From assembly GCA_030295235.1 (NCBI GenBank), contig AP026164.1:1054001-1118000 (forward strand): a stretch of 64,000 nt of DNA. The letters run 5' to 3'. This document shows positions 1 to 64,000 of this stretch, piece after piece. A program made the translations under genes and the position numbers. Source of the stretch: Fistulifera solaris (taxonomy: Eukaryota). The notes beneath the pieces are model-generated. The model saw only the letters and a program-made list of their open reading frames with translations, made no database searches and was not told where the DNA came from. Each line of letters opens with the position of its first letter. The stretch's first letter is position 1.

Positions 1-252
1 TGGAAAGGTTGGTTTCGTTCTGATCCGCTGGAGGAGATAGTTGGTTTGGACACTAGCTATCACGGTGGACTGGCTCTTTTGAACTCCTACCAGGACACCG
101 TTCAACCCGAATACATTACAGCCTTTAAGAAACAACGAGAGGAAGGAAATCTGAGACGCCGTAACAATCGCGGGGTAGGTCATGTGGGTACAGCTGGCGA
201 TTCCGAAGTTTATGAAGAGTCGGGGCATGGTGTAACCGAAGATGCCTGCTAA
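1..252 (+). CDS. AMT: Ammonium transporter (AMT1 family), 3' end only
   Basis: Frame 1 from base 1 reads WKGWFRSDPLEEIVGLDTSYHGG, matching the AMT1 C-terminal 'R...EE..GLD.S.HGG' motif; stop at 250-252. Confidence 0.75.
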   Translation, partial: WKGWFRSDPLEEIVGLDTSYHGGLALLNSYQDTVQPEYITAFKKQREEGNLRRRNNRGVGHVGTAGDSEVYEESGHGVTEDAC

Positions 253-743
253 ATTTTCGCATCCGCGTTGATGCCACAAATATTTTTACGTTCAGTCAGT
301 TTTTGTTGAAGAGATAAAATAAATATACTTTAGCACAGGATTTGTAAAGAGATTGATTACGGAGTTAAACTAGGGATAATTACTTAGGGTCAGACACTAA
401 CCTTAAACGACCTTGGCTGTTTTGTTGTCTGTTACTGTAAGGCTTACGTCGAGATTACGTCCGCTGGTGTGTCATGTACAGAATACGTAGTACCAGGTAC
501 CGGAGTACCTGACATCAAGTAGCCGACGTGGCAAAAATGAGAGACTTGAGCAGAAACGAAACAGGAACATTCGAGCGTTCTTTTTGTCGCGCAGAACTCT
601 TTCATTCTTTTCCTTGTCATGCAATTGCCACGAAGGGAAAGAAGACCCTCGTTCAATTAATTCGCAAATCGTTCCGTGGTGCTTGAAATAAGCATATTGC
701 GTGAACTTGAGGATATTGTCATCGTGAAAGCGAAGAAACGGTC

Positions 744-1034
744 ATGGCATTGCAAAGATTGCTCTCATTTATCTTGTGGCTCGGTTTTCTGGTAGTCTCT
801 GGTCGTGCATTTCTTGTACCAGCAAGATCCGCTACCTCTTTGACCCTGCATCTTCATCCTGATCAAGCTGCGGATCTTGAAGCATGTGCCTACGACCTCT
901 TGAAAGAAGCTCAAGCTCGGCAAGCCAAAGAACGCAAAGCAAATGAAGACATGCAGAAAAGTATCGCTGTCAAAGACCGCAAAATTTCGTTTGTTCAGCG
1001 TATCTGGGGAGCTTGTACCAGGTTGAAGCCATAA
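744..1034 (+). CDS. Small hypothetical protein with signal peptide (possible plastid-targeting GRAF motif)
   Basis: ATG start, hydrophobic N-terminus ending SGRA-FL, 96 aa ORF. Confidence 0.55.
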   Translation: MALQRLLSFILWLGFLVVSGRAFLVPARSATSLTLHLHPDQAADLEACAYDLLKEAQARQAKERKANEDMQKSIAVKDRKISFVQRIWGACTRLKP

Positions 1035-1691
1035 TCTGTTATATACTTGTTCTCTCACTGACGTAAGAATACCTTGCAAAACAAGAAACACCACATTTTC
1101 TTCCCGGTACGCAAATCATGTCTGGCTGATCTCAAAAGACCCAACCAGAAGGCCATTGACTCACACAACAAAAACTCAGAGGTCTTCGAACTGCTTAGAA
1201 GTTAATCCATTGTATTAGATATATTACAAGAGCCATGCCCTTTCTCATCCCTAGTTGAAACCATATCGATGGGACTGGGCAACCTTCGTGCCTTTTGAGA
1301 GAATAGCATATCGTTTCGATGAGAGAGACGACATTTACTAGACTTTGCTGCCATGCTGGACGCGCTGTGTAACAACGCTGCGGCCGACACGTCCCGATCC
1401 GCCTCGACCAGAATCAAGAAGATAAACGACTTCCGCAACACAAGGTACCAGCATTTCGATTAGTGCAGAAGTGATTTCCATTCCACGAGAGCGTTGTCCT
1501 CCCTGTCTGTATTCAACTGTTTTTGAAAATTTGGGATCTTCCTGACTTGATGCAGAATAACAAAAGTCCCGATTTCAAGAGACGACTTCCACATGGCTGT
1601 TGATACGAAAAAGAATCGCTGGATTGTCAGTTGCGAGTATTGTGAGTCCTTCCGAGTCACAATACAGCTGTTCCTCCATTTGTACACCGTG

Positions 1692-2555
1692 TCATGAAAG
1701 TGTGCTACCGGTAGCCGGAGATAATTGGAGAAGTCGCAATTGTGCTGTTTCCAAATGTTCGACTTGCCGATGAAATTTTCCTTGGCGTTTGAGAAAAGCT
1801 GTTTGCAGGATTTGAAGGACATCACCGTGTGCTACCAACACAAAGACATGGTTACCGGTGTACCTTTTGTCAAGATCAGCAACGCAACTGGTTGCTTTCT
1901 GTGTCACCGAATCGACAGATTCCACCCCATCTATGGTGTGCGACGAGTCGATCTCGTCATTCTTCCACACGCGAGGGTAATTCGAATCGCTCTGACCGTC
2001 CCAGATTCCGAACCCTCGCTCTCTTAATCTAGTATCGAGAGTAAGCTCAACAACGCAACCTGCATCTTGAAGCGATTTCTGAACAGTTCTTGCAGTTTCC
2101 ACAGCACGAAGAAGATCCGACGAGACCAATGTTACGTTTTGCCCTTTCAAAGCCAACAAAAGCTGCCCTCCAGCCTTTTTAGCCTGCTCAAATCCTTCGG
2201 GACTCAGACCGTACATCGAGCACGCTACTTCTGGACTTGCTGCGATAATCCCCGCTTCATTTGCCAAAGATCTCCCGTGTCGTAACGCATAAAAAGTATT
2301 ACGGAGCGCCGAGCGATCGTGTAATACATTACAGGAAGTCCCATCTTGCGTAAGCGAAAGAAAAGTCTTTCGTCGTAATCGAGAGGAGACTTGGTGTTCG
2401 AAAGGTACAGCCGTCGCTACTTTGCAGGGGCTAAATGCAGACACCTCGCAACGCATGAACAGAATCATTGCAAGGATAATTAGAGACGTCGACACATCTC
2501 GGACTGTCATTCCGTAGTGGAAATGAAATCTACCGTGACCGCTAAGTTCTTTCAA
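1692..2555 (-). CDS. Histidine phosphatase / phosphoglycerate mutase family protein, likely plastid-targeted
   Basis: LRHGRS, SSDLLRAVETA, LRERGFG and LVAHGD motifs; signal peptide ending VSA-F; true start probably a downstream Met. Confidence 0.85.
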   Translation of the reverse strand: MKELSGHGRFHFHYGMTVRDVSTSLIILAMILFMRCEVSAFSPCKVATAVPFEHQVSSRLRRKTFLSLTQDGTSCNVLHDRSALRNTFYALRHGRSLANEAGIIAASPEVACSMYGLSPEGFEQAKKAGGQLLLALKGQNVTLVSSDLLRAVETARTVQKSLQDAGCVVELTLDTRLRERGFGIWDGQSDSNYPRVWKNDEIDSSHTIDGVESVDSVTQKATSCVADLDKRYTGNHVFVLVAHGDVLQILQTAFLKRQGKFHRQVEHLETAQLRLLQLSPATGSTLS

Positions 2556-3164
2556 TTTATTTAACTTTCTTTGTTGGAGATTTCTTGACTCAATAGAGAA
2601 TGAATCAAAGTCATTTTATTTATAGGCTCGTTCCTCGTCGTCGCCTAAAAATGAATATCTTCGCGCAGCGAAACGATCCTTGTAAAACGACGACGAACGA
2701 CGAACCCGGCAGCGTGCGGCAGAATGAATAAACAAAGTTTTGTCACTATTTGACGGGACTGAATTATTGTTGAGTCGTCGATCTTATCCATTTTTCAGAC
2801 TGTGCGCACCAATAGCTTCTTCACCTCTGTATAAATTATTTCAACAGATATTGGCCTGCCTGTGAGTCTTTATTTTCGAGTAATATGCAGTTAATCTGGG
2901 GGCACGGTAAATGGGATTTAGGACCAGATGTCGTTACCCAGAATGTGGACAATGTGGGGCGCGGAAAGCTATCTATGCACAAGAAACAGCCAATGGTAGT
3001 CTCTATCAGCTGACAGTGACAGAAAGTGGCTAAACCAGGACGCGCATCAGTCTACAAAAGAAGGACACAAACTGTCCCATTAAAGCAAGAAACACATCAG
3101 CAAATGAAGCATTCAGAAACGCCTTTTGAGCCCAATTACAATCAAAGTCTTGAACAATACTTTT

Positions 3165-3857
3165 TTAGAAATTTTGAATGAGTAATGATGTCTCTCTGTA
3201 TATGTCTTCCACCGACCGATCAGAGGCAATCTTTCGAACTTTCCCTTCCTTCTCGTAAAGCGCCACAATTGGGCCTTCTTCATCGCGATAAGTCTGGAAG
3301 CGTTTGCGAATGACTTCAACAGTATCATCATTTCGACCGGAAGTTTTGCCTCTCTCCAGCAGTCTACCGACCAAGACTTCTTCTGGGCACTCGAAACACA
3401 AAACCAATTCGACTTGGTGTCGTGACATGGTATTCTTCCACGCATCAGCATTCCCTATAGAACGGGGAAAGCCATCAATCAAGAACTTATCAATTCCATG
3501 CTGTTTGTAAGCGTCTTCCATTGCATTTTCGATTAGCTTGCAGGTAACTTCTGAGGGTACTAATTGTCCGTTCGCAATTTTATCATTGATTAGATCGCCC
3601 AGGTCTCCTCCTTTCTTTCGCTCAGCACGCAACAAATCGCCTGCTGATAAGTGCGCCCAGCCTGGGAGTCGTTCCGACAACAGTTGACACTGTGTGCCTT
3701 TGCCAGCCCCGGGGCCTCCGAGTACAAAAACAACTTGGCAACTGGGTAGAGCAGATAACAATGTCTTCTCTTGCTCTTTACGACGAAGTTTTAGCGTCAT
3801 CAAATACGCTGAGCCCACAAATACACCCAGCGAGAACGGGCAGAAAGTCAAGCGCAT
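3165..3857 (-). CDS. CMPK: UMP-CMP kinase (adenylate kinase family)
   Basis: VVFVLGGPGAGKGTQC P-loop, HLSAGDLLRAE, FLIDGFPR, RGKTSGRNDD. Confidence 0.92.
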   Translation of the reverse strand: MRLTFCPFSLGVFVGSAYLMTLKLRRKEQEKTLLSALPSCQVVFVLGGPGAGKGTQCQLLSERLPGWAHLSAGDLLRAERKKGGDLGDLINDKIANGQLVPSEVTCKLIENAMEDAYKQHGIDKFLIDGFPRSIGNADAWKNTMSRHQVELVLCFECPEEVLVGRLLERGKTSGRNDDTVEVIRKRFQTYRDEEGPIVALYEKEGKVRKIASDRSVEDIYRETSLLIQNF

Positions 3858-4374
3858 TGTTTTAAAATAGAGAATAAATGATGTCTTTTAATCGCAACGT
3901 AAATAATCAATGCTTTGATTATTATAGCCGAATCGTTTTGTTCGGGAGCGCGTTGCAACTAACTTGTTGCGAACGACGTGATGTCGATTGTCGATAGGGT
4001 TGAGGGGTACTTTGTATGTACCAGGTACGGCGGTATGAGGAACGAGGACACGAAAGTAGTTGGACAACGCCCGCGCGCATGGTCTAAGTACCACTGAAAT
4101 ACACGCCGGGGGGTTACGATTACATAGAGAAGCCGTATTGCTTAATTAAGCTAAAAATGTCTTATGATTCACGCGCGAGGTCATGCTCACCTTTCGCTCT
4201 TATTCGATCACATCGTCAAAGAATGCAACCAACCTATTTGACAAGACTTTAATTGACGAATACAAATAAAATCATTACTATTCATACGAAACCAATATTA
4301 AAACGTAAGTGAAAACTCAGGAAGGTATGCAAATAAAAATGACTTGTTGCTTACGTTCTCTCTTTTCTACAAGA

Positions 4375-5867
4375 ATGACTCGATCGGTGGTCGATTACGA
4401 GAACTTACTCGAAAACTCGTTTACAGATGCCAATAAGTCCATAAAGACCAGTATTCGTCCACGATGGGAGCGAAAGAAAATGCAACAGCAGGAAGAGCGG
4501 CGCACTTTGGGAACTGTCATCGGCGGTGATCGCTTCATTCCGAATCGGGCGGGGATGAATATGGATCTTTGCAAGCATCTGATGCGAACGTCATCAAGCG
4601 ATTCGAACGAGGACCTCCAAAAAGTGGTACCAGATGATGTCAAAGCCGTTTCTGATGATAAGAAGAGCATGTACGCATCCAATTTGAGCTCGGCTTTACT
4701 GGGAGTGGAAGATGTTAAAGGAAGTCGGATTATGAGCTATCAAGAAAAGGCACCCGCCCCGAAAGGAGACACGGTGAATAATCTCAACATTCTCTACTCC
4801 GCCTCTGCTGCAGCTGCTCGGCAGCCCAAAGCAAATGCCAAATTGGTGACTCGCCAGATCCCCACAGCACCCAGTCGAATTTTGGACGCACCTGACTTGA
4901 TGAACGACTACTATCTCAATCTTATCTCTTGGAGCGACACAAACATTCTTGCCGTGGCTTTGGGACAGACCGTCTTTCTCTGGGATGCCGGTAGTGGTGA
5001 CATTCAAGAGCTTTGTTCTTTCGAAAATGGCCCGAATGCTCATATTTCATCCGTGTCATGGGTTCAACAGGGAGGTGCACACTTGGCAGTCGGAACATCT
5101 TCGGGAACAACTCAATTGTGGGATGTACACGCCGGAAAGCAGCTTCGCTCTATGGATGGACACACCGATCGTGTTGGTTCGCTTGCTTGGAATCGCCATA
5201 TCCTGTCGACTGGTAGTCGCGATACAACCATCGTGCAACATGATGTCCGCGTGGCGCGCCACAATACCGCTGTTCTAAATACCCACACGCAAGAAATTTG
5301 TGGCCTTGCTTGGAGTCCTGATGGCGAGATGCTGGCCAGCGGTGGAAACGATAATCTGTTGTGTTTGTGGGACAGCGCAGCCTCTGCCCGTTCTGGACCC
5401 CGCTTCCGATTCACCGATCACCAGGCAGCAGTCAAAGCACTAGCCTGGTCTCCTCATGAGCGCCATTTGCTTGCTTCCGGAGGAGGGACAGCTGATCGTA
5501 CTATCAAGTTTTGGAATTCGCATACTGGAGCGCTTCTCAATTCGATTGATACTGATTCTCAAGTTTGTTCGTTGCAATGGAATCCGCATGAAAAGAGATT
5601 CTCTCTTCGCATGGTTATGCTCGCAATCAATTGACGCTCTGGAAGTATCCTTCGATGTCCAAAATTAAGGAATTCGAAGGACACACGTCTCGGGTCTTGT
5701 TCACTGCAGTTAGTCCCGACGGTGGGACGGTGATGTCGGCGGCAGCGGATGAAACGCTCCGATTCTGGGATATCTTTGCTCCTGCGCACGCTAAGAAGAC
5801 AACTCACAAAGAAATCTACAGCGTCGGGAGCAGCAGCAAGACAAGCTGGACTACTCATATCCGTTAG
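4375..5867 (+). CDS. CDC20: APC/C activator CDC20 (Fizzy), with one apparent homopolymer frameshift near 5592
   Basis: C-box [25 protein letters not shown]40 repeats, C-terminal IR tail (THIR). ORFs 4309-5634 and 5631-5867 join if one A is restored in gaaaagag. Start uncertain. Confidence 0.93.
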
Positions 5868-6728
5868 ATTCGAACTTGAAAGACGAATGAATACTCATTA
5901 TCAATACAGATCTAAATTTAGTAGAGAACTTATTTCGAAGACAAAATGTCTTGTTTAAACGCTAAGGTCTTGTTTATTTCTTATCCATCAGAGCTAATAT
6001 TATTCAATCTAGTGACTCTTTCGTCTCTCTAACTTGCGTCGTTTTCTAAGTTTGTGTTTGTTCATTTTGGAGCGACGTCTCTTTAGTGTGCTAACCATGT
6101 TCCATATAGCAACCTGTATTGATTCTACCCAAAAGAGACGGCATCAAGAAGAACAGGGCGCGGAACCGCCAGTGTTGAGAAAGACGGGGGTGAATTGATG
6201 ATTACAGATGATACAATGAGAGGGGGTGAAAATATAGCTTTCTTTTGGCCAACACGAGCCACACTCAGCAGGGTCCTTCTTGCCGATAGCATCTTCTACG
6301 TCAAATCGGGTATTGGGGCGCTTTAGCAGACGACAGAAGATATGTGAAATGCGTTCAACCACAAAAGTTAGCAATAACGCTGAGCTGCCGATGCGTACTA
6401 CTACAGGTGCGAGGTGCGAGCAGCGAGCAGCGAGGAGCGAGGACATAACGCAAGACCAAAAAAATCGTCCACTCCTTACCGGTACTCAAATCGTCGATGC
6501 ACTATCAGTTATATTCATTTTAATGTAGATATTGGCGGCGACTTCGAGGATTTTGCTTAGATTCTTTAGTGTTACTTAGCTTAAGTAACTATGTTACTTA
6601 GACACTTACTTGCTAAATAATCAGTCGCTCTGCGCATCGCGTTCGCTTTGCATTGCATGGGGCGAGATTCTTTGGCGACCGCCATTTCCTACCAATTTTC
6701 GTCGCTTGTGTAGAACCGACATTTTACC

Positions 6729-8473
6729 ATGAGATTCTTTACACGCAGGAGGGACTTGGTGTCTTCAGGTGAGCCACATAGGAGCACAATCGATCGCTAT
6801 GGGGACAATGAGGACGAACAGTCGCAAGCTAACGTGAGCACAATCAATAAACAAGGAAAACAGGACGGTAGGGTGAGCAAAAAGCGAGACAAGGATAAGA
6901 AAAAGAAGAAAAAGAACAAGTCAAAAGAGATAAAGAGAAAAGAAAGTCTGCGTCTTCCTCGTCAAAATTGGTAGATCGCGTTCCAACAGTCGCGTCGTCT
7001 TGCGAGTCACTTAAAACACAAGACATCGACGGAGAGAAATTTCAAGATGATGCCCATGACTTAATCGCTAGCGACGATGACGGAGATGATCGCTACAGCG
7101 TTGCTGGTCACTTGAGTAGAGGCGGGAGGAGCAGTGCCGGAGTGAGCGTTTTAAGCGATGATTCTGATGAATATGGAGCTCGCTGGCGTAGCTGGGACGA
7201 TGACGAAGATGTCGAGTTTCGCGATAATTCACCAGCAACTGATGATGAAATGGCAACCACAGATGATGAACGGAAGAAGGTTAACAGGAAAAGAAGAAAA
7301 AAGAAGCATCGAAGCAAAAGTAAGGATATTTCTAGTAAAAAGAAGAAAAAGGGCAAGAGCAACAAACCAAAGCAAAGTGAAGAGGGCGTACGTGATCAAC
7401 CCGAAGTTCATGATAGCAACCCAGCAATCAAAGATAGCAAAAGCTCATGTCTACAGCCTGTGACTCGCTGATTCAGGTACTTGGCGCAACAGTATCAGAT
7501 GGTCAGGATCATGCACTTATTGAAGAAGTCGAGATTGAGCACATATTCACTACTCCAGTTGAGAAAGAAGGGACAGAGAGCACCGTCAAGAATCCTGTTG
7601 AAAGTGATGAGGAAGAGGTCGTCGATATGATTGATAAGAAAGAAGGTATATCGTACAACAAGTTAACTATTCCAGACAACACATTTGACATTGATAATGA
7701 TGATGGTGTTGTCCATGCCTTCACAACAAATAAGAAAGAGTTGCTTGAGCTTGACGAATATTCGGTTCACGATTTGGAGAATCACTCTGCCCTTGGTCAG
7801 TGTCTTCGCTTCTATTCATGTAACGGAATTGCAAGGTTGCTTGAGTTTCAACCAAAGCTTCTTCCCCCCGTTGTCAAAAAAAGACACAATGGAGTTGCCA
7901 ACCGTGTCCGCAAATCAAAACTTCGAGTTGCTTTTGGGAGTCAAGTCACCAGTTGCGTCGGATCCACTAGAAAATATAATTGTTAGGGGGGATTCGGAAG
8001 ATTCTTTTGATGTGTTGCACGAAGCACCTAGTTTGGATGCGATCAAAAAGAATCCAAGTGTTGTAGTAGATCTGACTGGGAAGAACCTTTGCTTAGATGA
8101 TGAATCCTCAGAAGATCAACCTTCGAGAAAGAGTAGACAAGGACATCGACATCGTAAACGGACCCCAAGAACCACTCACAAGGTCACAGTAACGTCGATA
8201 GAAATTCCTGAATCGAAGCTTAAGAAGGGTAAACAGTCTGCCAAGGCTTCTTCAATTACCGAAAGTGATAAATCTGATAAAACTTTGCAGGTGAGAAACA
8301 AAAAAGCGCCCAAGCGAGGACTCTGGCTAAAGCGTCGTCATCTAGACTCAGACGATAAGTCTGTTTCGTCAGTTCGCTCCGCAGCTTCATCTAGAGCTTC
8401 GACGTCGACCGATAAGAAGCGTTCAGTACAGTCATTCTTTCTTAGAATGCAAGGAAAACGTGCGCAATGTTAG
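6729..8473 (+). CDS. Hypothetical low-complexity K/D/S-rich protein split over four overlapping ORFs
   Basis: Successive overlapping + ORFs 6729-6974, 6968-7471, 7447-7986 and 7685-8473 with similar composition; probably one gene with indel errors. Confidence 0.55.
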
Positions 8474-8661
8474 TGTGAGTAAGTGTCGCGCATGGTGCGT
8501 ACTTTGATAGGTCCACGTAATCAAATAATAGTCCCACCACACAAAAGGGCTTTTTAACTTTAAGTATTCTTATTAGCGAACTCACATATGGCTGTAAAGG
8601 TGTAATTAAAATAGCCTAACTAAGTGCCCCTGACAGCCGAAGACGACCTAGTTGCGTCTGC

Positions 8662-11240
8662 TTACTGCCCGAGCGTTGATGATTCCGACAGATCAGCAAC
8701 ATTATCTGCTTTGCCTCTCTTCTTAGCCCTCTCTTCTCGAGAGGGGGCGACGTCCACTAAATCTCCGATGGGCTTATATCGTTTTCGCGAAAAGTTTACC
8801 AAGTCGCGAAACTCTTTCCCATCAGCAGCTACAGCATAAGTGCAGTAAACAACTGGGCGAATCGAACTGCTTGTATTTGCAAGACCTCGATGTCCTAGTC
8901 GATAGTCGAACACGATTGGAGTGCCCGCTGTGACGCTCGGTGTAAATAAGAATTCATTGTCGAGATCTTCGTTACCAAGAATGTGGCTTCCAAGACAAAA
9001 CTCAGTTCCTTGGTTGGTCAGATCCACAAGAGGAACGAAGACATTGATTGCATGGCACGGTTTTTGATATTGGCTGGTCAAGTGCACCCCATCTTGGTGG
9101 TAGTTCTGTTTCTCGGCCCCCGGCATGGCGAGAAATATTCCCTTGTGAATTAAGCAAACTTCTTTTCCCAGTATTTCTTTCACGACTGGCATCCATGGTG
9201 CCTTCTTCAAATCAGTAAGGAAGCCGAACTCAGGATTGTCGAACTGAGGTAGCTCCATGTCAAATCTGCCCCGACCCCGTTCTCGGAAAAGATCAAATCC
9301 ACCTTGTAGCTCTCTAGCCAAGTCTCTTACTCTAACAGTCCGCATAATTTGTTCATAGTGATTAACACATGCGTCATGGCACAATTTGATCTGGTCGTCG
9401 TTTAGACAGAACTTCTTTGAATGCCCATCGCATAAGAGCTCCTTTCTTTCTTCGCGACTTGTGCAGGGGCTATCCCGAGACGATTTATGCAAGCACAAAG
9501 GGGTGACTATCCTTTTCACAGAGTCTTCCGCAATGTTAGAATCTGAGTCATCTAGTCTTTCGAATGGCCTAGAAAGAGAGGACATATGGGGTTGTGCATT
9601 GACCAAGGTTGCCGCCCCATCATGTCCGTTTATTAAGACTCAGAAAATTCCTTTGCTTGGGTATCCCATTCTTTTCTTTCTTCTTCTGGCAATTTCTTCC
9701 AAATTGTACGAAGCTCGTTTTCGGCGTCTCGAAGAGTAAACGAAATCTTAGCCCTCGATAAATCGTTGCTGCGTTTGAATTTTGGTTCAGGAGGTTTCAC
9801 CACTGTCACCGATCCTGTGACTGCGGTACCATTGTCCTCAGAATCAGAAACATTAATCACTTTATTCACACCAGAGCTCCTGTCATACGTGGCTGAGCGA
9901 TCCTCTGCGATAGTGCTTGTTGTATGCGCGGTCACAGCCTCATCGCCTGCAATGATGACATCGCTTGGCCTTTTGCAATCAGGAGACAAAATACTGTCAA
10001 ATGTATCTACATTCTTCCCATCATCACTAGGATCTTCTTTCGACATTGTACCATCACAACTGCGACTCGATTGACTGAGAACGTTCGGGTGATAAACTCC
10101 TACTTGCACGTCAACGATATCACCAGTCGCTCCGGATACCTTTGCTTTTTTCAACTCGTTCAACCGCCCTTCACGGTGTTCTTTTCTTTTACACTGTAGA
10201 AAATAGGTCAATCCAGTGACTCCTCGATTATTCGAAGACGGAAGAGGTGCAGATTCGTTGGCATCTTGGAACGATCGATTCCTTTGCCAATTCTCTTCCT
10301 GTCCAACAACCCAAAGTCCATCCCTTTCGAAACGAAGTCTACCCGCATCCATCACGATTTTGCGGGAAAGAGAATTGACTTTGAGGGGCTTTCCGTTACC
10401 TCCCACACCCAGCAAGGCTTTGTCAATGGTTATTTCCTGCTTACATAGCTCAACTGCACGGTCCCATGCCGCTTTCCGACTAGCGAAAGTTTCTCGTAGA
10501 GGAGATATCCACTTGGTCGATATGCGGGGGAGAGGTACACGCCATCGCTCCTGCAACGCTAATTCCGAAATAACAGATGGTTCTCGCTCTTGAAGCATCT
10601 GAATTATCTTATCCTCGCCAGAGAGTGACTCCTCTTCGGAGCAAGACTCATCGCCGGCTTCTTCTTTGCTGGTTGCTTTACGACTAGATGAAGACGGACT
10701 CGAAAATCCTGGAAAGCGAGGAGGGTCTGGTATCTTTTCTATGATATGCGGCCAAGCTGCCAACTCGAGGACTCCCTTATAAAATCGAAAGTATGGGTAT
10801 TTCTGCGCAGCCTTAGTTTCGGTCGGCAACGGATCCTGGACTCGTACTTGGACTTTCCACGGTCGACCACCGTAAGTGGGAAGGAGTTGTTCTTCCCATC
10901 GCTCTAATGCTTTCGCGGCCCGATCGTAGGCTTCTTCGCGGGCGTTTGGCGCTATTACAGAATACGATGTGGTAAGTTTCCCATCAAGCAAGTAATTTGT
11001 AAAGCACCACTAAAACTTACCATTGACCTTCAAAAGATACTTTCGGGCTGCATTAAATGGCGATTTTGCTTTCTTTTCGGCTTGCCGAATATCTTGGATG
11101 TTGGCTGCTGTAATCCATACTTTTTCCCCGGTTTTGGGGCATTCGAGATAAAGAGGTTCTGTTTTGCGATACAATAACTTGCGCTCGGGCTTTTTCGGTT
11201 GCTTTGTTTTGGGTTTCACGCTGACCTTTGGTTCAGGTTT
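8662..11240 (-). CDS. Multi-exon protein with a C-terminal PhyH-like 2OG-Fe(II) dioxygenase domain and a possible HMG-box-like helix
   Basis: YHQDG...INVFVPLVD...GTEF...FDYRLGHRG in 8662-9606. ORF 9633-10991 joins it by one missing T near 9634. GT-AG intron near 10952-11020. The 5' end extends further upstream and is unresolved. Confidence 0.7.
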
Positions 11241-12038
11241 CTATGTAAAGAGCAACGAAGAAGGTGAGCCGAATAATAGTCTTTACTAGATAGCTCAAAA
11301 CGATTAACCAACCTTTGTTTGAAGTCGCTTGGATGACCTGGCAGGTGTAGGTGACTTTTGTGGTCTTTGTCGCAACGAAACCATGCTGTCCAGTCAAATG
11401 ATGAGCTGCAGGGAAGACGGCGATGGACTGCAGTTGATACCAGGTAGCGAGGCGAACAAGTGAAGTGCCGAGAAGGTAGAGAAGCACGTGGAGCTGTTAA
11501 TCGCTAAATTTGAATGATCTGTTGGTTGCGCGGAGCTCTCGAAAAGTCGATTGATGGTGATTGTATTTTTATCACAGCAGCATCATCATCATCAATATGC
11601 TCAACGCATCGCGTGTGCCAATTTGGGTCGACACCACACGAAGATTTTTTGAGGCAATAGAAAGCGGTTCTCATTTCTGTACAAATCTGCCCCGTCTCCC
11701 ATAGACGGACTATGTACAAAGTTTTTCTCTAAAAAGGTTCAACGTAAAACGGGCTCTCGCTAAAGCGCGAGAAAATTTCAGCTCGGAAGTCCTTACGCTA
11801 GTCTACCTGGTATAGATTTGGGACACTAACTTTTTTGCGTCATAATATTACACCTTTTCATTTAGAGTCCATTGTCCATTAAACGAATGATGTGAACGAA
11901 TCTCATGTTGATACCGAACAGAAGACCGATGTCAAGTTACTTGTCATTTCATTCGGTTGCCTAAAAGCACTTGCTCTTTCATGAAGATGACAGCAGCTCA
12001 TAATCTAACTCGCTAGGTAGGTGTGGTGTAAATCGCAA

Positions 12039-13179
12039 TTACTTTTCTTTCCTATGTACAATTCCGCCACCGATGGTATACTTTCCGTATTCCTTCCGAG
12101 GGTCGTAAACTTCCCAGCGGCCTGTGTTCCGGATAGACTTATATGAAAAAGGTATGTTGATTCGCAATCGCACCTCCAAGTCGACTTTACTTACTAGCTG
12201 GAAAGATATGTTTATTGCGTTCATACCAACGCCGCTCGGCAACTTTACCCGGGTGACTCTCATCTTTTTCAACTCTTGAATCAATTGCACCGATTCGAAC
12301 ATCATCGTGAACGTCAAAATGGAATAGCGGCCCCGACTTGCCCCGTGCTTTGGTTGCGATCAGATCGTAGAAGGTCATATCCTGAGGAATAATCAAATCT
12401 TCTTTGACGTAGATCAACGCGTCCGCCGAGATGTTGGCCAGCTCCTTAAACTCTTTGGCAAGATCTAGTCGTACTTGCTCTAAAAAGTCCCCAATCGTAT
12501 CGCCCTTTTTACACACGACGTTTCGACGATGGCCGGATCCGTCCCAATAACTATAAATAATTTCCAATTGTTGTTGCTTCATAGCCTCTTGCTTTTCTTT
12601 CCACTCTTGCTCCAAACGTTTCTTTTCCTTCTCAGCTTCTTCTTCGCGGTGCTTGTCAGGTAAGAAAGATGTGTCGACGGACGGATCTTTCTTGACGAGC
12701 CTTGTCGGCGGCTCGGCATTGTCGTCACAGTTCTTATCATCATCATCATCATCATCATCATCGTCATCAAACTCCTGTCCGAACGACAGCGTAGATAACA
12801 TCTTTTTCTTTAAGTTCTTCTTTTTCTTTTGCTCTTTCTTCGTTTTCTTCTCGCGTAATTTCCGCTCCTCCTCCGTTTCCGTGACTAACTCCTTCTCGAC
12901 GGGTTGATTGCGTTTCTCTTCGATGGCCTTGAATTCTTCCGCCGAAAGCAAACCAATCGTTTCTACCGCCGTATCTTTTGTCGTCCCTCCCGCAAACTTG
13001 GCATCCAAAAGAGCGGGGCCTCTCTGAGAATTACTAATTTGTTGTTTCCGGGCCAGAAAAGCTTCTTGATCGAGCTGCCGCTTGCGTTCGAATTGGGCGG
13101 CCCGACTTCCGGCGATATTACCTTCGACGGTACGGATCCCTGCATCTGGGCGTTTGAAATTGGCTTGGAAGTCTCCCAT
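12039..13179 (-). CDS. XAP5: XAP5 / FAM50 family nuclear protein, the only complete copy (intron 12122-12194)
   Basis: [51 protein letters not shown]. Splicing the GTAAGT...CACAG intron restores HIFPASRWEVYDP. Confidence 0.95.
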
Positions 13180-13354
13180 GTGCCTTTGTTGATGTTGAAG
13201 ATAGGCAAAATTTGGGAGTCAAGAAAATAGTTTGACACGATTTGTTCCCTTGTCGCCAGTGCAAGAATAAAAAGACAACCACTCCATGCTGGTGGACCTG
13301 GCAGACGCCGAAAGCCGTCTTTCTCAATAAATTTTCGCGTTTCGTCGTTCGCAC

Positions 13355-14281
13355 AAACACCACACCCCCATATTTTCTGGGTACGTGAAAACACCACACG
13401 CCCAAATTTTCTGGGTACGTGAAAACATTACATTCCCATATTTTCTGGGTACGTGAAAACACCACACGCCCAAATTTTCTGGGTACGTGAAAGCACCACA
13501 CACCCATATTTTCTGGGTACGTGAAAACACCACACGCCGAAATTTTCTGGGTACGTAAAACATTACATTCCCATATTTTCGGGGTACGTGAAAACACCAC
13601 ACCCCATATTTTCCGGGTACGTAAAACTACCACACCCCCATATTTTCCGGGTACGTGAAAACCACACCCCATATTTTCCGGGTACGTGAAAACACCAATC
13701 GCCCATATTTTCTGGGTACGTGAAAACACCACACGCCCAAATTTTCTGGGTACGGGAAAACACCACGCACCCATATTTTCTGGGTACGTGAAAACACCAC
13801 ACGCCCAAATTTTCTGGGTACGTGAAAGCACCACACACCCATATTTTCTGGGTACGTGAAAACACCACACGCCGAAATTTTCTGGGTACGTAAAACATTA
13901 CATTCCCATATTTTCGGGGTACGTGAAAACACCACACCCCCATATTTTCCGGGTACGTAAAACTACCACACCCCCATATTTTCCGGGTACGTGAAAAACC
14001 ACACCCCCATATTTTCCGGGTACGTGAAAACACCAATCGCCCATATTTTCTGGGTACGTGAAAACACCACACGCCCAAATTTTCTGGGTACGGGAAAACA
14101 CCACGCACCCATATTTTCTGGGTACGTGAAAACACCACACCCCATATTTTCCGGGTACGTGAAAAACCACACGCCCATATTTTCCGGGTACGTGAAAACA
14201 CCAATCGCCCATATTTTCTGGGTACGTGAAAACACCACACTCTCAAATTTTCTGGGTACGTGAAATCACCACACGCCCATA
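13355..14281. repeat. 34-bp minisatellite array, copy 1 (~27 units plus a partial unit; consensus TGAAAACACCACACGCCCATATTTTCTGGGTACG)
   Basis: Direct read of 31-34 bp units sharing an ATTTTC(T/C/G)GGGTACG core. Confidence 0.97.
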
Positions 14282-14354
14282 CCAATAAAAGATATGCGGT
14301 GACGGCCGCCTGTTGTGAGTTGTGATAGGCGGAAAAGTTTACTGAATACTAGTA

Positions 14355-14545
14355 AATCCCCAGATTTTCTGGGGAGGTGGCAAAAGCAGACAACCAGATT
14401 TTTTGGGCACTTCTTAACACCACATCCCCATATTTTCTGGTTACGTGAAAACACCAGATTCCCAGGCTTTCTGGAGACACGTAAAGAACCACACCCCCAG
14501 ATATTCTGGGGGATTGACAGTCCCAGATTTTCTGGGGACGTGACA
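14355..14545. repeat. Degenerate tail of the 34-bp satellite (~5-6 decayed units); also present in copies 2 and 3
   Basis: Recurrent CCCAGATTTTCTGGG / CCCATATTTTCTGG cores and ACGTGAAAACACC. Confidence 0.75.
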
Positions 14546-14678
14546 CGTGCGAATACACAGTAGCAAGTTATTGCCGTGATGGCGGATACCGGTAGATGAT
14601 GAATGATGATTGATGATTGATGATCAAGATAAATAAAAGAAAGTCGCTCTTATTAATATCCTTTCCATCAATCTGTAC

Positions 14679-15521
14679 ATGAATATTCTTCACGGAAGAA
14701 AAGCATTGCAAAACTTTCTGCAATCACAAAAAGCCCACTTCGGAGCAGCTCCAATTTTAATAGTTGAAAGCAAGCCACTCAATGGAGTCGAGAACAAGCA
14801 AGTCGATGAAGTCTGTCGATGGACTCGTTTCGTCTTGCAGCAGCAACTGGGATTCCGTACGGTAGTTTATCATTCACAACACTTGTTTCCAACCTTGTCG
14901 GATCAGCAACAAGCCTTCGAAATGGCATCGCGTGTGGGTGCATCGACAGTCGCGGCGGTCGGTTCCGGGAGTGCGGTGGATCTAGGGAAAAGCATGTCGT
15001 GGGCGGAAGATCGGATATTGATGCCCGCGACACCCACTGCGATTCTGGCGGCCGGATCATCTCATTCGCTCATTTATGATTTGGCGGAAGATACGCTTGT
15101 ACCAATAGAACAAAAGAGAGGAGGAACGATTGCTTTGATGCATTCCAAGACAGATCAAGTGCAGGAGGCGCTGTATGCGTGTCTGGCGATCGCGATTGAC
15201 AACTTCGTTCAGGGAACCAGCAGAGATTCTACTTTTGCAGATGATGTGCTGAGGATGATCAAGGAAAAGACATCGAAGGTGGAAGATGCGGAGGATTTGC
15301 TTATTCGAAGTGGTCAATCATTACGTTACGGTCTAGACGAAAACAATCGCTCCATCCCGTTAGCGATTGTTTCCAGTCTGTCACAAACGAGCTATCAAGC
15401 TATTCTGCTATGGGTGTCATGGCCAGTTTAGTTCCATCTTTGGTAAACGTACTTCCAGACAAGTACTCCTTCGACTTTGACAAGGAATTGCTAGACGCAG
15501 CTCCTCGAGCAATCACATCGT
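14679..15521 (+). pseudogene. Fe-ADH-like gene copy 1, 3'-truncated at the duplication junction
   Basis: Nearly identical to 21315-22157; -1 T near 15378; runs into antisense XAP5 sequence after 15522. Confidence 0.7.
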
Positions 15522-16492
15522 TAAGATATGTTTATTGCGTTCATACCAACGCCGCTCGGCAACTTTACCCGGGTGACTCTCATCTTTTTCAACTCTTGAA
15601 TCAATTGCACCGATTCGAACATCATCGTGAACGTCAAAATGGAATAGCGGCCCCGACTTGCCCCGTGCTTTGGTTGCGATCAGATCGTAGAAGGTCATAT
15701 CCTGAGGAATAATCAAATCTTCTTTGACGTAGATCAACGCGTCCGCCGAGATGTTGGCCAGCTCCTTAAACTCTTTGGCAAGATCTAGTCGTACTTGCTC
15801 TAAAAAGTCCCCAATCGTATCGCCCTTTTTACACACGACGTTTCGACGATGGCCGGATCCGTCCCAATAACTATAAATAATTTCCAATTGTTGTTGCTTC
15901 ATAGCCTCTTGCTTTTCTTTCCACTCTTGCTCCAAACGTTTCTTTTCCTTCTCAGCTTCTTCTTCGCGGTGCTTGTCAGGTAAGAAAGATGTGTCGACGG
16001 ACGGATCTTTCTTGACGAGCCTTGTCGGCGGCTCGGCATTGTCGTCACAGTTCTTATCATCATCATCATCATCATCGTCATCAAACTCCTGTCCGAACGA
16101 CAGCGTAGATAACATCTTTTTCTTTAAGTTCTTCTTTTTCTTTTGCTCTTTCTTCGTTTTCTTCTCGCGTAATTCCGCTCCTCCTCCGTTTCCGTGACTA
16201 ACTCCTTCTCGACGGGTTGATTGCGTTTCTCTTCGATGGCCTTGAATTCTTCCGCCGAAAGCAAACCAATCGTTTCTACCGCCGTATCTTTTGTCGTCCC
16301 TCCCGCAAACTTGGCATCCAAAAGAGCGGGGCCTCTCTGAGAATTACTAATTTGTTGTTTCCGGGCCAGAAAAGCTTCTTGATCGAGCTGCCGCTTGCGT
16401 TCGAATTGGGCGGCCCGACTTCCGGCGATATTACCTTCGACGGTACGGATCCCTGCATCTGGGCGTTTGAAATTGGCTTGGAAGTCTCCCAT
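15513..16492 (-). pseudogene. XAP5: XAP5 copy 2, lacking the final exon (ends HILTM*), plus a -1 indel near 16172
   Basis: ORFs 16124-16492 and 15513-16115 match XAP5 copy 1 up to the junction. Confidence 0.85.
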
Positions 16493-16666
16493 GTGCCTTT
16501 GTTGATGTTGAAGATAGGCAAAATTTGGGAGTCAAGAAAATAGTTTGACACGATTTGTTCCCTTGTCGCCAGTGCAAGAATAAAAGACAACCACTCCATG
16601 CTGGTGGACCTGGCAGACGCCGAAAGCCGTCTTTCTCAATAAATTTTCGCGTTTCGTCGTTCGCAC

Positions 16667-17595
16667 AAACACCACACCCCCATATTTTCTGGGTACGTGA
16701 AAACACCACACGCCCAAATTTTCTGGGTACGTGAAAACATTACATTCCCATATTTTCTGGGTACGTGAAAACACCACACGCCCAAATTTTCTGGGTACGT
16801 GAAAGCACCACACACCCATATTTTCTGGGTACGTGAAAACACCACACGCCGAAATTTTCTGGGTACGTAAAACATTACATTCCCATATTTTCGGGGTACG
16901 TGAAAACACCACACCCCCATATTTTCCGGGTACGTAAAACTACCACACCCCCATATTTTCCGGGTACGTGAAAACCACACCCCATATTTTCCGGGTACGT
17001 GAAAACACCAATCGCCCATATTTTCTGGGTACGTGAAAACACCACACGCCCAAATTTTCTGGGTACGGGAAAACACCACGCACCCATATTTTCTGGGTAC
17101 GTGAAAACACCACACGCCCAAATTTTCTGGGTACGTGAAAGCACCACACACCCATATTTTCTGGGTACGTGAAAACACCACACGCCGAAATTTTCTGGGT
17201 ACGTAAAACATTACATTCCCATATTTTCGGGGTACGTGAAAACACCACACCCCCATATTTTCCGGGTACGTAAAACTACCACACCCCCATATTTTCCGGG
17301 TACGTGAAAAACCACACCCCCATATTTTCCGGGTACGTGAAAACACCAATCGCCCATATTTTCTGGGTACGTGAAAACACCACACGCCCAAATTTTCTGG
17401 GTACGGGAAAACACCACGCACCCATATTTTCTGGGTACGTGAAAACACCACACCCCCATATTTTCCGGGTACGTGAAAAACCACACGCCCATATTTTCCG
17501 GGTACGTGAAAACACCAATCGCCCATATTTTCTGGGTACGTGAAAACACCACACTCTCAAATTTTCTGGGTACGTGAAATCACCACACGCCCATA
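16667..17595. repeat. 34-bp minisatellite array, copy 2 (same unit order as copy 1)
   Basis: Direct read of the units. Confidence 0.97.
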
Positions 17596-17992
17596 CCAAT
17601 AAAAGATATGCGGTGACGGCCGCCTGTTGTGAGTTGTGATAGGCGGAAAAGTTTACTGAATACTAGTAAATCCCCAGATTTTCTGGGGAGGTGGCAAAAG
17701 CAGACAACCAGATTTTTTGGGCACTTCTTAACACCACATCCCCATATTTTCTGGTTACGTGAAAACACCAGATTCCCAGGCTTTCTGGAGACACGTAAAG
17801 AACCACACCCCCAGATATTCTGGGGGATTGACAGTCCCAGATTTTCTGGGGACGTGACACGTGCGAATACACAGTAGCAAGTTATTGCCGTGATGGCGGA
17901 TACCGGTAGATGATGAATGATGATTGATGATTGATGATCAAGATAAATAAAAGAAAGTCGCTCTTATTAATATCCTTTCCATCAATCTGTAC

Positions 17993-19026
17993 ATGAATAT
18001 TCTTCACGGAAGAAAAGCATTGCAAAACTTTCTGCAATCACAAAAGCCCACTTCGGAGCAGCTCCAATTTTAATAGTTGAAAGCAAGCCACTCAATGGAG
18101 TCGAGAACAAGCAAGTCGATGAAGTCTGTCGATGGACTCGTTTCGTCTTGCAGCAGCAACTGGGATTCCGTACGGTAGTTTATCATTCACAACACTTGTT
18201 TCCAACCTTGTCGGATCAGCAACAAGCCTTCGAAATGGCATCGCGTGTGGGTGCATCGACAGTCGCGGCGGTCGGTTCCGGGAGTGCGATGGATCTAGGG
18301 AAAAGCATGTCGTGGGCGGAAGATCGGATATTGATGCCCGCGACACCCACTGCGATTCTGGCGGCCGGATCATCTCATTCGCTCATTTATGATTTGGCGG
18401 AAGATACGCTTGTACCAATAGAACAAAAGAGAGGAGGAACGATTGCTTTGATGCATTCCAAGACAGATCAAGTGCAGGAGGCGCTGTATGCGTGTCTGGC
18501 GATCGCGATTGACAACTTCGTTCAGGGAACCAGCAGAGATTCTACTTTTGCAGATGATGTGCTGAGGATGATCAAGGAAAAGACATCGAAGGTGGAAGAT
18601 GCGGAGGATTTGCTTATTCGAAGTGGTCAATCATTACGTTACGGTCTAGACGAAAACAATCGCTCCATCCCGTTAGCGATTGTTTCCAGTCTTGTCACAA
18701 ACGAGCTATCAAGCTATTCTGCTATGGGTGTCATGGCCAGTTTAGTTCCATCTTTGGTAAACGTACTTCCAGACAAGTACTCCTTCGACTTTGACAAGGA
18801 ATTGCTAGACGCAGCTCCTCGAGCAATCACATCGTTAAGATATGTTTATTGCGTTCATACCAACGCCGCTCGGCAACTTTACCCGGGTGACTCTCATCTT
18901 TTTCAACTCTTGAATCAATTGCACCGATTCGAACATCATCGTGAACGTCAAAATGGAATAGCGGCCCCGACTTGCCCCGTGCTTTGGTTGCGATCAGATC
19001 GTAGAAGGTCATATCCTGAGGAATAA
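17993..19026 (+). pseudogene. Fe-ADH-like gene copy 2, 3'-truncated and fused in frame to an antisense-XAP5-derived tail
   Basis: ORF 18148-19026 ends ...[13 protein letters not shown]...SYPEE*; -1 A near 18043 relative to copy 1. Confidence 0.7.
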
Positions 19027-19814
19027 TCAAATCTTCTTTGACGTAGATCAACGCGTCCGCCGAGATGTTGGCCAGCTCCTTAAACTCTTTGGCAAGATCT
19101 AGTCGTACTTGCTCTAAAAAAGTCCCCAATCGTATCGCCCTTTTTACACACGACGTTTCGACGATGGCCGGATCCGTCCCAATAACTATAAATAATTTCC
19201 AATTGTTGTTGCTTCATAGCCTCTTGCTTTTCTTTCCACTCTTGCTCCAAACGTTTCTTTTCCTTCTCAGCTTCTTCTTCGCGGTGCTTGTCAGGTAAGA
19301 AAGATGTGTCGACGGACGGATCTTTCTTGACGAGCCTTGTCGGCGGCTCGGCATTGTCGTCACAGTTCTTATCATCATCATCATCATCATCATCATCGTC
19401 ATCAAACTCCTGTCCGAACGACAGCGTAGATAACATCTTTTTCTTTAAGTTCTTCTTTTTCTTTTGCTCTTTCTTCGTTTTCTTCTCGCGTAATTTCCGC
19501 TCCTCCTCCGTTTCCGTGACTAACTCCTTCTCGACGGGTTGATTGCGTTTCTCTTCGATGGCCTTGAATTCTTCCGCCGAAAGCAAACCAATCGTTTCTA
19601 CCGCCGTATCTTTTGTCGTCCCTCCCGCAAACTTGGCATCCAAAAGAGCGGGGCCTCTCTGAGAATTACTAATTTGTTGTTTCCGGGCCAGAAAAGCTTC
19701 TTGATCGAGCTGCCGCTTGCGTTCGAATTGGGCGGCCCGACTTCCGGCGATATTACCTTCGACGGTACGGATCCCTGCATCTGGGCGTTTGAAATTGGCT
19801 TGGAAGTCTCCCAT
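18827..19814 (-). pseudogene. XAP5: XAP5 copy 3, lacking the final exon (ends HILTM*), plus a +1 A near 19118
   Basis: ORFs 19080-19814 and 18827-19129. Confidence 0.85.
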
Positions 19815-19988
19815 GTGCCTTTGTTGATGTTGAAGATAGGCAAAATTTGGGAGTCAAGAAAATAGTTTGACACGATTTGTTCCCTTGTCGCCAGTGCAAG
19901 AATAAAAGACAACCACTCCATGCTGGTGGACCTGGCAGACGCCGAAAGCCGTCTTTCTCAATAAATTTTCGCGTTTCGTCGTTCGCAC

Positions 19989-20917
19989 AAACACCACACC
20001 CCCATATTTTCTGGGTACGTGAAAACACCACACGCCCAAATTTTCTGGGTACGTGAAAACATTACATTCCCATATTTTCTGGGTACGTGAAAACACCACA
20101 CGCCCAAATTTTCTGGGTACGTGAAAGCACCACACACCCATATTTTCTGGGTACGTGAAAACACCACACGCCGAAATTTTCTGGGTACGTAAAACATTAC
20201 ATTCCCATATTTTCGGGGTACGTGAAAACACCACACCCCCATATTTTCCGGGTACGTAAAACTACCACACCCCCATATTTTCCGGGTACGTGAAAAACCA
20301 CACCCCCATATTTTCCGGGTACGTGAAAACACCAATCGCCCATATTTTCTGGGTACGTGAAAACACCACACGCCCAAATTTTCTGGGTACGGGAAAACAC
20401 CACGCACCCATATTTTCTGGGTACGTGAAAACACCACACCCCCATATTTTCCGGGTACGTGAAAAACCACACGCCCATATTTTCTGGGTACGTGAAAACA
20501 CCACACGCCGAAATTTTCTGGGTACGTAAAACATTACATTCCCATATTTTCGGGGTACGTGAAAACACCACACCCCCATATTTTCCGGGTACGTAAAACT
20601 ACCACACCCCCATATTTTCCGGGTACGTGAAAAACCACACCCCCATATTTTCCGGGTACGTGAAAACACCAATCGCCCATATTTTCTGGGTACGTGAAAA
20701 CACCACACGCCCAAATTTTCTGGGTACGGGAAAACACCACGCACCCATATTTTCTGGGTACGTGAAAACACCACACCCCCATATTTTCCGGGTACGTGAA
20801 AACCACACGCCCATATTTTCCGGGTACGTGAAAACACCAATCGCCCATATTTTCTGGGTACGTGAAAACACCACACTCTCAAATTTTCTGGGTACGTGAA
20901 ATCACCACACGCCCATA
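19989..20917. repeat. 34-bp minisatellite array, copy 3 (units 14-15 differ from copies 1 and 2)
   Basis: Direct read of the units. Confidence 0.97.
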
Positions 20918-21314
20918 CCAATAAAAGATATGCGGTGACGGCCGCCTGTTGTGAGTTGTGATAGGCGGAAAAGTTTACTGAATACTAGTAAATCCCCAGA
21001 TTTTCTGGGGAGGTGGCAAAAGCAGACAACCAGATTTTTTGGGCACTTCTTAACACCACATCCCCATATTTTCTGGTTACGTGAAAACACCAGATTCCCA
21101 GGCTTTCTGGAGACACGTAAAGAACCACACCCCCAGATATTCTGGGGGATTGACAGTCCCAGATTTTCTGGGGACGTGACACGTGCGAATACACAGTAGC
21201 AAGTTATTGCCGTGATGGCGGATACCGGTAGATGATGAATGATGATTGATGATTGATGATCAAGATAAATAAAAGAAAGTCGCTCTTATTAATATCCTTT
21301 CCATCAATCTGTAC

Positions 21315-22273
21315 ATGAATATTCTTCACGGAAGAAAAGCATTGCAAAACTTTCTGCAATCACAAAAGCCCACTTCGGAGCAGCTCCAATTTTAATAGTT
21401 GAAAGCAAGCCACTCAATGGAGTCGAGAACAAGCAAGTCGATGAAGTCTGTCGATGGACTCGTTTCGTCTTGCAGCAGCAACTGGGATTCCGTACGGTAG
21501 TTTATCATTCACAACACTTGTTTCCAACCTTGTCGGATCAGCAACAAGCCTTCGAAATGGCATCGCGTGTGGGTGCATCGACAGTCGCGGCGGTCGGTTC
21601 CGGGAGTGCGATGGATCTAGGGAAAAGCATGTCGTGGGCGGAAGATCGGATATTGATGCCCGCGACACCCACTGCGATTCTGGCGGCCGGATCATCTCAT
21701 TCGCTCATTTATGATTTGGCGGAAGATACGCTTGTACCAATAGAACAAAAGAGAGGAGGAACGATTGCTTTGATGCATTCCAAGACAGATCAAGTGCAGG
21801 AGGCGCTGTATGCGTGTCTGGCGATCGCGATTGACAACTTCGTTCAGGGAACCAGCAGAGATTCTACTTTTGCAGATGATGTGCTGAGGATGATCAAGGA
21901 AAAGACATCGAAGGTGGAAGATGCGGAGGATTTGCTTATTCGAAGTGGTCAATCATTACGTTACGGTCTAGACGAAAACAATCGCTCCATCCCGTTAGCG
22001 ATTGTTTCCAGTCTTGTCACAAACGAGCTATCAAGCTATTCTGCTATGGGTGTCATGGCCAGTTTAGTTCCATCTTTGGTAAACGTACTTCCAGACAAGT
22101 ACTCCTTCGACTTTGACAAGGAATTGCTAGACGCAGCTCCTCGAGCAATCACATCGTCTTCAATCGAATCATTATTGGCGCACATTCGTGACAATCAAGG
22201 CGCGACGGGATGCTACGACATTTCTGAGGAAAAACTTCGCAAAGTTCTGCAGTTTCACACGGTCAATTCGTGA
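21315..22273 (+). CDS. Iron-containing alcohol dehydrogenase / dehydroquinate-synthase-like superfamily protein (divergent), the only copy with a native 3' end
   Basis: VAAVGSGSAMDLGKS resembles the GGGSxxDxAK motif and ILMPATPT resembles the IPTT motif; apparent -1 A near 21365 relative to copy 1. Confidence 0.6.
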
Positions 22274-22589
22274 AGTTGCAACATTAGGGCAGGTTCATAC
22301 ATCATATGCCTTGCAACAATGTAAATGCCGGTGACTCGCCTCACGGGCTGCTGCTTAGCTACCAGAACCTTGTTTTAAAACGAAGGGTCGTAGAAAATAT
22401 CCAAGACGTGCAATATGCTGGCTCCTGCATGCTATTAGATTATCCAGTCAAACCATTCGCACTGTGGAAATTGGTTCGTCGATTTGTATTGCCGCAATAA
22501 TTAGGCATATAGTTCTGGCTATTTACGTAGCACTAAACATGAAAATTAAAAAAAACATGTAATATAGAGTCCATTATCGAACATCAAAC

Positions 22590-24515
22590 TTATCGAGTTC
22601 GTCGAAGCATGTAATAGGCTGCAAATCGGAACACTACCTGCAAACCAAACACCATGCCAATGTTGAACCAGTAGCTTTCAGTAATACCCGTGATTCCCAT
22701 ATCGGCAATTACATCTTCACCGGGGAGAGGGCATGTACCCACGGGGCCTACCTGAACCGAAACATCATCGCTACAGGGAATATCTCTGCCTTCGAACTCG
22801 TTAATGATAAGAGCAGAGTAGCCATATCGAGCAAACGAGAGCCACGTTGCCCATCGAATACCGACGTGAATGCTTTGCAAAGGGATATAGAATCCTCCCA
22901 TGATCATGAAGAACAAAGTAATGGGAGGAGCGAGGACCAATGCCAGCTGGCCGTTGGGCATGATAATGCTGATAAACAAACCCATACTTTGAGCCGTAGA
23001 GAGCGACATGTAGAAAGCAAGGATAAAACGAACATATGCCAGGGTCGAAACACGAAAGTTGGCAGTCCAATACACGGCCATGCCATACAAAAGAGGGAAC
23101 AAAACATTATTTGTCATGTCCGACATTGTCTTGGCCAAGAAGTAACTTGCCACACCGTACATTTTCTTTGCTCTTTCTCGGCGAAGCAACGCTCGTTCCC
23201 GCTGAAAAACAGTTACTGCGTTGATGACCACACCATTTGCTTGAGCAATAAGCATAAAGAAGAGAAGAGAATTTCTTTCATAGATACGGGCGGTATTGTC
23301 TGGTAAGTGCCACCAAAACAGTGCCGTGAAGAATAGATAAACGAGTTGAAGGATAGCCGCAGTCGTGGTCAACCGTTCCCCTCTCTGTTGCTTTAACGTT
23401 CGTACTGTTAGCAGCTTCAGTTGTGTCCAGAAAGTCACATCATACTTTGGCGCCGACTGCAATTCTTCCAGCGTGCTCAAGCGACGTCCCAGCCTCGATT
23501 GTTCCCTCTGTGTCAGGTCTACACATCCAGTCTTGCTGGAGCAGTCACTCCAATACTTGGCCAAAGTACGCTCGCCCTTTCGCTCATCATCCGTAATAAT
23601 ATCCATCAGCCAGTCGGCAATTCCTGTTTCCGGAGGCAACGGAGCGACGGTAGGGCAACTCTCTAAATAAGCTCTCGCGCTGGAAGGTTTTCCGTCAAAT
23701 ATGGCTCGACCTTTGCTCAACAACAACAAATGATCGAACATGTTGTAAATAGTCGTCCGAGGTTGATGAATCACAACCGCAATAGAATGGCCGAGAGCAG
23801 CTAGATCTTTCAAAGTGGTCATGAGCGAGAGAGCAGTCGTTGCATCCAAACCGGAGGTCGGCTCGTCCAACAAAAGAAGCGACGGCTGCACAACGAGTTC
23901 CACGGCCACGGAAACACGCTTCCGTTCTCCTCCACTTACGCCTCTTACTGCGGAAAGGGGACTCCCTACCAAGCTATCTCGTACATGCAAGAGACCTAAT
24001 TCTTTCATGGTGCTCTCGGTTAATTCTCGTACCTGCGAATCGGGTGTCTCTTGCGATGTTTTCAGACGCGCCGCAAAGTAAATGTTTTCTTCTACCGTTA
24101 AATTCGACAACAGCAAATCATCTTGCCAGACCACGCCCACCAGTCGCTTGGGGATCGACCCTTCCTCTCCGTTTACTGTAATGACGCTGTCGTCGATCAA
24201 ATCGTGTGGCCTCGTCAGAGCAGCAGCCACACTGATTAAACTCGTCTTACCGGAGCCAGAGGGCCCCATCCATGCCGTCAATTGATAGGGAGAGATTTGC
24301 GTGGTAATGTTATGCAAGATGGTCGTGCGCTGTGTTTGCGTTTGATTCGAACCGATCACGGCCGACTTTGTGAACGGAGCGTATGTCACATTTTCCATCC
24401 GGAGCTCGACTTGAGGAACAGATCGCGTCTGTTTGATACTGGAGTGGCGAGATAGATTCTGAGAGCCATCATCCTCATCGTTACGTTCATTTTGAGGCGA
24501 CATCACTGCTGTCAT
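22590..24515 (-). CDS. ABCG: ABCG (White-type) half transporter
   Basis: Walker A GPSGSGKT, signature VSGGERKR, Walker B LLLDEPTSGLD, IHQP, then a C-terminal ABC2 membrane domain. Confidence 0.95.
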   Translation of the reverse strand: MTAVMSPQNERNDEDDGSQNLSRHSSIKQTRSVPQVELRMENVTYAPFTKSAVIGSNQTQTQRTTILHNITTQISPYQLTAWMGPSGSGKTSLISVAAALTRPHDLIDDSVITVNGEEGSIPKRLVGVVWQDDLLLSNLTVEENIYFAARLKTSQETPDSQVRELTESTMKELGLLHVRDSLVGSPLSAVRGVSGGERKRVSVAVELVVQPSLLLLDEPTSGLDATTALSLMTTLKDLAALGHSIAVVIHQPRTTIYNMFDHLLLLSKGRAIFDGKPSSARAYLESCPTVAPLPPETGIADWLMDIITDDERKGERTLAKYWSDCSSKTGCVDLTQREQSRLGRRLSTLEELQSAPKYDVTFWTQLKLLTVRTLKQQRGERLTTTAAILQLVYLFFTALFWWHLPDNTARIYERNSLLFFMLIAQANGVVINAVTVFQRERALLRRERAKKMYGVASYFLAKTMSDMTNNVLFPLLYGMAVYWTANFRVSTLAYVRFILAFYMSLSTAQSMGLFISIIMPNGQLALVLAPPITLFFMIMGGFYIPLQSIHVGIRWATWLSFARYGYSALIINEFEGRDIPCSDDVSVQVGPVGTCPLPGEDVIADMGITGITESYWFNIGMVFGLQVVFRFAAYYMLRRTR

Positions 24516-24940
24516 CGTCGTGTTTTGAATGAAATGCTATTATTGTGCGCCTTTCCATTTCTCCGAAACATTGAATGCTGATTGCTGATCGATGATCTGG
24601 TGCGGACTTTTGCGGACGAGAGAATTCCAACGAAGCACAAGAAAACCGCCAACCTCTCCGCTCCTGCTCCTGCGTCATGTTCAGCAAATGGGATCCTACA
24701 GCCTACAGTCTACGTCGTACTACGTGTTTTAATGAGTACCGCTACACTATCGTAGAATCACACAGTATGATATAAGAAACCAACATCGACCTTGGTTGTT
24801 TAACAGACACAGAACGGAATGAAAATGCTTCGTATCTCCAATCCGTCCGCGCCGGCCGATACCCACCGCAACTCTTTTGCACGACGTGCAATCACGCAAA
24901 CAAAACAAGGAGGACAAGAATTTTTCGTCAAAAGTAAACG

Positions 24941-25844
24941 ATGGCATTGCAATACGAATCGCACAATCAAGAGAGTCCTTTCGGACTATATGGCCCGTTG
25001 AATGAGAAGCTTAACTTCTTCCGGAACAAGCTCGACACGTGGGTCGAAAACCAGAAAGAATTAGCCGACAAAGTTGCTGCCGAACAGAAAGCGGCGATTG
25101 CAAAGAAGCAAGCAGAGGTTGATCACAACGTTACATCGCTTCTCGCTCTCACTATTGATGAAAATTTACATGTAGATGGGAAAGAGAATGTGCATGATGT
25201 GCAGGGACGAGTTGAGACCGAACAACAGCGCGTGGACACTCTTCAAAAGCAGCTCGACGGCAAGAAACAAGAACTTGAAGGTAAGTGATACATGCCAGTC
25301 AAGTCCACCTTCTTTTCGAGCCCTTTCTCATACTTCTCCCTTTTATAAAGAGCTGCGAAAAGAGTACAACGAGTTTAAAGAGCGAGCGGTCGAAGTTCGG
25401 CGACAAAAACAGGAGACGGAAATGTCAAAAGAAACAACGATCGACGATCTCACTCGAGGCATTATCAACTACAAATATCTCGGTTTGGATTTCGAACGCG
25501 TCCCAAATGATAAGCTACGGTAAGTCTCTATCTGAATTATTTCAGTAGCCTTCAAAGTATTCTCACCCGCAACAACCATCAGGTTTTGTTTCACCCAGTT
25601 GGACCCCAGCAATCCTTCGCGTAAATTTTGGTTTGAAATGGACGTCACAGAGCTGGATTGCTCAATTCCGAATTGTGAGCCTCCTATTCGATCAGAGACG
25701 AGAGAACAGTTGGTTCAGGCATTCAACAAGAATGAGGATATGCAGGAGTTTGTGTTAGGCATGCGACGCGCGTTTCTGGAAGTTTTGGCTGGTCAAGTCC
25801 ATACTCCGCCAACGACCAAGCAAAATCTGTCTATCTTGTCGTAA
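24941..25844 (+). CDS. SPC25: Kinetochore NDC80-complex subunit Spc25 (introns 25281-25350 and 25520-25582)
   Basis: N-terminal coiled coil, then the spliced sequence YKYLGLDFE...LRFCFTQLDPSNPSRKFWF...CEPP...FVLGMRRAF; canonical GTAAGT...AG introns. Confidence 0.85.
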
Positions 25845-25945
25845 GAAGGTGTATCACTACTACTTTAGTTTGACTACTTGCATCTAGAGCTTTAGTTTTC
25901 AGTCGTTGAATTGGTTTCATTGATACCAGGTAGATACGTGAAGAA

Positions 25946-27062
25946 TTAAGCAACAAGTTCTTCGAGCGATGGCATTCCATCGCCACGGAAATCGTTGATC
26001 AACGAAGGATATTTCTTCTTTATCTGTTCATCAGTCAACAAGCCATCCAGCAGTGCATCGAACGAGGGAGCACCTGCATGAACCAACTCGGCAGGAGGAT
26101 CAGGTAGATCCTTCAATGCTTTTGCCAGTCCTTCTTCTTGATTTAATTCGAAAGTGACACCATCCGTCGCCGCCCCCTTCAATAGCGTAGCAACTGTGAC
26201 TAAGGCAACATCCTCTCGAGAAACTTCAGAAGCGTAGACATCACCTTGAGACACGTGAACCTTGGCGGGGCCCACCGATTTTTTGTCGTTGAGACCTCCT
26301 GGTCGAACGACAGCGTAACCCTGGATCCAGCAGACGCATACAAATCTCTCATTGCAGCCTCTCCCGCAATTTTGCTATCCATAATGCGGTCACCATAAAC
26401 AAACTTCACAAAGTAGTTGGTAGCCTTAAACCCCAGACTGTCAGGACGAGTTGCAGTAGCGGCACTGACTACGACGAGCTTGGAGACTTTCTGATCGAGG
26501 CACGCTTTGGCTGCGTTGTACAAGCCCAAATAATCGACAGCAACTGGCTCACCTCCTTTCTTTTTACCACTTGCAGAAGCGGCAAAAATAACTCCAGATG
26601 CTCCCTTTACTGAGTTTTCCAAGCTTTCAAGCTGCGTCACGTCAGCTTGTGCGTACGAGACGAAGGGACTTTCCTTCTCCAAGATGGACCGACCGGAACG
26701 AGTTGTTGCTCGTACGTAGAGACCCTGATTCGCCAAGATTTCGGTGCACAACTTGCCGACTTTTCCACCAGCTCCAAGAACAACAATAGGAGAATCAGGA
26801 CTGGAACCAATTCCTCCTTCAGCAGCGTTTGCGACTTGGGAGAACATAATGGAAGCTGTTACACTAACAATTGCCTGAGAAAAAGGTCACGTCGACTGAC
26901 GGCAGCGGAACTACCATCAGCTTGTATGGATGGCTCAAACGCGTGCGAAGTAGTCTCGTGTGAAAAAAGTGCTTTGGTTTTTCTGGAAGAAGTGACAGGA
27001 GGAACTGTGTATCCTGTCACCAGAGGAGCCAGAAGTAACAAAGACGACAAGCAAAACTTCAT
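25946..27062 (-). CDS. NAD(P)H-binding Rossmann-fold (atypical SDR) protein with signal peptide; two apparent frameshifts
   Basis: VVLGAGGKVG, VDYLG, SKIAGE, VRPGGL (frameshifted), VSREDVA. Confidence 0.8.
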
Positions 27063-28495
27063 ATTGAATTTATATTGCGATGCAACACCTGGTGATTGGT
27101 TAATGAGTTTCCTATTTCTTTTGGAGACGGGAGACGAGCACCGAGCACTGGCAAAATGAACGACAAACCATCGAAATGATTCGAGATCGTCGCCATTTTC
27201 TCCAGATCATCGTCACCTGCATGCCTGCAACACACAAAACCAAAAGCTTTTGTTGCAGATGACAGATCGCTGATGTCATCCATGTACTTTGTAACCTTGG
27301 TATATAATTTGGTGTAGGCTGGCAGTGTGTCCCGGTAAATATTTCGAAAGTCGTTTAGTCACGAACCACAAACAGGGTCCAGTCTGTCCATGCACCCTCC
27401 ATCGGAATTTCGTAAACACACTGCGATGTTTAAAACCGTGTTGGTACCGCTACGATAACAGAAACAACTACTAATTTTCTCTTACAAATCAGCCCATAGT
27501 GGAAGCAAAGACCAAACCTTACCAGGCACCGGTACCGGTAACGTACCGGTTCCAGGTATTTTGCACAAGAAAATTCTTGCCATTTCTTCAAAATCAATCG
27601 CTCAAGTAAGAAGATACTCCGTATGAGTCTGTGGAAAGACGCAGAAGGTGCTCGACATCTTTTCTTACTGATTATCATGTCATTTTGTCGTCGACACTCA
27701 TCGAGTGAGGGCCTTTGACCTTTGACAGCGACACAACTCGCACATTACAGTCAGCAGTCAGCGTCAACCATCCTTCTTCTGAACTTCTTACCCGATGTTA
27801 TGACTTTTTATAGTCAACAAGGGCTACAGTTGACACTCGATAGCAGAGACGCAAAAGCTGTTTTCAGGTTCACAGCAAATAGCCGCACTACCTGGTATCA
27901 TCTTATGAAACGATTAAACCCTCTTGAGAGATTCGGTTAGATTTCCTAGCGGACTCTAAGTATTGAACGATTTCTTATTTTCTTGGCATTTACCTTTCCT
28001 TGTAAGTGCGAAACCGCTCAAACGACGTTCACCGTCAACTGGTTGACCCATTATATATACTCCATAAATCATTTGCTTGCATAACCGCGATAAAGTCAAG
28101 GGATGGACACAGAAGCCTCGCAAATCGTAACGTAAACCACTCCCCAAACCTGAGTGCCAATACCAAAAAGCACAGACGCAAAAACAAGGGTCTCGCTCGC
28201 GTGGAAAGTCAGTGGTAATCTCGTTTCGTATAGCTTGGAAAACATTAATGTTATTGTCTGTTCAGGGTGGCAGGGGTTTTCGGTTGGAGGGAACGTCTTC
28301 GTCGTTTCACGATGAGTATTCACTATGAACTGGTACATGTGAATGAGTTGGGCTAGTTTCTCAGGCCGCACTTCCATTGAAATAACAATTGAAATTAACT
28401 TTTTTATTTAAGAAATATCAGCTGCCAACGAAACTGGCTGCAGAAATAACTTGTTGGAGAAAGATCCGCAAAATTAACCGAACGTCGCTTCGACG

Positions 28496-31400
28496 CTAAG
28501 GGCATGAGCGATCTCCGCAGCAATTACATTCGATGTTACAACCCACACTCAATTCTTCGAGCTTTCCCAAACCAGTGCCGCGCCTGCTGCATAGAGCTGT
28601 GGATACCGCACCACTTAAAAGAGGATTATTCCCTAGTCTTAGTAACTCTGAAATTGTAAATAAGTCAGGCACGAATCGAAGTTATGTTGAATCTTGCCGA
28701 TGCACGTACCCAATATCATTAGATCATCAAACGCAACTGGGATGACTCCAGAAAAGTTATTGCCGTCTAAGCTAAGTTCCATAATGGTTGCATTCAGCCC
28801 GCGGAAATCTTCTGACAGCTCACTCCCAAAATTGGCGTTCGATAAGTGAAGCTCGCTGAGGACGGGGAGACGGAAGAGTTCATTAGGTAGTTCTCCCGAC
28901 ATACTCGTATTTCCTAGGTTCAAAACACGGAGGTTGGTCATTAAGGATATGCTGCTCGGTAAACTGCCTTCGATATCATTACCGGCGAGCTGCAGTTCTT
29001 GTAAGTTACCATTGTAAATCTCCGTGGGAATCGAGCCAGAAAACTTGTTATTCTGCAAATTCAGGATCTCTGCCACAAACCAAACTGTCAGAGCAAATGG
29101 CGACGGGCGAGATTATCAAGAGCTCAGTGACCTTACCTAATTTCGGAGCAAGCCCCATTTCAGACGGAATTTGACCAGACAGTCCGTTTCCTTCAAGCAG
29201 AAGCGTTGTTAAGTTGTCGAGTTTGGCCAAGGAAGTAGGTAAGCTGCCTTTGATGCCATTACGAGCCACGTTAAATAATGCTAGATTCGGATGGGCATCG
29301 ACAGCGAGTGCAGAGATGTCACCCGTAAAAGAGTTACCTTCCAAATACAAGCTTTCAAGTTTCGCGAGAGTTGAAAACACAGACAAAATGCCGCTGGTTT
29401 TACGATTCCTTGGTAAATGAAACAACTTGAGATTAGATAATTTCCCGATTTCGGCTGGCAAACGAGAGTTTAGCACAAAAACTTCATCAGGACCGAAAAA
29501 CCCTGCTCAAACTCTCTTTCAGCTTGTTCTGTTTAACACGAAAGAATGAGATTGACAGTTAAAATCAGACACAAAAAACTTCATTTTCACCACATACCGA
29601 AATTCAATTTCTCGATTATACCGTTGTCATCGCATCCAACGGCCGCCCAGTCACATTCGTCTGTTGTCGAAAGCCATGATTGTTCACTAGCATAACAAGT
29701 TTTTTGGAGATTGCACTGATTCCAAGAGTCACCATTCATAGCGAAGTAAAACACAGCAAGAATGTACCGCTGAAGGAGTTTGGCTTCATTATCCTGCAGA
29801 TTATCGTAGTCATCCGTTGAAGCTATCCACTTCGCAGCTTTGTTCTGCACAGATTCACGATTTCGTAGTACTGAAATATCTGTGATGGCAGATAAACGCT
29901 CAAGCAGCAAAGGAAAAGACGCGCTGGTGGGTGCAGCAGAAGGAGCAGGAGTTGGAGGGTCGGTTGCAATGGTCTCTTCCTCGCTGTTGTTTGAAAGGAG
30001 GACCGCGGGAACGACAGCAGCTATCACAACTAACACTAAAAGGGCCGCGCCATAACATACGAGCCTTTTGATGCTTCGACGTTCCCACTCTGCGTTAACT
30101 TCATCTTTTCCTGAAATAACGGCTACACCAGTTGCATCAACGACGGTCTCAGCGAAAAAAGGTACACCTGGGTTGGCAAGTGCCGGCTGTTCTGGGTCAG
30201 GGTCATTTCTTGCAGAATTCGGTCCCGAAATGTCTTCCGAGATAGGTGAAGGTGGCACGTCAACTCCCAGATGATCGGGCTCGGAAGCATAATCCCCGTA
30301 ACTGAATTGGGGTTTCCAGTCGTTTTCTGCATCTATGGCTTGAAAGTCAAGAGACGGTACTGTTCGATCTGTGCTTGCCATCTCAACAGACTGAGTCTTG
30401 CTCAAGAGATCTGTAATCGTTGACGAAGGACCCTGAAACTGCATACCCTTACTCGACGCCAAGCCTTGAGCATTTCCTTGTTCATAGTGCAAACCTTGAC
30501 GTTGTGGTGCATGTTTACGAACTAAATCTTGCTCGAGCTGTTGCAAAGAGGTCGACATACCGACCGCGACAGCACCAGGTTTTGCTGCAACGGCTCCTCC
30601 CGCCTGTCGCTTTGTTGCGATGCCTTGCTCCAATGCTTGCAAAGTGTTTCGACCACCAGCTCCAGCCTGCTTCGCGTGAATGTCACGTTCTAGCTGTTCC
30701 AGCGCATTGGTACCGATCGCGACAGCTCCGGGCGTTGCTGCAGCGCTTGCACCCACTTGTCGCTTAGTAGCAATATCTTGTTCTAGTGATTGTAAGTTGT
30801 TTCGCCCGACACTCGCAGCTTGCTTTACGTGTAAGTCACGTTCTAGCTGCTCCAATGAGGTTGAAGGGCTGACCGCGACGGCCCCGGGTTTGGCTGCAAC
30901 ATTTCCACCCGCCTGTCGCTTGGTCGCAATGTCTTGCTCTAACGCTTGCAAGGTGCTGTGCCCAACAGACGCGGCTTGCTTTACGTTCAAATCACGTTCT
31001 AGCTGTTCCAACGAAGAAGAAGCACTAACTGCGACGGCTCCGGGCGTAGTAGCAGAGTTTGCCCCCGCTTGCCGCTTTGTAGCAAGATCTTGCTCCAGCG
31101 CCTGCAAGGAGTTTCGCCCAGCACTGCCTGCCTGCTTGGCGTTTATGTCACGCTCTAGCTGTTCCAAAGAAGACGACGCGCTAACCGAGACGGCCCCCGG
31201 TAACGTAGCACGACTGGAAACCTGCAGCTTTGCATTTGAAGTGCGGTCGGAACCGCCCACACTGACAGCACCGGGCATGGTAGCCGCCGCCGTCGGTCGA
31301 TTCTGTTGTTTCGAAACTATATCTTGCTCCAACTTCTGGACCTTTTCAAGTTGCGTGCCCGCAGTGGTAGTCTCTCCTTCGTTGGCAGACTGACCTTGAG

Positions 31401-31515
31401 ACGGGGAGGTCAAACCCTGTCCAGCCAGAGCGCTCTCGTCGGATTTTGCTTCGTTGGCGTTCACTCGACCTTGCGTCTTCTCCTTCTCATCTGACTTCTC
31501 GTCGTTAGGATTCAT
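28496..31515 (-). CDS. Diatom-type single-pass LRR protein with a repetitive N-terminal region (multi-exon)
   Basis: Repeated PGAVAV motifs, TM segment LVCYGAALLVLVVIAAVVPAVLL, QRYILAVFYF..NG..W...WLS...ECDW..V.C cap, LRR exons (LxLxGNxLSGxIPxE), C-terminal ECNCC. Confidence 0.85.
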
Positions 31516-32138
31516 CTTTGCGCAATTTAAAAGGAATGACACTTCTTGGTAATGCTTCTGATGCTCTCTATGAAGAACGAAAGCAGAAAGCTAACTGGTA
31601 AGAGGACGACAAATGTTTTTCGTTGTTTGTGACTTCGCTGTTGACGCGATGGTCACAAGAAAAATGCGCCATGGGAAAATTTCGGCGCGGCGATTCCCCA
31701 CTCCCCACTCCCCACTCCCCACCCCTTACTGTACCCCTTCTTACACAGTAATGTACCGAGTGCCTTTAATATGCGCAACACTCGACTATCAGAAGTCAAA
31801 TGACCTCCTCAGAATATTGGACGAAAGGTACGAATTTATTCGCATTCGCCGCACACGCGTTTTCTCATCCTTTCTTTACAACTGCAAAAGATCACTCACA
31901 TTTCAGTCCTGGTTCGTTGAACGTACAATTTAGCTCATGACTCACTGCACACGAACATGATCATGACTCGGATAATACGTGACTGAAACGCAAACGATAT
32001 ATCAATGTCATTTATTGTTTGCTGGTATTTTGCGTCCTTGGTCTTTCGTTCATTTCCCCCAAACTGCTGAGCTGTCGACATTTCACAACGTTCCGGCTAC
32101 TTTATATTTAAACGAAGGACTAATTGAAAAGAAAAAGG

Positions 32139-33377
32139 ATGTTTCGCCGGGCGCTGGCGTCTCGGAGTTCGGATCAACACCGCAGCGTTGTTGCTGATGG
32201 TAACACACCTCGACCATTGCGTCGACGACGTCCACGAAATGTTTTAGGCATTGGCGACAAAAACGAGATAATATTGTACGGATCTTTATTTTTGCTCGTG
32301 CTGTTCCTTGTGTCACTTTGTTGGCTTATAAAAAGCCGCATTTTTGGAAATCTTTGGTCGACTGAACAGCTTGAAGAGATTCACTTGGCGCCCCTCTTGC
32401 AGATAGACTTGGAAAAGTACACTATACGGATAAATACCTGGAAACGTCTCGAGACATTAACAATATCCCTGGATCATCACCTTTCGTGCCCAAATGTAGC
32501 ACAAATACAAATCATTTGGTGCACAGCTCAAGGGCCCCCACCAGAATGGTTAATGTCCATGGAAGATGTTGTTGTAGAACTACATGAAGAAAACACACTC
32601 AACGAGCGGTTCCGCGTCTTACGACCGGCTCCCACGAAAGGAATTTTGAGTTTAGATGACGATATTTTGCGTCCCTGTATCGCGTATGACTGGGCTTTTG
32701 CAAAGTGGACTCAGCATCCGTCGAGAATTGTCGGCTTCGACGCGCGATCTCACGAGATCGCGAGTGACGGTCGATGGAAATATGCATATATGAGTACAAC
32801 CGAAAAAACGAATAAGTATTCTTTGACCCTCACGAGGTGTTGTTTCGTTCATGTTGACTATCTCAATTGGTACATGGAAAATCCTTTCTTCGCACCAATA
32901 CGAAACATGGTTGCGGACTATAACAACTGCGAAGACATTGCTTTGTCTTTGTTGGTGTCCAGTCAAACTGATGGGAAGCCTCCTTTGTTGGCAGATCTTT
33001 GGGCTGTTAAAAGTATGATCAAGCTTGACAATAACCAGGGCAAAATTTCGGCAGGCAAAGATCACAAGAGCTTACGAGACAACTGCGTTAATACATTTTC
33101 CCAGCAGCTTGGGCTCAAAAATAAGCTTGCGGTCAAAAAATTGAGACACGGCTCGCTTTTCGAGTACGGCGATGCGGTGCAATGGGAAGCTGCAACTCAC
33201 TGGAACAACACAAGTCAACGCATCAAACGATGGAAGGAAGATGCCAATCTATTGAAGTCGGAGCTTATGGATCTTCGTGCCGGAGCTGCGGTAGCCGCAT
33301 ACGAGGCTGGCTTAGTCGAAGGCAGCGATCCTTGGCAGAGACGCTTCCATGGTCTGAACTCAAGTATTCACAACTAG
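32139..33377 (+). CDS. Glycosyltransferase family 64 (EXTL2/EPC1-like)
   Basis: N-terminal TM anchor, YTIRINTWKR, LNERF, ILSLDDD, RIVGF..RSH, NNCEDIALS, RDNCVN. Confidence 0.9.
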   Translation: MFRRALASRSSDQHRSVVADGNTPRPLRRRRPRNVLGIGDKNEIILYGSLFLLVLFLVSLCWLIKSRIFGNLWSTEQLEEIHLAPLLQIDLEKYTIRINTWKRLETLTISLDHHLSCPNVAQIQIIWCTAQGPPPEWLMSMEDVVVELHEENTLNERFRVLRPAPTKGILSLDDDILRPCIAYDWAFAKWTQHPSRIVGFDARSHEIASDGRWKYAYMSTTEKTNKYSLTLTRCCFVHVDYLNWYMENPFFAPIRNMVADYNNCEDIALSLLVSSQTDGKPPLLADLWAVKSMIKLDNNQGKISAGKDHKSLRDNCVNTFSQQLGLKNKLAVKKLRHGSLFEYGDAVQWEAATHWNNTSQRIKRWKEDANLLKSELMDLRAGAAVAAYEAGLVEGSDPWQRRFHGLNSSIHN

Positions 33378-34105
33378 GCGGTGCAGGAAGTCGCAAAATG
33401 TGTTCTGACAGGCTAATTTCGTCCAATGAATCATGGTTTGGAGTAACTCTAGTACCCCTACTAAGCTGTTAGGTCGGATGATTTTGAGGACATTTTCGGT
33501 TCTCCTTGTCAGTGGAGTTTGAAAGAATTTTATCATTCGCGAAAATTCAAAAAGTCGACGATCCGTTGATACGTCGAAAGTATGTTTTATCAAAAAGTTT
33601 TGTTCAGCTACTTCCGAGATAACCACTAAACTCAATGATGACTATTGTTAGGTCTAGTCTAAATGTTGACTGAGATGCTCGAAATTTTGTGGAAAATTGT
33701 CCCGAGTGCTGCACTTCAGAACGCACTATAGTCTCAAAGTGTGAATGACATTTCCAGACGACTGGATTTTTAGTCATGAGATAGATAAGGTCCTTTTGTT
33801 TATTCAATTTATTTGTGGAAAGTATACGAACCACTTCATCGATGATAAAAGGAAGAAGATGCGTAGTCCATGCCTCCTTCAACAAATAAAATAATGTATT
33901 GGGATAGCACTCAAGTAAAGTTTATCATAAACTAAACATAACTAGCAGATCCACTGACGTACCAAAACAGACTGGCTCCCAACCACGATTTTGCTGCGTT
34001 ACCTGGTACGGTAGCCCCTTTGATTTTTTGTTTCTGTTGATCGACCTTGCTAGAGCGATAATAACAATAGCTGTACCTGGTACAGCAAATATATAAAATT
34101 TGACA

Positions 34106-34702
34106 ATGGCCCGAGGAAAATTTAACAAGCGTGCCGGAGGTCCGCGTTTGGACGCGGTGAACGCGGAGGAGATTGAAATTCGCAATGCGCAGATGGAGGA
34201 ACTCGAAGAGCAAAGAGCCAGTCGACGTGCTGAAGAAGATGGAGACGAGGACGAAGGCGGTGACGAGAAAGAGAAGGAAAAGAAAGAAGAAGACGAAGCT
34301 CCGCAGCAAACCGAAAGAAAGAAAAAGGACGGTGCCCCTGCGGGTCCTGTGGCCCCAGTGACAACAGAAGCGGACCACAAAAGGAACCTGGCGAAACTGG
34401 CGGAAGTTCGCAGACGTCGAGAGGAAGCAGAAATGAAAAGAAAGCAAGAAGAGCAACTAGAGAAGGAGCTCGAAGAAGAGCGAAAGAGACTTGCTGAGCT
34501 TGCAACAAAAGGTGATGACGACGATGGTGGTAAAAAATCAAAATCGTCCAAGAAAACTATTCCCAAGCTGGATAAGATTGCTATCAAAAAGATGAAACCA
34601 GCGCAAATGAAAGAAGCTATGAAGGAACGGGGCTTGGATATCCAAGGGAACGCGAAAGAGTTGTTGCAAAGGCTTTTGGATTACGAAGCCAACCGTTCGT
34701 AA
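34106..34702 (+). CDS. PDAP1/PP28-like protein with a C-terminal SAP domain
   Basis: MARGKF start, acidic tract, NLAKLAEVRRRREEA (PP28-like), MKPAQMKEAMKERGLDIQGNAKELLQRL (SAP-like). Confidence 0.7.
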   Translation: MARGKFNKRAGGPRLDAVNAEEIEIRNAQMEELEEQRASRRAEEDGDEDEGGDEKEKEKKEEDEAPQQTERKKKDGAPAGPVAPVTTEADHKRNLAKLAEVRRRREEAEMKRKQEEQLEKELEEERKRLAELATKGDDDDGGKKSKSSKKTIPKLDKIAIKKMKPAQMKEAMKERGLDIQGNAKELLQRLLDYEANRS

Positions 34703-34797
34703 AATTGAAAACATCGGATGTAGTAGATTCGAGTACATTCACCATGAACGGCGATTGAGCCTTACGATCAAACAATTATCTACCATTATTCTTTTTT

Positions 34798-35983
34798 TTA
34801 TACTAAGCACATTGTGTATTCATTTTCTTCACCTTCCAAAGCGACCAATCGATCTCCCAGAATTTCTTCCAATTCGGGTCGACTAAGTCTTGCCGCTTTT
34901 TCCTCTAGCGCAACTTTGCGAAGAAACGTACCAAGTGCATCTAAACTGGCCTGTTGCACCATGATTAAATCCTCTGATGCGCCCTCCAACATGCACTTCT
35001 CCCAATCATCCCATGAATCCAATATGGTGGGCAGCAAGAGTGCATCAATCACTCGTACACCAAACATAGTTATCGCGACAATCCCGCCATATTGGCTGGC
35101 CCAGACTTTCGGATCGCTGGAAGGCTGCTGCACGGCCTGCCACAAAGCTCTGAGAACTCGTGGCTTCAGGTTGATGTATTCTGTCCCAAACTGTTGACAT
35201 GCTTGAAACAATGCATGAGCTGCTTCGGGACGTATTTTACGATTCGGTAATTGCTTAGCCACAATACACGTGACCAAGGCAGGTAGTAGTTCGTGTAAAT
35301 GCGATTCCAAGTGCAAATGCGGATTAGAAAGTAGAGCGGCAGCCAGCCGAATGGGTGCCTCTGCCATGGTGCGGTATAGCTCCTGTTGACAATATCGAAC
35401 TAAGAACGGGACGAGTTCTTGCAAGCCAGTATCAGTCGCGACTGACTGTAAGACAGCATCCTGTTGTTGCTTCGACCCAGGACGCTCCATGCCAGCAGTA
35501 ACCCGATGGAAGTACAGCTGAAGCTCTTCGGACAGGAGGCTGCTTTGCAACTGATGAACTTGCAACAGGTGGGTCGCGGACGCAGTCGTTTCCGGAAGCG
35601 ACATGGCTGTCGAAGCTACAGCATGATTCAATTTAGGAGCATTCGTCACATTTCCGTCCACAGCTAGCCACTGCACATGTGCACTGATTTCGTTGGGCGG
35701 TGCCGGCATGGTATCTTGTCGACGCAAAAAGTCAAGTTAAATTAACGCTGCGCTGCGGGTCATCGAACTCGGGAAGAGTAACTGCGTACAACCGCTCCTG
35801 CCCTTGTAGCTGCAACGCCATATTGATATCGCTAGCGTGTAAGCGATACCTCACATCAGCTCCGTTATGCAAGCGAGCGCGCTTCGTGTGGCGCTGAACG
35901 ACAATAGCATCACGGACCGTCGTAGAAATATGTTCTTTTACCAGGTCAAGCAAAACCTGACGGGCTTGAGGTTGCATCGACAT
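34798..35983 (-). CDS. TAF6: TFIID subunit 6 (TAF6), apparent frameshift near 35727
   Basis: Histone-fold-like RLHASDINMAL..ERLY, then HVQWLAVDG, LSEELQLYF, TDTGLQELVPF, NPHLHLE..LHELLPALVTC. Confidence 0.85.
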
Positions 35984-36616
35984 AGCTAACCTTCAAATAT
36001 ATGTGTTCAAAATAATGATAAGATTTCAAACACAAGCTTCTGTTTTTGAAAAGGCAGTGGAAGCGAAAAGCTTTTACTTGTAGTGCGTCGTTGCGTCTTG
36101 TGATCTTGTTACGTGAAAGGCTGCTCGGAAGTACTATCTCCTAAACTGTTGGCTTCACGTTATCATGACTGACTCAAATTCAGTCATGACTTGATACATA
36201 TCCGGGCCAGATTGTCACTTACTTTTCGTTCTTTTGCAAGCTTGTTGACCCTCACTTGGGTTGATCATGATCCAATTATTATAACATCACTTCATGCGGC
36301 CTGCGGGGAGCTTTATCTGTACTCACCCTTCCCGCGACTCAAACACCCAGTTCCAGAAAATCTGGATAAGGTGTAGTTGATCATACAAAACGTCTGTGTT
36401 TCAGAAATTTGGGATACAGTGTATTTCATCATACAGAAATTGTGGGTACGTTCTTTTCTTTCTGGAGACGTTGTATTTCATCATAAATTGTGTTTCAGTT
36501 GCAGAAATTCTGGATACGGTATATTTGATGATGATTTTCTTTGCCTCATTGATTATTTTCTACGCTGCGGCCTCCGAAGTGGAGAATGGACAAGCGATTT
36601 ACAATTCTTGTTGACG

Positions 36617-37742
36617 ATGACTTTCATCTTCATTATTCTTTCCTTGTGCAACTTGTTGAACGTTTCTTCTTTCTCGACACACTCCCACACGTTTCATCAT
36701 CGACCAACCGCTTTGAGGGTGACCGACGACCCCCAGAACATCGTTGTCATCGGATCAGGGGCGGTAGGAAGTTACTACGGGGCCCGCCTTTGGGAAGCAG
36801 GTCATAATGTGACCTTTCTATTCAGACCAGGACCCAATTATGAGGCTGTGAAGCAACAAGGCTCCTTAATGGTGGGCTCCGTCTACGGGGATATCCAAGT
36901 ACCAGCATCGGAGATTCGATTGCACGAAACACAACAGTCACAATCTTCGGATATTGATTGGGTGGTAGTCGCTTTCAAATCCACATCTCTCGAAAGCATC
37001 CCATCACTACTTTTACCTTGGCTCAATCCGACGAGAACCCGCGTGTTGGTGATTATGAATGGGCTGATCGAAGACGATCTCATTGACTTGTTAAAAAGAG
37101 AAACAGGACAACAAGACAATGGCCCGCTGCAGTGCATAAAGACGCTGTACGGAGGGATGGCGTTGGTGTGTTCCAATCGAATCAAGCCCGCAACAGTTTA
37201 TCACTCGTACGCGGGTGCTTTGTCGGCGGGGATCGCCGATACGAAAGCTAACCACAGCGAGGAAGGAAAAGCGTTCGAGAAACTATTTCAATATGTACCA
37301 GCTATTGACACGACATTTGAGGACTCCTTACTTAGAGGCAGATGGAAGAAAATGGTGTGGAACTTACCCTTCAACGGTATCAGCGTCGCAATGGGGGGCA
37401 TAACGATTGATAAAGTAGTACAAGATCCTGGTCTCCGTCAGCTGGCAGAAAAAATTATGGACGAGACGAACGCTATTGCAAACGCTGATCTCGAGTCTCA
37501 TGGAGAAACCTTTAAACCTCTTGGTCAATCGGAAAAGACGCAGATGATGACATTATCGGACGGTATGGGGCCTTACAAAACATCTACGATGTTGGATTTT
37601 TGTCAATCGGAGATCGATGGAAGTAAAATACATCTTTCGAAAGCCGGTAGAACGGGCGAAAGCCTTAGGAATCCCTGTACCATATCTTGAGACGATTGTC
37701 ACACAGATCGAAGCTTTTCAACGTATGTATAACCTTTACTAA
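36617..37742 (+). CDS. 2-dehydropantoate (ketopantoate) reductase family protein with signal peptide; apparent frameshift near 37598
   Basis: VIGSGAVGSYYG, VAFKST, IMNG, RWKKMVWNLPFNG, YKTSTMLD. Confidence 0.88.
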
Positions 37743-37770
37743 GAAAATGACTTCATAACCATGCCATGCA

Positions 37771-39585
37771 TTAACTATCACTTTTACGCTTCCCAAAAAG
37801 ACGAAATCGGCGCTTATCCTGCTCTCCCGACATATACTTTGCTGAAAAATTTGTATCTTCAGGACTTGCAACTGTTTGCATACTAGTTGGGGAGTCAAAC
37901 TTTGGTTGACTTGAATTATTCTGTCGAACAGGTGAGCTCGGCTGGGAGTTCACGTTCCGGTTAACCAAACTCTTTGCATTAATCTCATATCCTTCTTCTG
38001 ACACTCCCCCAAGAGTCGGTCGAAGAGGACCAACATAACGCATAAAGGTTAATTCGACAGAGGCAATCTTGTCTCGAACGAGCGCAGCAACGTCACCGAC
38101 GGTCATGTTGATTGCACTTTTCCCATCAATCGCAGCAAGCTGATCACCTATTTGAACTTTGCCATTCGTAGCGGCGCTTCCTGTAGGCAGAACTTTTGTA
38201 ACCCAGCAGCCTATGCGGTGCTCCTGAAATATTAACCCCAGCGGCAATTCCAGATCAACAACAGTGAACTTGATATCCCTGGAGAAATCAATCTCGTGTG
38301 TATCATCGAACATGCAGCCCCGTAATCGATGCAAGGATCGGGCAGCTTCAATAGCGAGCTCAACAAGCCTCAAGTCTTCATCTAAACAAGGAGCCAATTC
38401 GCTTGATTTTAATGCCGTTGCCGTGTCTACAGTCCTGCTTGTCACGTTGCCATTGTTCAGCTTGTCATTACTAGCTTTCGAATCTCCCCCCAGAAATAAC
38501 TCTGATGCGTAGTCAAATAATTCTCCAGCTGCGCTCGGACACGTGACGAGTGTTGCGGCTAGACTATTTTCTGCCTCCTCCGATTCGTCTTTGCTTTTAC
38601 CACCGTCAAACAGATAGTTCCATACGCTAGTTATCGGATCCTGCCCATCTCCTTCCTTGGTCAGCGCTACATCGTCACCCCCCTGATGATTGTCGCTGGT
38701 GTTAGGCGTGCCGGTCTCCGATCGATCGTTCGTTGCGCCCGTCCTTTTCCCGGGTCTGTTGTCACTTCCGAGCAAAAGTATATCATTAATTAAATCGTCC
38801 ACTTCACTCTCCGCCGATTTTGAGTACGAGGAATGAATGGCTTGATATTCTTGCGCCGTTGAAGTATCTAATCCGCCGTTTTGCTTGTTATTTGTATGAG
38901 CGGTAGGTTTGCGGTTACTCACTGATCCTATCGTGTTGGATGTTGTCGATGATTCTTGTCTTTCTTCAAAGTCAAACAAGCTGTCGTCGTCCTTTTCGCC
39001 CTTCTTGTCAACTCCTCTTTGTGATGCTATTTCGAAATTCCCTTCATTTTGTGCTGGGGCGCCATCTATACTTGATTCATCTAAGTCCTTCAAAAAATCA
39101 TTCGATTCGATCCGTCTCGGAGCTGCGATTCGAGGACCAGGCAGATAAAATCGATCGACGGGCACTTTGGTGGTGTTTGCTTCTGTGACGTTTCCTTCAT
39201 CAAACGGGATTTCATCGCCAGATTCATGACTTGTAATTCCCGTAAAAGTAGCTGCTTGAATCAAACGATTCTCTTTCATCGGTAAAGCGGACGGTTTCTC
39301 AGCGCCGACATCTTCCTCAAACTCTTCTAGCTTTCGTGGATGTAACGTTTGTTGTTGCTGTCCTCCGGGGGCCATGTGAGACATCGGACTCGAGTCATCG
39401 CTCTGTGGTGTGAGAACTTTCGTCGGTGGTGCATCAAAAGGACCCTCGTCTCCGTCGTATTGCAAGGGCAGTGGAGCGTCGGCTGCTTTTACATTGAGCA
39501 CTTCCAAGCTCGCATCCTGCGGTCGAAAGGATTTGTCGTACGAGTCACTACGAATTCGACCAGGGGGATCGGGTTGCATTTTCAA
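37771..39585 (-). CDS. PDZ-domain protein with a long disordered N-terminus
   Basis: LPLGLIF...WVTKVLPTGSA...VQIGDQLAAIDG...VELTFMR. Confidence 0.8.
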   Translation of the reverse strand: MKMQPDPPGRIRSDSYDKSFRPQDASLEVLNVKAADAPLPLQYDGDEGPFDAPPTKVLTPQSDDSSPMSHMAPGGQQQQTLHPRKLEEFEEDVGAEKPSALPMKENRLIQAATFTGITSHESGDEIPFDEGNVTEANTTKVPVDRFYLPGPRIAAPRRIESNDFLKDLDESSIDGAPAQNEGNFEIASQRGVDKKGEKDDDSLFDFEERQESSTTSNTIGSVSNRKPTAHTNNKQNGGLDTSTAQEYQAIHSSYSKSAESEVDDLINDILLLGSDNRPGKRTGATNDRSETGTPNTSDNHQGGDDVALTKEGDGQDPITSVWNYLFDGGKSKDESEEAENSLAATLVTCPSAAGELFDYASELFLGGDSKASNDKLNNGNVTSRTVDTATALKSSELAPCLDEDLRLVELAIEAARSLHRLRGCMFDDTHEIDFSRDIKFTVVDLELPLGLIFQEHRIGCWVTKVLPTGSAATNGKVQIGDQLAAIDGKSAINMTVGDVAALVRDKIASVELTFMRYVGPLRPTLGGVSEEGYEINAKSLVNRNVNSQPSSPVRQNNSSQPKFDSPTSMQTVASPEDTNFSAKYMSGEQDKRRFRLFGKRKSDS

Positions 39586-40015
39586 TTATTGTCTTTAAAT
39601 TACTTTGGCTTGTCGATAGCGTGGAAAACTGCATGTCATTTTTACCGACGACAATGAAACAGTCCAGGTTGAAAAAGGAAGAGTTTGCGTTGCGACGAGT
39701 GTTTTCCGAAAACGACGGACGAGTTTTTAACGGCCGTTGAGCATTTGTTCTTCCTCCGCTTAAAACTTTCAGTGGTACAAGAAACCTAAAATGCGGAACA
39801 AGCCAAGACTACTTGAATGTCTTATACAAATTGTTCAACGGAAAAAGCTTTTGCATATCCACGCTAACCTTAGCTCTATGGAGGTGAACCATCGACATCG
39901 CAGAGCTCGGCGGGTCATGCGCGGTTTCATCCTTATTGCAATTGAAAGGCAATTAGTTCAATGATTGATTAACAAATAACAAAAATCTGTGCGCGCATTG
40001 CAGCGCTTCTCAACC

Positions 40016-40795
40016 ATGACAGCATTAATTGTGCAACAGTATACAAGTGTAGACCTTGCTGATTTATGGAGGTCTTCCTATCGGAGAGCCATGGGGCTAT
40101 CTGATGTACGAGCGTCAAAGCCGAAAAGCACTTCGTCGATCCGCATTACCAATTTAATGCGTTGTCACAGTGATCATGAAAAGGAAACAGAGACTTCTCC
40201 TGACAAATGGATGAATACTGCACTACAAATTCAAAACAATATGGAAGAAATGGCTCGATGGATTCGTCAAAAGAGACCCGTATACTGTGGCGTTCACATG
40301 TCCGATTCAGAGGCTTCGCTGATTCAATCTACGATCATGTCATTTACCGCTACAACTGCTACTGAGATTGAGTCACTACGAGGATTAATTGCTCCGCAGG
40401 ATTCCGAACAACGTACACATCATCAAACATCGATTGTTCAGATTTTGTTGGGGCGCTTGAAGGAAGAAATCGCCGAACCCTTTGGTAAAATGCAAAAGCT
40501 TCGGACGCGGGCTGCTGTTCGATTATGGCAGCACCCTTTGGAATGCAAGCTGTTTGATTCGAGTCATCGATTCAACCCAAAACGACCACCTCATAAGTTA
40601 CAGTTTGATTTTCTCAGCGCCTACGAAGACGACGAAATTACTGTCGAGAAGCCCAAGACAGGTATTGTTTTTGGCAGCCAACCCGCAAGGAGGCGAGAAA
40701 AAGATAGTACTGTTGATCGAGTTTCTGAAGAAACTGATACTCTGTCATCCTCAAAAAACGTTCGTTTCGACATAGATCAGCAACAGAACAGCTGA
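40016..40795 (+). CDS. Hypothetical protein resembling the syntaxin-18/Ufe1 N-terminal region
   Basis: Helical pattern MSDSEASLIQ..F...EIESLR...HHQ..VQILL..LK; no SNARE or TM segment visible. Confidence 0.4.
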   Translation: MTALIVQQYTSVDLADLWRSSYRRAMGLSDVRASKPKSTSSIRITNLMRCHSDHEKETETSPDKWMNTALQIQNNMEEMARWIRQKRPVYCGVHMSDSEASLIQSTIMSFTATTATEIESLRGLIAPQDSEQRTHHQTSIVQILLGRLKEEIAEPFGKMQKLRTRAAVRLWQHPLECKLFDSSHRFNPKRPPHKLQFDFLSAYEDDEITVEKPKTGIVFGSQPARRREKDSTVDRVSEETDTLSSSKNVRFDIDQQQNS

Positions 40796-41659
40796 AGATG
40801 CCCTCTATGCCTCAAGTCCGAAAGCAGGAGAGTTCGATTACAAAGGCAAACTTTTGCAGACAGATGGCACAGGTAGAACGACAAAGCTCACGAAGCTTTT
40901 CAAGCGTCGTGATAACGAAAATAAGCTGTTTGGTGCAATTAAGCGCATGCGCCTGGACCGATAAGCTTCAAAATCATGACGTAGTAATTCGTATAAAATC
41001 TTCGAAATGAACTGTCCCAGTGCATAGAAACGTGCTAAAACGAGGTTAACACTTTAGTGCCCTTTGCTTTAGTGAAATTCATATCTTGAAAGATGCATGA
41101 CTGAGAGGTTCGTTGTTGCGCGAGGAAAGTTGAACATCATAGATGATCACTGTATACTTGTTCCTCTTACCTCTTGGTATAACGTATCGCGTATAGGTCC
41201 GGGACTGAACTTAAGTTGAGTTGAGTCAGTCGGAATTTCGTCAAGCCTTCCGTAGGAATTGACGTTGATGTTGATGCGATACCAGGCATTTCACGAAATG
41301 AAACTGGCGCCAATTCATTGCTACTGGCTCACATATTTAGCGAAAGCAACAATAATAGAAAAATCAATCCATTAGTCTGCGAGATTTGTTAGCGTTCATT
41401 GCTTTGGAACGTGGATTAGGACCGTCTTAGCCTTATACCTGGAACTTCTTACAGTACTTCATATCTATAGATTATAAATCATAACTCATTGCTAATTGCT
41501 CATTGCCCATTGCTTCATAACCATGATCGCTAACTTACGGGACTGAAATTAAGTCATGATTAGAAGAGTTCGTCGGCATCATATGCACACCGGCGCACTG
41601 TTGCTATCTCGCGCTCAAATGTTGATGATCATCGTCATACGGAGTACTGTAATCATTCC

Positions 41660-42840
41660 ATGATGAAAGGTATATTATACATTCAATTATTCGTTGCGCT
41701 GATCCACTCTACAAAGGGCTGGGCTTCTCTCAGCTACGCGACAATACGCCGACAAGCAACTTCTCGCTCCTTTCGTCTACAAAGTTCAAGATCAGAAAAC
41801 ATCGACCTTGAAGTGCTCAAGAAAGAGCTCTCCGAATACCTTGAGAAGAGAAAAGAATTATCAGCTGACGAGCTTGCAAAGAGTAAGTTTGTCTCGATGC
41901 AATTCGAATTATACGTCTTTCTCGTGTACTAACTTTTTCTTAAGAAATGTCGGCAAGACAATCGGAGGCACGAAAGGGAATCCAATCTTAGAATTTGTCA
42001 GCGCTGCTCCGAATAAAGGTTTTGTTATTGAGACACCACCTAATCCTTTTGATTACGATGAATTGACAAAGTACGGCTACGGTCACTTAGCAACACCAAT
42101 CATGAAAGCAGGGGGGCGATTTGCGATGTACGAACTTCTGGAAATGGAAGCGCCGCCAGTAACCACCAGACCCAAACCAAAGGCCGCACCAACGCTTGTC
42201 ATCGATCGGACGGGTGAAACTGATAAAGCTCGGTATTCGGGTCTGAAACTAGGTCAAGTACTTGATGATTCGCTTCAAGCCGAAGCATTACAAGCAGTGC
42301 AAAAGAAAATTGAGGCAGGAGAAGATCTTCGCTCTAAACTCGAGGAAGAGCTTTTGAACGCCCTTTACTGATCGACGCAATGTTGGCCCTAAACTCACCC
42401 CAGACTGGACGCCCGAGAGATTAGACGAATGGGGGAAACAACAAGGAAAAGCTCTGGCTTGGGCGAGAAAAGCACGGGAAGGGCAATTTGTGAAAGATCC
42501 ATTTGAATCACTCGATTTAGAGCTTTCCCAACGAATCTACTCCTTGTTGACGGCCTTTTTAATATCCATGGCTTTTGGTCGATCGACTCAGACATTGTTA
42601 GCCAATAACGACGTGTCGTTGTCCATGGAAATCCTTCAAGCACCTGCTGTCGTGCTTCTGATCGCCTCTGTTGTATCAAGTGTCCTCTCTAGTGCACAAG
42701 CGGGATCGCTGAACCGAAATCGATTAATCTGGTTTATTAAAGGGCTGCTAGGAGGACCATTGACCGTCAAACAGCTTGGTGGACTTTCCAACCTTTTGAC
42801 AGAAGCCGAAACGAATGCAATCGCTAACAAACGAATGTAA
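41660..42840 (+). CDS. Hypothetical, probably plastid-targeted membrane protein (intron near 41882-41945; frameshift near 42352)
   Basis: Signal peptide, overlapping ORFs 41660, 41808 and 42490, C-terminal hydrophobic segments. Confidence 0.6.
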
Positions 42841-43097
42841 TTCTGTCTACTTGCAATACTAACAATCATAAAAATTGCTTTGATAAGATATATAATGGCA
42901 AGATACCAGGCACTTTTTCAATTCATAAAACATGTTGTAAACTTTAACTAAAGCTAAGTGGCGCGTGTGCATATGTGAATTATTTACAAGGTCGGGTGGT
43001 ATGTACAGTAAATCACCCTTGCGCCCCAAAATTTGTTGAGGAAAGTATTTACATTGATCAGGCAGTAATAAAGGACCGTGATCAGGTATGTTCAGGC

Positions 43098-43694
43098 TTA
43101 TGTGCAAGCAGAAGTGGTCATCATAGCAAAGATGTAGGAAACATCTCGCATATCGTGTGGGCCATGATGAAAGCGCGACATGAGTGGTTCAGGTGTCTTG
43201 TAGACGTGTTGGTACATCGCATCTTTCAAGCTGTAATCTACGGTGTAGCCCGGAAAGTGTTTGCTTTTGCTCATGAATATGTTGGACGGACTGGTGGTGG
43301 AATCTGAAGTATGGGACCCAAGCAACTCGATCTGAAGCTCAAGGCTTTCGTTGGCGAAAGCAAGAGCCTCCTCGAGAGCTGCAGTAGCCGGTTGCTCCGA
43401 AATAGACACGTTGGCAACGTAAGGAACCTCCTCTTCGGTCAAAGAACTGTCTGTTGAAAGCTTAATTCTTTTGACCGAGTCGAGATCCGAAGATGCCGGC
43501 ATCCATTCAGCGTCATCGAAATCCCAGTCACCAAGAGAATTCAGGGTGGCTAGATTCGAGCAGGGCATTGAGCGCTTGAGTCCATTACAGAGACGCATTT
43601 TAATTTTTCTATCATTAAAATTGGAATTGTGTGAGCACAATGATGTATCCTCCTTGTCGGACTGGACGACTCTACGAACAGCGTCGGAGTTCAT
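43098..43694 (-). CDS. Hypothetical protein
   Basis: 198-aa ATG-initiated ORF with protein-like composition. Confidence 0.6.
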   Translation of the reverse strand: MNSDAVRRVVQSDKEDTSLCSHNSNFNDRKIKMRLCNGLKRSMPCSNLATLNSLGDWDFDDAEWMPASSDLDSVKRIKLSTDSSLTEEEVPYVANVSISEQPATAALEEALAFANESLELQIELLGSHTSDSTTSPSNIFMSKSKHFPGYTVDYSLKDAMYQHVYKTPEPLMSRFHHGPHDMRDVSYIFAMMTTSACT

Positions 43695-46021
43695 CAGTTT
43701 TCCAGTGAACTGTTGTTACCGTATTATGCGCGTTTCGAACTGTCGATAGGTCGTGTTCTGTTCTTCTTGTGTTCGCCGATGTTGCTTTCTGAAACGCACG
43801 ATGCTGACGCATGAACTGCAACCGAAACTTCTGTTCATCAGAAACATTGATTTCTGTTACGCTTTACGACGCATTACTTTGCCACGTACGAATTGTACTG
43901 CATTTTAAATTGAGACTTAATCTCGACGGCTATACCCGCACACTCGTGACTCAAGATATGACGAAGATTTCTGAGCGCAATGACTTTACGTTTCTGAAAA
44001 CGTAAGAATGACGACATAGAAACAAGTTACAAAGAAGGATATTGGATATCTATGGAATTAGGGAATTCGTGGGACAGAACAACAGATGTCTGATTTTCCG
44101 ACTGCAGATTGCAGATCCGTTGTGTGTTATTTGTGAACGGGTGTATTGTTTCTTTGTCGAATGTCAACGTGTATACACGACGCTAAGAAAGCGACACCAT
44201 CCTTTCTGAGAATGTTGGAAATACAGCGGGGGGAGAAGTAGAAGTAGAACCTCCAAGAACATCACTACCCACTACCATTCCCAGCTACCCAGCTACCAGG
44301 TGAGGACAATTATTCCGGACCAGCCAGTTAAACACAGAACACAGCCTGCTTCTTTTCTCCGGAAACTGCGAATGTGGATTGTCTATTTGTTCTATTAGCC
44401 TCTTTCCTCACCTATAGTACCGTCTTCTGCATTTAACATGACCTAACATTTGTGGTTGCGGCATCACCACAACAGGAACGGGAACGGTGTTCCGGTTCAG
44501 AGACAGGGAAAAGGTTTCAGTCTGGGCCAACCTTCTAGAAGCTAGAGCCTTCGTCCTCTAGTCCCTGAAATGAATGAATCAATGTGGAAGGTTGTTCACT
44601 TCCTGAAAAAGGTGCGTTTTGGTTGCCAGTTTTCGCAAGTGCAAATATTTTTAGAATTGAAAAGATGAACTCTACTCATTCGTAATTTAATAATCAATGC
44701 AATGGCGCGTTTGGCTAGGCTCTTTGAATCTCACACAACGCTGCAACGTTACAAAACATAATTAGAGTGATGTCATAGGCTTGTCAAGATTAATGAATTT
44801 GTCGGGGATAAAGTCAACAGTACCACAAACCATGACCGAAGTTTCTTGACTCGTACAACCATTAGCTCGAAGAGATTAAGCTAGGTTCATTAGCTCTTTT
44901 GACGGCAACGAAAATTACGGAGTGAGACTATGAAAATAGTATAGATTTGTGCTTAGCAATATCCCGGGTAGAAAATTCCGGGAGCCATACTAGTGACCAG
45001 CCCATGTAGGCTATTTGTTAACAAATGTAAACAAATTAAAACTAATTTTGGTCGTTCCCCTTTCCATACTCTAAGTAAATAGTCCATAGTGGAGCGGCGA
45101 GAACTTACTTCCGTGGTCATGACTCATGACTCGCGATCACGAGATCCGGGTCACGGTCACTGTGAAAAGTGAAAACTTAAGAACTGTTAAAGGAAGTGAC
45201 GTTTGACGTGGTACGTGTTGCACATTATTTATTTTTCGTTTCAAGTCTCCTTTGAAACTTGTCCTTTTATAGTCTCCTTTGAACGTACGCGGAAAGAATG
45301 AACGTTGGTTGTAGATTTTTTATTGATTCATAGTTACCTGGTACCTAATAATATTATTGATTCTTGATTCTTCATTTCTCATTTCCTAAAGTCAGAATGT
45401 AATTTTGACATTCGACTGAATTTTCCATTTTTCGCTTCATTTTGTCACATATATTCCAATCTGGCACTTCAGCTCTGCTTCTAGCTTCTAAAGCTCGTAT
45501 ATCAATGCGGAGTAGATACAGCTAAGCTTTACAGAGTACTTAGCGATGTGAAAAACAAAGAACAAAGAAAGCCAATTGTAACCAAAAGTGGTGAAAAAAG
45601 TGAAAAGCTTAAAAAAATACGCAGATACCTGGTACCAAAGTGTAGAATTCCGATTTCTTGCTCGCTGTTTGCTTATTGATCATGGATCAGGGCGTCTCCT
45701 GGCTCCTGGTTGGTAGGTTTTAATCCCTAAATTATAGACCCAATAGAATTGTTTAAAGGCCCATCGAATAATAATGCGTGCGACGCAAGCAGTTTTCTTT
45801 CACGCTTTCCCCGCTACTTGTGCCTTGTGCCTGGTACCTGGTATGTCCGAAATCAATCGTCCGAACGAAAGCCAAGCTAGCCAAGGGAGAGATAAAGATA
45901 AAAACCGCAAAGGAAAGTAAAGCTATCGACATTGAGACTCGTAAACAAACAACCGAAAGGGAGTAGGGAGGTGTGCTATATTAGATTTTTGACGTTGAGA
46001 CTTGCAAACAGACAATTGATC

Positions 46022-46580
46022 ATGGCTCCGCCGCAATCCATATTGAAAGACACCAACAATTCATTCGATGTGGCGACTGGTCATTCCTTCAATGCTGTAT
46101 GTTGGGGTGACTTGACAATATATGAATTTCCGAATATACTGGGCGATAATCCAGCTGTTCAGGAGGGCGCTCCTTTGACTATCGCTTGGAAGCACAGCGA
46201 TGTAAGTGTATTAACTGTTGATCATCACGAATTCATGCGACAAAGCAAACCTTGTCGAAAGCGAAAGGATCTCGTATTATCAGGAGGCGCACGCGATACT
46301 TTGTAAGTACTTGCTTATGTATGACCGTAAAAGCACATGATGATTTTTAACTGATCTTTTCTTCTCTCTCAGTTTACTCGGAGAAGGCTACCGATTGGAC
46401 GAACTTTTCAAAACTGCTGAAGAAGTGAGGCGAATTCGGGATAGTCGACGATCCAACATGAAGGGAAAATGGGACAAGTTTCTCTCTGTTATCGATGGAG
46501 CAGCGGCGCCTTTTCGCGCTAAGGATACCAAGAAAAAGATTGTATTAAAACCCAGAATTTTAGCTTCCAAGGCGGGCTAA
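46022..46580 (+). CDS. Hypothetical protein of a diatom-type family (IYEFPNILGDNP..GAPLTIAW motif), one intron ~46303-46372
   Basis: Motif plus a GTAAGT...CTCAG intron linking ORFs 45932 and 46395. Confidence 0.65.
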
Positions 46581-47313
46581 AAGTAAAAGTCATTGGGCTA
46601 ACGACTTCATAACTTTCAAAATCTAGCATATTAGTTGATATTTTTTTACTTGATTCCTTCCATAGGATCTCTGGCTATTTGGTTTCTGGCTCATTTTCCC
46701 CTTTTCAAGAGTAGAAAGGTTAGGAAGCCTACTGACGGAATTCAAAGCAAGTACCGGTAACTGGTAGTTACATAACAGTGAATGAAATATAGCATTGATG
46801 CATGAACCTTGGTAAGCTTTGGACGAACAGCGAGTCGTCGCTTCGCAACTTCCAGCTTGCAAAAGGTCATGAAGGCGCATTAGCTTTTCAACCACGAAAA
46901 CGCGAACGCTTCCTGTTTGCTACGAGACGCAACCACGACCAAAAGTGACTTGTTCTTCGGACTTTTTTGTCCTTACTTCGGACGCGTACCAGGTACCGGT
47001 ACCTGGTACCCTGATACAGTCCTCACGTTTTTTCGGTGAAATTTTTCTCTCTCCCTGTTCATCACGAAAGGGGCCAGTGAAAGAAAGTAAGTTGTCACAA
47101 CATTCGAACTTTCTAATAACACAACTGAACTTGCCGCAAGTCTAGCATGTCTTTGAGACCACACGAATCTTCTTAGAGCGCACTCTTAGATTTGGCTACG
47201 CGGTCAAGCAATTAACTTCACGATCCCCAAACGCTAGCTAGAGCCCTCATACAACTCGTAGCAGAGCAGGAATTCCTGAAAAAAATCGACTGATCTTAGC
47301 GGCACGAAGAAGC

Positions 47314-48141
47314 TTGCAACACCAGCAAATTGTCAATGAATCGTTTCCGCTTTCTCGTATCAGTGGCGTTCGACTCAATGAACTTGTTCGACTTCATGAA
47401 GCGCGACATCAGCAACAACTTTCACACTATGAGAGCAATCGGCCCATCGTTCCTAAAATTCCGACGGCGTCGTTCGTTCAGCCGCCATTTGCACGATCTG
47501 TCACCGCGTCGCATCCCGCTGATATTTTTGATTGGACCGTCGACGATGAGGACAATGCCGACAACTTGCTGGAAAGGAACGGCGATGTCAGGGAACATCA
47601 CGACAAAGGCTTTTGTAGAACTAGCCCAAAAGAAAATGAAGTAGTTTTGTCGAAAACAACATCTCGAAAAAGAAAAATAGATAATGTCACGAGGCGGGAC
47701 GAGATGTCAAAGCCATAGGATGTCACCATAGGTGCACGAGGAACAGCGCCCAAATCCCCGCTGATGGATCATCGATCAGCTCCTCCTTCTCGATTGCATT
47801 CCTCCGAGATGCGTTACATCAAAAGATATTGCCTTGATTGCACAGGCATTGCTGGACCAAATAGATAGCGTTGAGGCAGCAGAGCCTTCTATTCTTCAGG
47901 GACCTCTTCTACTTACACCTTTCATGCAAAAATTGTTAGCGAAACAGATTCAGAGTTCGGCAAAGAAAATTTCACAAACACCAAAGACAAAATAATTGTA
48001 AAGCTACAGTCTCAACTAGATGCTGCAAAGACGAAAGCTACTGCTGGTAAAGCCAGGGTAGATCAGATCAAAAAGGCGTGCGCTGCAAAGGTGGATGACG
48101 TCCGTCGACACAGCCAGCTGGCGATGCAAGCCTACATGTAA
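47314..48141 (+). CDS. Hypothetical protein, fragmented, with a coiled-coil-like 3' part
   Basis: ORF 47314-47718 plus downstream coding-like sequence ending MQAYM*. Confidence 0.4.
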
Positions 48142-48258
48142 GCAACCGTAAATGCATTTTCGATCGACTTCAACAAACGAAAAACTATGACTAGCTTCGC
48201 ATGTAACAGAATCTGTTCACGGCTCAATCTCATGCTTTTTCTTTTATAATGGTGTCGT

Positions 48259-49152
48259 TTAAAAGCAGTAGTCTTCGTCGTCATCATCATCCTGATCCTT
48301 TTCTTGTGTCTTTGGTCGTTTCGACGGAGGTTCAGCACTTTCACCAGTTCTATATTTCCTTCGTAACTCCTCGACACTCAATCCAGCGTCCTCGTGCAGG
48401 GCTATCAGTTCATCATAATCGACACCGTCGTCCACCTCATCATCATCGTCCTCCACTTCATTCTCCATGCGGGTAGCCGCCACCGGTGTCGCAGCTGCTG
48501 CCGGTACTTGTGGGTGTGTCGATACGATTCTTACTTGACATACCAGGTTAATCTCGTTTCCCTGTACTGTTGGTGAATAGCCCCCTTGCAGTTCGAGTGA
48601 TTCGCCTTTGCCAGCGTCGGCTTGTTTGCCGTATACACTGTAGTAAAGAGCTGGAGCTTTCTTATTTTCTTCTTCGTCATCGTTATCGTCGTCGTCGGCA
48701 CGTTTCCCTTGTGACGGTGACAGAAAGGCGTCACAAGAATCCTGCACAGACCAAGTCATTTCCATCGTTCGGTGAGTCGGTGTGCCGCTGACTGACTCAA
48801 TATCACACGGCCCTTCCATGACGAATGCGTAAACTCTAATTGCGGGGTTTGCTGCGCTACTTAGCAAATTGCAATCAAGGGGTTTGATGGACGCCAGGTG
48901 AAATCCGTCGCCTCGGTAATGAAGAATGTTTTCTCGGTCGACGGATAATATCCCATCCAGTAGAGGAACAATTGCTCCGTCTTCCTCGTCGTCGGCATCG
49001 TCGTAGTCCGGAACAAACTCATCTTCTTCCTCTCCATCGTCTTCATGGTACTCTTCGTCATTACTATCCTCGTCGTCGTCCCCATCGACATATTCGACGG
49101 GATCTTCGGGTGTAAAATCGGACGGCGGAGGTTTTTGACTGGACATAATCAA
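48259..49152 (-). CDS. Acidic hypothetical protein
   Basis: 297-aa ORF, D/E tracts, C-terminal ELIALHEDAGLSVEELRRKY and basic KRPK. Confidence 0.7.
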   Translation of the reverse strand: MIMSSQKPPPSDFTPEDPVEYVDGDDDEDSNDEEYHEDDGEEEDEFVPDYDDADDEEDGAIVPLLDGILSVDRENILHYRGDGFHLASIKPLDCNLLSSAANPAIRVYAFVMEGPCDIESVSGTPTHRTMEMTWSVQDSCDAFLSPSQGKRADDDDNDDEEENKKAPALYYSVYGKQADAGKGESLELQGGYSPTVQGNEINLVCQVRIVSTHPQVPAAAATPVAATRMENEVEDDDDEVDDGVDYDELIALHEDAGLSVEELRRKYRTGESAEPPSKRPKTQEKDQDDDDDEDYCF

Positions 49153-49675
49153 ATAATGGAAAGAGATAGAGAGTTATGAGCTCCACAATGAAAGAACAGG
49201 GTGTCGTAGGAATGGTTCGAGACCTTGGATGGAAGGAATCTGACTTTTGTTTTGCAACTGTAGCAACCGTCTTGTTCTTTGGTATCTCGCAACGGACGAG
49301 GATTTGCGAGACGATGGAATTTCGAGGTGCAAAATACAAAACTACATACCGCTTTGCATGCATGTGCACGGCGTCGCACGGGGAAAAAACGACGTCCGCG
49401 TCCACAAAACCGCGAATAAACTTTGGGACAAGAGAATGTCGTACAGCTAATCAAACTGACATGATGAGCTATATGGTCATTTAGTACTTATCGTGCTCTC
49501 GGATCGCTCTAACCTGAACCTGGTAACTGCCGAAATCTCAATCCCACACCCCAAAAAGGATGAAAATAAAGCGCGTTGCACGACACAACACAACTTATAA
49601 CTTATAACTGATCATCGCCTTGTTTCTATTGCTCTCATTATAGTTTGATAGCTAATATATTACTTTCATTCCAAA

Positions 49676-50458
49676 ATGAGTACCTACAGACGAGCTAAAA
49701 TTATTCTGCTGGGAGATTCTCTGACGCAAACATCCTTCGAAGGATGGGGCGGTCATTTGGCGAATGTCTATCAACGACGAGCGGATGTCATCAACCGGGG
49801 CTTTTCCGGTTACAACACGAATTTCTTTCTCCGCTTGCCCATGGAAGATTTTCCTTCTGATACTTCACTCGTTACCATCTTCTTTGGAGCCAATGATGCC
49901 TCGCTGAAGGATGAGAATCCGCATCATTATGTTTCGCTGGAAGATTACGCGCAGAATCTCAAGACGATCTTGGATCGCGTACGACAAACATACCCGCATT
50001 GTGGAAACAACATCTTGTTTATAACACCTCCTCCTGTCGTTCATGAGCAACGGTTTCAGTGGCAGAAGGAAAAGTATGGCGACAAGGCGACAGGTGTCTT
50101 AGAACGAACATTGGAGAATGCGGGCAAATACGCGGAGGCTTGCAAGAAGGTAGCTGCCGAAGTGGGCTTGCCATGCTTGGATTTGTACACGACAATGCAA
50201 TTAGAAAACGAATGGCAGCGCTTCTTTAACGATGGTTTGCATTTCTCGGCCGACGGACACAAATTTGTCGGTGATGCCTTGGTGAACGCCATTCAACAGC
50301 ACTTTCCGAGTTGGACCGTGCACCAAGATCCATTGACCGGGCAATGGGCCAACAGTGCTTCGTCGTGTGAAGGCTTATCCAGTGGTGGTCCTTTTCACGA
50401 TGAAATCGATCATTTGGAACCGGAGAAAGCATTTGCGAAGCACTTTGGGCAGGGCTGA
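49676..50458 (+). CDS. IAH1: SGNH/GDSL esterase, IAH1-like
   Basis: LLGDSLTQ, RRADVINRGFSGYNT, IFFGANDA, DGLHFS. Confidence 0.92.
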   Translation: MSTYRRAKIILLGDSLTQTSFEGWGGHLANVYQRRADVINRGFSGYNTNFFLRLPMEDFPSDTSLVTIFFGANDASLKDENPHHYVSLEDYAQNLKTILDRVRQTYPHCGNNILFITPPPVVHEQRFQWQKEKYGDKATGVLERTLENAGKYAEACKKVAAEVGLPCLDLYTTMQLENEWQRFFNDGLHFSADGHKFVGDALVNAIQQHFPSWTVHQDPLTGQWANSASSCEGLSSGGPFHDEIDHLEPEKAFAKHFGQG

Positions 50459-50784
50459 ACACAGCAATAACATGTTCTTTTGTCTGTTTATTTCAGCCAC
50501 ACAGAGACAGAGTGCAGCTCACTACTGTTCATAGTCTACCTATACAAGAATGTGATCTAAAGTGTCTAATGAGATTTTTCCAATTATCTGTCTTGGGACC
50601 ATATAAACTAGAACACGAATATAGTTCAGAGTCCATTGATGAATACGTCGCACATTCTTAATGGAGCACTGATCATTTCCATCTTATAGTAGACAGGTAA
50701 AGCTTTGCTTATTGGGACCTTATACTTGTAAGCTTATGAATACTCCGTTATTGTTTTCTGGCTTATAACCAATTAGTGTTGGGT

Positions 50785-51365
50785 GTTGGCTGATGACCGT
50801 TGTCTTTGTCGCTTCCGAGATCTGTTAAGTTTTCGAGATCAGAAAGATCATTGCAGATAGGAAGGACGAGCAACAAGTGCTGCTCACCACCCAGTCAACC
50901 TATGATTTTGGTATGAGAAGAAAAGGACATGCTGGAAAAGCTTTTTGGCTCTTACTGTGAGGCTCTTCCACATTTTGATAACTCGCGATTCCCTACCCTT
51001 CCCCTGCCTCAGTCATCTGCTCATGAGACGCCGCATACCATTACTGTAAATCACATCCCTTGACAAATGCTAGAATGATCCTTGATTCCGAAGAGGCCTA
51101 GGAACGATCAAGTAGCGTTGATGAGCCAGTGGCGGCTACTGCTACTTGCTCGTATGATCCTATGGCATACTACACGTAGATATGCCCCTCATCCTTGTCA
51201 TTCAATCCGGCGGCTACGCAGAAACTGTAAAGTGGAAAACCCCGTCGCGAATAAGGCATCTCACTGAGTAGCAAGGCGGCTTCTCCAACTTGTGCTGTAG
51301 ATTGGGTGAAGTGCTTCGGTGCCCTGAGATCTGCTCGGGTAGTTTGTTTGAGCATTTGACAAGCC
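50785..51365 (+). ncRNA. Candidate structured non-coding RNA (identity unknown)
   Basis: Multiple nested stems and a cUUCGg tetraloop in an ORF-poor interval; see findings. Confidence 0.35.
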
Positions 51366-52295
51366 GCGCCATCCTGACGAGCATAACCGAACGGGTGAGT
51401 TGGGTAGCGTTTGCTTGAATACTATAGTCGTATGAGAGTTCAGCTGTGCGAAATCGGCGTCTGCAAAATAACGGCAATGGACCCATCCCTGGAGAACATC
51501 GCTTTAGATACGACGCTGCTTGTAGAGCTGTCGAGCGGATTGGTGTCTACGGCGGTCCAAATTCGCGATGAGGTTAGAATAACGTATCCACTATCTCCTA
51601 CCAGCCTCGTAACTGTAGCCTAAAACAACTTTACGGCCTAAACCAAGGCACTATTGAGTTGGTAAGGGTCAAAGTCGGCGGCGACAAAAGCCACCGAGCA
51701 AACCAATCCTATTACTTTGTATACAAGGGATAAAACCTCTACCTGGTACCTGGTACTGAACAAATTTCCATGCGCGGTCTTCGTCAAAGGCTTTGCGTTA
51801 CTACGTTCTATTTTTTTTTTGCTTCGAAAATAAAGAAAGACTTCGTAATAGTTCCCTTCCAATGTCGCTGAAATGCACGAAAATGAAGGTGATAATGAGC
51901 AAAAAATCCTGTATTTTGGACCAAAAAAGCACGTTTTGAAAACACTGTCCCTGTAGCTCAAAAGCAGTACAGTAGAAAAAGTGTAATCGGAACGGTACTC
52001 GAGAGTCTGCGTATGTCGCAGTGAGCATTTGAAACGTCGCTGAGGATGCCCGGACAGACGGGACTCTTTTGATATTAATTTCATGACTCAAAGTTGACAA
52101 GGCTTTACAGTATCGATTACTGTGGTATTAACTTACACGGGACACGATGCACCCACAGTGTGTTTTACTCCGTATCATTTTATCACCATACCAGTAAGGT
52201 TACACTTTTCACACTCGTCTTCTTATCATGCTCCAAGGTGCGATAAAAAGTCGATCGAATTCAATTGAACGTTTATACGCTTCCAAAATCGAGAA

Positions 52296-53835
52296 ATGTC
52301 ACAAGTTGTCAAAGGGTCTATGGGACAACAACATGCCGCTGGTCAGGTGGAAGTGATGGAACTAACCGCTTCGAGTCAACAGCAGAGGCAAAAGCATGAA
52401 GCTGTGTTACTTGAATTGGCTGCCAAGAAGGTTGCCGCGACGGTGGATGTTCCTACGCTTCCGGATCAAGTTCGCGCTACCTTACGCCAGTTGGGATTGC
52501 CGGTTCGTTTGTTTGGTGAAAACTTGGCGAATGTGCGTGACCGGCTGCGAATGGAACTAGCGCGGAGACAAGTAGGCGCAGAAGAGATTTTGAAACAAGA
52601 GGAACAACTCAAAAGGGATCAATTAGAAGGAGAGGAGGAAGTTACAAAATACACTCGAGCTACGCCAGAGCTAATTGAAGCGAGACAGGCGATGACGGCG
52701 TTTTCCGTTGTTCGTGCCGCGAAACGACTGAATGCCGAGCGTGAACTCCGTTCCTTGGCGTTAATTCAAAGAAAGCGAAACAAATTTGTAAGCGACGAAG
52801 AGCAAAAACAGCACGCGGAAGACGAAAGTGTACTATCCCAGCTGGATGCAAAGTGTATAAAATTATGCAAGCAACTTCGACAAGCCGGCTTGTCTGGATC
52901 TCAATATGGAGACAGTCGTGCACTTTCGTCGATTTGCACGCAATTAGTGGCGGGTGTACCGCTGGTGGTGACGGCGAGTTGGTCCGCAGCAATACATCTC
53001 TGGGATGGGCGTTCCTCTGCCATGGAACCCTTGGGTCAAAAGACTTTGTGTCACGAAGATCGTATCATGGGTCTCAGCATGATGCCCCTCGATCACGACG
53101 AAGCGCTGATAGCGACAGCTTCAATTGATATGACTGGTAAATTGTGGAGAATCACAAAATCAGATGTAGTCATGAACGAAGATAATGAGGAAAGTGGGGA
53201 GCGCAGTGTCTTTAGTATCACCGAAGCTTCACATCTCACAGGTCATGCCGCTCGTCTGTGTAGAACGGCATTCCACCCAATGAAACGGCACGTGGCCACA
53301 ACAAGCTTTGATCATACGTGGAGGTTGTGGGATGTAGAGACTGGGAAGAATATCCTCCTTCAAGATGGTCATTGGAAGGAATGTTACGGAGTCGGATTCC
53401 ATCCTGACGGTAGTCTCTGTTCGACTTCGGACTTTGCGGGGATCGTTCACGTATGGGATCTTCGAACAGGGAAGTCAATCAAGCACTTTATGGGACATGC
53501 GAAACGGGTACTCAATACTGAGTTTCACCCAAACGGGTTCCAATTGGCCACATCTGGTGACGATGGCACTATCAAAATCTGGGATTTGCGCAAAGGAAGA
53601 TGATTACCAACATACCTGCACACTCCGATTTGATCACCAACACTCGTTTTAATTCAACAGGAGAATACATGGTGTCCTCCTCTTTCGATGGAACAGTTTG
53701 TCTTTGGGGGCGAGGGATTGGAAAATGCTAACCCGATTGCATGGCCATGATGGGAAAGTCAGTGGTGCTGATATACTAGAGGATCACTCTATTATATCGT
53801 GCGGTTTTGACAAGACGCTTAAATTATGGAGCTAA
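52296..53835 (+). CDS. PRPF4: U4/U6 snRNP protein Prp4 (WD40), apparent frameshifts near 53595 and 53710
   Basis: PRP4 domain VPT..DQVRATLRQLGLPVRLFGE...RDRLR, GHAARLCRTAFHP, TTSFDHTWRLWD, LLQDGH. Confidence 0.93.
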
Positions 53836-54281
53836 TTGATTAAAGAGAATTAGTCTGTCCGTGTGGGAAACACGCAACTTGTAATCTTCACACTTCCCAG
53901 TTTTTACTACGAACTGCAGCAAGAATGGGCACCTAAAGCATTCTGTTTTGTCACAATCATTCACGACAACAACATGGATGAAGCCGCAAACTTAGCTTGA
54001 AAGTTTTACTTTTGCTTGTTTTCTAGAAAGTAGGGAGTATTTAATCATACGGGGTAGAAAAATTACCATTACACACTTTTCCGGGACTGGAATATTGTTG
54101 ATTCACAAGAAAAGTTATCTACACTTCACACTATAAACCGTGTTCGACCGAGATTACAAAGAGCAGAATAGGGCGCTCATCGACAAGGTAACGGTAAGGT
54201 CGGCCTAACAGGATTGATGAAAGCGTTTATATCGCTTCATTCGTAAAGCCCTATTATAATGATTACGATTGAACTTTCAAA

Positions 54282-55959
54282 ATGGAGTCCGCATCAACGG
54301 TACACGCACATCCACAAGCAAGGGAGCTTGGGAGCACGGTAATGCTGCGTGGTAGAGAAAAGCGTCGCCACCTTGCAGCTTCAGCAATCGACTTGCGAGA
54401 CCCATTTGAACTTATTTCACTTGCTGTTCGTTTTGATGAAAGCACTGAAAACGAGTCTCTTTTAAGGACGCCGCTGGAGAGAGGAAGCTTTTACGATACG
54501 CAGCAATTTGTTGAAGTTCTCGAGTTCTTGCGAGAGCAAACAAAGCCCCATTCAAAAAAGCACACAACAATCACCATTTCTCGAAAAGAATCAGTTTCTT
54601 GCAGTAGCGCCGATAATATTGTCGGGTGTGTTATCCACTATTCAGTGTCAGCGCGAGTTGTCTGATAAGTGTCCTTATTCTATGAGTCTTTCATCGGAGC
54701 TTGTCACGGCGTGCCAAACCATGCGGCACGCAGCGCTATCAAGACTGCGTACAAAAAAAACAAAGAGGACGTACGCAGCGAGTGATTATCCCCTTTTTCT
54801 GTGTTACTGTTCTCATCACTATTTACGTGGGAAGTTTGCTAGAATTGAAAGAGCTCGTATCAAAATTGGGTTTTGTTGATTCGTGCAAGGAGGCCGGGCT
54901 TCACGCTGATAATGCTACGAACGAATACTATGATAAAATTTGTCGCATCTCCGACGCATTTCTTTGGGATCAGTACAAGGCATACTCGTTGAAACTTGAC
55001 GGGTCGTGTTCTATCGGGGAGGGTCTATGCAATCACAACATTTTACGCGACCGTTATAGAGAAGCTCCATTTTCGATGCACGCCTCCCTTTCACGGGAAT
55101 TGATTACGTTGGAAGAGATCGAATCGAGTTCTTTTCAGAATTTATTGCAGGTTTAAGTAAAAGGACCAGGACAAAAGAAAAACTAGACATTTCGTGGTTG
55201 GGTGACACAAACGTAAACAGAGCGCTGGTTAAAGCACTTCGAGAATATTTACCTTCTAATACACATCTCTCTGTTCTGGATGTCGGTTGTGGTGTCGGTG
55301 GTACTCTGTATCCTCTCCTTTCCACTTATGCATCAACTGCTGAAACGAACAGAATCTTTCGCTATTACGGAATATCTTTGAGTGAGGCAGAAATCCATTT
55401 CGCACGGCGCTTAGCCTCATACCATGACGTTCCCGCCGATGTGGCAGTTTTTGAGCAAAAAAACTTTGACGCTCCTTTGCCCCTTGCTACTTTCACGGCA
55501 GTTCTGGCTGTTGAATCCCTCTCGTACAGTCCGGATATCGAAGCAACGCTGTCAAATTTGCTTAAGTCAGTACAAATTAGGGGACTTGTGATTATTGTTG
55601 ATAAGGTTATTGCTGCAAAACCACAACAGTCATCAGCGGGTGCTGATCCGCAGTTTCAAGCCTCGTCTTTCTCGCATACTCAATGGATGACAGCGATTAA
55701 CTATGTGGGGTGTAGGCTCGAGCTCGCCCGCGACCTTAGCTTAGAATACGAAGTATTGTCGAACGAGCGTTTTGATCCGTTTCCTGTATATTGGCACTAC
55801 CGGATTCCGTTCTTGTGGGCATCAAAGGGCTCAGTAGGTCGCCGTGTTGTGGAGTTGACAAAGGATCTTGTTGATGTGGTTAGAGAAAAGGCACGGAGAC
55901 GTGAAGCTTTTCGGACGGGTGATGCAACATACAATATGTACATTTGCCGCAAGTTGTAA
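54282..55959 (+). CDS. Class I SAM-dependent methyltransferase domain protein, fragmented 5' part
   Basis: VLDVGCGVGG, YGISLSEAEI, AVESLSY in 55198-55959; upstream overlapping ORFs are probably the same gene. Confidence 0.7.
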
Positions 55960-56658
55960 TTCAAAGGAGAACTTATTGATTGCTTTGGAGTGACCCTTGC
56001 GACGAACTAGGTGGTCAGCTTTTCAGCGGCAGAAGTATGTTGTGATAACATACCGCGCCGTTCCGGCTCTCTGAGTTACAAAAACTTAGAGCTTGGAACA
56101 AGGTGGCGCCGCCACAAAGTTTGGTGTCGACGCGCACTTACCAAATAGCCTCTTAAAGCGGCAAAATGATGATAGCATTTCAGGTGCGGCGAGAGCTTGA
56201 AGGACGAACAAGGTTATGACGTGGTGTTACTTGAAAGTTCTGGTGTTTTATTTCGGGAATTACTTTGTAAATTTTAACCCAATTGCTCATGACAACTCTA
56301 ATAAGGCCTTTTGAGAAATAACTGGACATTGGTTCATATTCACCCGTGCAAGCGATAGCATATTGACGGTTCAGTCGCATCTGGCTAAAGCATGCATTGC
56401 TTACAAAGACCTAAATTGTTAGAGGGGTGACAGAAATTCAGTCGTGAAGAAGATGTCCACATTTTATGGCCACAGTGAAATTTCCGCCTCACGAAAACGT
56501 CACGAACACTAACATGGCTTCATCGTAAATGAATGAGACGAAGCAAAGATCATCAAAGATGTTGAATATAAAGTAATGTTACTCTTTGTTGACTTCACGA
56601 ATCGCTTTGTTACGTATTAAGTGTGTTTTGGAAAGAATCGTTTAGTGACGGATTCACC

Positions 56659-57818
56659 ATGGTGTACAAGGCATTTCTTTGTCGAGGGGCACTGCTTCTG
56701 TTTACCTTTTCGGGCGTGAAATCGCAATTTTTCGATCCCCCCACTCTTGGAAAAACATCGAATAATTATTTTGGATCTAAAACTTCCTTTGCAGTCAAAC
56801 CCCAGCCCTCGCAGCAACAATCACATCCAAGGTACGGAAAACCTGCCGCCACGGAACAAGTTGGCGATCAAGAAACGAGGGATATGATCAACTCTTTTTT
56901 GGCTAGAGAATCGAGAAATTCGTTTATTGGTAAGGTTTTGTGCTCCAATCTGTGATGCTTTTTCCAACTCACAATTGTGTGTATCATGTCAAGCTAAGGT
57001 ATACGGGATATTGGCAGCTCAACTCATTTTCACGGCTTTGTCGGTTACGGTTTTCGGAATATATCCAGCGATAAAGCAATGGATTCTCGGTTCCGGAATG
57101 GGCATCTACGCCCCGTTGGTATGCGCACTAATCTCTCTCTGCACTGTACTGGTCATGACCTTCAGCACCCATGCAAGACGGTCCTCGCCGCTGAAATATT
57201 ACCTTCTTGCTCTCTTCACGTTTGGAGAAGCAATAAGCGTCGGTTTTGTGACAAGTTTTTATAGATTTCGTTCGGTTGTAACGGCAATGCTTGCAACGGC
57301 GCTTGCGACAACTGCTATTTCTGTCTACACTGTTAGACAAAAGAATCCAAAATATGATCTGACACAATGGGGGCGGCTTTGTCATCGTAAGTATCACGGC
57401 TCTGTTCGGTTCTGCAGTGCGCCTTGTTCTTTTACTCAAACATCCTTCAAAGTTGCGGTTTGGTATTTGTTACTCTTTCTTTTGTCCAACTGTTGCAGAG
57501 TTTTGCCCCTATTCCTACTATTATCCCGTTTAATGATTCCCTGTTTGCTTTTTTTAGGAGCGTGCATGTTTTCATTCTACCTTGCACATGACACCCGCCT
57601 AATCATTGCCGGAAAGCATAGCAAGTATCGGATGAATAAAGAGGACTATGTTTTTGGTGCTCGTAAGTGACCAAACGTTTTATGGCACTATTTATCATTT
57701 GTGTATTTCTTCCTCAACTCACAATATTTATGTCTTGACAGTGACTCTGTACATGGATATCGTATCCTTATTCTTGCAACTCCTGGACCTTCTCGCGGAT
57801 AAAGACAACAAAAAGTGA
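56659..57818 (+). CDS. Bax inhibitor-1 / LFG (TMBIM) family membrane protein, 3 probable introns
   Basis: RNSFI.KVYGILAAQL, LLALFTFGEA, YLAHDTRLI..GKH....EDYVFGA.TLYMDIV.LFL. Confidence 0.88.
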
Positions 57819-58599
57819 CCAAGAAGATGTCATCATTGATACGATTTGACGCTCAAGTAAGGAAGCTGTATGGAGGTTACGGAGTATTTATTAGGATTGG
57901 GGTTCGTCCTGCTTCTGCTCATCTTTTTTTTACTCCTTATTTTTTGTGAGTAACTTTAACCGGATGCTTGCACAGTACGAGTACGAGGCAGTGCAAGATT
58001 TGGTTCCGATTACGGAAACGGCGTTAAAATTCTGCCTCGTCGTTGATGCTACGTAGAATCTTGTACTTGTACATGAGGCAGAATTTTAACGTCCTCTCCC
58101 GATACGGTATTGGTGTTGTAGGTGTGATGTCCAAACTAAAGTATACCAGGTAGTGCGGCGAGCGGCGTTTGCGATTGCGTCTCTAGGTACAGCTTTACGC
58201 AGTGTGATAAAGCTCGTTCAGTGTCTCATGACTCCGTCCCGGAGTCCTTGTATAAGGTTCTATAAAGTTGAAAGTGGAGCTTAACGCTTTGCTATAAATT
58301 TCGTTTAAATGAAAATTGTCTTCGTTGTATCGTCTCTACTAATTTGCATCTTCATAATTTCTTCATTCCCAGTCCATTTTTTCAGCGTTGTCCACGCGAA
58401 ATGGTGCAATAAATCCAAAAACTCCGGTGGCCCCGCACCTCGCCTTGCAAAGCTTCGATGTCGAAAAAACCGGCATTAGCAAGACGAAAAAGGAGCAAGT
58501 AGATGGTCAAGGCACCACATTTCCCATGACAAAAGCAACAGTTTTACCAATCTTACGGTGTAACTGCGTCCTCATTGTCTTTGCTCGCGAATAGTACAA

Positions 58600-60179
58600 T
58601 TGCAGATGAATTTTTCGAGCGGAGGGAGGGGAGAGCAAGGAGGAAGAGGTCCTATTCCGAGGCTATCATCTGGCGAACAGTCTTCCCCGGAGGAGTCGTC
58701 TCCCAACAAAGCCATCAAGCCAAAATTCACGAGAGACAGTAGAATCAGTCCTTCTAAATCGTTTCAGAAGAGGATATCACAAAAGAGGGCGAGCCCATCG
58801 GCACAAAGTTTCGAAGCGATGAAGCTATCTCTTCTTCTTCCTCGAAAGAAGATGTACTTGAAAACGACACGAAGCCCCTTTTTTCATCTCAGTTAAGAAA
58901 AGCTTCCATTGGATCAAAGTCTGATGTTTCGCGTAATTTTGCGACTTTTGATGAAAAGGATTTACGGTTTGCTGGTCCTAGATCAAAAGACTTTTCGCCC
59001 GACCATGATATAATTTCAGTGTCACGGTCCACTCGAACAAGCGAAGATACGAAAATAACTAACTATCGATTTGCTGCCACACAAAGACGAACGCGCTCGC
59101 TGGATGGAACAGCCATTGACGAGATTTTCAGTCATGAGATTCTGTCTACAATGGCAAGAAGGACAAAAAGTGAAGACGAGGTTGTCGATAACGCACGACG
59201 ACCCGTGAGAAGTACTGGGGGGAGACGGTCATCGAAAGGTGAGAGCCCAGAAAGAAGAATACCGTCAAGATCATTTCGAACTTTGGTTCGGCGAGATCTT
59301 GTGTCTTCTAATGATTTTGTGAAGGAGCGAGAGCGTTTTGGTGGTTCCGATAGAACAAATGATGAGGAAGGCCGTCGATCAAGTTTTTCGAGTCCAGCAC
59401 GAAGTACAACAGGTAACTCAGTCGCAAAAATGCTTCGCAGTTCCAGCACTGGTGAGTTTTCCAATGGTTCGCTAATTGGTGGAGACGTTGCTTCGATCGG
59501 TTTGAACCAGGGGGGAGAACGCGATGTGCCTCTAGTTGACACTATTCCTAGTGCTTTGCGGACTCCGGAGAAAAGATATCGACGACAGCGTGTTGCATTA
59601 CCAGCGTTTCTGTTCGATCCAATTTCTAGCGACAAATCGCCTGGAACTAAAACTCCTTTTGCGACAAAGTTAATGGAGAGTACAAGCTCGGACTCGAGTG
59701 AGCAACGTCTCGCACGAAACAATGAAGGAGTCGATGTTCGCTTTCAAGCAAATTTGCCTTCGTGCCCATCGGTTTCAACTTTTCTTGCTGATTCATGCGT
59801 GGTCTTATTTGACGGGGCACCTAACTTGCCGCAGAGAACTGTTGATTGCGAGGATGATCTTGAGGCTGCTGAGCTGGAGCTTCCGAGGGTAGACGAATCA
59901 GGACCTAAGTCGGATGCGCCATTGCTCTTCATATCGTTTTTCTCGAACGAAGAAAACGATGAAAGGAGTTCAATCACTATCGAATCTTTGGATGATGACA
60001 ATAAATCGGTCAGCTCTTACTGTCCCTCAATTGCAGACTGCATTTCGACTGGTAACTCAATGGCTGACGAAGCGCCAAAAATGCCTGGACGCGGGGTTTC
60101 GCAGCTTAGCATGGAAAGTGGAAATGCATTAGGTGCGATGGACGACGATAAGTCCGCTCATGAGTCGCACCCCGAATAA
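58600..60179 (+). CDS. Hypothetical S/R-rich disordered protein
   Basis: ORFs 58600-58896 and 59019-60179 with similar composition; probable indel between them. Confidence 0.55.
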
Positions 60180-60322
60180 AGAGTTTTGGATTTAAAATGA
60201 AAACTAAGCGAGCTATGTACTGTCCTTTTTGTCCGATCGCTTTGTGAAACAATATCTTTGTATCTTTTATGTTCCCATGTATCATAAAGACGGATGGTCT
60301 ATGCTCCAAGAAAGCAACAACG

Positions 60323-60931
60323 TTACCAGTTGTATTGCCATTTACTTGTATCTCCGCCGAGACGTTGCTGTATGTGTGACGCAGATTCTGTCGCTTCGAC
60401 TCGCGTCAATGAATCCTTGTGCAATCTATCCTGGTCTTTGACAGCTTGTAGAACCGAATGAATATTTGTTTCTAGCACCATACCACCCATCACAATTTCA
60501 TCTAACACATAGTGAACCTGTAAGGAGATAAAAAGTTAGGAGATTTCAATAAATACGCCGAAGGACAAATCCCTGTCACGTACTCTGTCGGAATGAAAAA
60601 TCAAATCAAGCTCGCAAACTGACTCGAAGCACCGATCTAAGGACTCCACAAAGACTTGAATAAGGTCCAAAATTCCTAGGTCGGACTCTTGACTATCAAC
60701 GGCAAACACAAAGAAGAGTGTTGCGTAATGGCGGTATATCAATTTGATATTGTCTCCCCATTCAGGAATGGCTCCTTCCAAGTAATTGCAAAATGAATCT
60801 GGTCTTGCAGCGACTTGTTGAAAGACTCTACGAATGACGTTCTGTTGTAAAGATTCAGACTCGACTGACTGGTAAAACTTTACAAGGCGAGGCTTGCCAT
60901 GATTGTTGACTATTATTATTCCCTTGATCAT
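60323..60931 (-). CDS. AP3S: AP-3 adaptor complex sigma subunit (intron 60518-60583)
   Basis: MIKGIIIVNNHGKPRLVKFY, YRHYATLFFVF, LGILDLIQVFVE.LD.CF..VCELDLIFH, EIVMGGMVLETN. Confidence 0.93.
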
Positions 60932-62123
60932 GGCGTCGTCGCTCACTTGTCTCTTTATTACACTTGAGCGGCTTTTATTCACTCAGTATTGTAATTTCGC
61001 AACAACAAAAAGTTTACGAAATATCAAAGGAGTCGCTTTGCTCTGAATTCCAAGAAAGATTGAGTAAGAGATCGTTAATTCCGATCAAAAGGTTTCTTAG
61101 TTGCACGAAAATGAACGTGAAAAGCGATGGGCAACTAATTGGCACAAGTATTTTTAGCCGAAAAACACGGTTAGTTGTAGCAACAAAACAAGTGTGAGCT
61201 TCCAGTACTAAAGGGTATTTCGGAACGGTACTCCAAACTAATTCTTTGTCGCAGTGTGTTTTCCAATGTCGCATAGGATACACGGACACATTGCTTGACA
61301 GATTGAACTCTTGTTGAGACACTCGTGATTCAATGATGAGAAAGCTTTACAGTGAGTGAAGAAAATTCTAGACGCTTTTCCTTGAACGAAACAAATAGGA
61401 AGAAAAAAACGCATCGAACCAACACCATTTTATCCAGGGACGCACATTATCTTGAGATACACAAGCACAAAGTCTTAGGTACAAACTTACCAATCACTTA
61501 ACTGAATACAAAGTAGCAGTGGTGGCGAAACGGAGCTTACAGTTTGTAACTAACGAACCGTAAGGTTTACCGTCGAATTTAGTAATGAAAATTAGTGTAT
61601 TGTATTAGCTATCAACTCCTGATGATGAAACGTAGTGAGCACGAACCCATATTCTGGCTTGCGGAAACTAGCTGCTTCATGGCTCAAATGGCAGTCGCGG
61701 CCAAAAGCGGCTGGCCATTTGGGTCTACAATGGGAGACGGGAGACTAGGGTTAATATTGTTTTTGCAGAGAGAAATTTTCAGAAACTTTGTCTTACAAGG
61801 TCCTGTGCTTTTCTCGGTGCCTACTTAGCCTAAAACTAAACAATCTTTTAAGAGAAAAAAATCACTTATCTCGTTGCGTCTTTGTGCTCGTAGGTAGCTC
61901 ATCTTCGTACATCTCTATGGTCGTTGATAACGCATGTGTTACATCTCTAGCTCCGCCGCAGATCGAATCAAATCAATGCTCGAACGAACATCTTGGCTGT
62001 TTTCTCTCAATAAGAGACGATAATGTGGTGGGAAAGGGAAATGGACGATGAGCGTTCATGGTCGACGAGCGCTGTCTTTGTCATGCGAGACAGTCCTTAT
62101 CCAATGGATGCTTTGTAAAACAT

Positions 62124-63175
62124 TCAATCAACTCTGAATTCTTGAAGTGCCTTGAAATATTCTTCGTCAATCTTGCCTTCGCCGTCCTCTCCGTCTTCAG
62201 GATCGTATGTTACTCTGGGTTGATATTCTGGATAGTCTCGCCAGCTTATTGCATCCTCGACTCGCGCTTCATTCCATGGTATAGATACTAAAATGTCTCG
62301 AAGACTCCGTTCAACAATATCAAGACAAAAACTGCTTCATATGGTTCCAGTACTCCCAGCATGAATTGCAGCTCGTCCAGTGCCTCTTGGGCATCCGCCA
62401 AAGCCCCACAATGTCTCCACGCACAGGATCCCCAATCAAAGCCAACAATACCTTCCCCCGACTCTCGAATCAATGGCTCATCGATTGCCCGTCGCAGGAA
62501 GCTAGCGGCTGGTTCCAGCTGAGTCAATGGCTCGGAGATAAGTTCAAGGCGAATCAATTCCCATTGATAGTCGTCGGCCAATCCTTTTAATCTCGTCACA
62601 CATTTCAAACATTTTAGCACAGTACTGATTGCCTGCTGTTGATCCATCGTTGTTGATACACTGTCTCGCCACCGACGAACTCTATCTTGTCGATGCGTCA
62701 ACATAACTTCGTTGTAAGAAAGAATTCGATCATTGAGCTCATCTTGGTGACGGAGACCCGCGCGTTGTTCGCGTCCAAAACCCAGTCCGTGAATGGTATG
62801 CGCCCCGAATGTGTGTTCCCAATTTTGCGATGTTCTGTGTCTGGATGGCAAAACATTCGTGCATAGCAAATCCTCCCAGGAAATGAATAATAATGCCATT
62901 AAGGTAGATTGGAGTATAAATAATGACAATGGCGCGATCAATTTGAACCGTTGAATGAACTTGGAAGTCTCCAGATCTGTTTGTAAAGTCAATTGGGATG
63001 ATCGTTCTTCTGAGAACGGAGATTTTGAGAAGTACAGAAATCGTCGTCTTCTTCGCGATTGCCAAGACGAAGACGCAAATGAGAGGCCCCATTGAAATGA
63101 TGCTTCGACCGAGGGAACTTTTAAAGATAGCACCGTCGCGCTCACGCTACAACACAGCGCTTGACTCGCTCGCAT
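62124..63175 (-). CDS. Hypothetical protein, probably plastid-targeted; frameshift near 62328
   Basis: Signal-like N-terminus (VEAS-F), FDWGSCAWRHCGALADAQEALDEL; continues in another frame ..CLDIVERSLRDIL..FRVD*. Confidence 0.6.
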
Positions 63176-63659
63176 CTTTGGGGCAAATTGTTGAACCTAA
63201 CCAGAAATCAAATAATGCTTGGTAAATGACGAATGAATAAGAAGGGACGGGAAGAAATAAGTTTTCTTTTTCGTCATTGCGCAGCCTACCTCCAATGGCG
63301 TTAGGGGTTAGAGGTTAGGTTAGAGATCCAAGTCGTAAGTCGTAAGTCGTACAGTACTAAGTCGTACCAGGTAAGTCGTAGATACGGAGTATAATATTAT
63401 GTCGGAATCTGGAATCTTTTTCCACCGAATCTACAAGTATCGCGGGGGGAGAAACGACCTCCACGTCTTGTACTTTCTTTGAGATAGACACACCTCCCCT
63501 CAATCAACCTCAACGGATTGAAACGCAGGCGAACAAGACAAGCAAATCGAAACCCCTTGCATTTGTTGTTCATGGACATCTCGTATCTTGTAAATCAATT
63601 TCAATTCTTCCTTTCTATTTCATAAAAAGCTACTGCGTGAAACAGTGAATCATGAAGAC

Positions 63660-64000
63660 TCATCTGTCGCATATCATGCCGGTTTGGCGAGCCAGCGAGA
63701 TCTTGACGCGTCCCATCGTGCACCGCATCGTCCGCACCTTACTCAGTCTCCGCCGCAACTCGAATCCAAGCAGTTCGGGGGATCTTACCGGCGAATTAGA
63801 AAACTTAGTCGATGCATTGTTCTTTAAACCTTTGCATGAGATTGTTTCTTCGCCGATGGCTGGTGAGGCTCCCGTTCCACCGGGGATTGAGGGGGCCATG
63901 AACAAGTGGTTGAAAACAAGACAATTAGCACTCGATAAGGCAACATTGATTCAGTTCCTTGTACCGATGAATGTACATCCGCATTCGGGGTCTTCGGGTC
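63660..64000 (-). CDS. Possible 3' end of an unknown gene
   Basis: Coding-like ORF running in from the window edge; no motif recognised. Confidence 0.25.

Follow-up and report, generated by a model that had tools for sequence, protein, structure and literature searches.

The locus analysed here raises the question of how a segment bounded by breakpoints inside two genes came to stand three times in a row, whether the triplication is real, and whether anything within the segment drove its amplification. The window, a 64-kb stretch of DNA from the oil-producing diatom Fistulifera solaris, contains three direct head-to-tail units of about 3.3 kb, at 12203..15521 (unit 1, 3319 nt), 15523..18835 (unit 2, 3313 nt) and 18837..22157 (unit 3, 3321 nt), which are identical in 3302 of 3325 aligned columns and differ in the other 23. 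The first 40 nt and the last 40 nt of the unit have three exact occurrences each in the window, whereas the left flank, the last exon of the XAP5 gene (12042-12119) and the 3′ end of the ADH-like gene (22158-22273) occur once each, and these counts of units, unit ends and flanks confirm the three head-to-tail copies with identical junctions reported in the preliminary description. At junction 1 (15522) a single untemplated T separates the end of one unit (...ACATCGT) from the start of the next (AAGATATG...), and the same extra T is present at junction 2 (18836). The left flank reads ...GCTGGA followed at the breakpoint by AAGATATG, the right end reads ...ACATCGT followed by CTTCAATC, and the T is found in neither parental flank. 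The 11-mer across the junction occurs in the window at 15517 and 18831 only, and the join shows no microhomology and one added nucleotide. The head-to-tail copies and the novel distal-to-proximal junction absent from the flanks are those of a tandem direct segmental duplication. No inverted repeat pair of at least 150 nt was found in the window, all unit copies being direct. A transposable element was ruled out because the unit ends lie within two host coding sequences, inverted repeats are lacking and the one nucleotide added at the junction is not a duplication. The tandem duplication is real, very recent and otherwise ordinary in kind.

Exact protein identity assigns the locus to the L-subgenome pair of XAP5/FAM50 and Fe-ADH-like genes of F. 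solaris. The complete XAP5/FAM50 gene lies on the minus strand at 12039..13179, with exon 1 running from 13179 to 12195, a 73-nt intron from 12194 to 12122 and the last exon from 12121 to 12039 including the TAA stop. This gene model, which joins exon 1 of the first copy to the exon in the left flank, is identical to GAX25377.1 (355 aa) at 329 of 329 plus 26 residues, and on it the left breakpoint falls 8 nt (12202-12195) ahead of the GTAAGT donor at 12194, exactly as first described. The protein belongs to the XAP5 family (147.5 bits against Pfam PF04921, cut-off 25, E 5e-43), and its alignment with human FAM50A (8c6j; E 6.8e-79) extends through ...KHIFPASRWE.YDP.K...KYTI. Of the XAP5 coding sequence, 977 nt lie within each unit, the 5′ 92% or 325 of 355 codons. 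The conserved C-terminus FPASRWE.YDP...KYTI is encoded by the last exon (12121-12039) of the leftmost copy only and is missing from both inner copies. These lie on the minus strand at 15513..16492, where 325 native codons are followed by Leu-Thr-Met and a TGA (15515-15513), and at 18827..19814. As written in the window, the former has a T2/T3 frameshift at 16172, which is absent from the read contigs described below, and the latter an A5/A6 frameshift at 19116.

The Fe-ADH-like gene stands divergently at an ATG-to-ATG distance of 1499 nt, and 843 nt of its coding sequence, the 5′ 88% or 281 of 319 codons, is included in each unit. Truncated copies are found on the plus strand at 14679..15521 (281 native codons, with T1 instead of T2 at 15378 in the window), whose frame would continue into antisense XAP5, and at 17993..18835 (A4 in place of A5 following codon 18). 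The sole copy with the natural 3′ end occupies 21315..22273 of the same strand, and the right breakpoint lies 116 nt ahead of the last base of its TGA stop (22271-22273), in good agreement with the earlier figure of about 115 bp. In the window this rightmost copy reads A4 in place of A5 at 21363 and is out of frame past codon 18; downstream of the homopolymer indel it has 0 mismatches in 302 positions against GAX25378.1, and the frameshift is probably a sequencing error. The claim that one full XAP5 gene (leftmost) and one full-length ADH-like gene (rightmost) remain thus holds for the former, and for the latter as regards its natural 3′ end but not its frame as written. Since the window protein scores 23.5 bits against Pfam PF00465, below the gathering cut-off of 31.3, the gene is labelled Fe-ADH-like only; PF00465 appears in the precomputed matches of relatives, and one source names the domain. 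The cassette had been said to break both flanking genes and to amplify only their promoter. A tandem duplication leaves an intact copy of each edge gene and nothing is lost, and the unit contains most codons of both genes in addition to the intergenic region, which with its 34-bp array was correctly described as about 1.5 kb long and present three times.

The preliminary description would have been refuted had no sequencing read contained the junction; public runs do show it. Runs X1 to X4 come from one study, are labelled as one organism and possibly represent the same strain as the window. Contigs starting in the truncated XAP5 copy bridge the junction at 15522 in all three RNA-like runs. 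They measure 1126 nt (X2), 1138 nt (X3) and 814 nt (X4), extend for 226 nt or more into the ADH side and for 520 nt or more into the XAP5 side, and show no deviating letter. The contigs of X2 to X4 cover neither 14300-15279 nor 16403-16650. In X3 and X4 the contig has a loose end of 23 T before 15296. Read on the minus strand this is an untemplated poly(A) tail, and the poly(A) site of the chimeric XAP5 mRNA accordingly falls 226 nt inside antisense ADH-like sequence in two of the three RNA-like runs. The 3′ UTR of this transcript (15296..15512, minus strand) overlaps 217 nt of ADH-like coding sequence in antisense and contains AATAAG at 15306-15301, and in the read contigs the truncated XAP5 frame is open up to its new stop. 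Transcripts of the truncated XAP5 copy cross the junction and are polyadenylated. The junction is no assembly artefact and is present outside the window assembly, possibly in the same strain; the runs show it to be real but are silent on other strains. A false duplication by haplotype collapse was rejected, as the novel junction is transcribed.

All 10 of the single-base indels examined among the copies lie in homopolymers. At all five homopolymer sites checked the short-read contigs agree on one state, and at the four that lie within genes (14728, 15378, 15801 and 16172) this state keeps the frame. Because the indels are confined to homopolymers and the contigs are single-state and in frame, the frameshifts seen in the window probably reflect sequencing errors rather than decay, although contigs can mask minority variants, so that one copy may still carry a real frameshift. 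Pseudogene decay, which frameshifts in 3 of the 4 truncated gene copies of the window had suggested, was dropped on the same grounds. Gene calling on this assembly would break real genes, the only complete ADH-like copy being an example. Outside the array the copies differ by one substitution in approximately 2400 aligned columns. Each copy has one private marker that is not a homopolymer, namely a G at 14976 in unit 1, the loss of 6 nt from an ATC run in unit 2 (at 16055, two ATC units shorter) and the replacement of array units 13-14 in unit 3 (20440-20473). The contigs of X1 break at 14975/14949, and contigs also break at the ATC run 16047-16089, which is consistent with real variants.

Tandem segmental duplications formed by non-homologous end joining (NHEJ) and expanded by unequal crossing-over give chimeric or truncated genes at their edges in Drosophila, yeast and human copy-number variants. 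The present locus resembles them in its direct copies, in a junction without microhomology and with a 1-nt insertion that is repeated identically, in intact outer genes beside truncated inner genes that retain their promoters, and in a read-through chimera; it differs in lying within one subgenome of an allodiploid diatom and in spanning a divergent promoter with a 27-unit minisatellite. We consider it likely that the locus is a very young, real tandem triplication in the L subgenome that arose as a by-product of repair in the following way. A 3.32-kb segment holding the 5′ part of XAP5/FAM50, the divergent promoter with its minisatellite and the 5′ part of the Fe-ADH-like gene would first have been duplicated in tandem by a single event of double-strand-break end joining, with no microhomology and one T added. 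A third copy would then have been added when the two copies recombined through their homology, in the simplest case by unequal exchange between sister chromatids or homologues, a step that reproduced the junction exactly. It is the identity of the junctions, untemplated T included, that points to one founding end-joining event later copied by a homology-based step, and the earlier proposal of a single end-joining event followed by amplification is reasonable for the same reason. The intact edge genes remain outside, and the inner copies are truncated at their 3′ ends with promoters kept. The truncated XAP5 frame closes three codons past the junction, polyadenylation takes place at a cryptic site of the AATAAG type, and the chimeric mRNA would encode an XAP5 shortened by 30 residues at its C-terminus, among them the RWExYDP...KYTI motif, which is conserved out to human FAM50A. 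In its effect the variant is most probably neutral or slightly deleterious, and it is most probably not an adaptation of the array.

With a real junction the genome could still have two units, or a variable number, of which the assembler wrote three. Compatible with this are the window's homopolymer errors, which are typical of an unpolished long-read assembly, and the older annotation, in which XAP5 and the ADH-like gene are consecutive single entries (GAX25377/25378); such entries fit a collapsed repeat, and a lower copy number when that annotation was made would fit as well. An X1 contig with the diagnostic H-homeologue change 16429 T>C, which gives the Ile22Val seen in GAX17088.1, has a depth of 14.4, and the L-type unit contigs of X1 have depths of 27.2-44.1, giving L/H ratios that begin at 1.9 and reach 3.1; contig depth is not copy number, and these ratios fit two or three copies. 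The two subgenomes are present at 1:1 dosage save for one chromosome (published genome paper of F. solaris). An over-expanded two-copy repeat would not, however, show a private non-homopolymer marker in each of three copies, and the three units together span 10 kb, less than the mean read of 11.6 kb in the nanopore set published for this species, from which the window may come. We regard an error in copy number as unlikely. A depth of 627.7 in X1 at 14379-14457 was dropped as a sign of copies elsewhere, since the array's own 81 units account for it. A different route to the same arrangement is a 3.3-kb extrachromosomal circle, closed by end joining with the added T, which homologous recombination then returned to the chromosome in one or two rounds or in the form of a rolling-circle multimer. 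One closed-circle junction would yield exactly such identical junctions, and extrachromosomal circles often carry sequence of the kind present in the unit, namely a promoter region that includes a long array of repeats. Unequal crossing-over and circle reintegration are nevertheless indistinguishable by sequence, a chromosomal junction and a circle giving the same reads, and we regard the circle as quite unlikely. Retention of the extra copies for a function, with the tail-less XAP5 as a modified or dominant-negative splicing or chromatin factor or with dsRNA from convergent chimeras tuning the expression of XAP5 and the ADH-like gene, could draw on the open-framed truncated mRNA in all three RNA-like runs, polyadenylated in two, and on its antisense 3′ UTR. 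The missing tail is however the end at which the family is best conserved, so that loss of function is as likely as a new one, a duplication of this age is too recent to bear a sequence signature of selection, and the protein, small RNAs and read-through from the ADH side are hypothetical; functional retention is held to be very unlikely.

The array itself is the remaining candidate for a cause. It extends on the plus strand over 13355..14281 in unit 1, with 27 units, a higher-order repeat of about 10 units and the core CCCAKATTTTCTGGG in every unit, and has counterparts, likewise of 27 units, at 16667..17595 in unit 2 and 19989..20917 in unit 3, where units 13-14 are unlike those of the other two arrays; degenerate copies of the core extend to 14536 in unit 1. 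In an array-driven or selfish amplification, this palindrome-core minisatellite would have acted as an origin, fragile site or protein-binding platform and provoked re-replication or breakage nearby, with the amplification centred on it and the array itself, not the genes, being propagated or selected. In favour of this, the array lies within 44 nt of the unit centre, each unit contains 33 core motifs (99 of the 100 matches in the window are inside the cassette), the core reads CCCAGA-TTT-TCTGGG, an imperfect palindrome, where degenerate copies flank the array, and the LPAAT array discussed below is also reported to have repeats between its copies. A near-central array is expected only occasionally from a purely random pair of breakpoints, which counts against the neutral by-product reading. 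On the other hand, the central position is a single after-the-fact observation, the array accounts for 927 of 3319 nt, leaving 72% of the unit as other sequence, and the breakpoints are 1152 and 1240 nt away from it, in coding sequence and without homology. Diatom centromeres and ARS have low GC and, in F. solaris, three consensus motifs, and the array is like them in being non-coding, repeat-bearing and intergenic. Predicted centromeres of this species have 36-42% GC with a peak of 100-bp boxes of at most 32% GC; the array by contrast has 46% GC, at most one such box is found per 3-kb span across the cassette, none of the three published motifs has a match within 3 mismatches across the 64 kb, and the array adjoins an active promoter to which it probably belongs. 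Among models of origin-linked amplification, origin-dependent inverted-repeat amplification (ODIRA) yields an inverted middle copy bounded by short inverted repeats, and re-replication-induced gene amplification (RRIGA) joins via flanking repeats. The locus is similar in its small unit roughly centred on a candidate cis element, but its direct copies, with no inverted pairs of at least 150 nt in the window, are unlike ODIRA, and its join without homology is unlike RRIGA. We therefore assign only a very slight probability to amplification driven by the array; the suggestions that it is origin- or centromere-like, selfish or the sole amplified part are not borne out by its composition and by the gene codons in the unit. 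A broader speculation, that promoter minisatellites with palindromic cores are hotspots in this diatom, seeding tandem amplification centred on themselves by fork stalling, breakage or local re-replication, that this locus and the fivefold LPAAT array share one mechanism, and that the tail-less XAP5 is its first functional consequence by perturbing a core splicing factor, is also highly doubtful.

The repair by-product favoured here may be compared with the tandem LPAAT (x5) and EAR genes of F. solaris, which are described, in the accessible part of the source, as near-identical units of whole genes, invisible in the pyrosequencing assembly and verified by spanning reads and PCR, the LPAAT array being present in one subgenome only with unexplained "highly repeated elements" between copies (bioRxiv 10.1101/2021.11.10.468027). 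The XAP5/ADH-like triplication occurs in the same species and likewise consists of near-identical tandem units, but has intragenic breakpoints where those arrays have whole genes. FAM50, XAP5 and alcohol dehydrogenase have no occurrence in the main text of that preprint as far as it was accessible, Fistulifera is not mentioned among the matches listed for the XAP5/FAM50 literature, and the accessible part of the XCT preprint holds nothing on C-terminal truncations of XAP5. In a metagenome scan the 22-nt array core had 0 matches, and window protein P0122 had 151 pattern matches of which none was confirmed; in a run search, metagenome run X5 gave a 0.06 share of sampled words. The triplication opens no long-standing question. 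It is a structural variant of very recent origin that lies in one of the two subgenomes of an allopolyploid diatom and that the older annotation conceals by listing single neighbours, and in it a tandem duplication with intragenic breakpoints is directly seen making promoter-bearing truncated genes, one of them already yielding a polyadenylated chimeric mRNA. The locus also offers a small testable system for a 27-unit promoter minisatellite and for a tail-less FAM50/XAP5. At 6 loci, judged by protein adjacency only, an XAP5 protein is paired with one ADH-like protein on the same contig or under the next accession.

Three head-to-tail units, defined by direct-repeat and offset scans followed by three-way alignment of the copies, occupy 12203-15521 (unit 1, 3319 nt), 15523-18835 (unit 2, 3313 nt) and 18837-22157 (unit 3, 3321 nt), and the triplication placed here by the preliminary description is thereby borne out, far beyond chance. 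Neighbouring units are separated by one T, at 15522 and at 18836. The left flank of unit 1 reads ...GCTGGA and then, across the breakpoint, AAGATATG, the right end of unit 3 reads ...ACATCGT followed by CTTCAATC, and both junctions are alike, ...ACATCGT[T]AAGATATG. As had also been claimed, the extra T is found in neither parental flank, and the left breakpoint lies 8 nt before the XAP5 donor, whereas the right one precedes the final base of the ADH-like TGA by 116 nt. The junction is without microhomology; a single junction type, blunt with one added nucleotide, is present. The 40-nt sequence at either end of the unit was found three times in the window, and the 40-nt flank preceding the unit, the last XAP5 exon and the ADH-like 3′ end once each. 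Besides the triplication no repeats of at least 150 nt, and no inverted repeats, were found in the 64-kb window. By structure and junction the locus is an ordinary-type tandem segmental triplication. Inverted (ODIRA-type) amplification was rejected because the units are head-to-tail and the 64 kb hold no inverted repeat, and a transposon because inverted repeats are missing and the unit ends in coding sequence.

The genes at both edges are intact. The minus-strand ORF at 12187-13218 is XAP5/FAM50 (Pfam PF04921, E 5e-43), while the plus-strand ORF is named Fe-ADH-like only, since its 23.5 bits against a Pfam profile are below the cut-off of 31.3. The Fistulifera solaris record GAX25377.1 (FAM50, 355 aa) is identical to exon 1 of copy 1 in 329 of 329 residues and 12121-12042 codes for its C-terminal 26, which fixes the XAP5 gene model on the minus strand: exon 1 from 13179 to 12195, a 73-nt intron with a GTAAGT donor at 12194, and the last exon from 12121 to 12039. 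GAX25378.1 (FisN_5Lh475, 319 aa), of the same species, shows no mismatch to the unit-3 ORF over 302 residues, and its N-terminal 18 residues correspond to the coding sequence of unit 1. The predicted proteins of the inner XAP5 copies would have 325 of the 355 native residues and be without the FPASRWE.YDP...KYTI end, for which every residue can be aligned with human FAM50A in a solved spliceosome entry. The predicted proteins of the inner ADH-like copies would have 281 of 319 native residues and, if read through, a 63-residue antisense-derived tail.

Contigs of four public sequencing runs (X1-X4), from a single study with a single organism label and possibly from the same strain as the window, were compared over 14300-16650, i.e. 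the unit circularly permuted around the first junction with the array left out. X1 comprises 51.6 Mb of contigs with all 30 bins covered, and was taken as DNA, a guess at the run type, because this size equals that of the published genome and the intergenic stretch is covered; the RNA-like X2-X4 comprise 12-15 Mb each. One minus-strand contig in each of X2, X3 and X4 (1126, 1138 and 814 nt) crosses 15522 with no other letters, reaching from about 16400 (16046 in X4) to 15280/15296, showing that transcription of the truncated XAP5 copy continues across the junction. The contigs of X3 and X4 end in 23 unplaced T's before 15296, which are a minus-strand poly(A) tail, and in the genome AATAAG stands 5-10 nt upstream of the cleavage site. 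A chimeric XAP5 mRNA is thus expressed, with its poly(A) added at a cryptic site that lies 226 nt into the antisense ADH-like sequence; its truncated frame continues past the junction with Leu-Thr-Met and then meets TGA at 15515-15513. X1 has, behind 15521, a loose end of 10 letters whose sequence is that of the true right flank, the fork expected in the graph. The preliminary description had made its case depend on finding the junction in read data, and there it is; as the runs may come from the window's own strain, this shows the junction to be real and does not address its population frequency.

Among the three units 23 of 3325 aligned columns vary, through eleven indels of a single base, a loss of 6 nt from the ATC run of unit 2, and substitutions. 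Outside the array the only substitution is at 14976, where unit 1 has G (Val) and the other two have A (Met), or one per about 2400 columns, and five substitutions cluster with one of the eleven indels in the unit-3 array at 20440-20473. All ten single-base indels inspected singly lie in homopolymer runs; length differences were seen at 21363, 18041, 15378, 16172, 19116 and 16581 and at array sites. As written, the indels break three of the four truncated gene copies, and the only complete ADH-like copy has its start codon out of frame. Contigs of all four runs have an additional T behind 15378 and behind 16172, the X1 contig has A5 without a gap at 14728 and an additional A behind 16581, and short-read contigs lack an additional A at 15801. 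The contig state at 14728 and 16581 is that of only one of the three window copies. Since short-read contigs do not share them and the ADH-like record GAX25378.1 also requires A5, most or all single-base indels are probably sequencing errors of a long-read assembly. One published F. solaris assembly was built from nanopore reads only, with Canu and nanopolish. Intact outer genes with decaying inner copies were therefore rejected as a reading, the short-read contigs being free of the frameshifts, although one real frameshift may exist among the copies, as minority variants can hide in contigs. Gene calls elsewhere on this assembly can be expected to suffer from homopolymer errors too. The poly-Asp stretch of XAP5 comes from an (ATC)n run (12736-12769, 16056-16083 and 19371-19404) that varies in length by two units among the copies. 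RNA contigs break there, so both poly-Asp lengths may be expressed.

Copy number was approached through the array, which when split into repeat units reads ABACADEFGHAIACADJFKHAILMHNO in unit 1, ABACADJFGHAIACADJFKHAIPMHNO in unit 2 and ABACADJFKHAIPMADJFKHAIPQHNO in unit 3, where, homopolymer variants aside, two array units are replaced (AC to PM). Each copy carries one private non-homopolymer marker, namely G at 14976 in unit 1, the short ATC run in unit 2 and the array variant in unit 3, and an over-expanded two-copy repeat would not yield this. Breaks of X1 contigs at 14975/14949, and of contigs at the ATC run, fit real variants. A variant path in X1 (16403 G>A and 16460 T>C, both synonymous, and 16429 T>C, Ile22Val) has a depth of 14.4 of 42.7, and was assigned to the copy in the H subgenome because Val22 is the residue of the H homeologue. 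The unit contigs of the type found in the window, which belongs to the L subgenome, have depths of 27.2-44.1, or 1.9-3.1 times the H path, a rough hint that the L unit exists in more than one copy, two and three being inseparable as contig depth is no copy number. Subgenome dosage is equal except for one chromosome, according to the preprint on this species (bioRxiv 10.1101/2021.11.10.468027).

The proposal of one end-joining event followed by amplification agrees with the single junction type and the near-identical copies. End joining would have created an initial tandem duplication, and a homology-driven step involving both copies, most simply unequal exchange, would have produced the third, duplicating the junction with it. 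Reintegration of a 3.3-kb circle in place of unequal exchange would leave the same sequence; this variant of the proposal seems improbable. L and H differ at 3 positions in 58 nt (16403-16460) and by 7-12% at the protein level, and the triplication is, judged by sequence divergence, far younger than the split of the two subgenomes.

Amplification by a mechanism centred on the array is very improbable; the array does sit near the unit's centre, flanked by arms of 1152 and 1240 nt, and unexplained repeats between the LPAAT copies of F. solaris are mentioned in the preprint (bioRxiv 10.1101/2021.11.10.468027). The array makes up only 28% of the unit, and that only the promoter was amplified is not what is seen. 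Nor was the suggestion of an origin- or centromere-like array supported: by the published F. solaris criteria the array does not resemble a centromere/ARS, with a GC of 0.46, at most one low-GC box in any 3 kb, and none of the three published motifs in the window. Each unit has 27 copies of the 34-bp repeat with a higher-order repeat of about 10 units, and 99 of 100 matches to the array core in the window fall within the cassette. The ADH-like side of the array has five to six degenerate copies, with the imperfect palindrome core CCCAGA-TTT-TCTGGG. At 14359-14536, and likewise in units 2 and 3, degenerate core copies beside the array have the better palindrome CCCAGATTTTCTGGG and then ACGTGA-like ends. 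In appearance the array is a minisatellite that expanded from a cis-element in the promoter the two genes share, and the better palindrome and ACGTGA-like ends of these copies suggest a putative dimer-type binding site as its origin. Some X1 contigs match at 14359-14536 and then diverge (loose ends of about 250 letters), suggesting related motif copies at another locus, perhaps the homeologue.

The locus is a tidy case study without surprise, combining a promoter minisatellite with a core splicing-factor gene whose truncated copy yields a chimeric poly(A) transcript. The preprint's main text describes other tandem gene arrays and not the XAP5/ADH-like triplication (bioRxiv 10.1101/2021.11.10.468027). 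The same pair is found in the H subgenome as consecutive records GAX17088.1 and GAX17089.1 (identity 93% and 88%), and protein searches and cluster look-ups gave four more contigs, each with a single XAP5 and a single ADH-like protein; divergent pairing is therefore the conserved arrangement. In one NCBI/JGI assembly, a pair on a 33,492-nt contig (P0135/P0140) is all but identical to the H-subgenome proteins of F. solaris and another on a 29,971-nt contig (P0137/P0122) is clearly unlike the L versions (ADH-like 82%), which hints at a relative with a common H-type parent and a different second subgenome. Left of XAP5, on the minus strand, are a 458-residue ORF without Pfam match (9633-11009) and a PhyH-like dioxygenase ORF (8662-9639), and right of the cassette an intronless ABCG-type transporter (22590-24536, minus). 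At 30562-31201, within the window's GC-richest part (0.51), lies a 156-nt tandem repeat (4.1 copies, 73% matches) that is probably coding.
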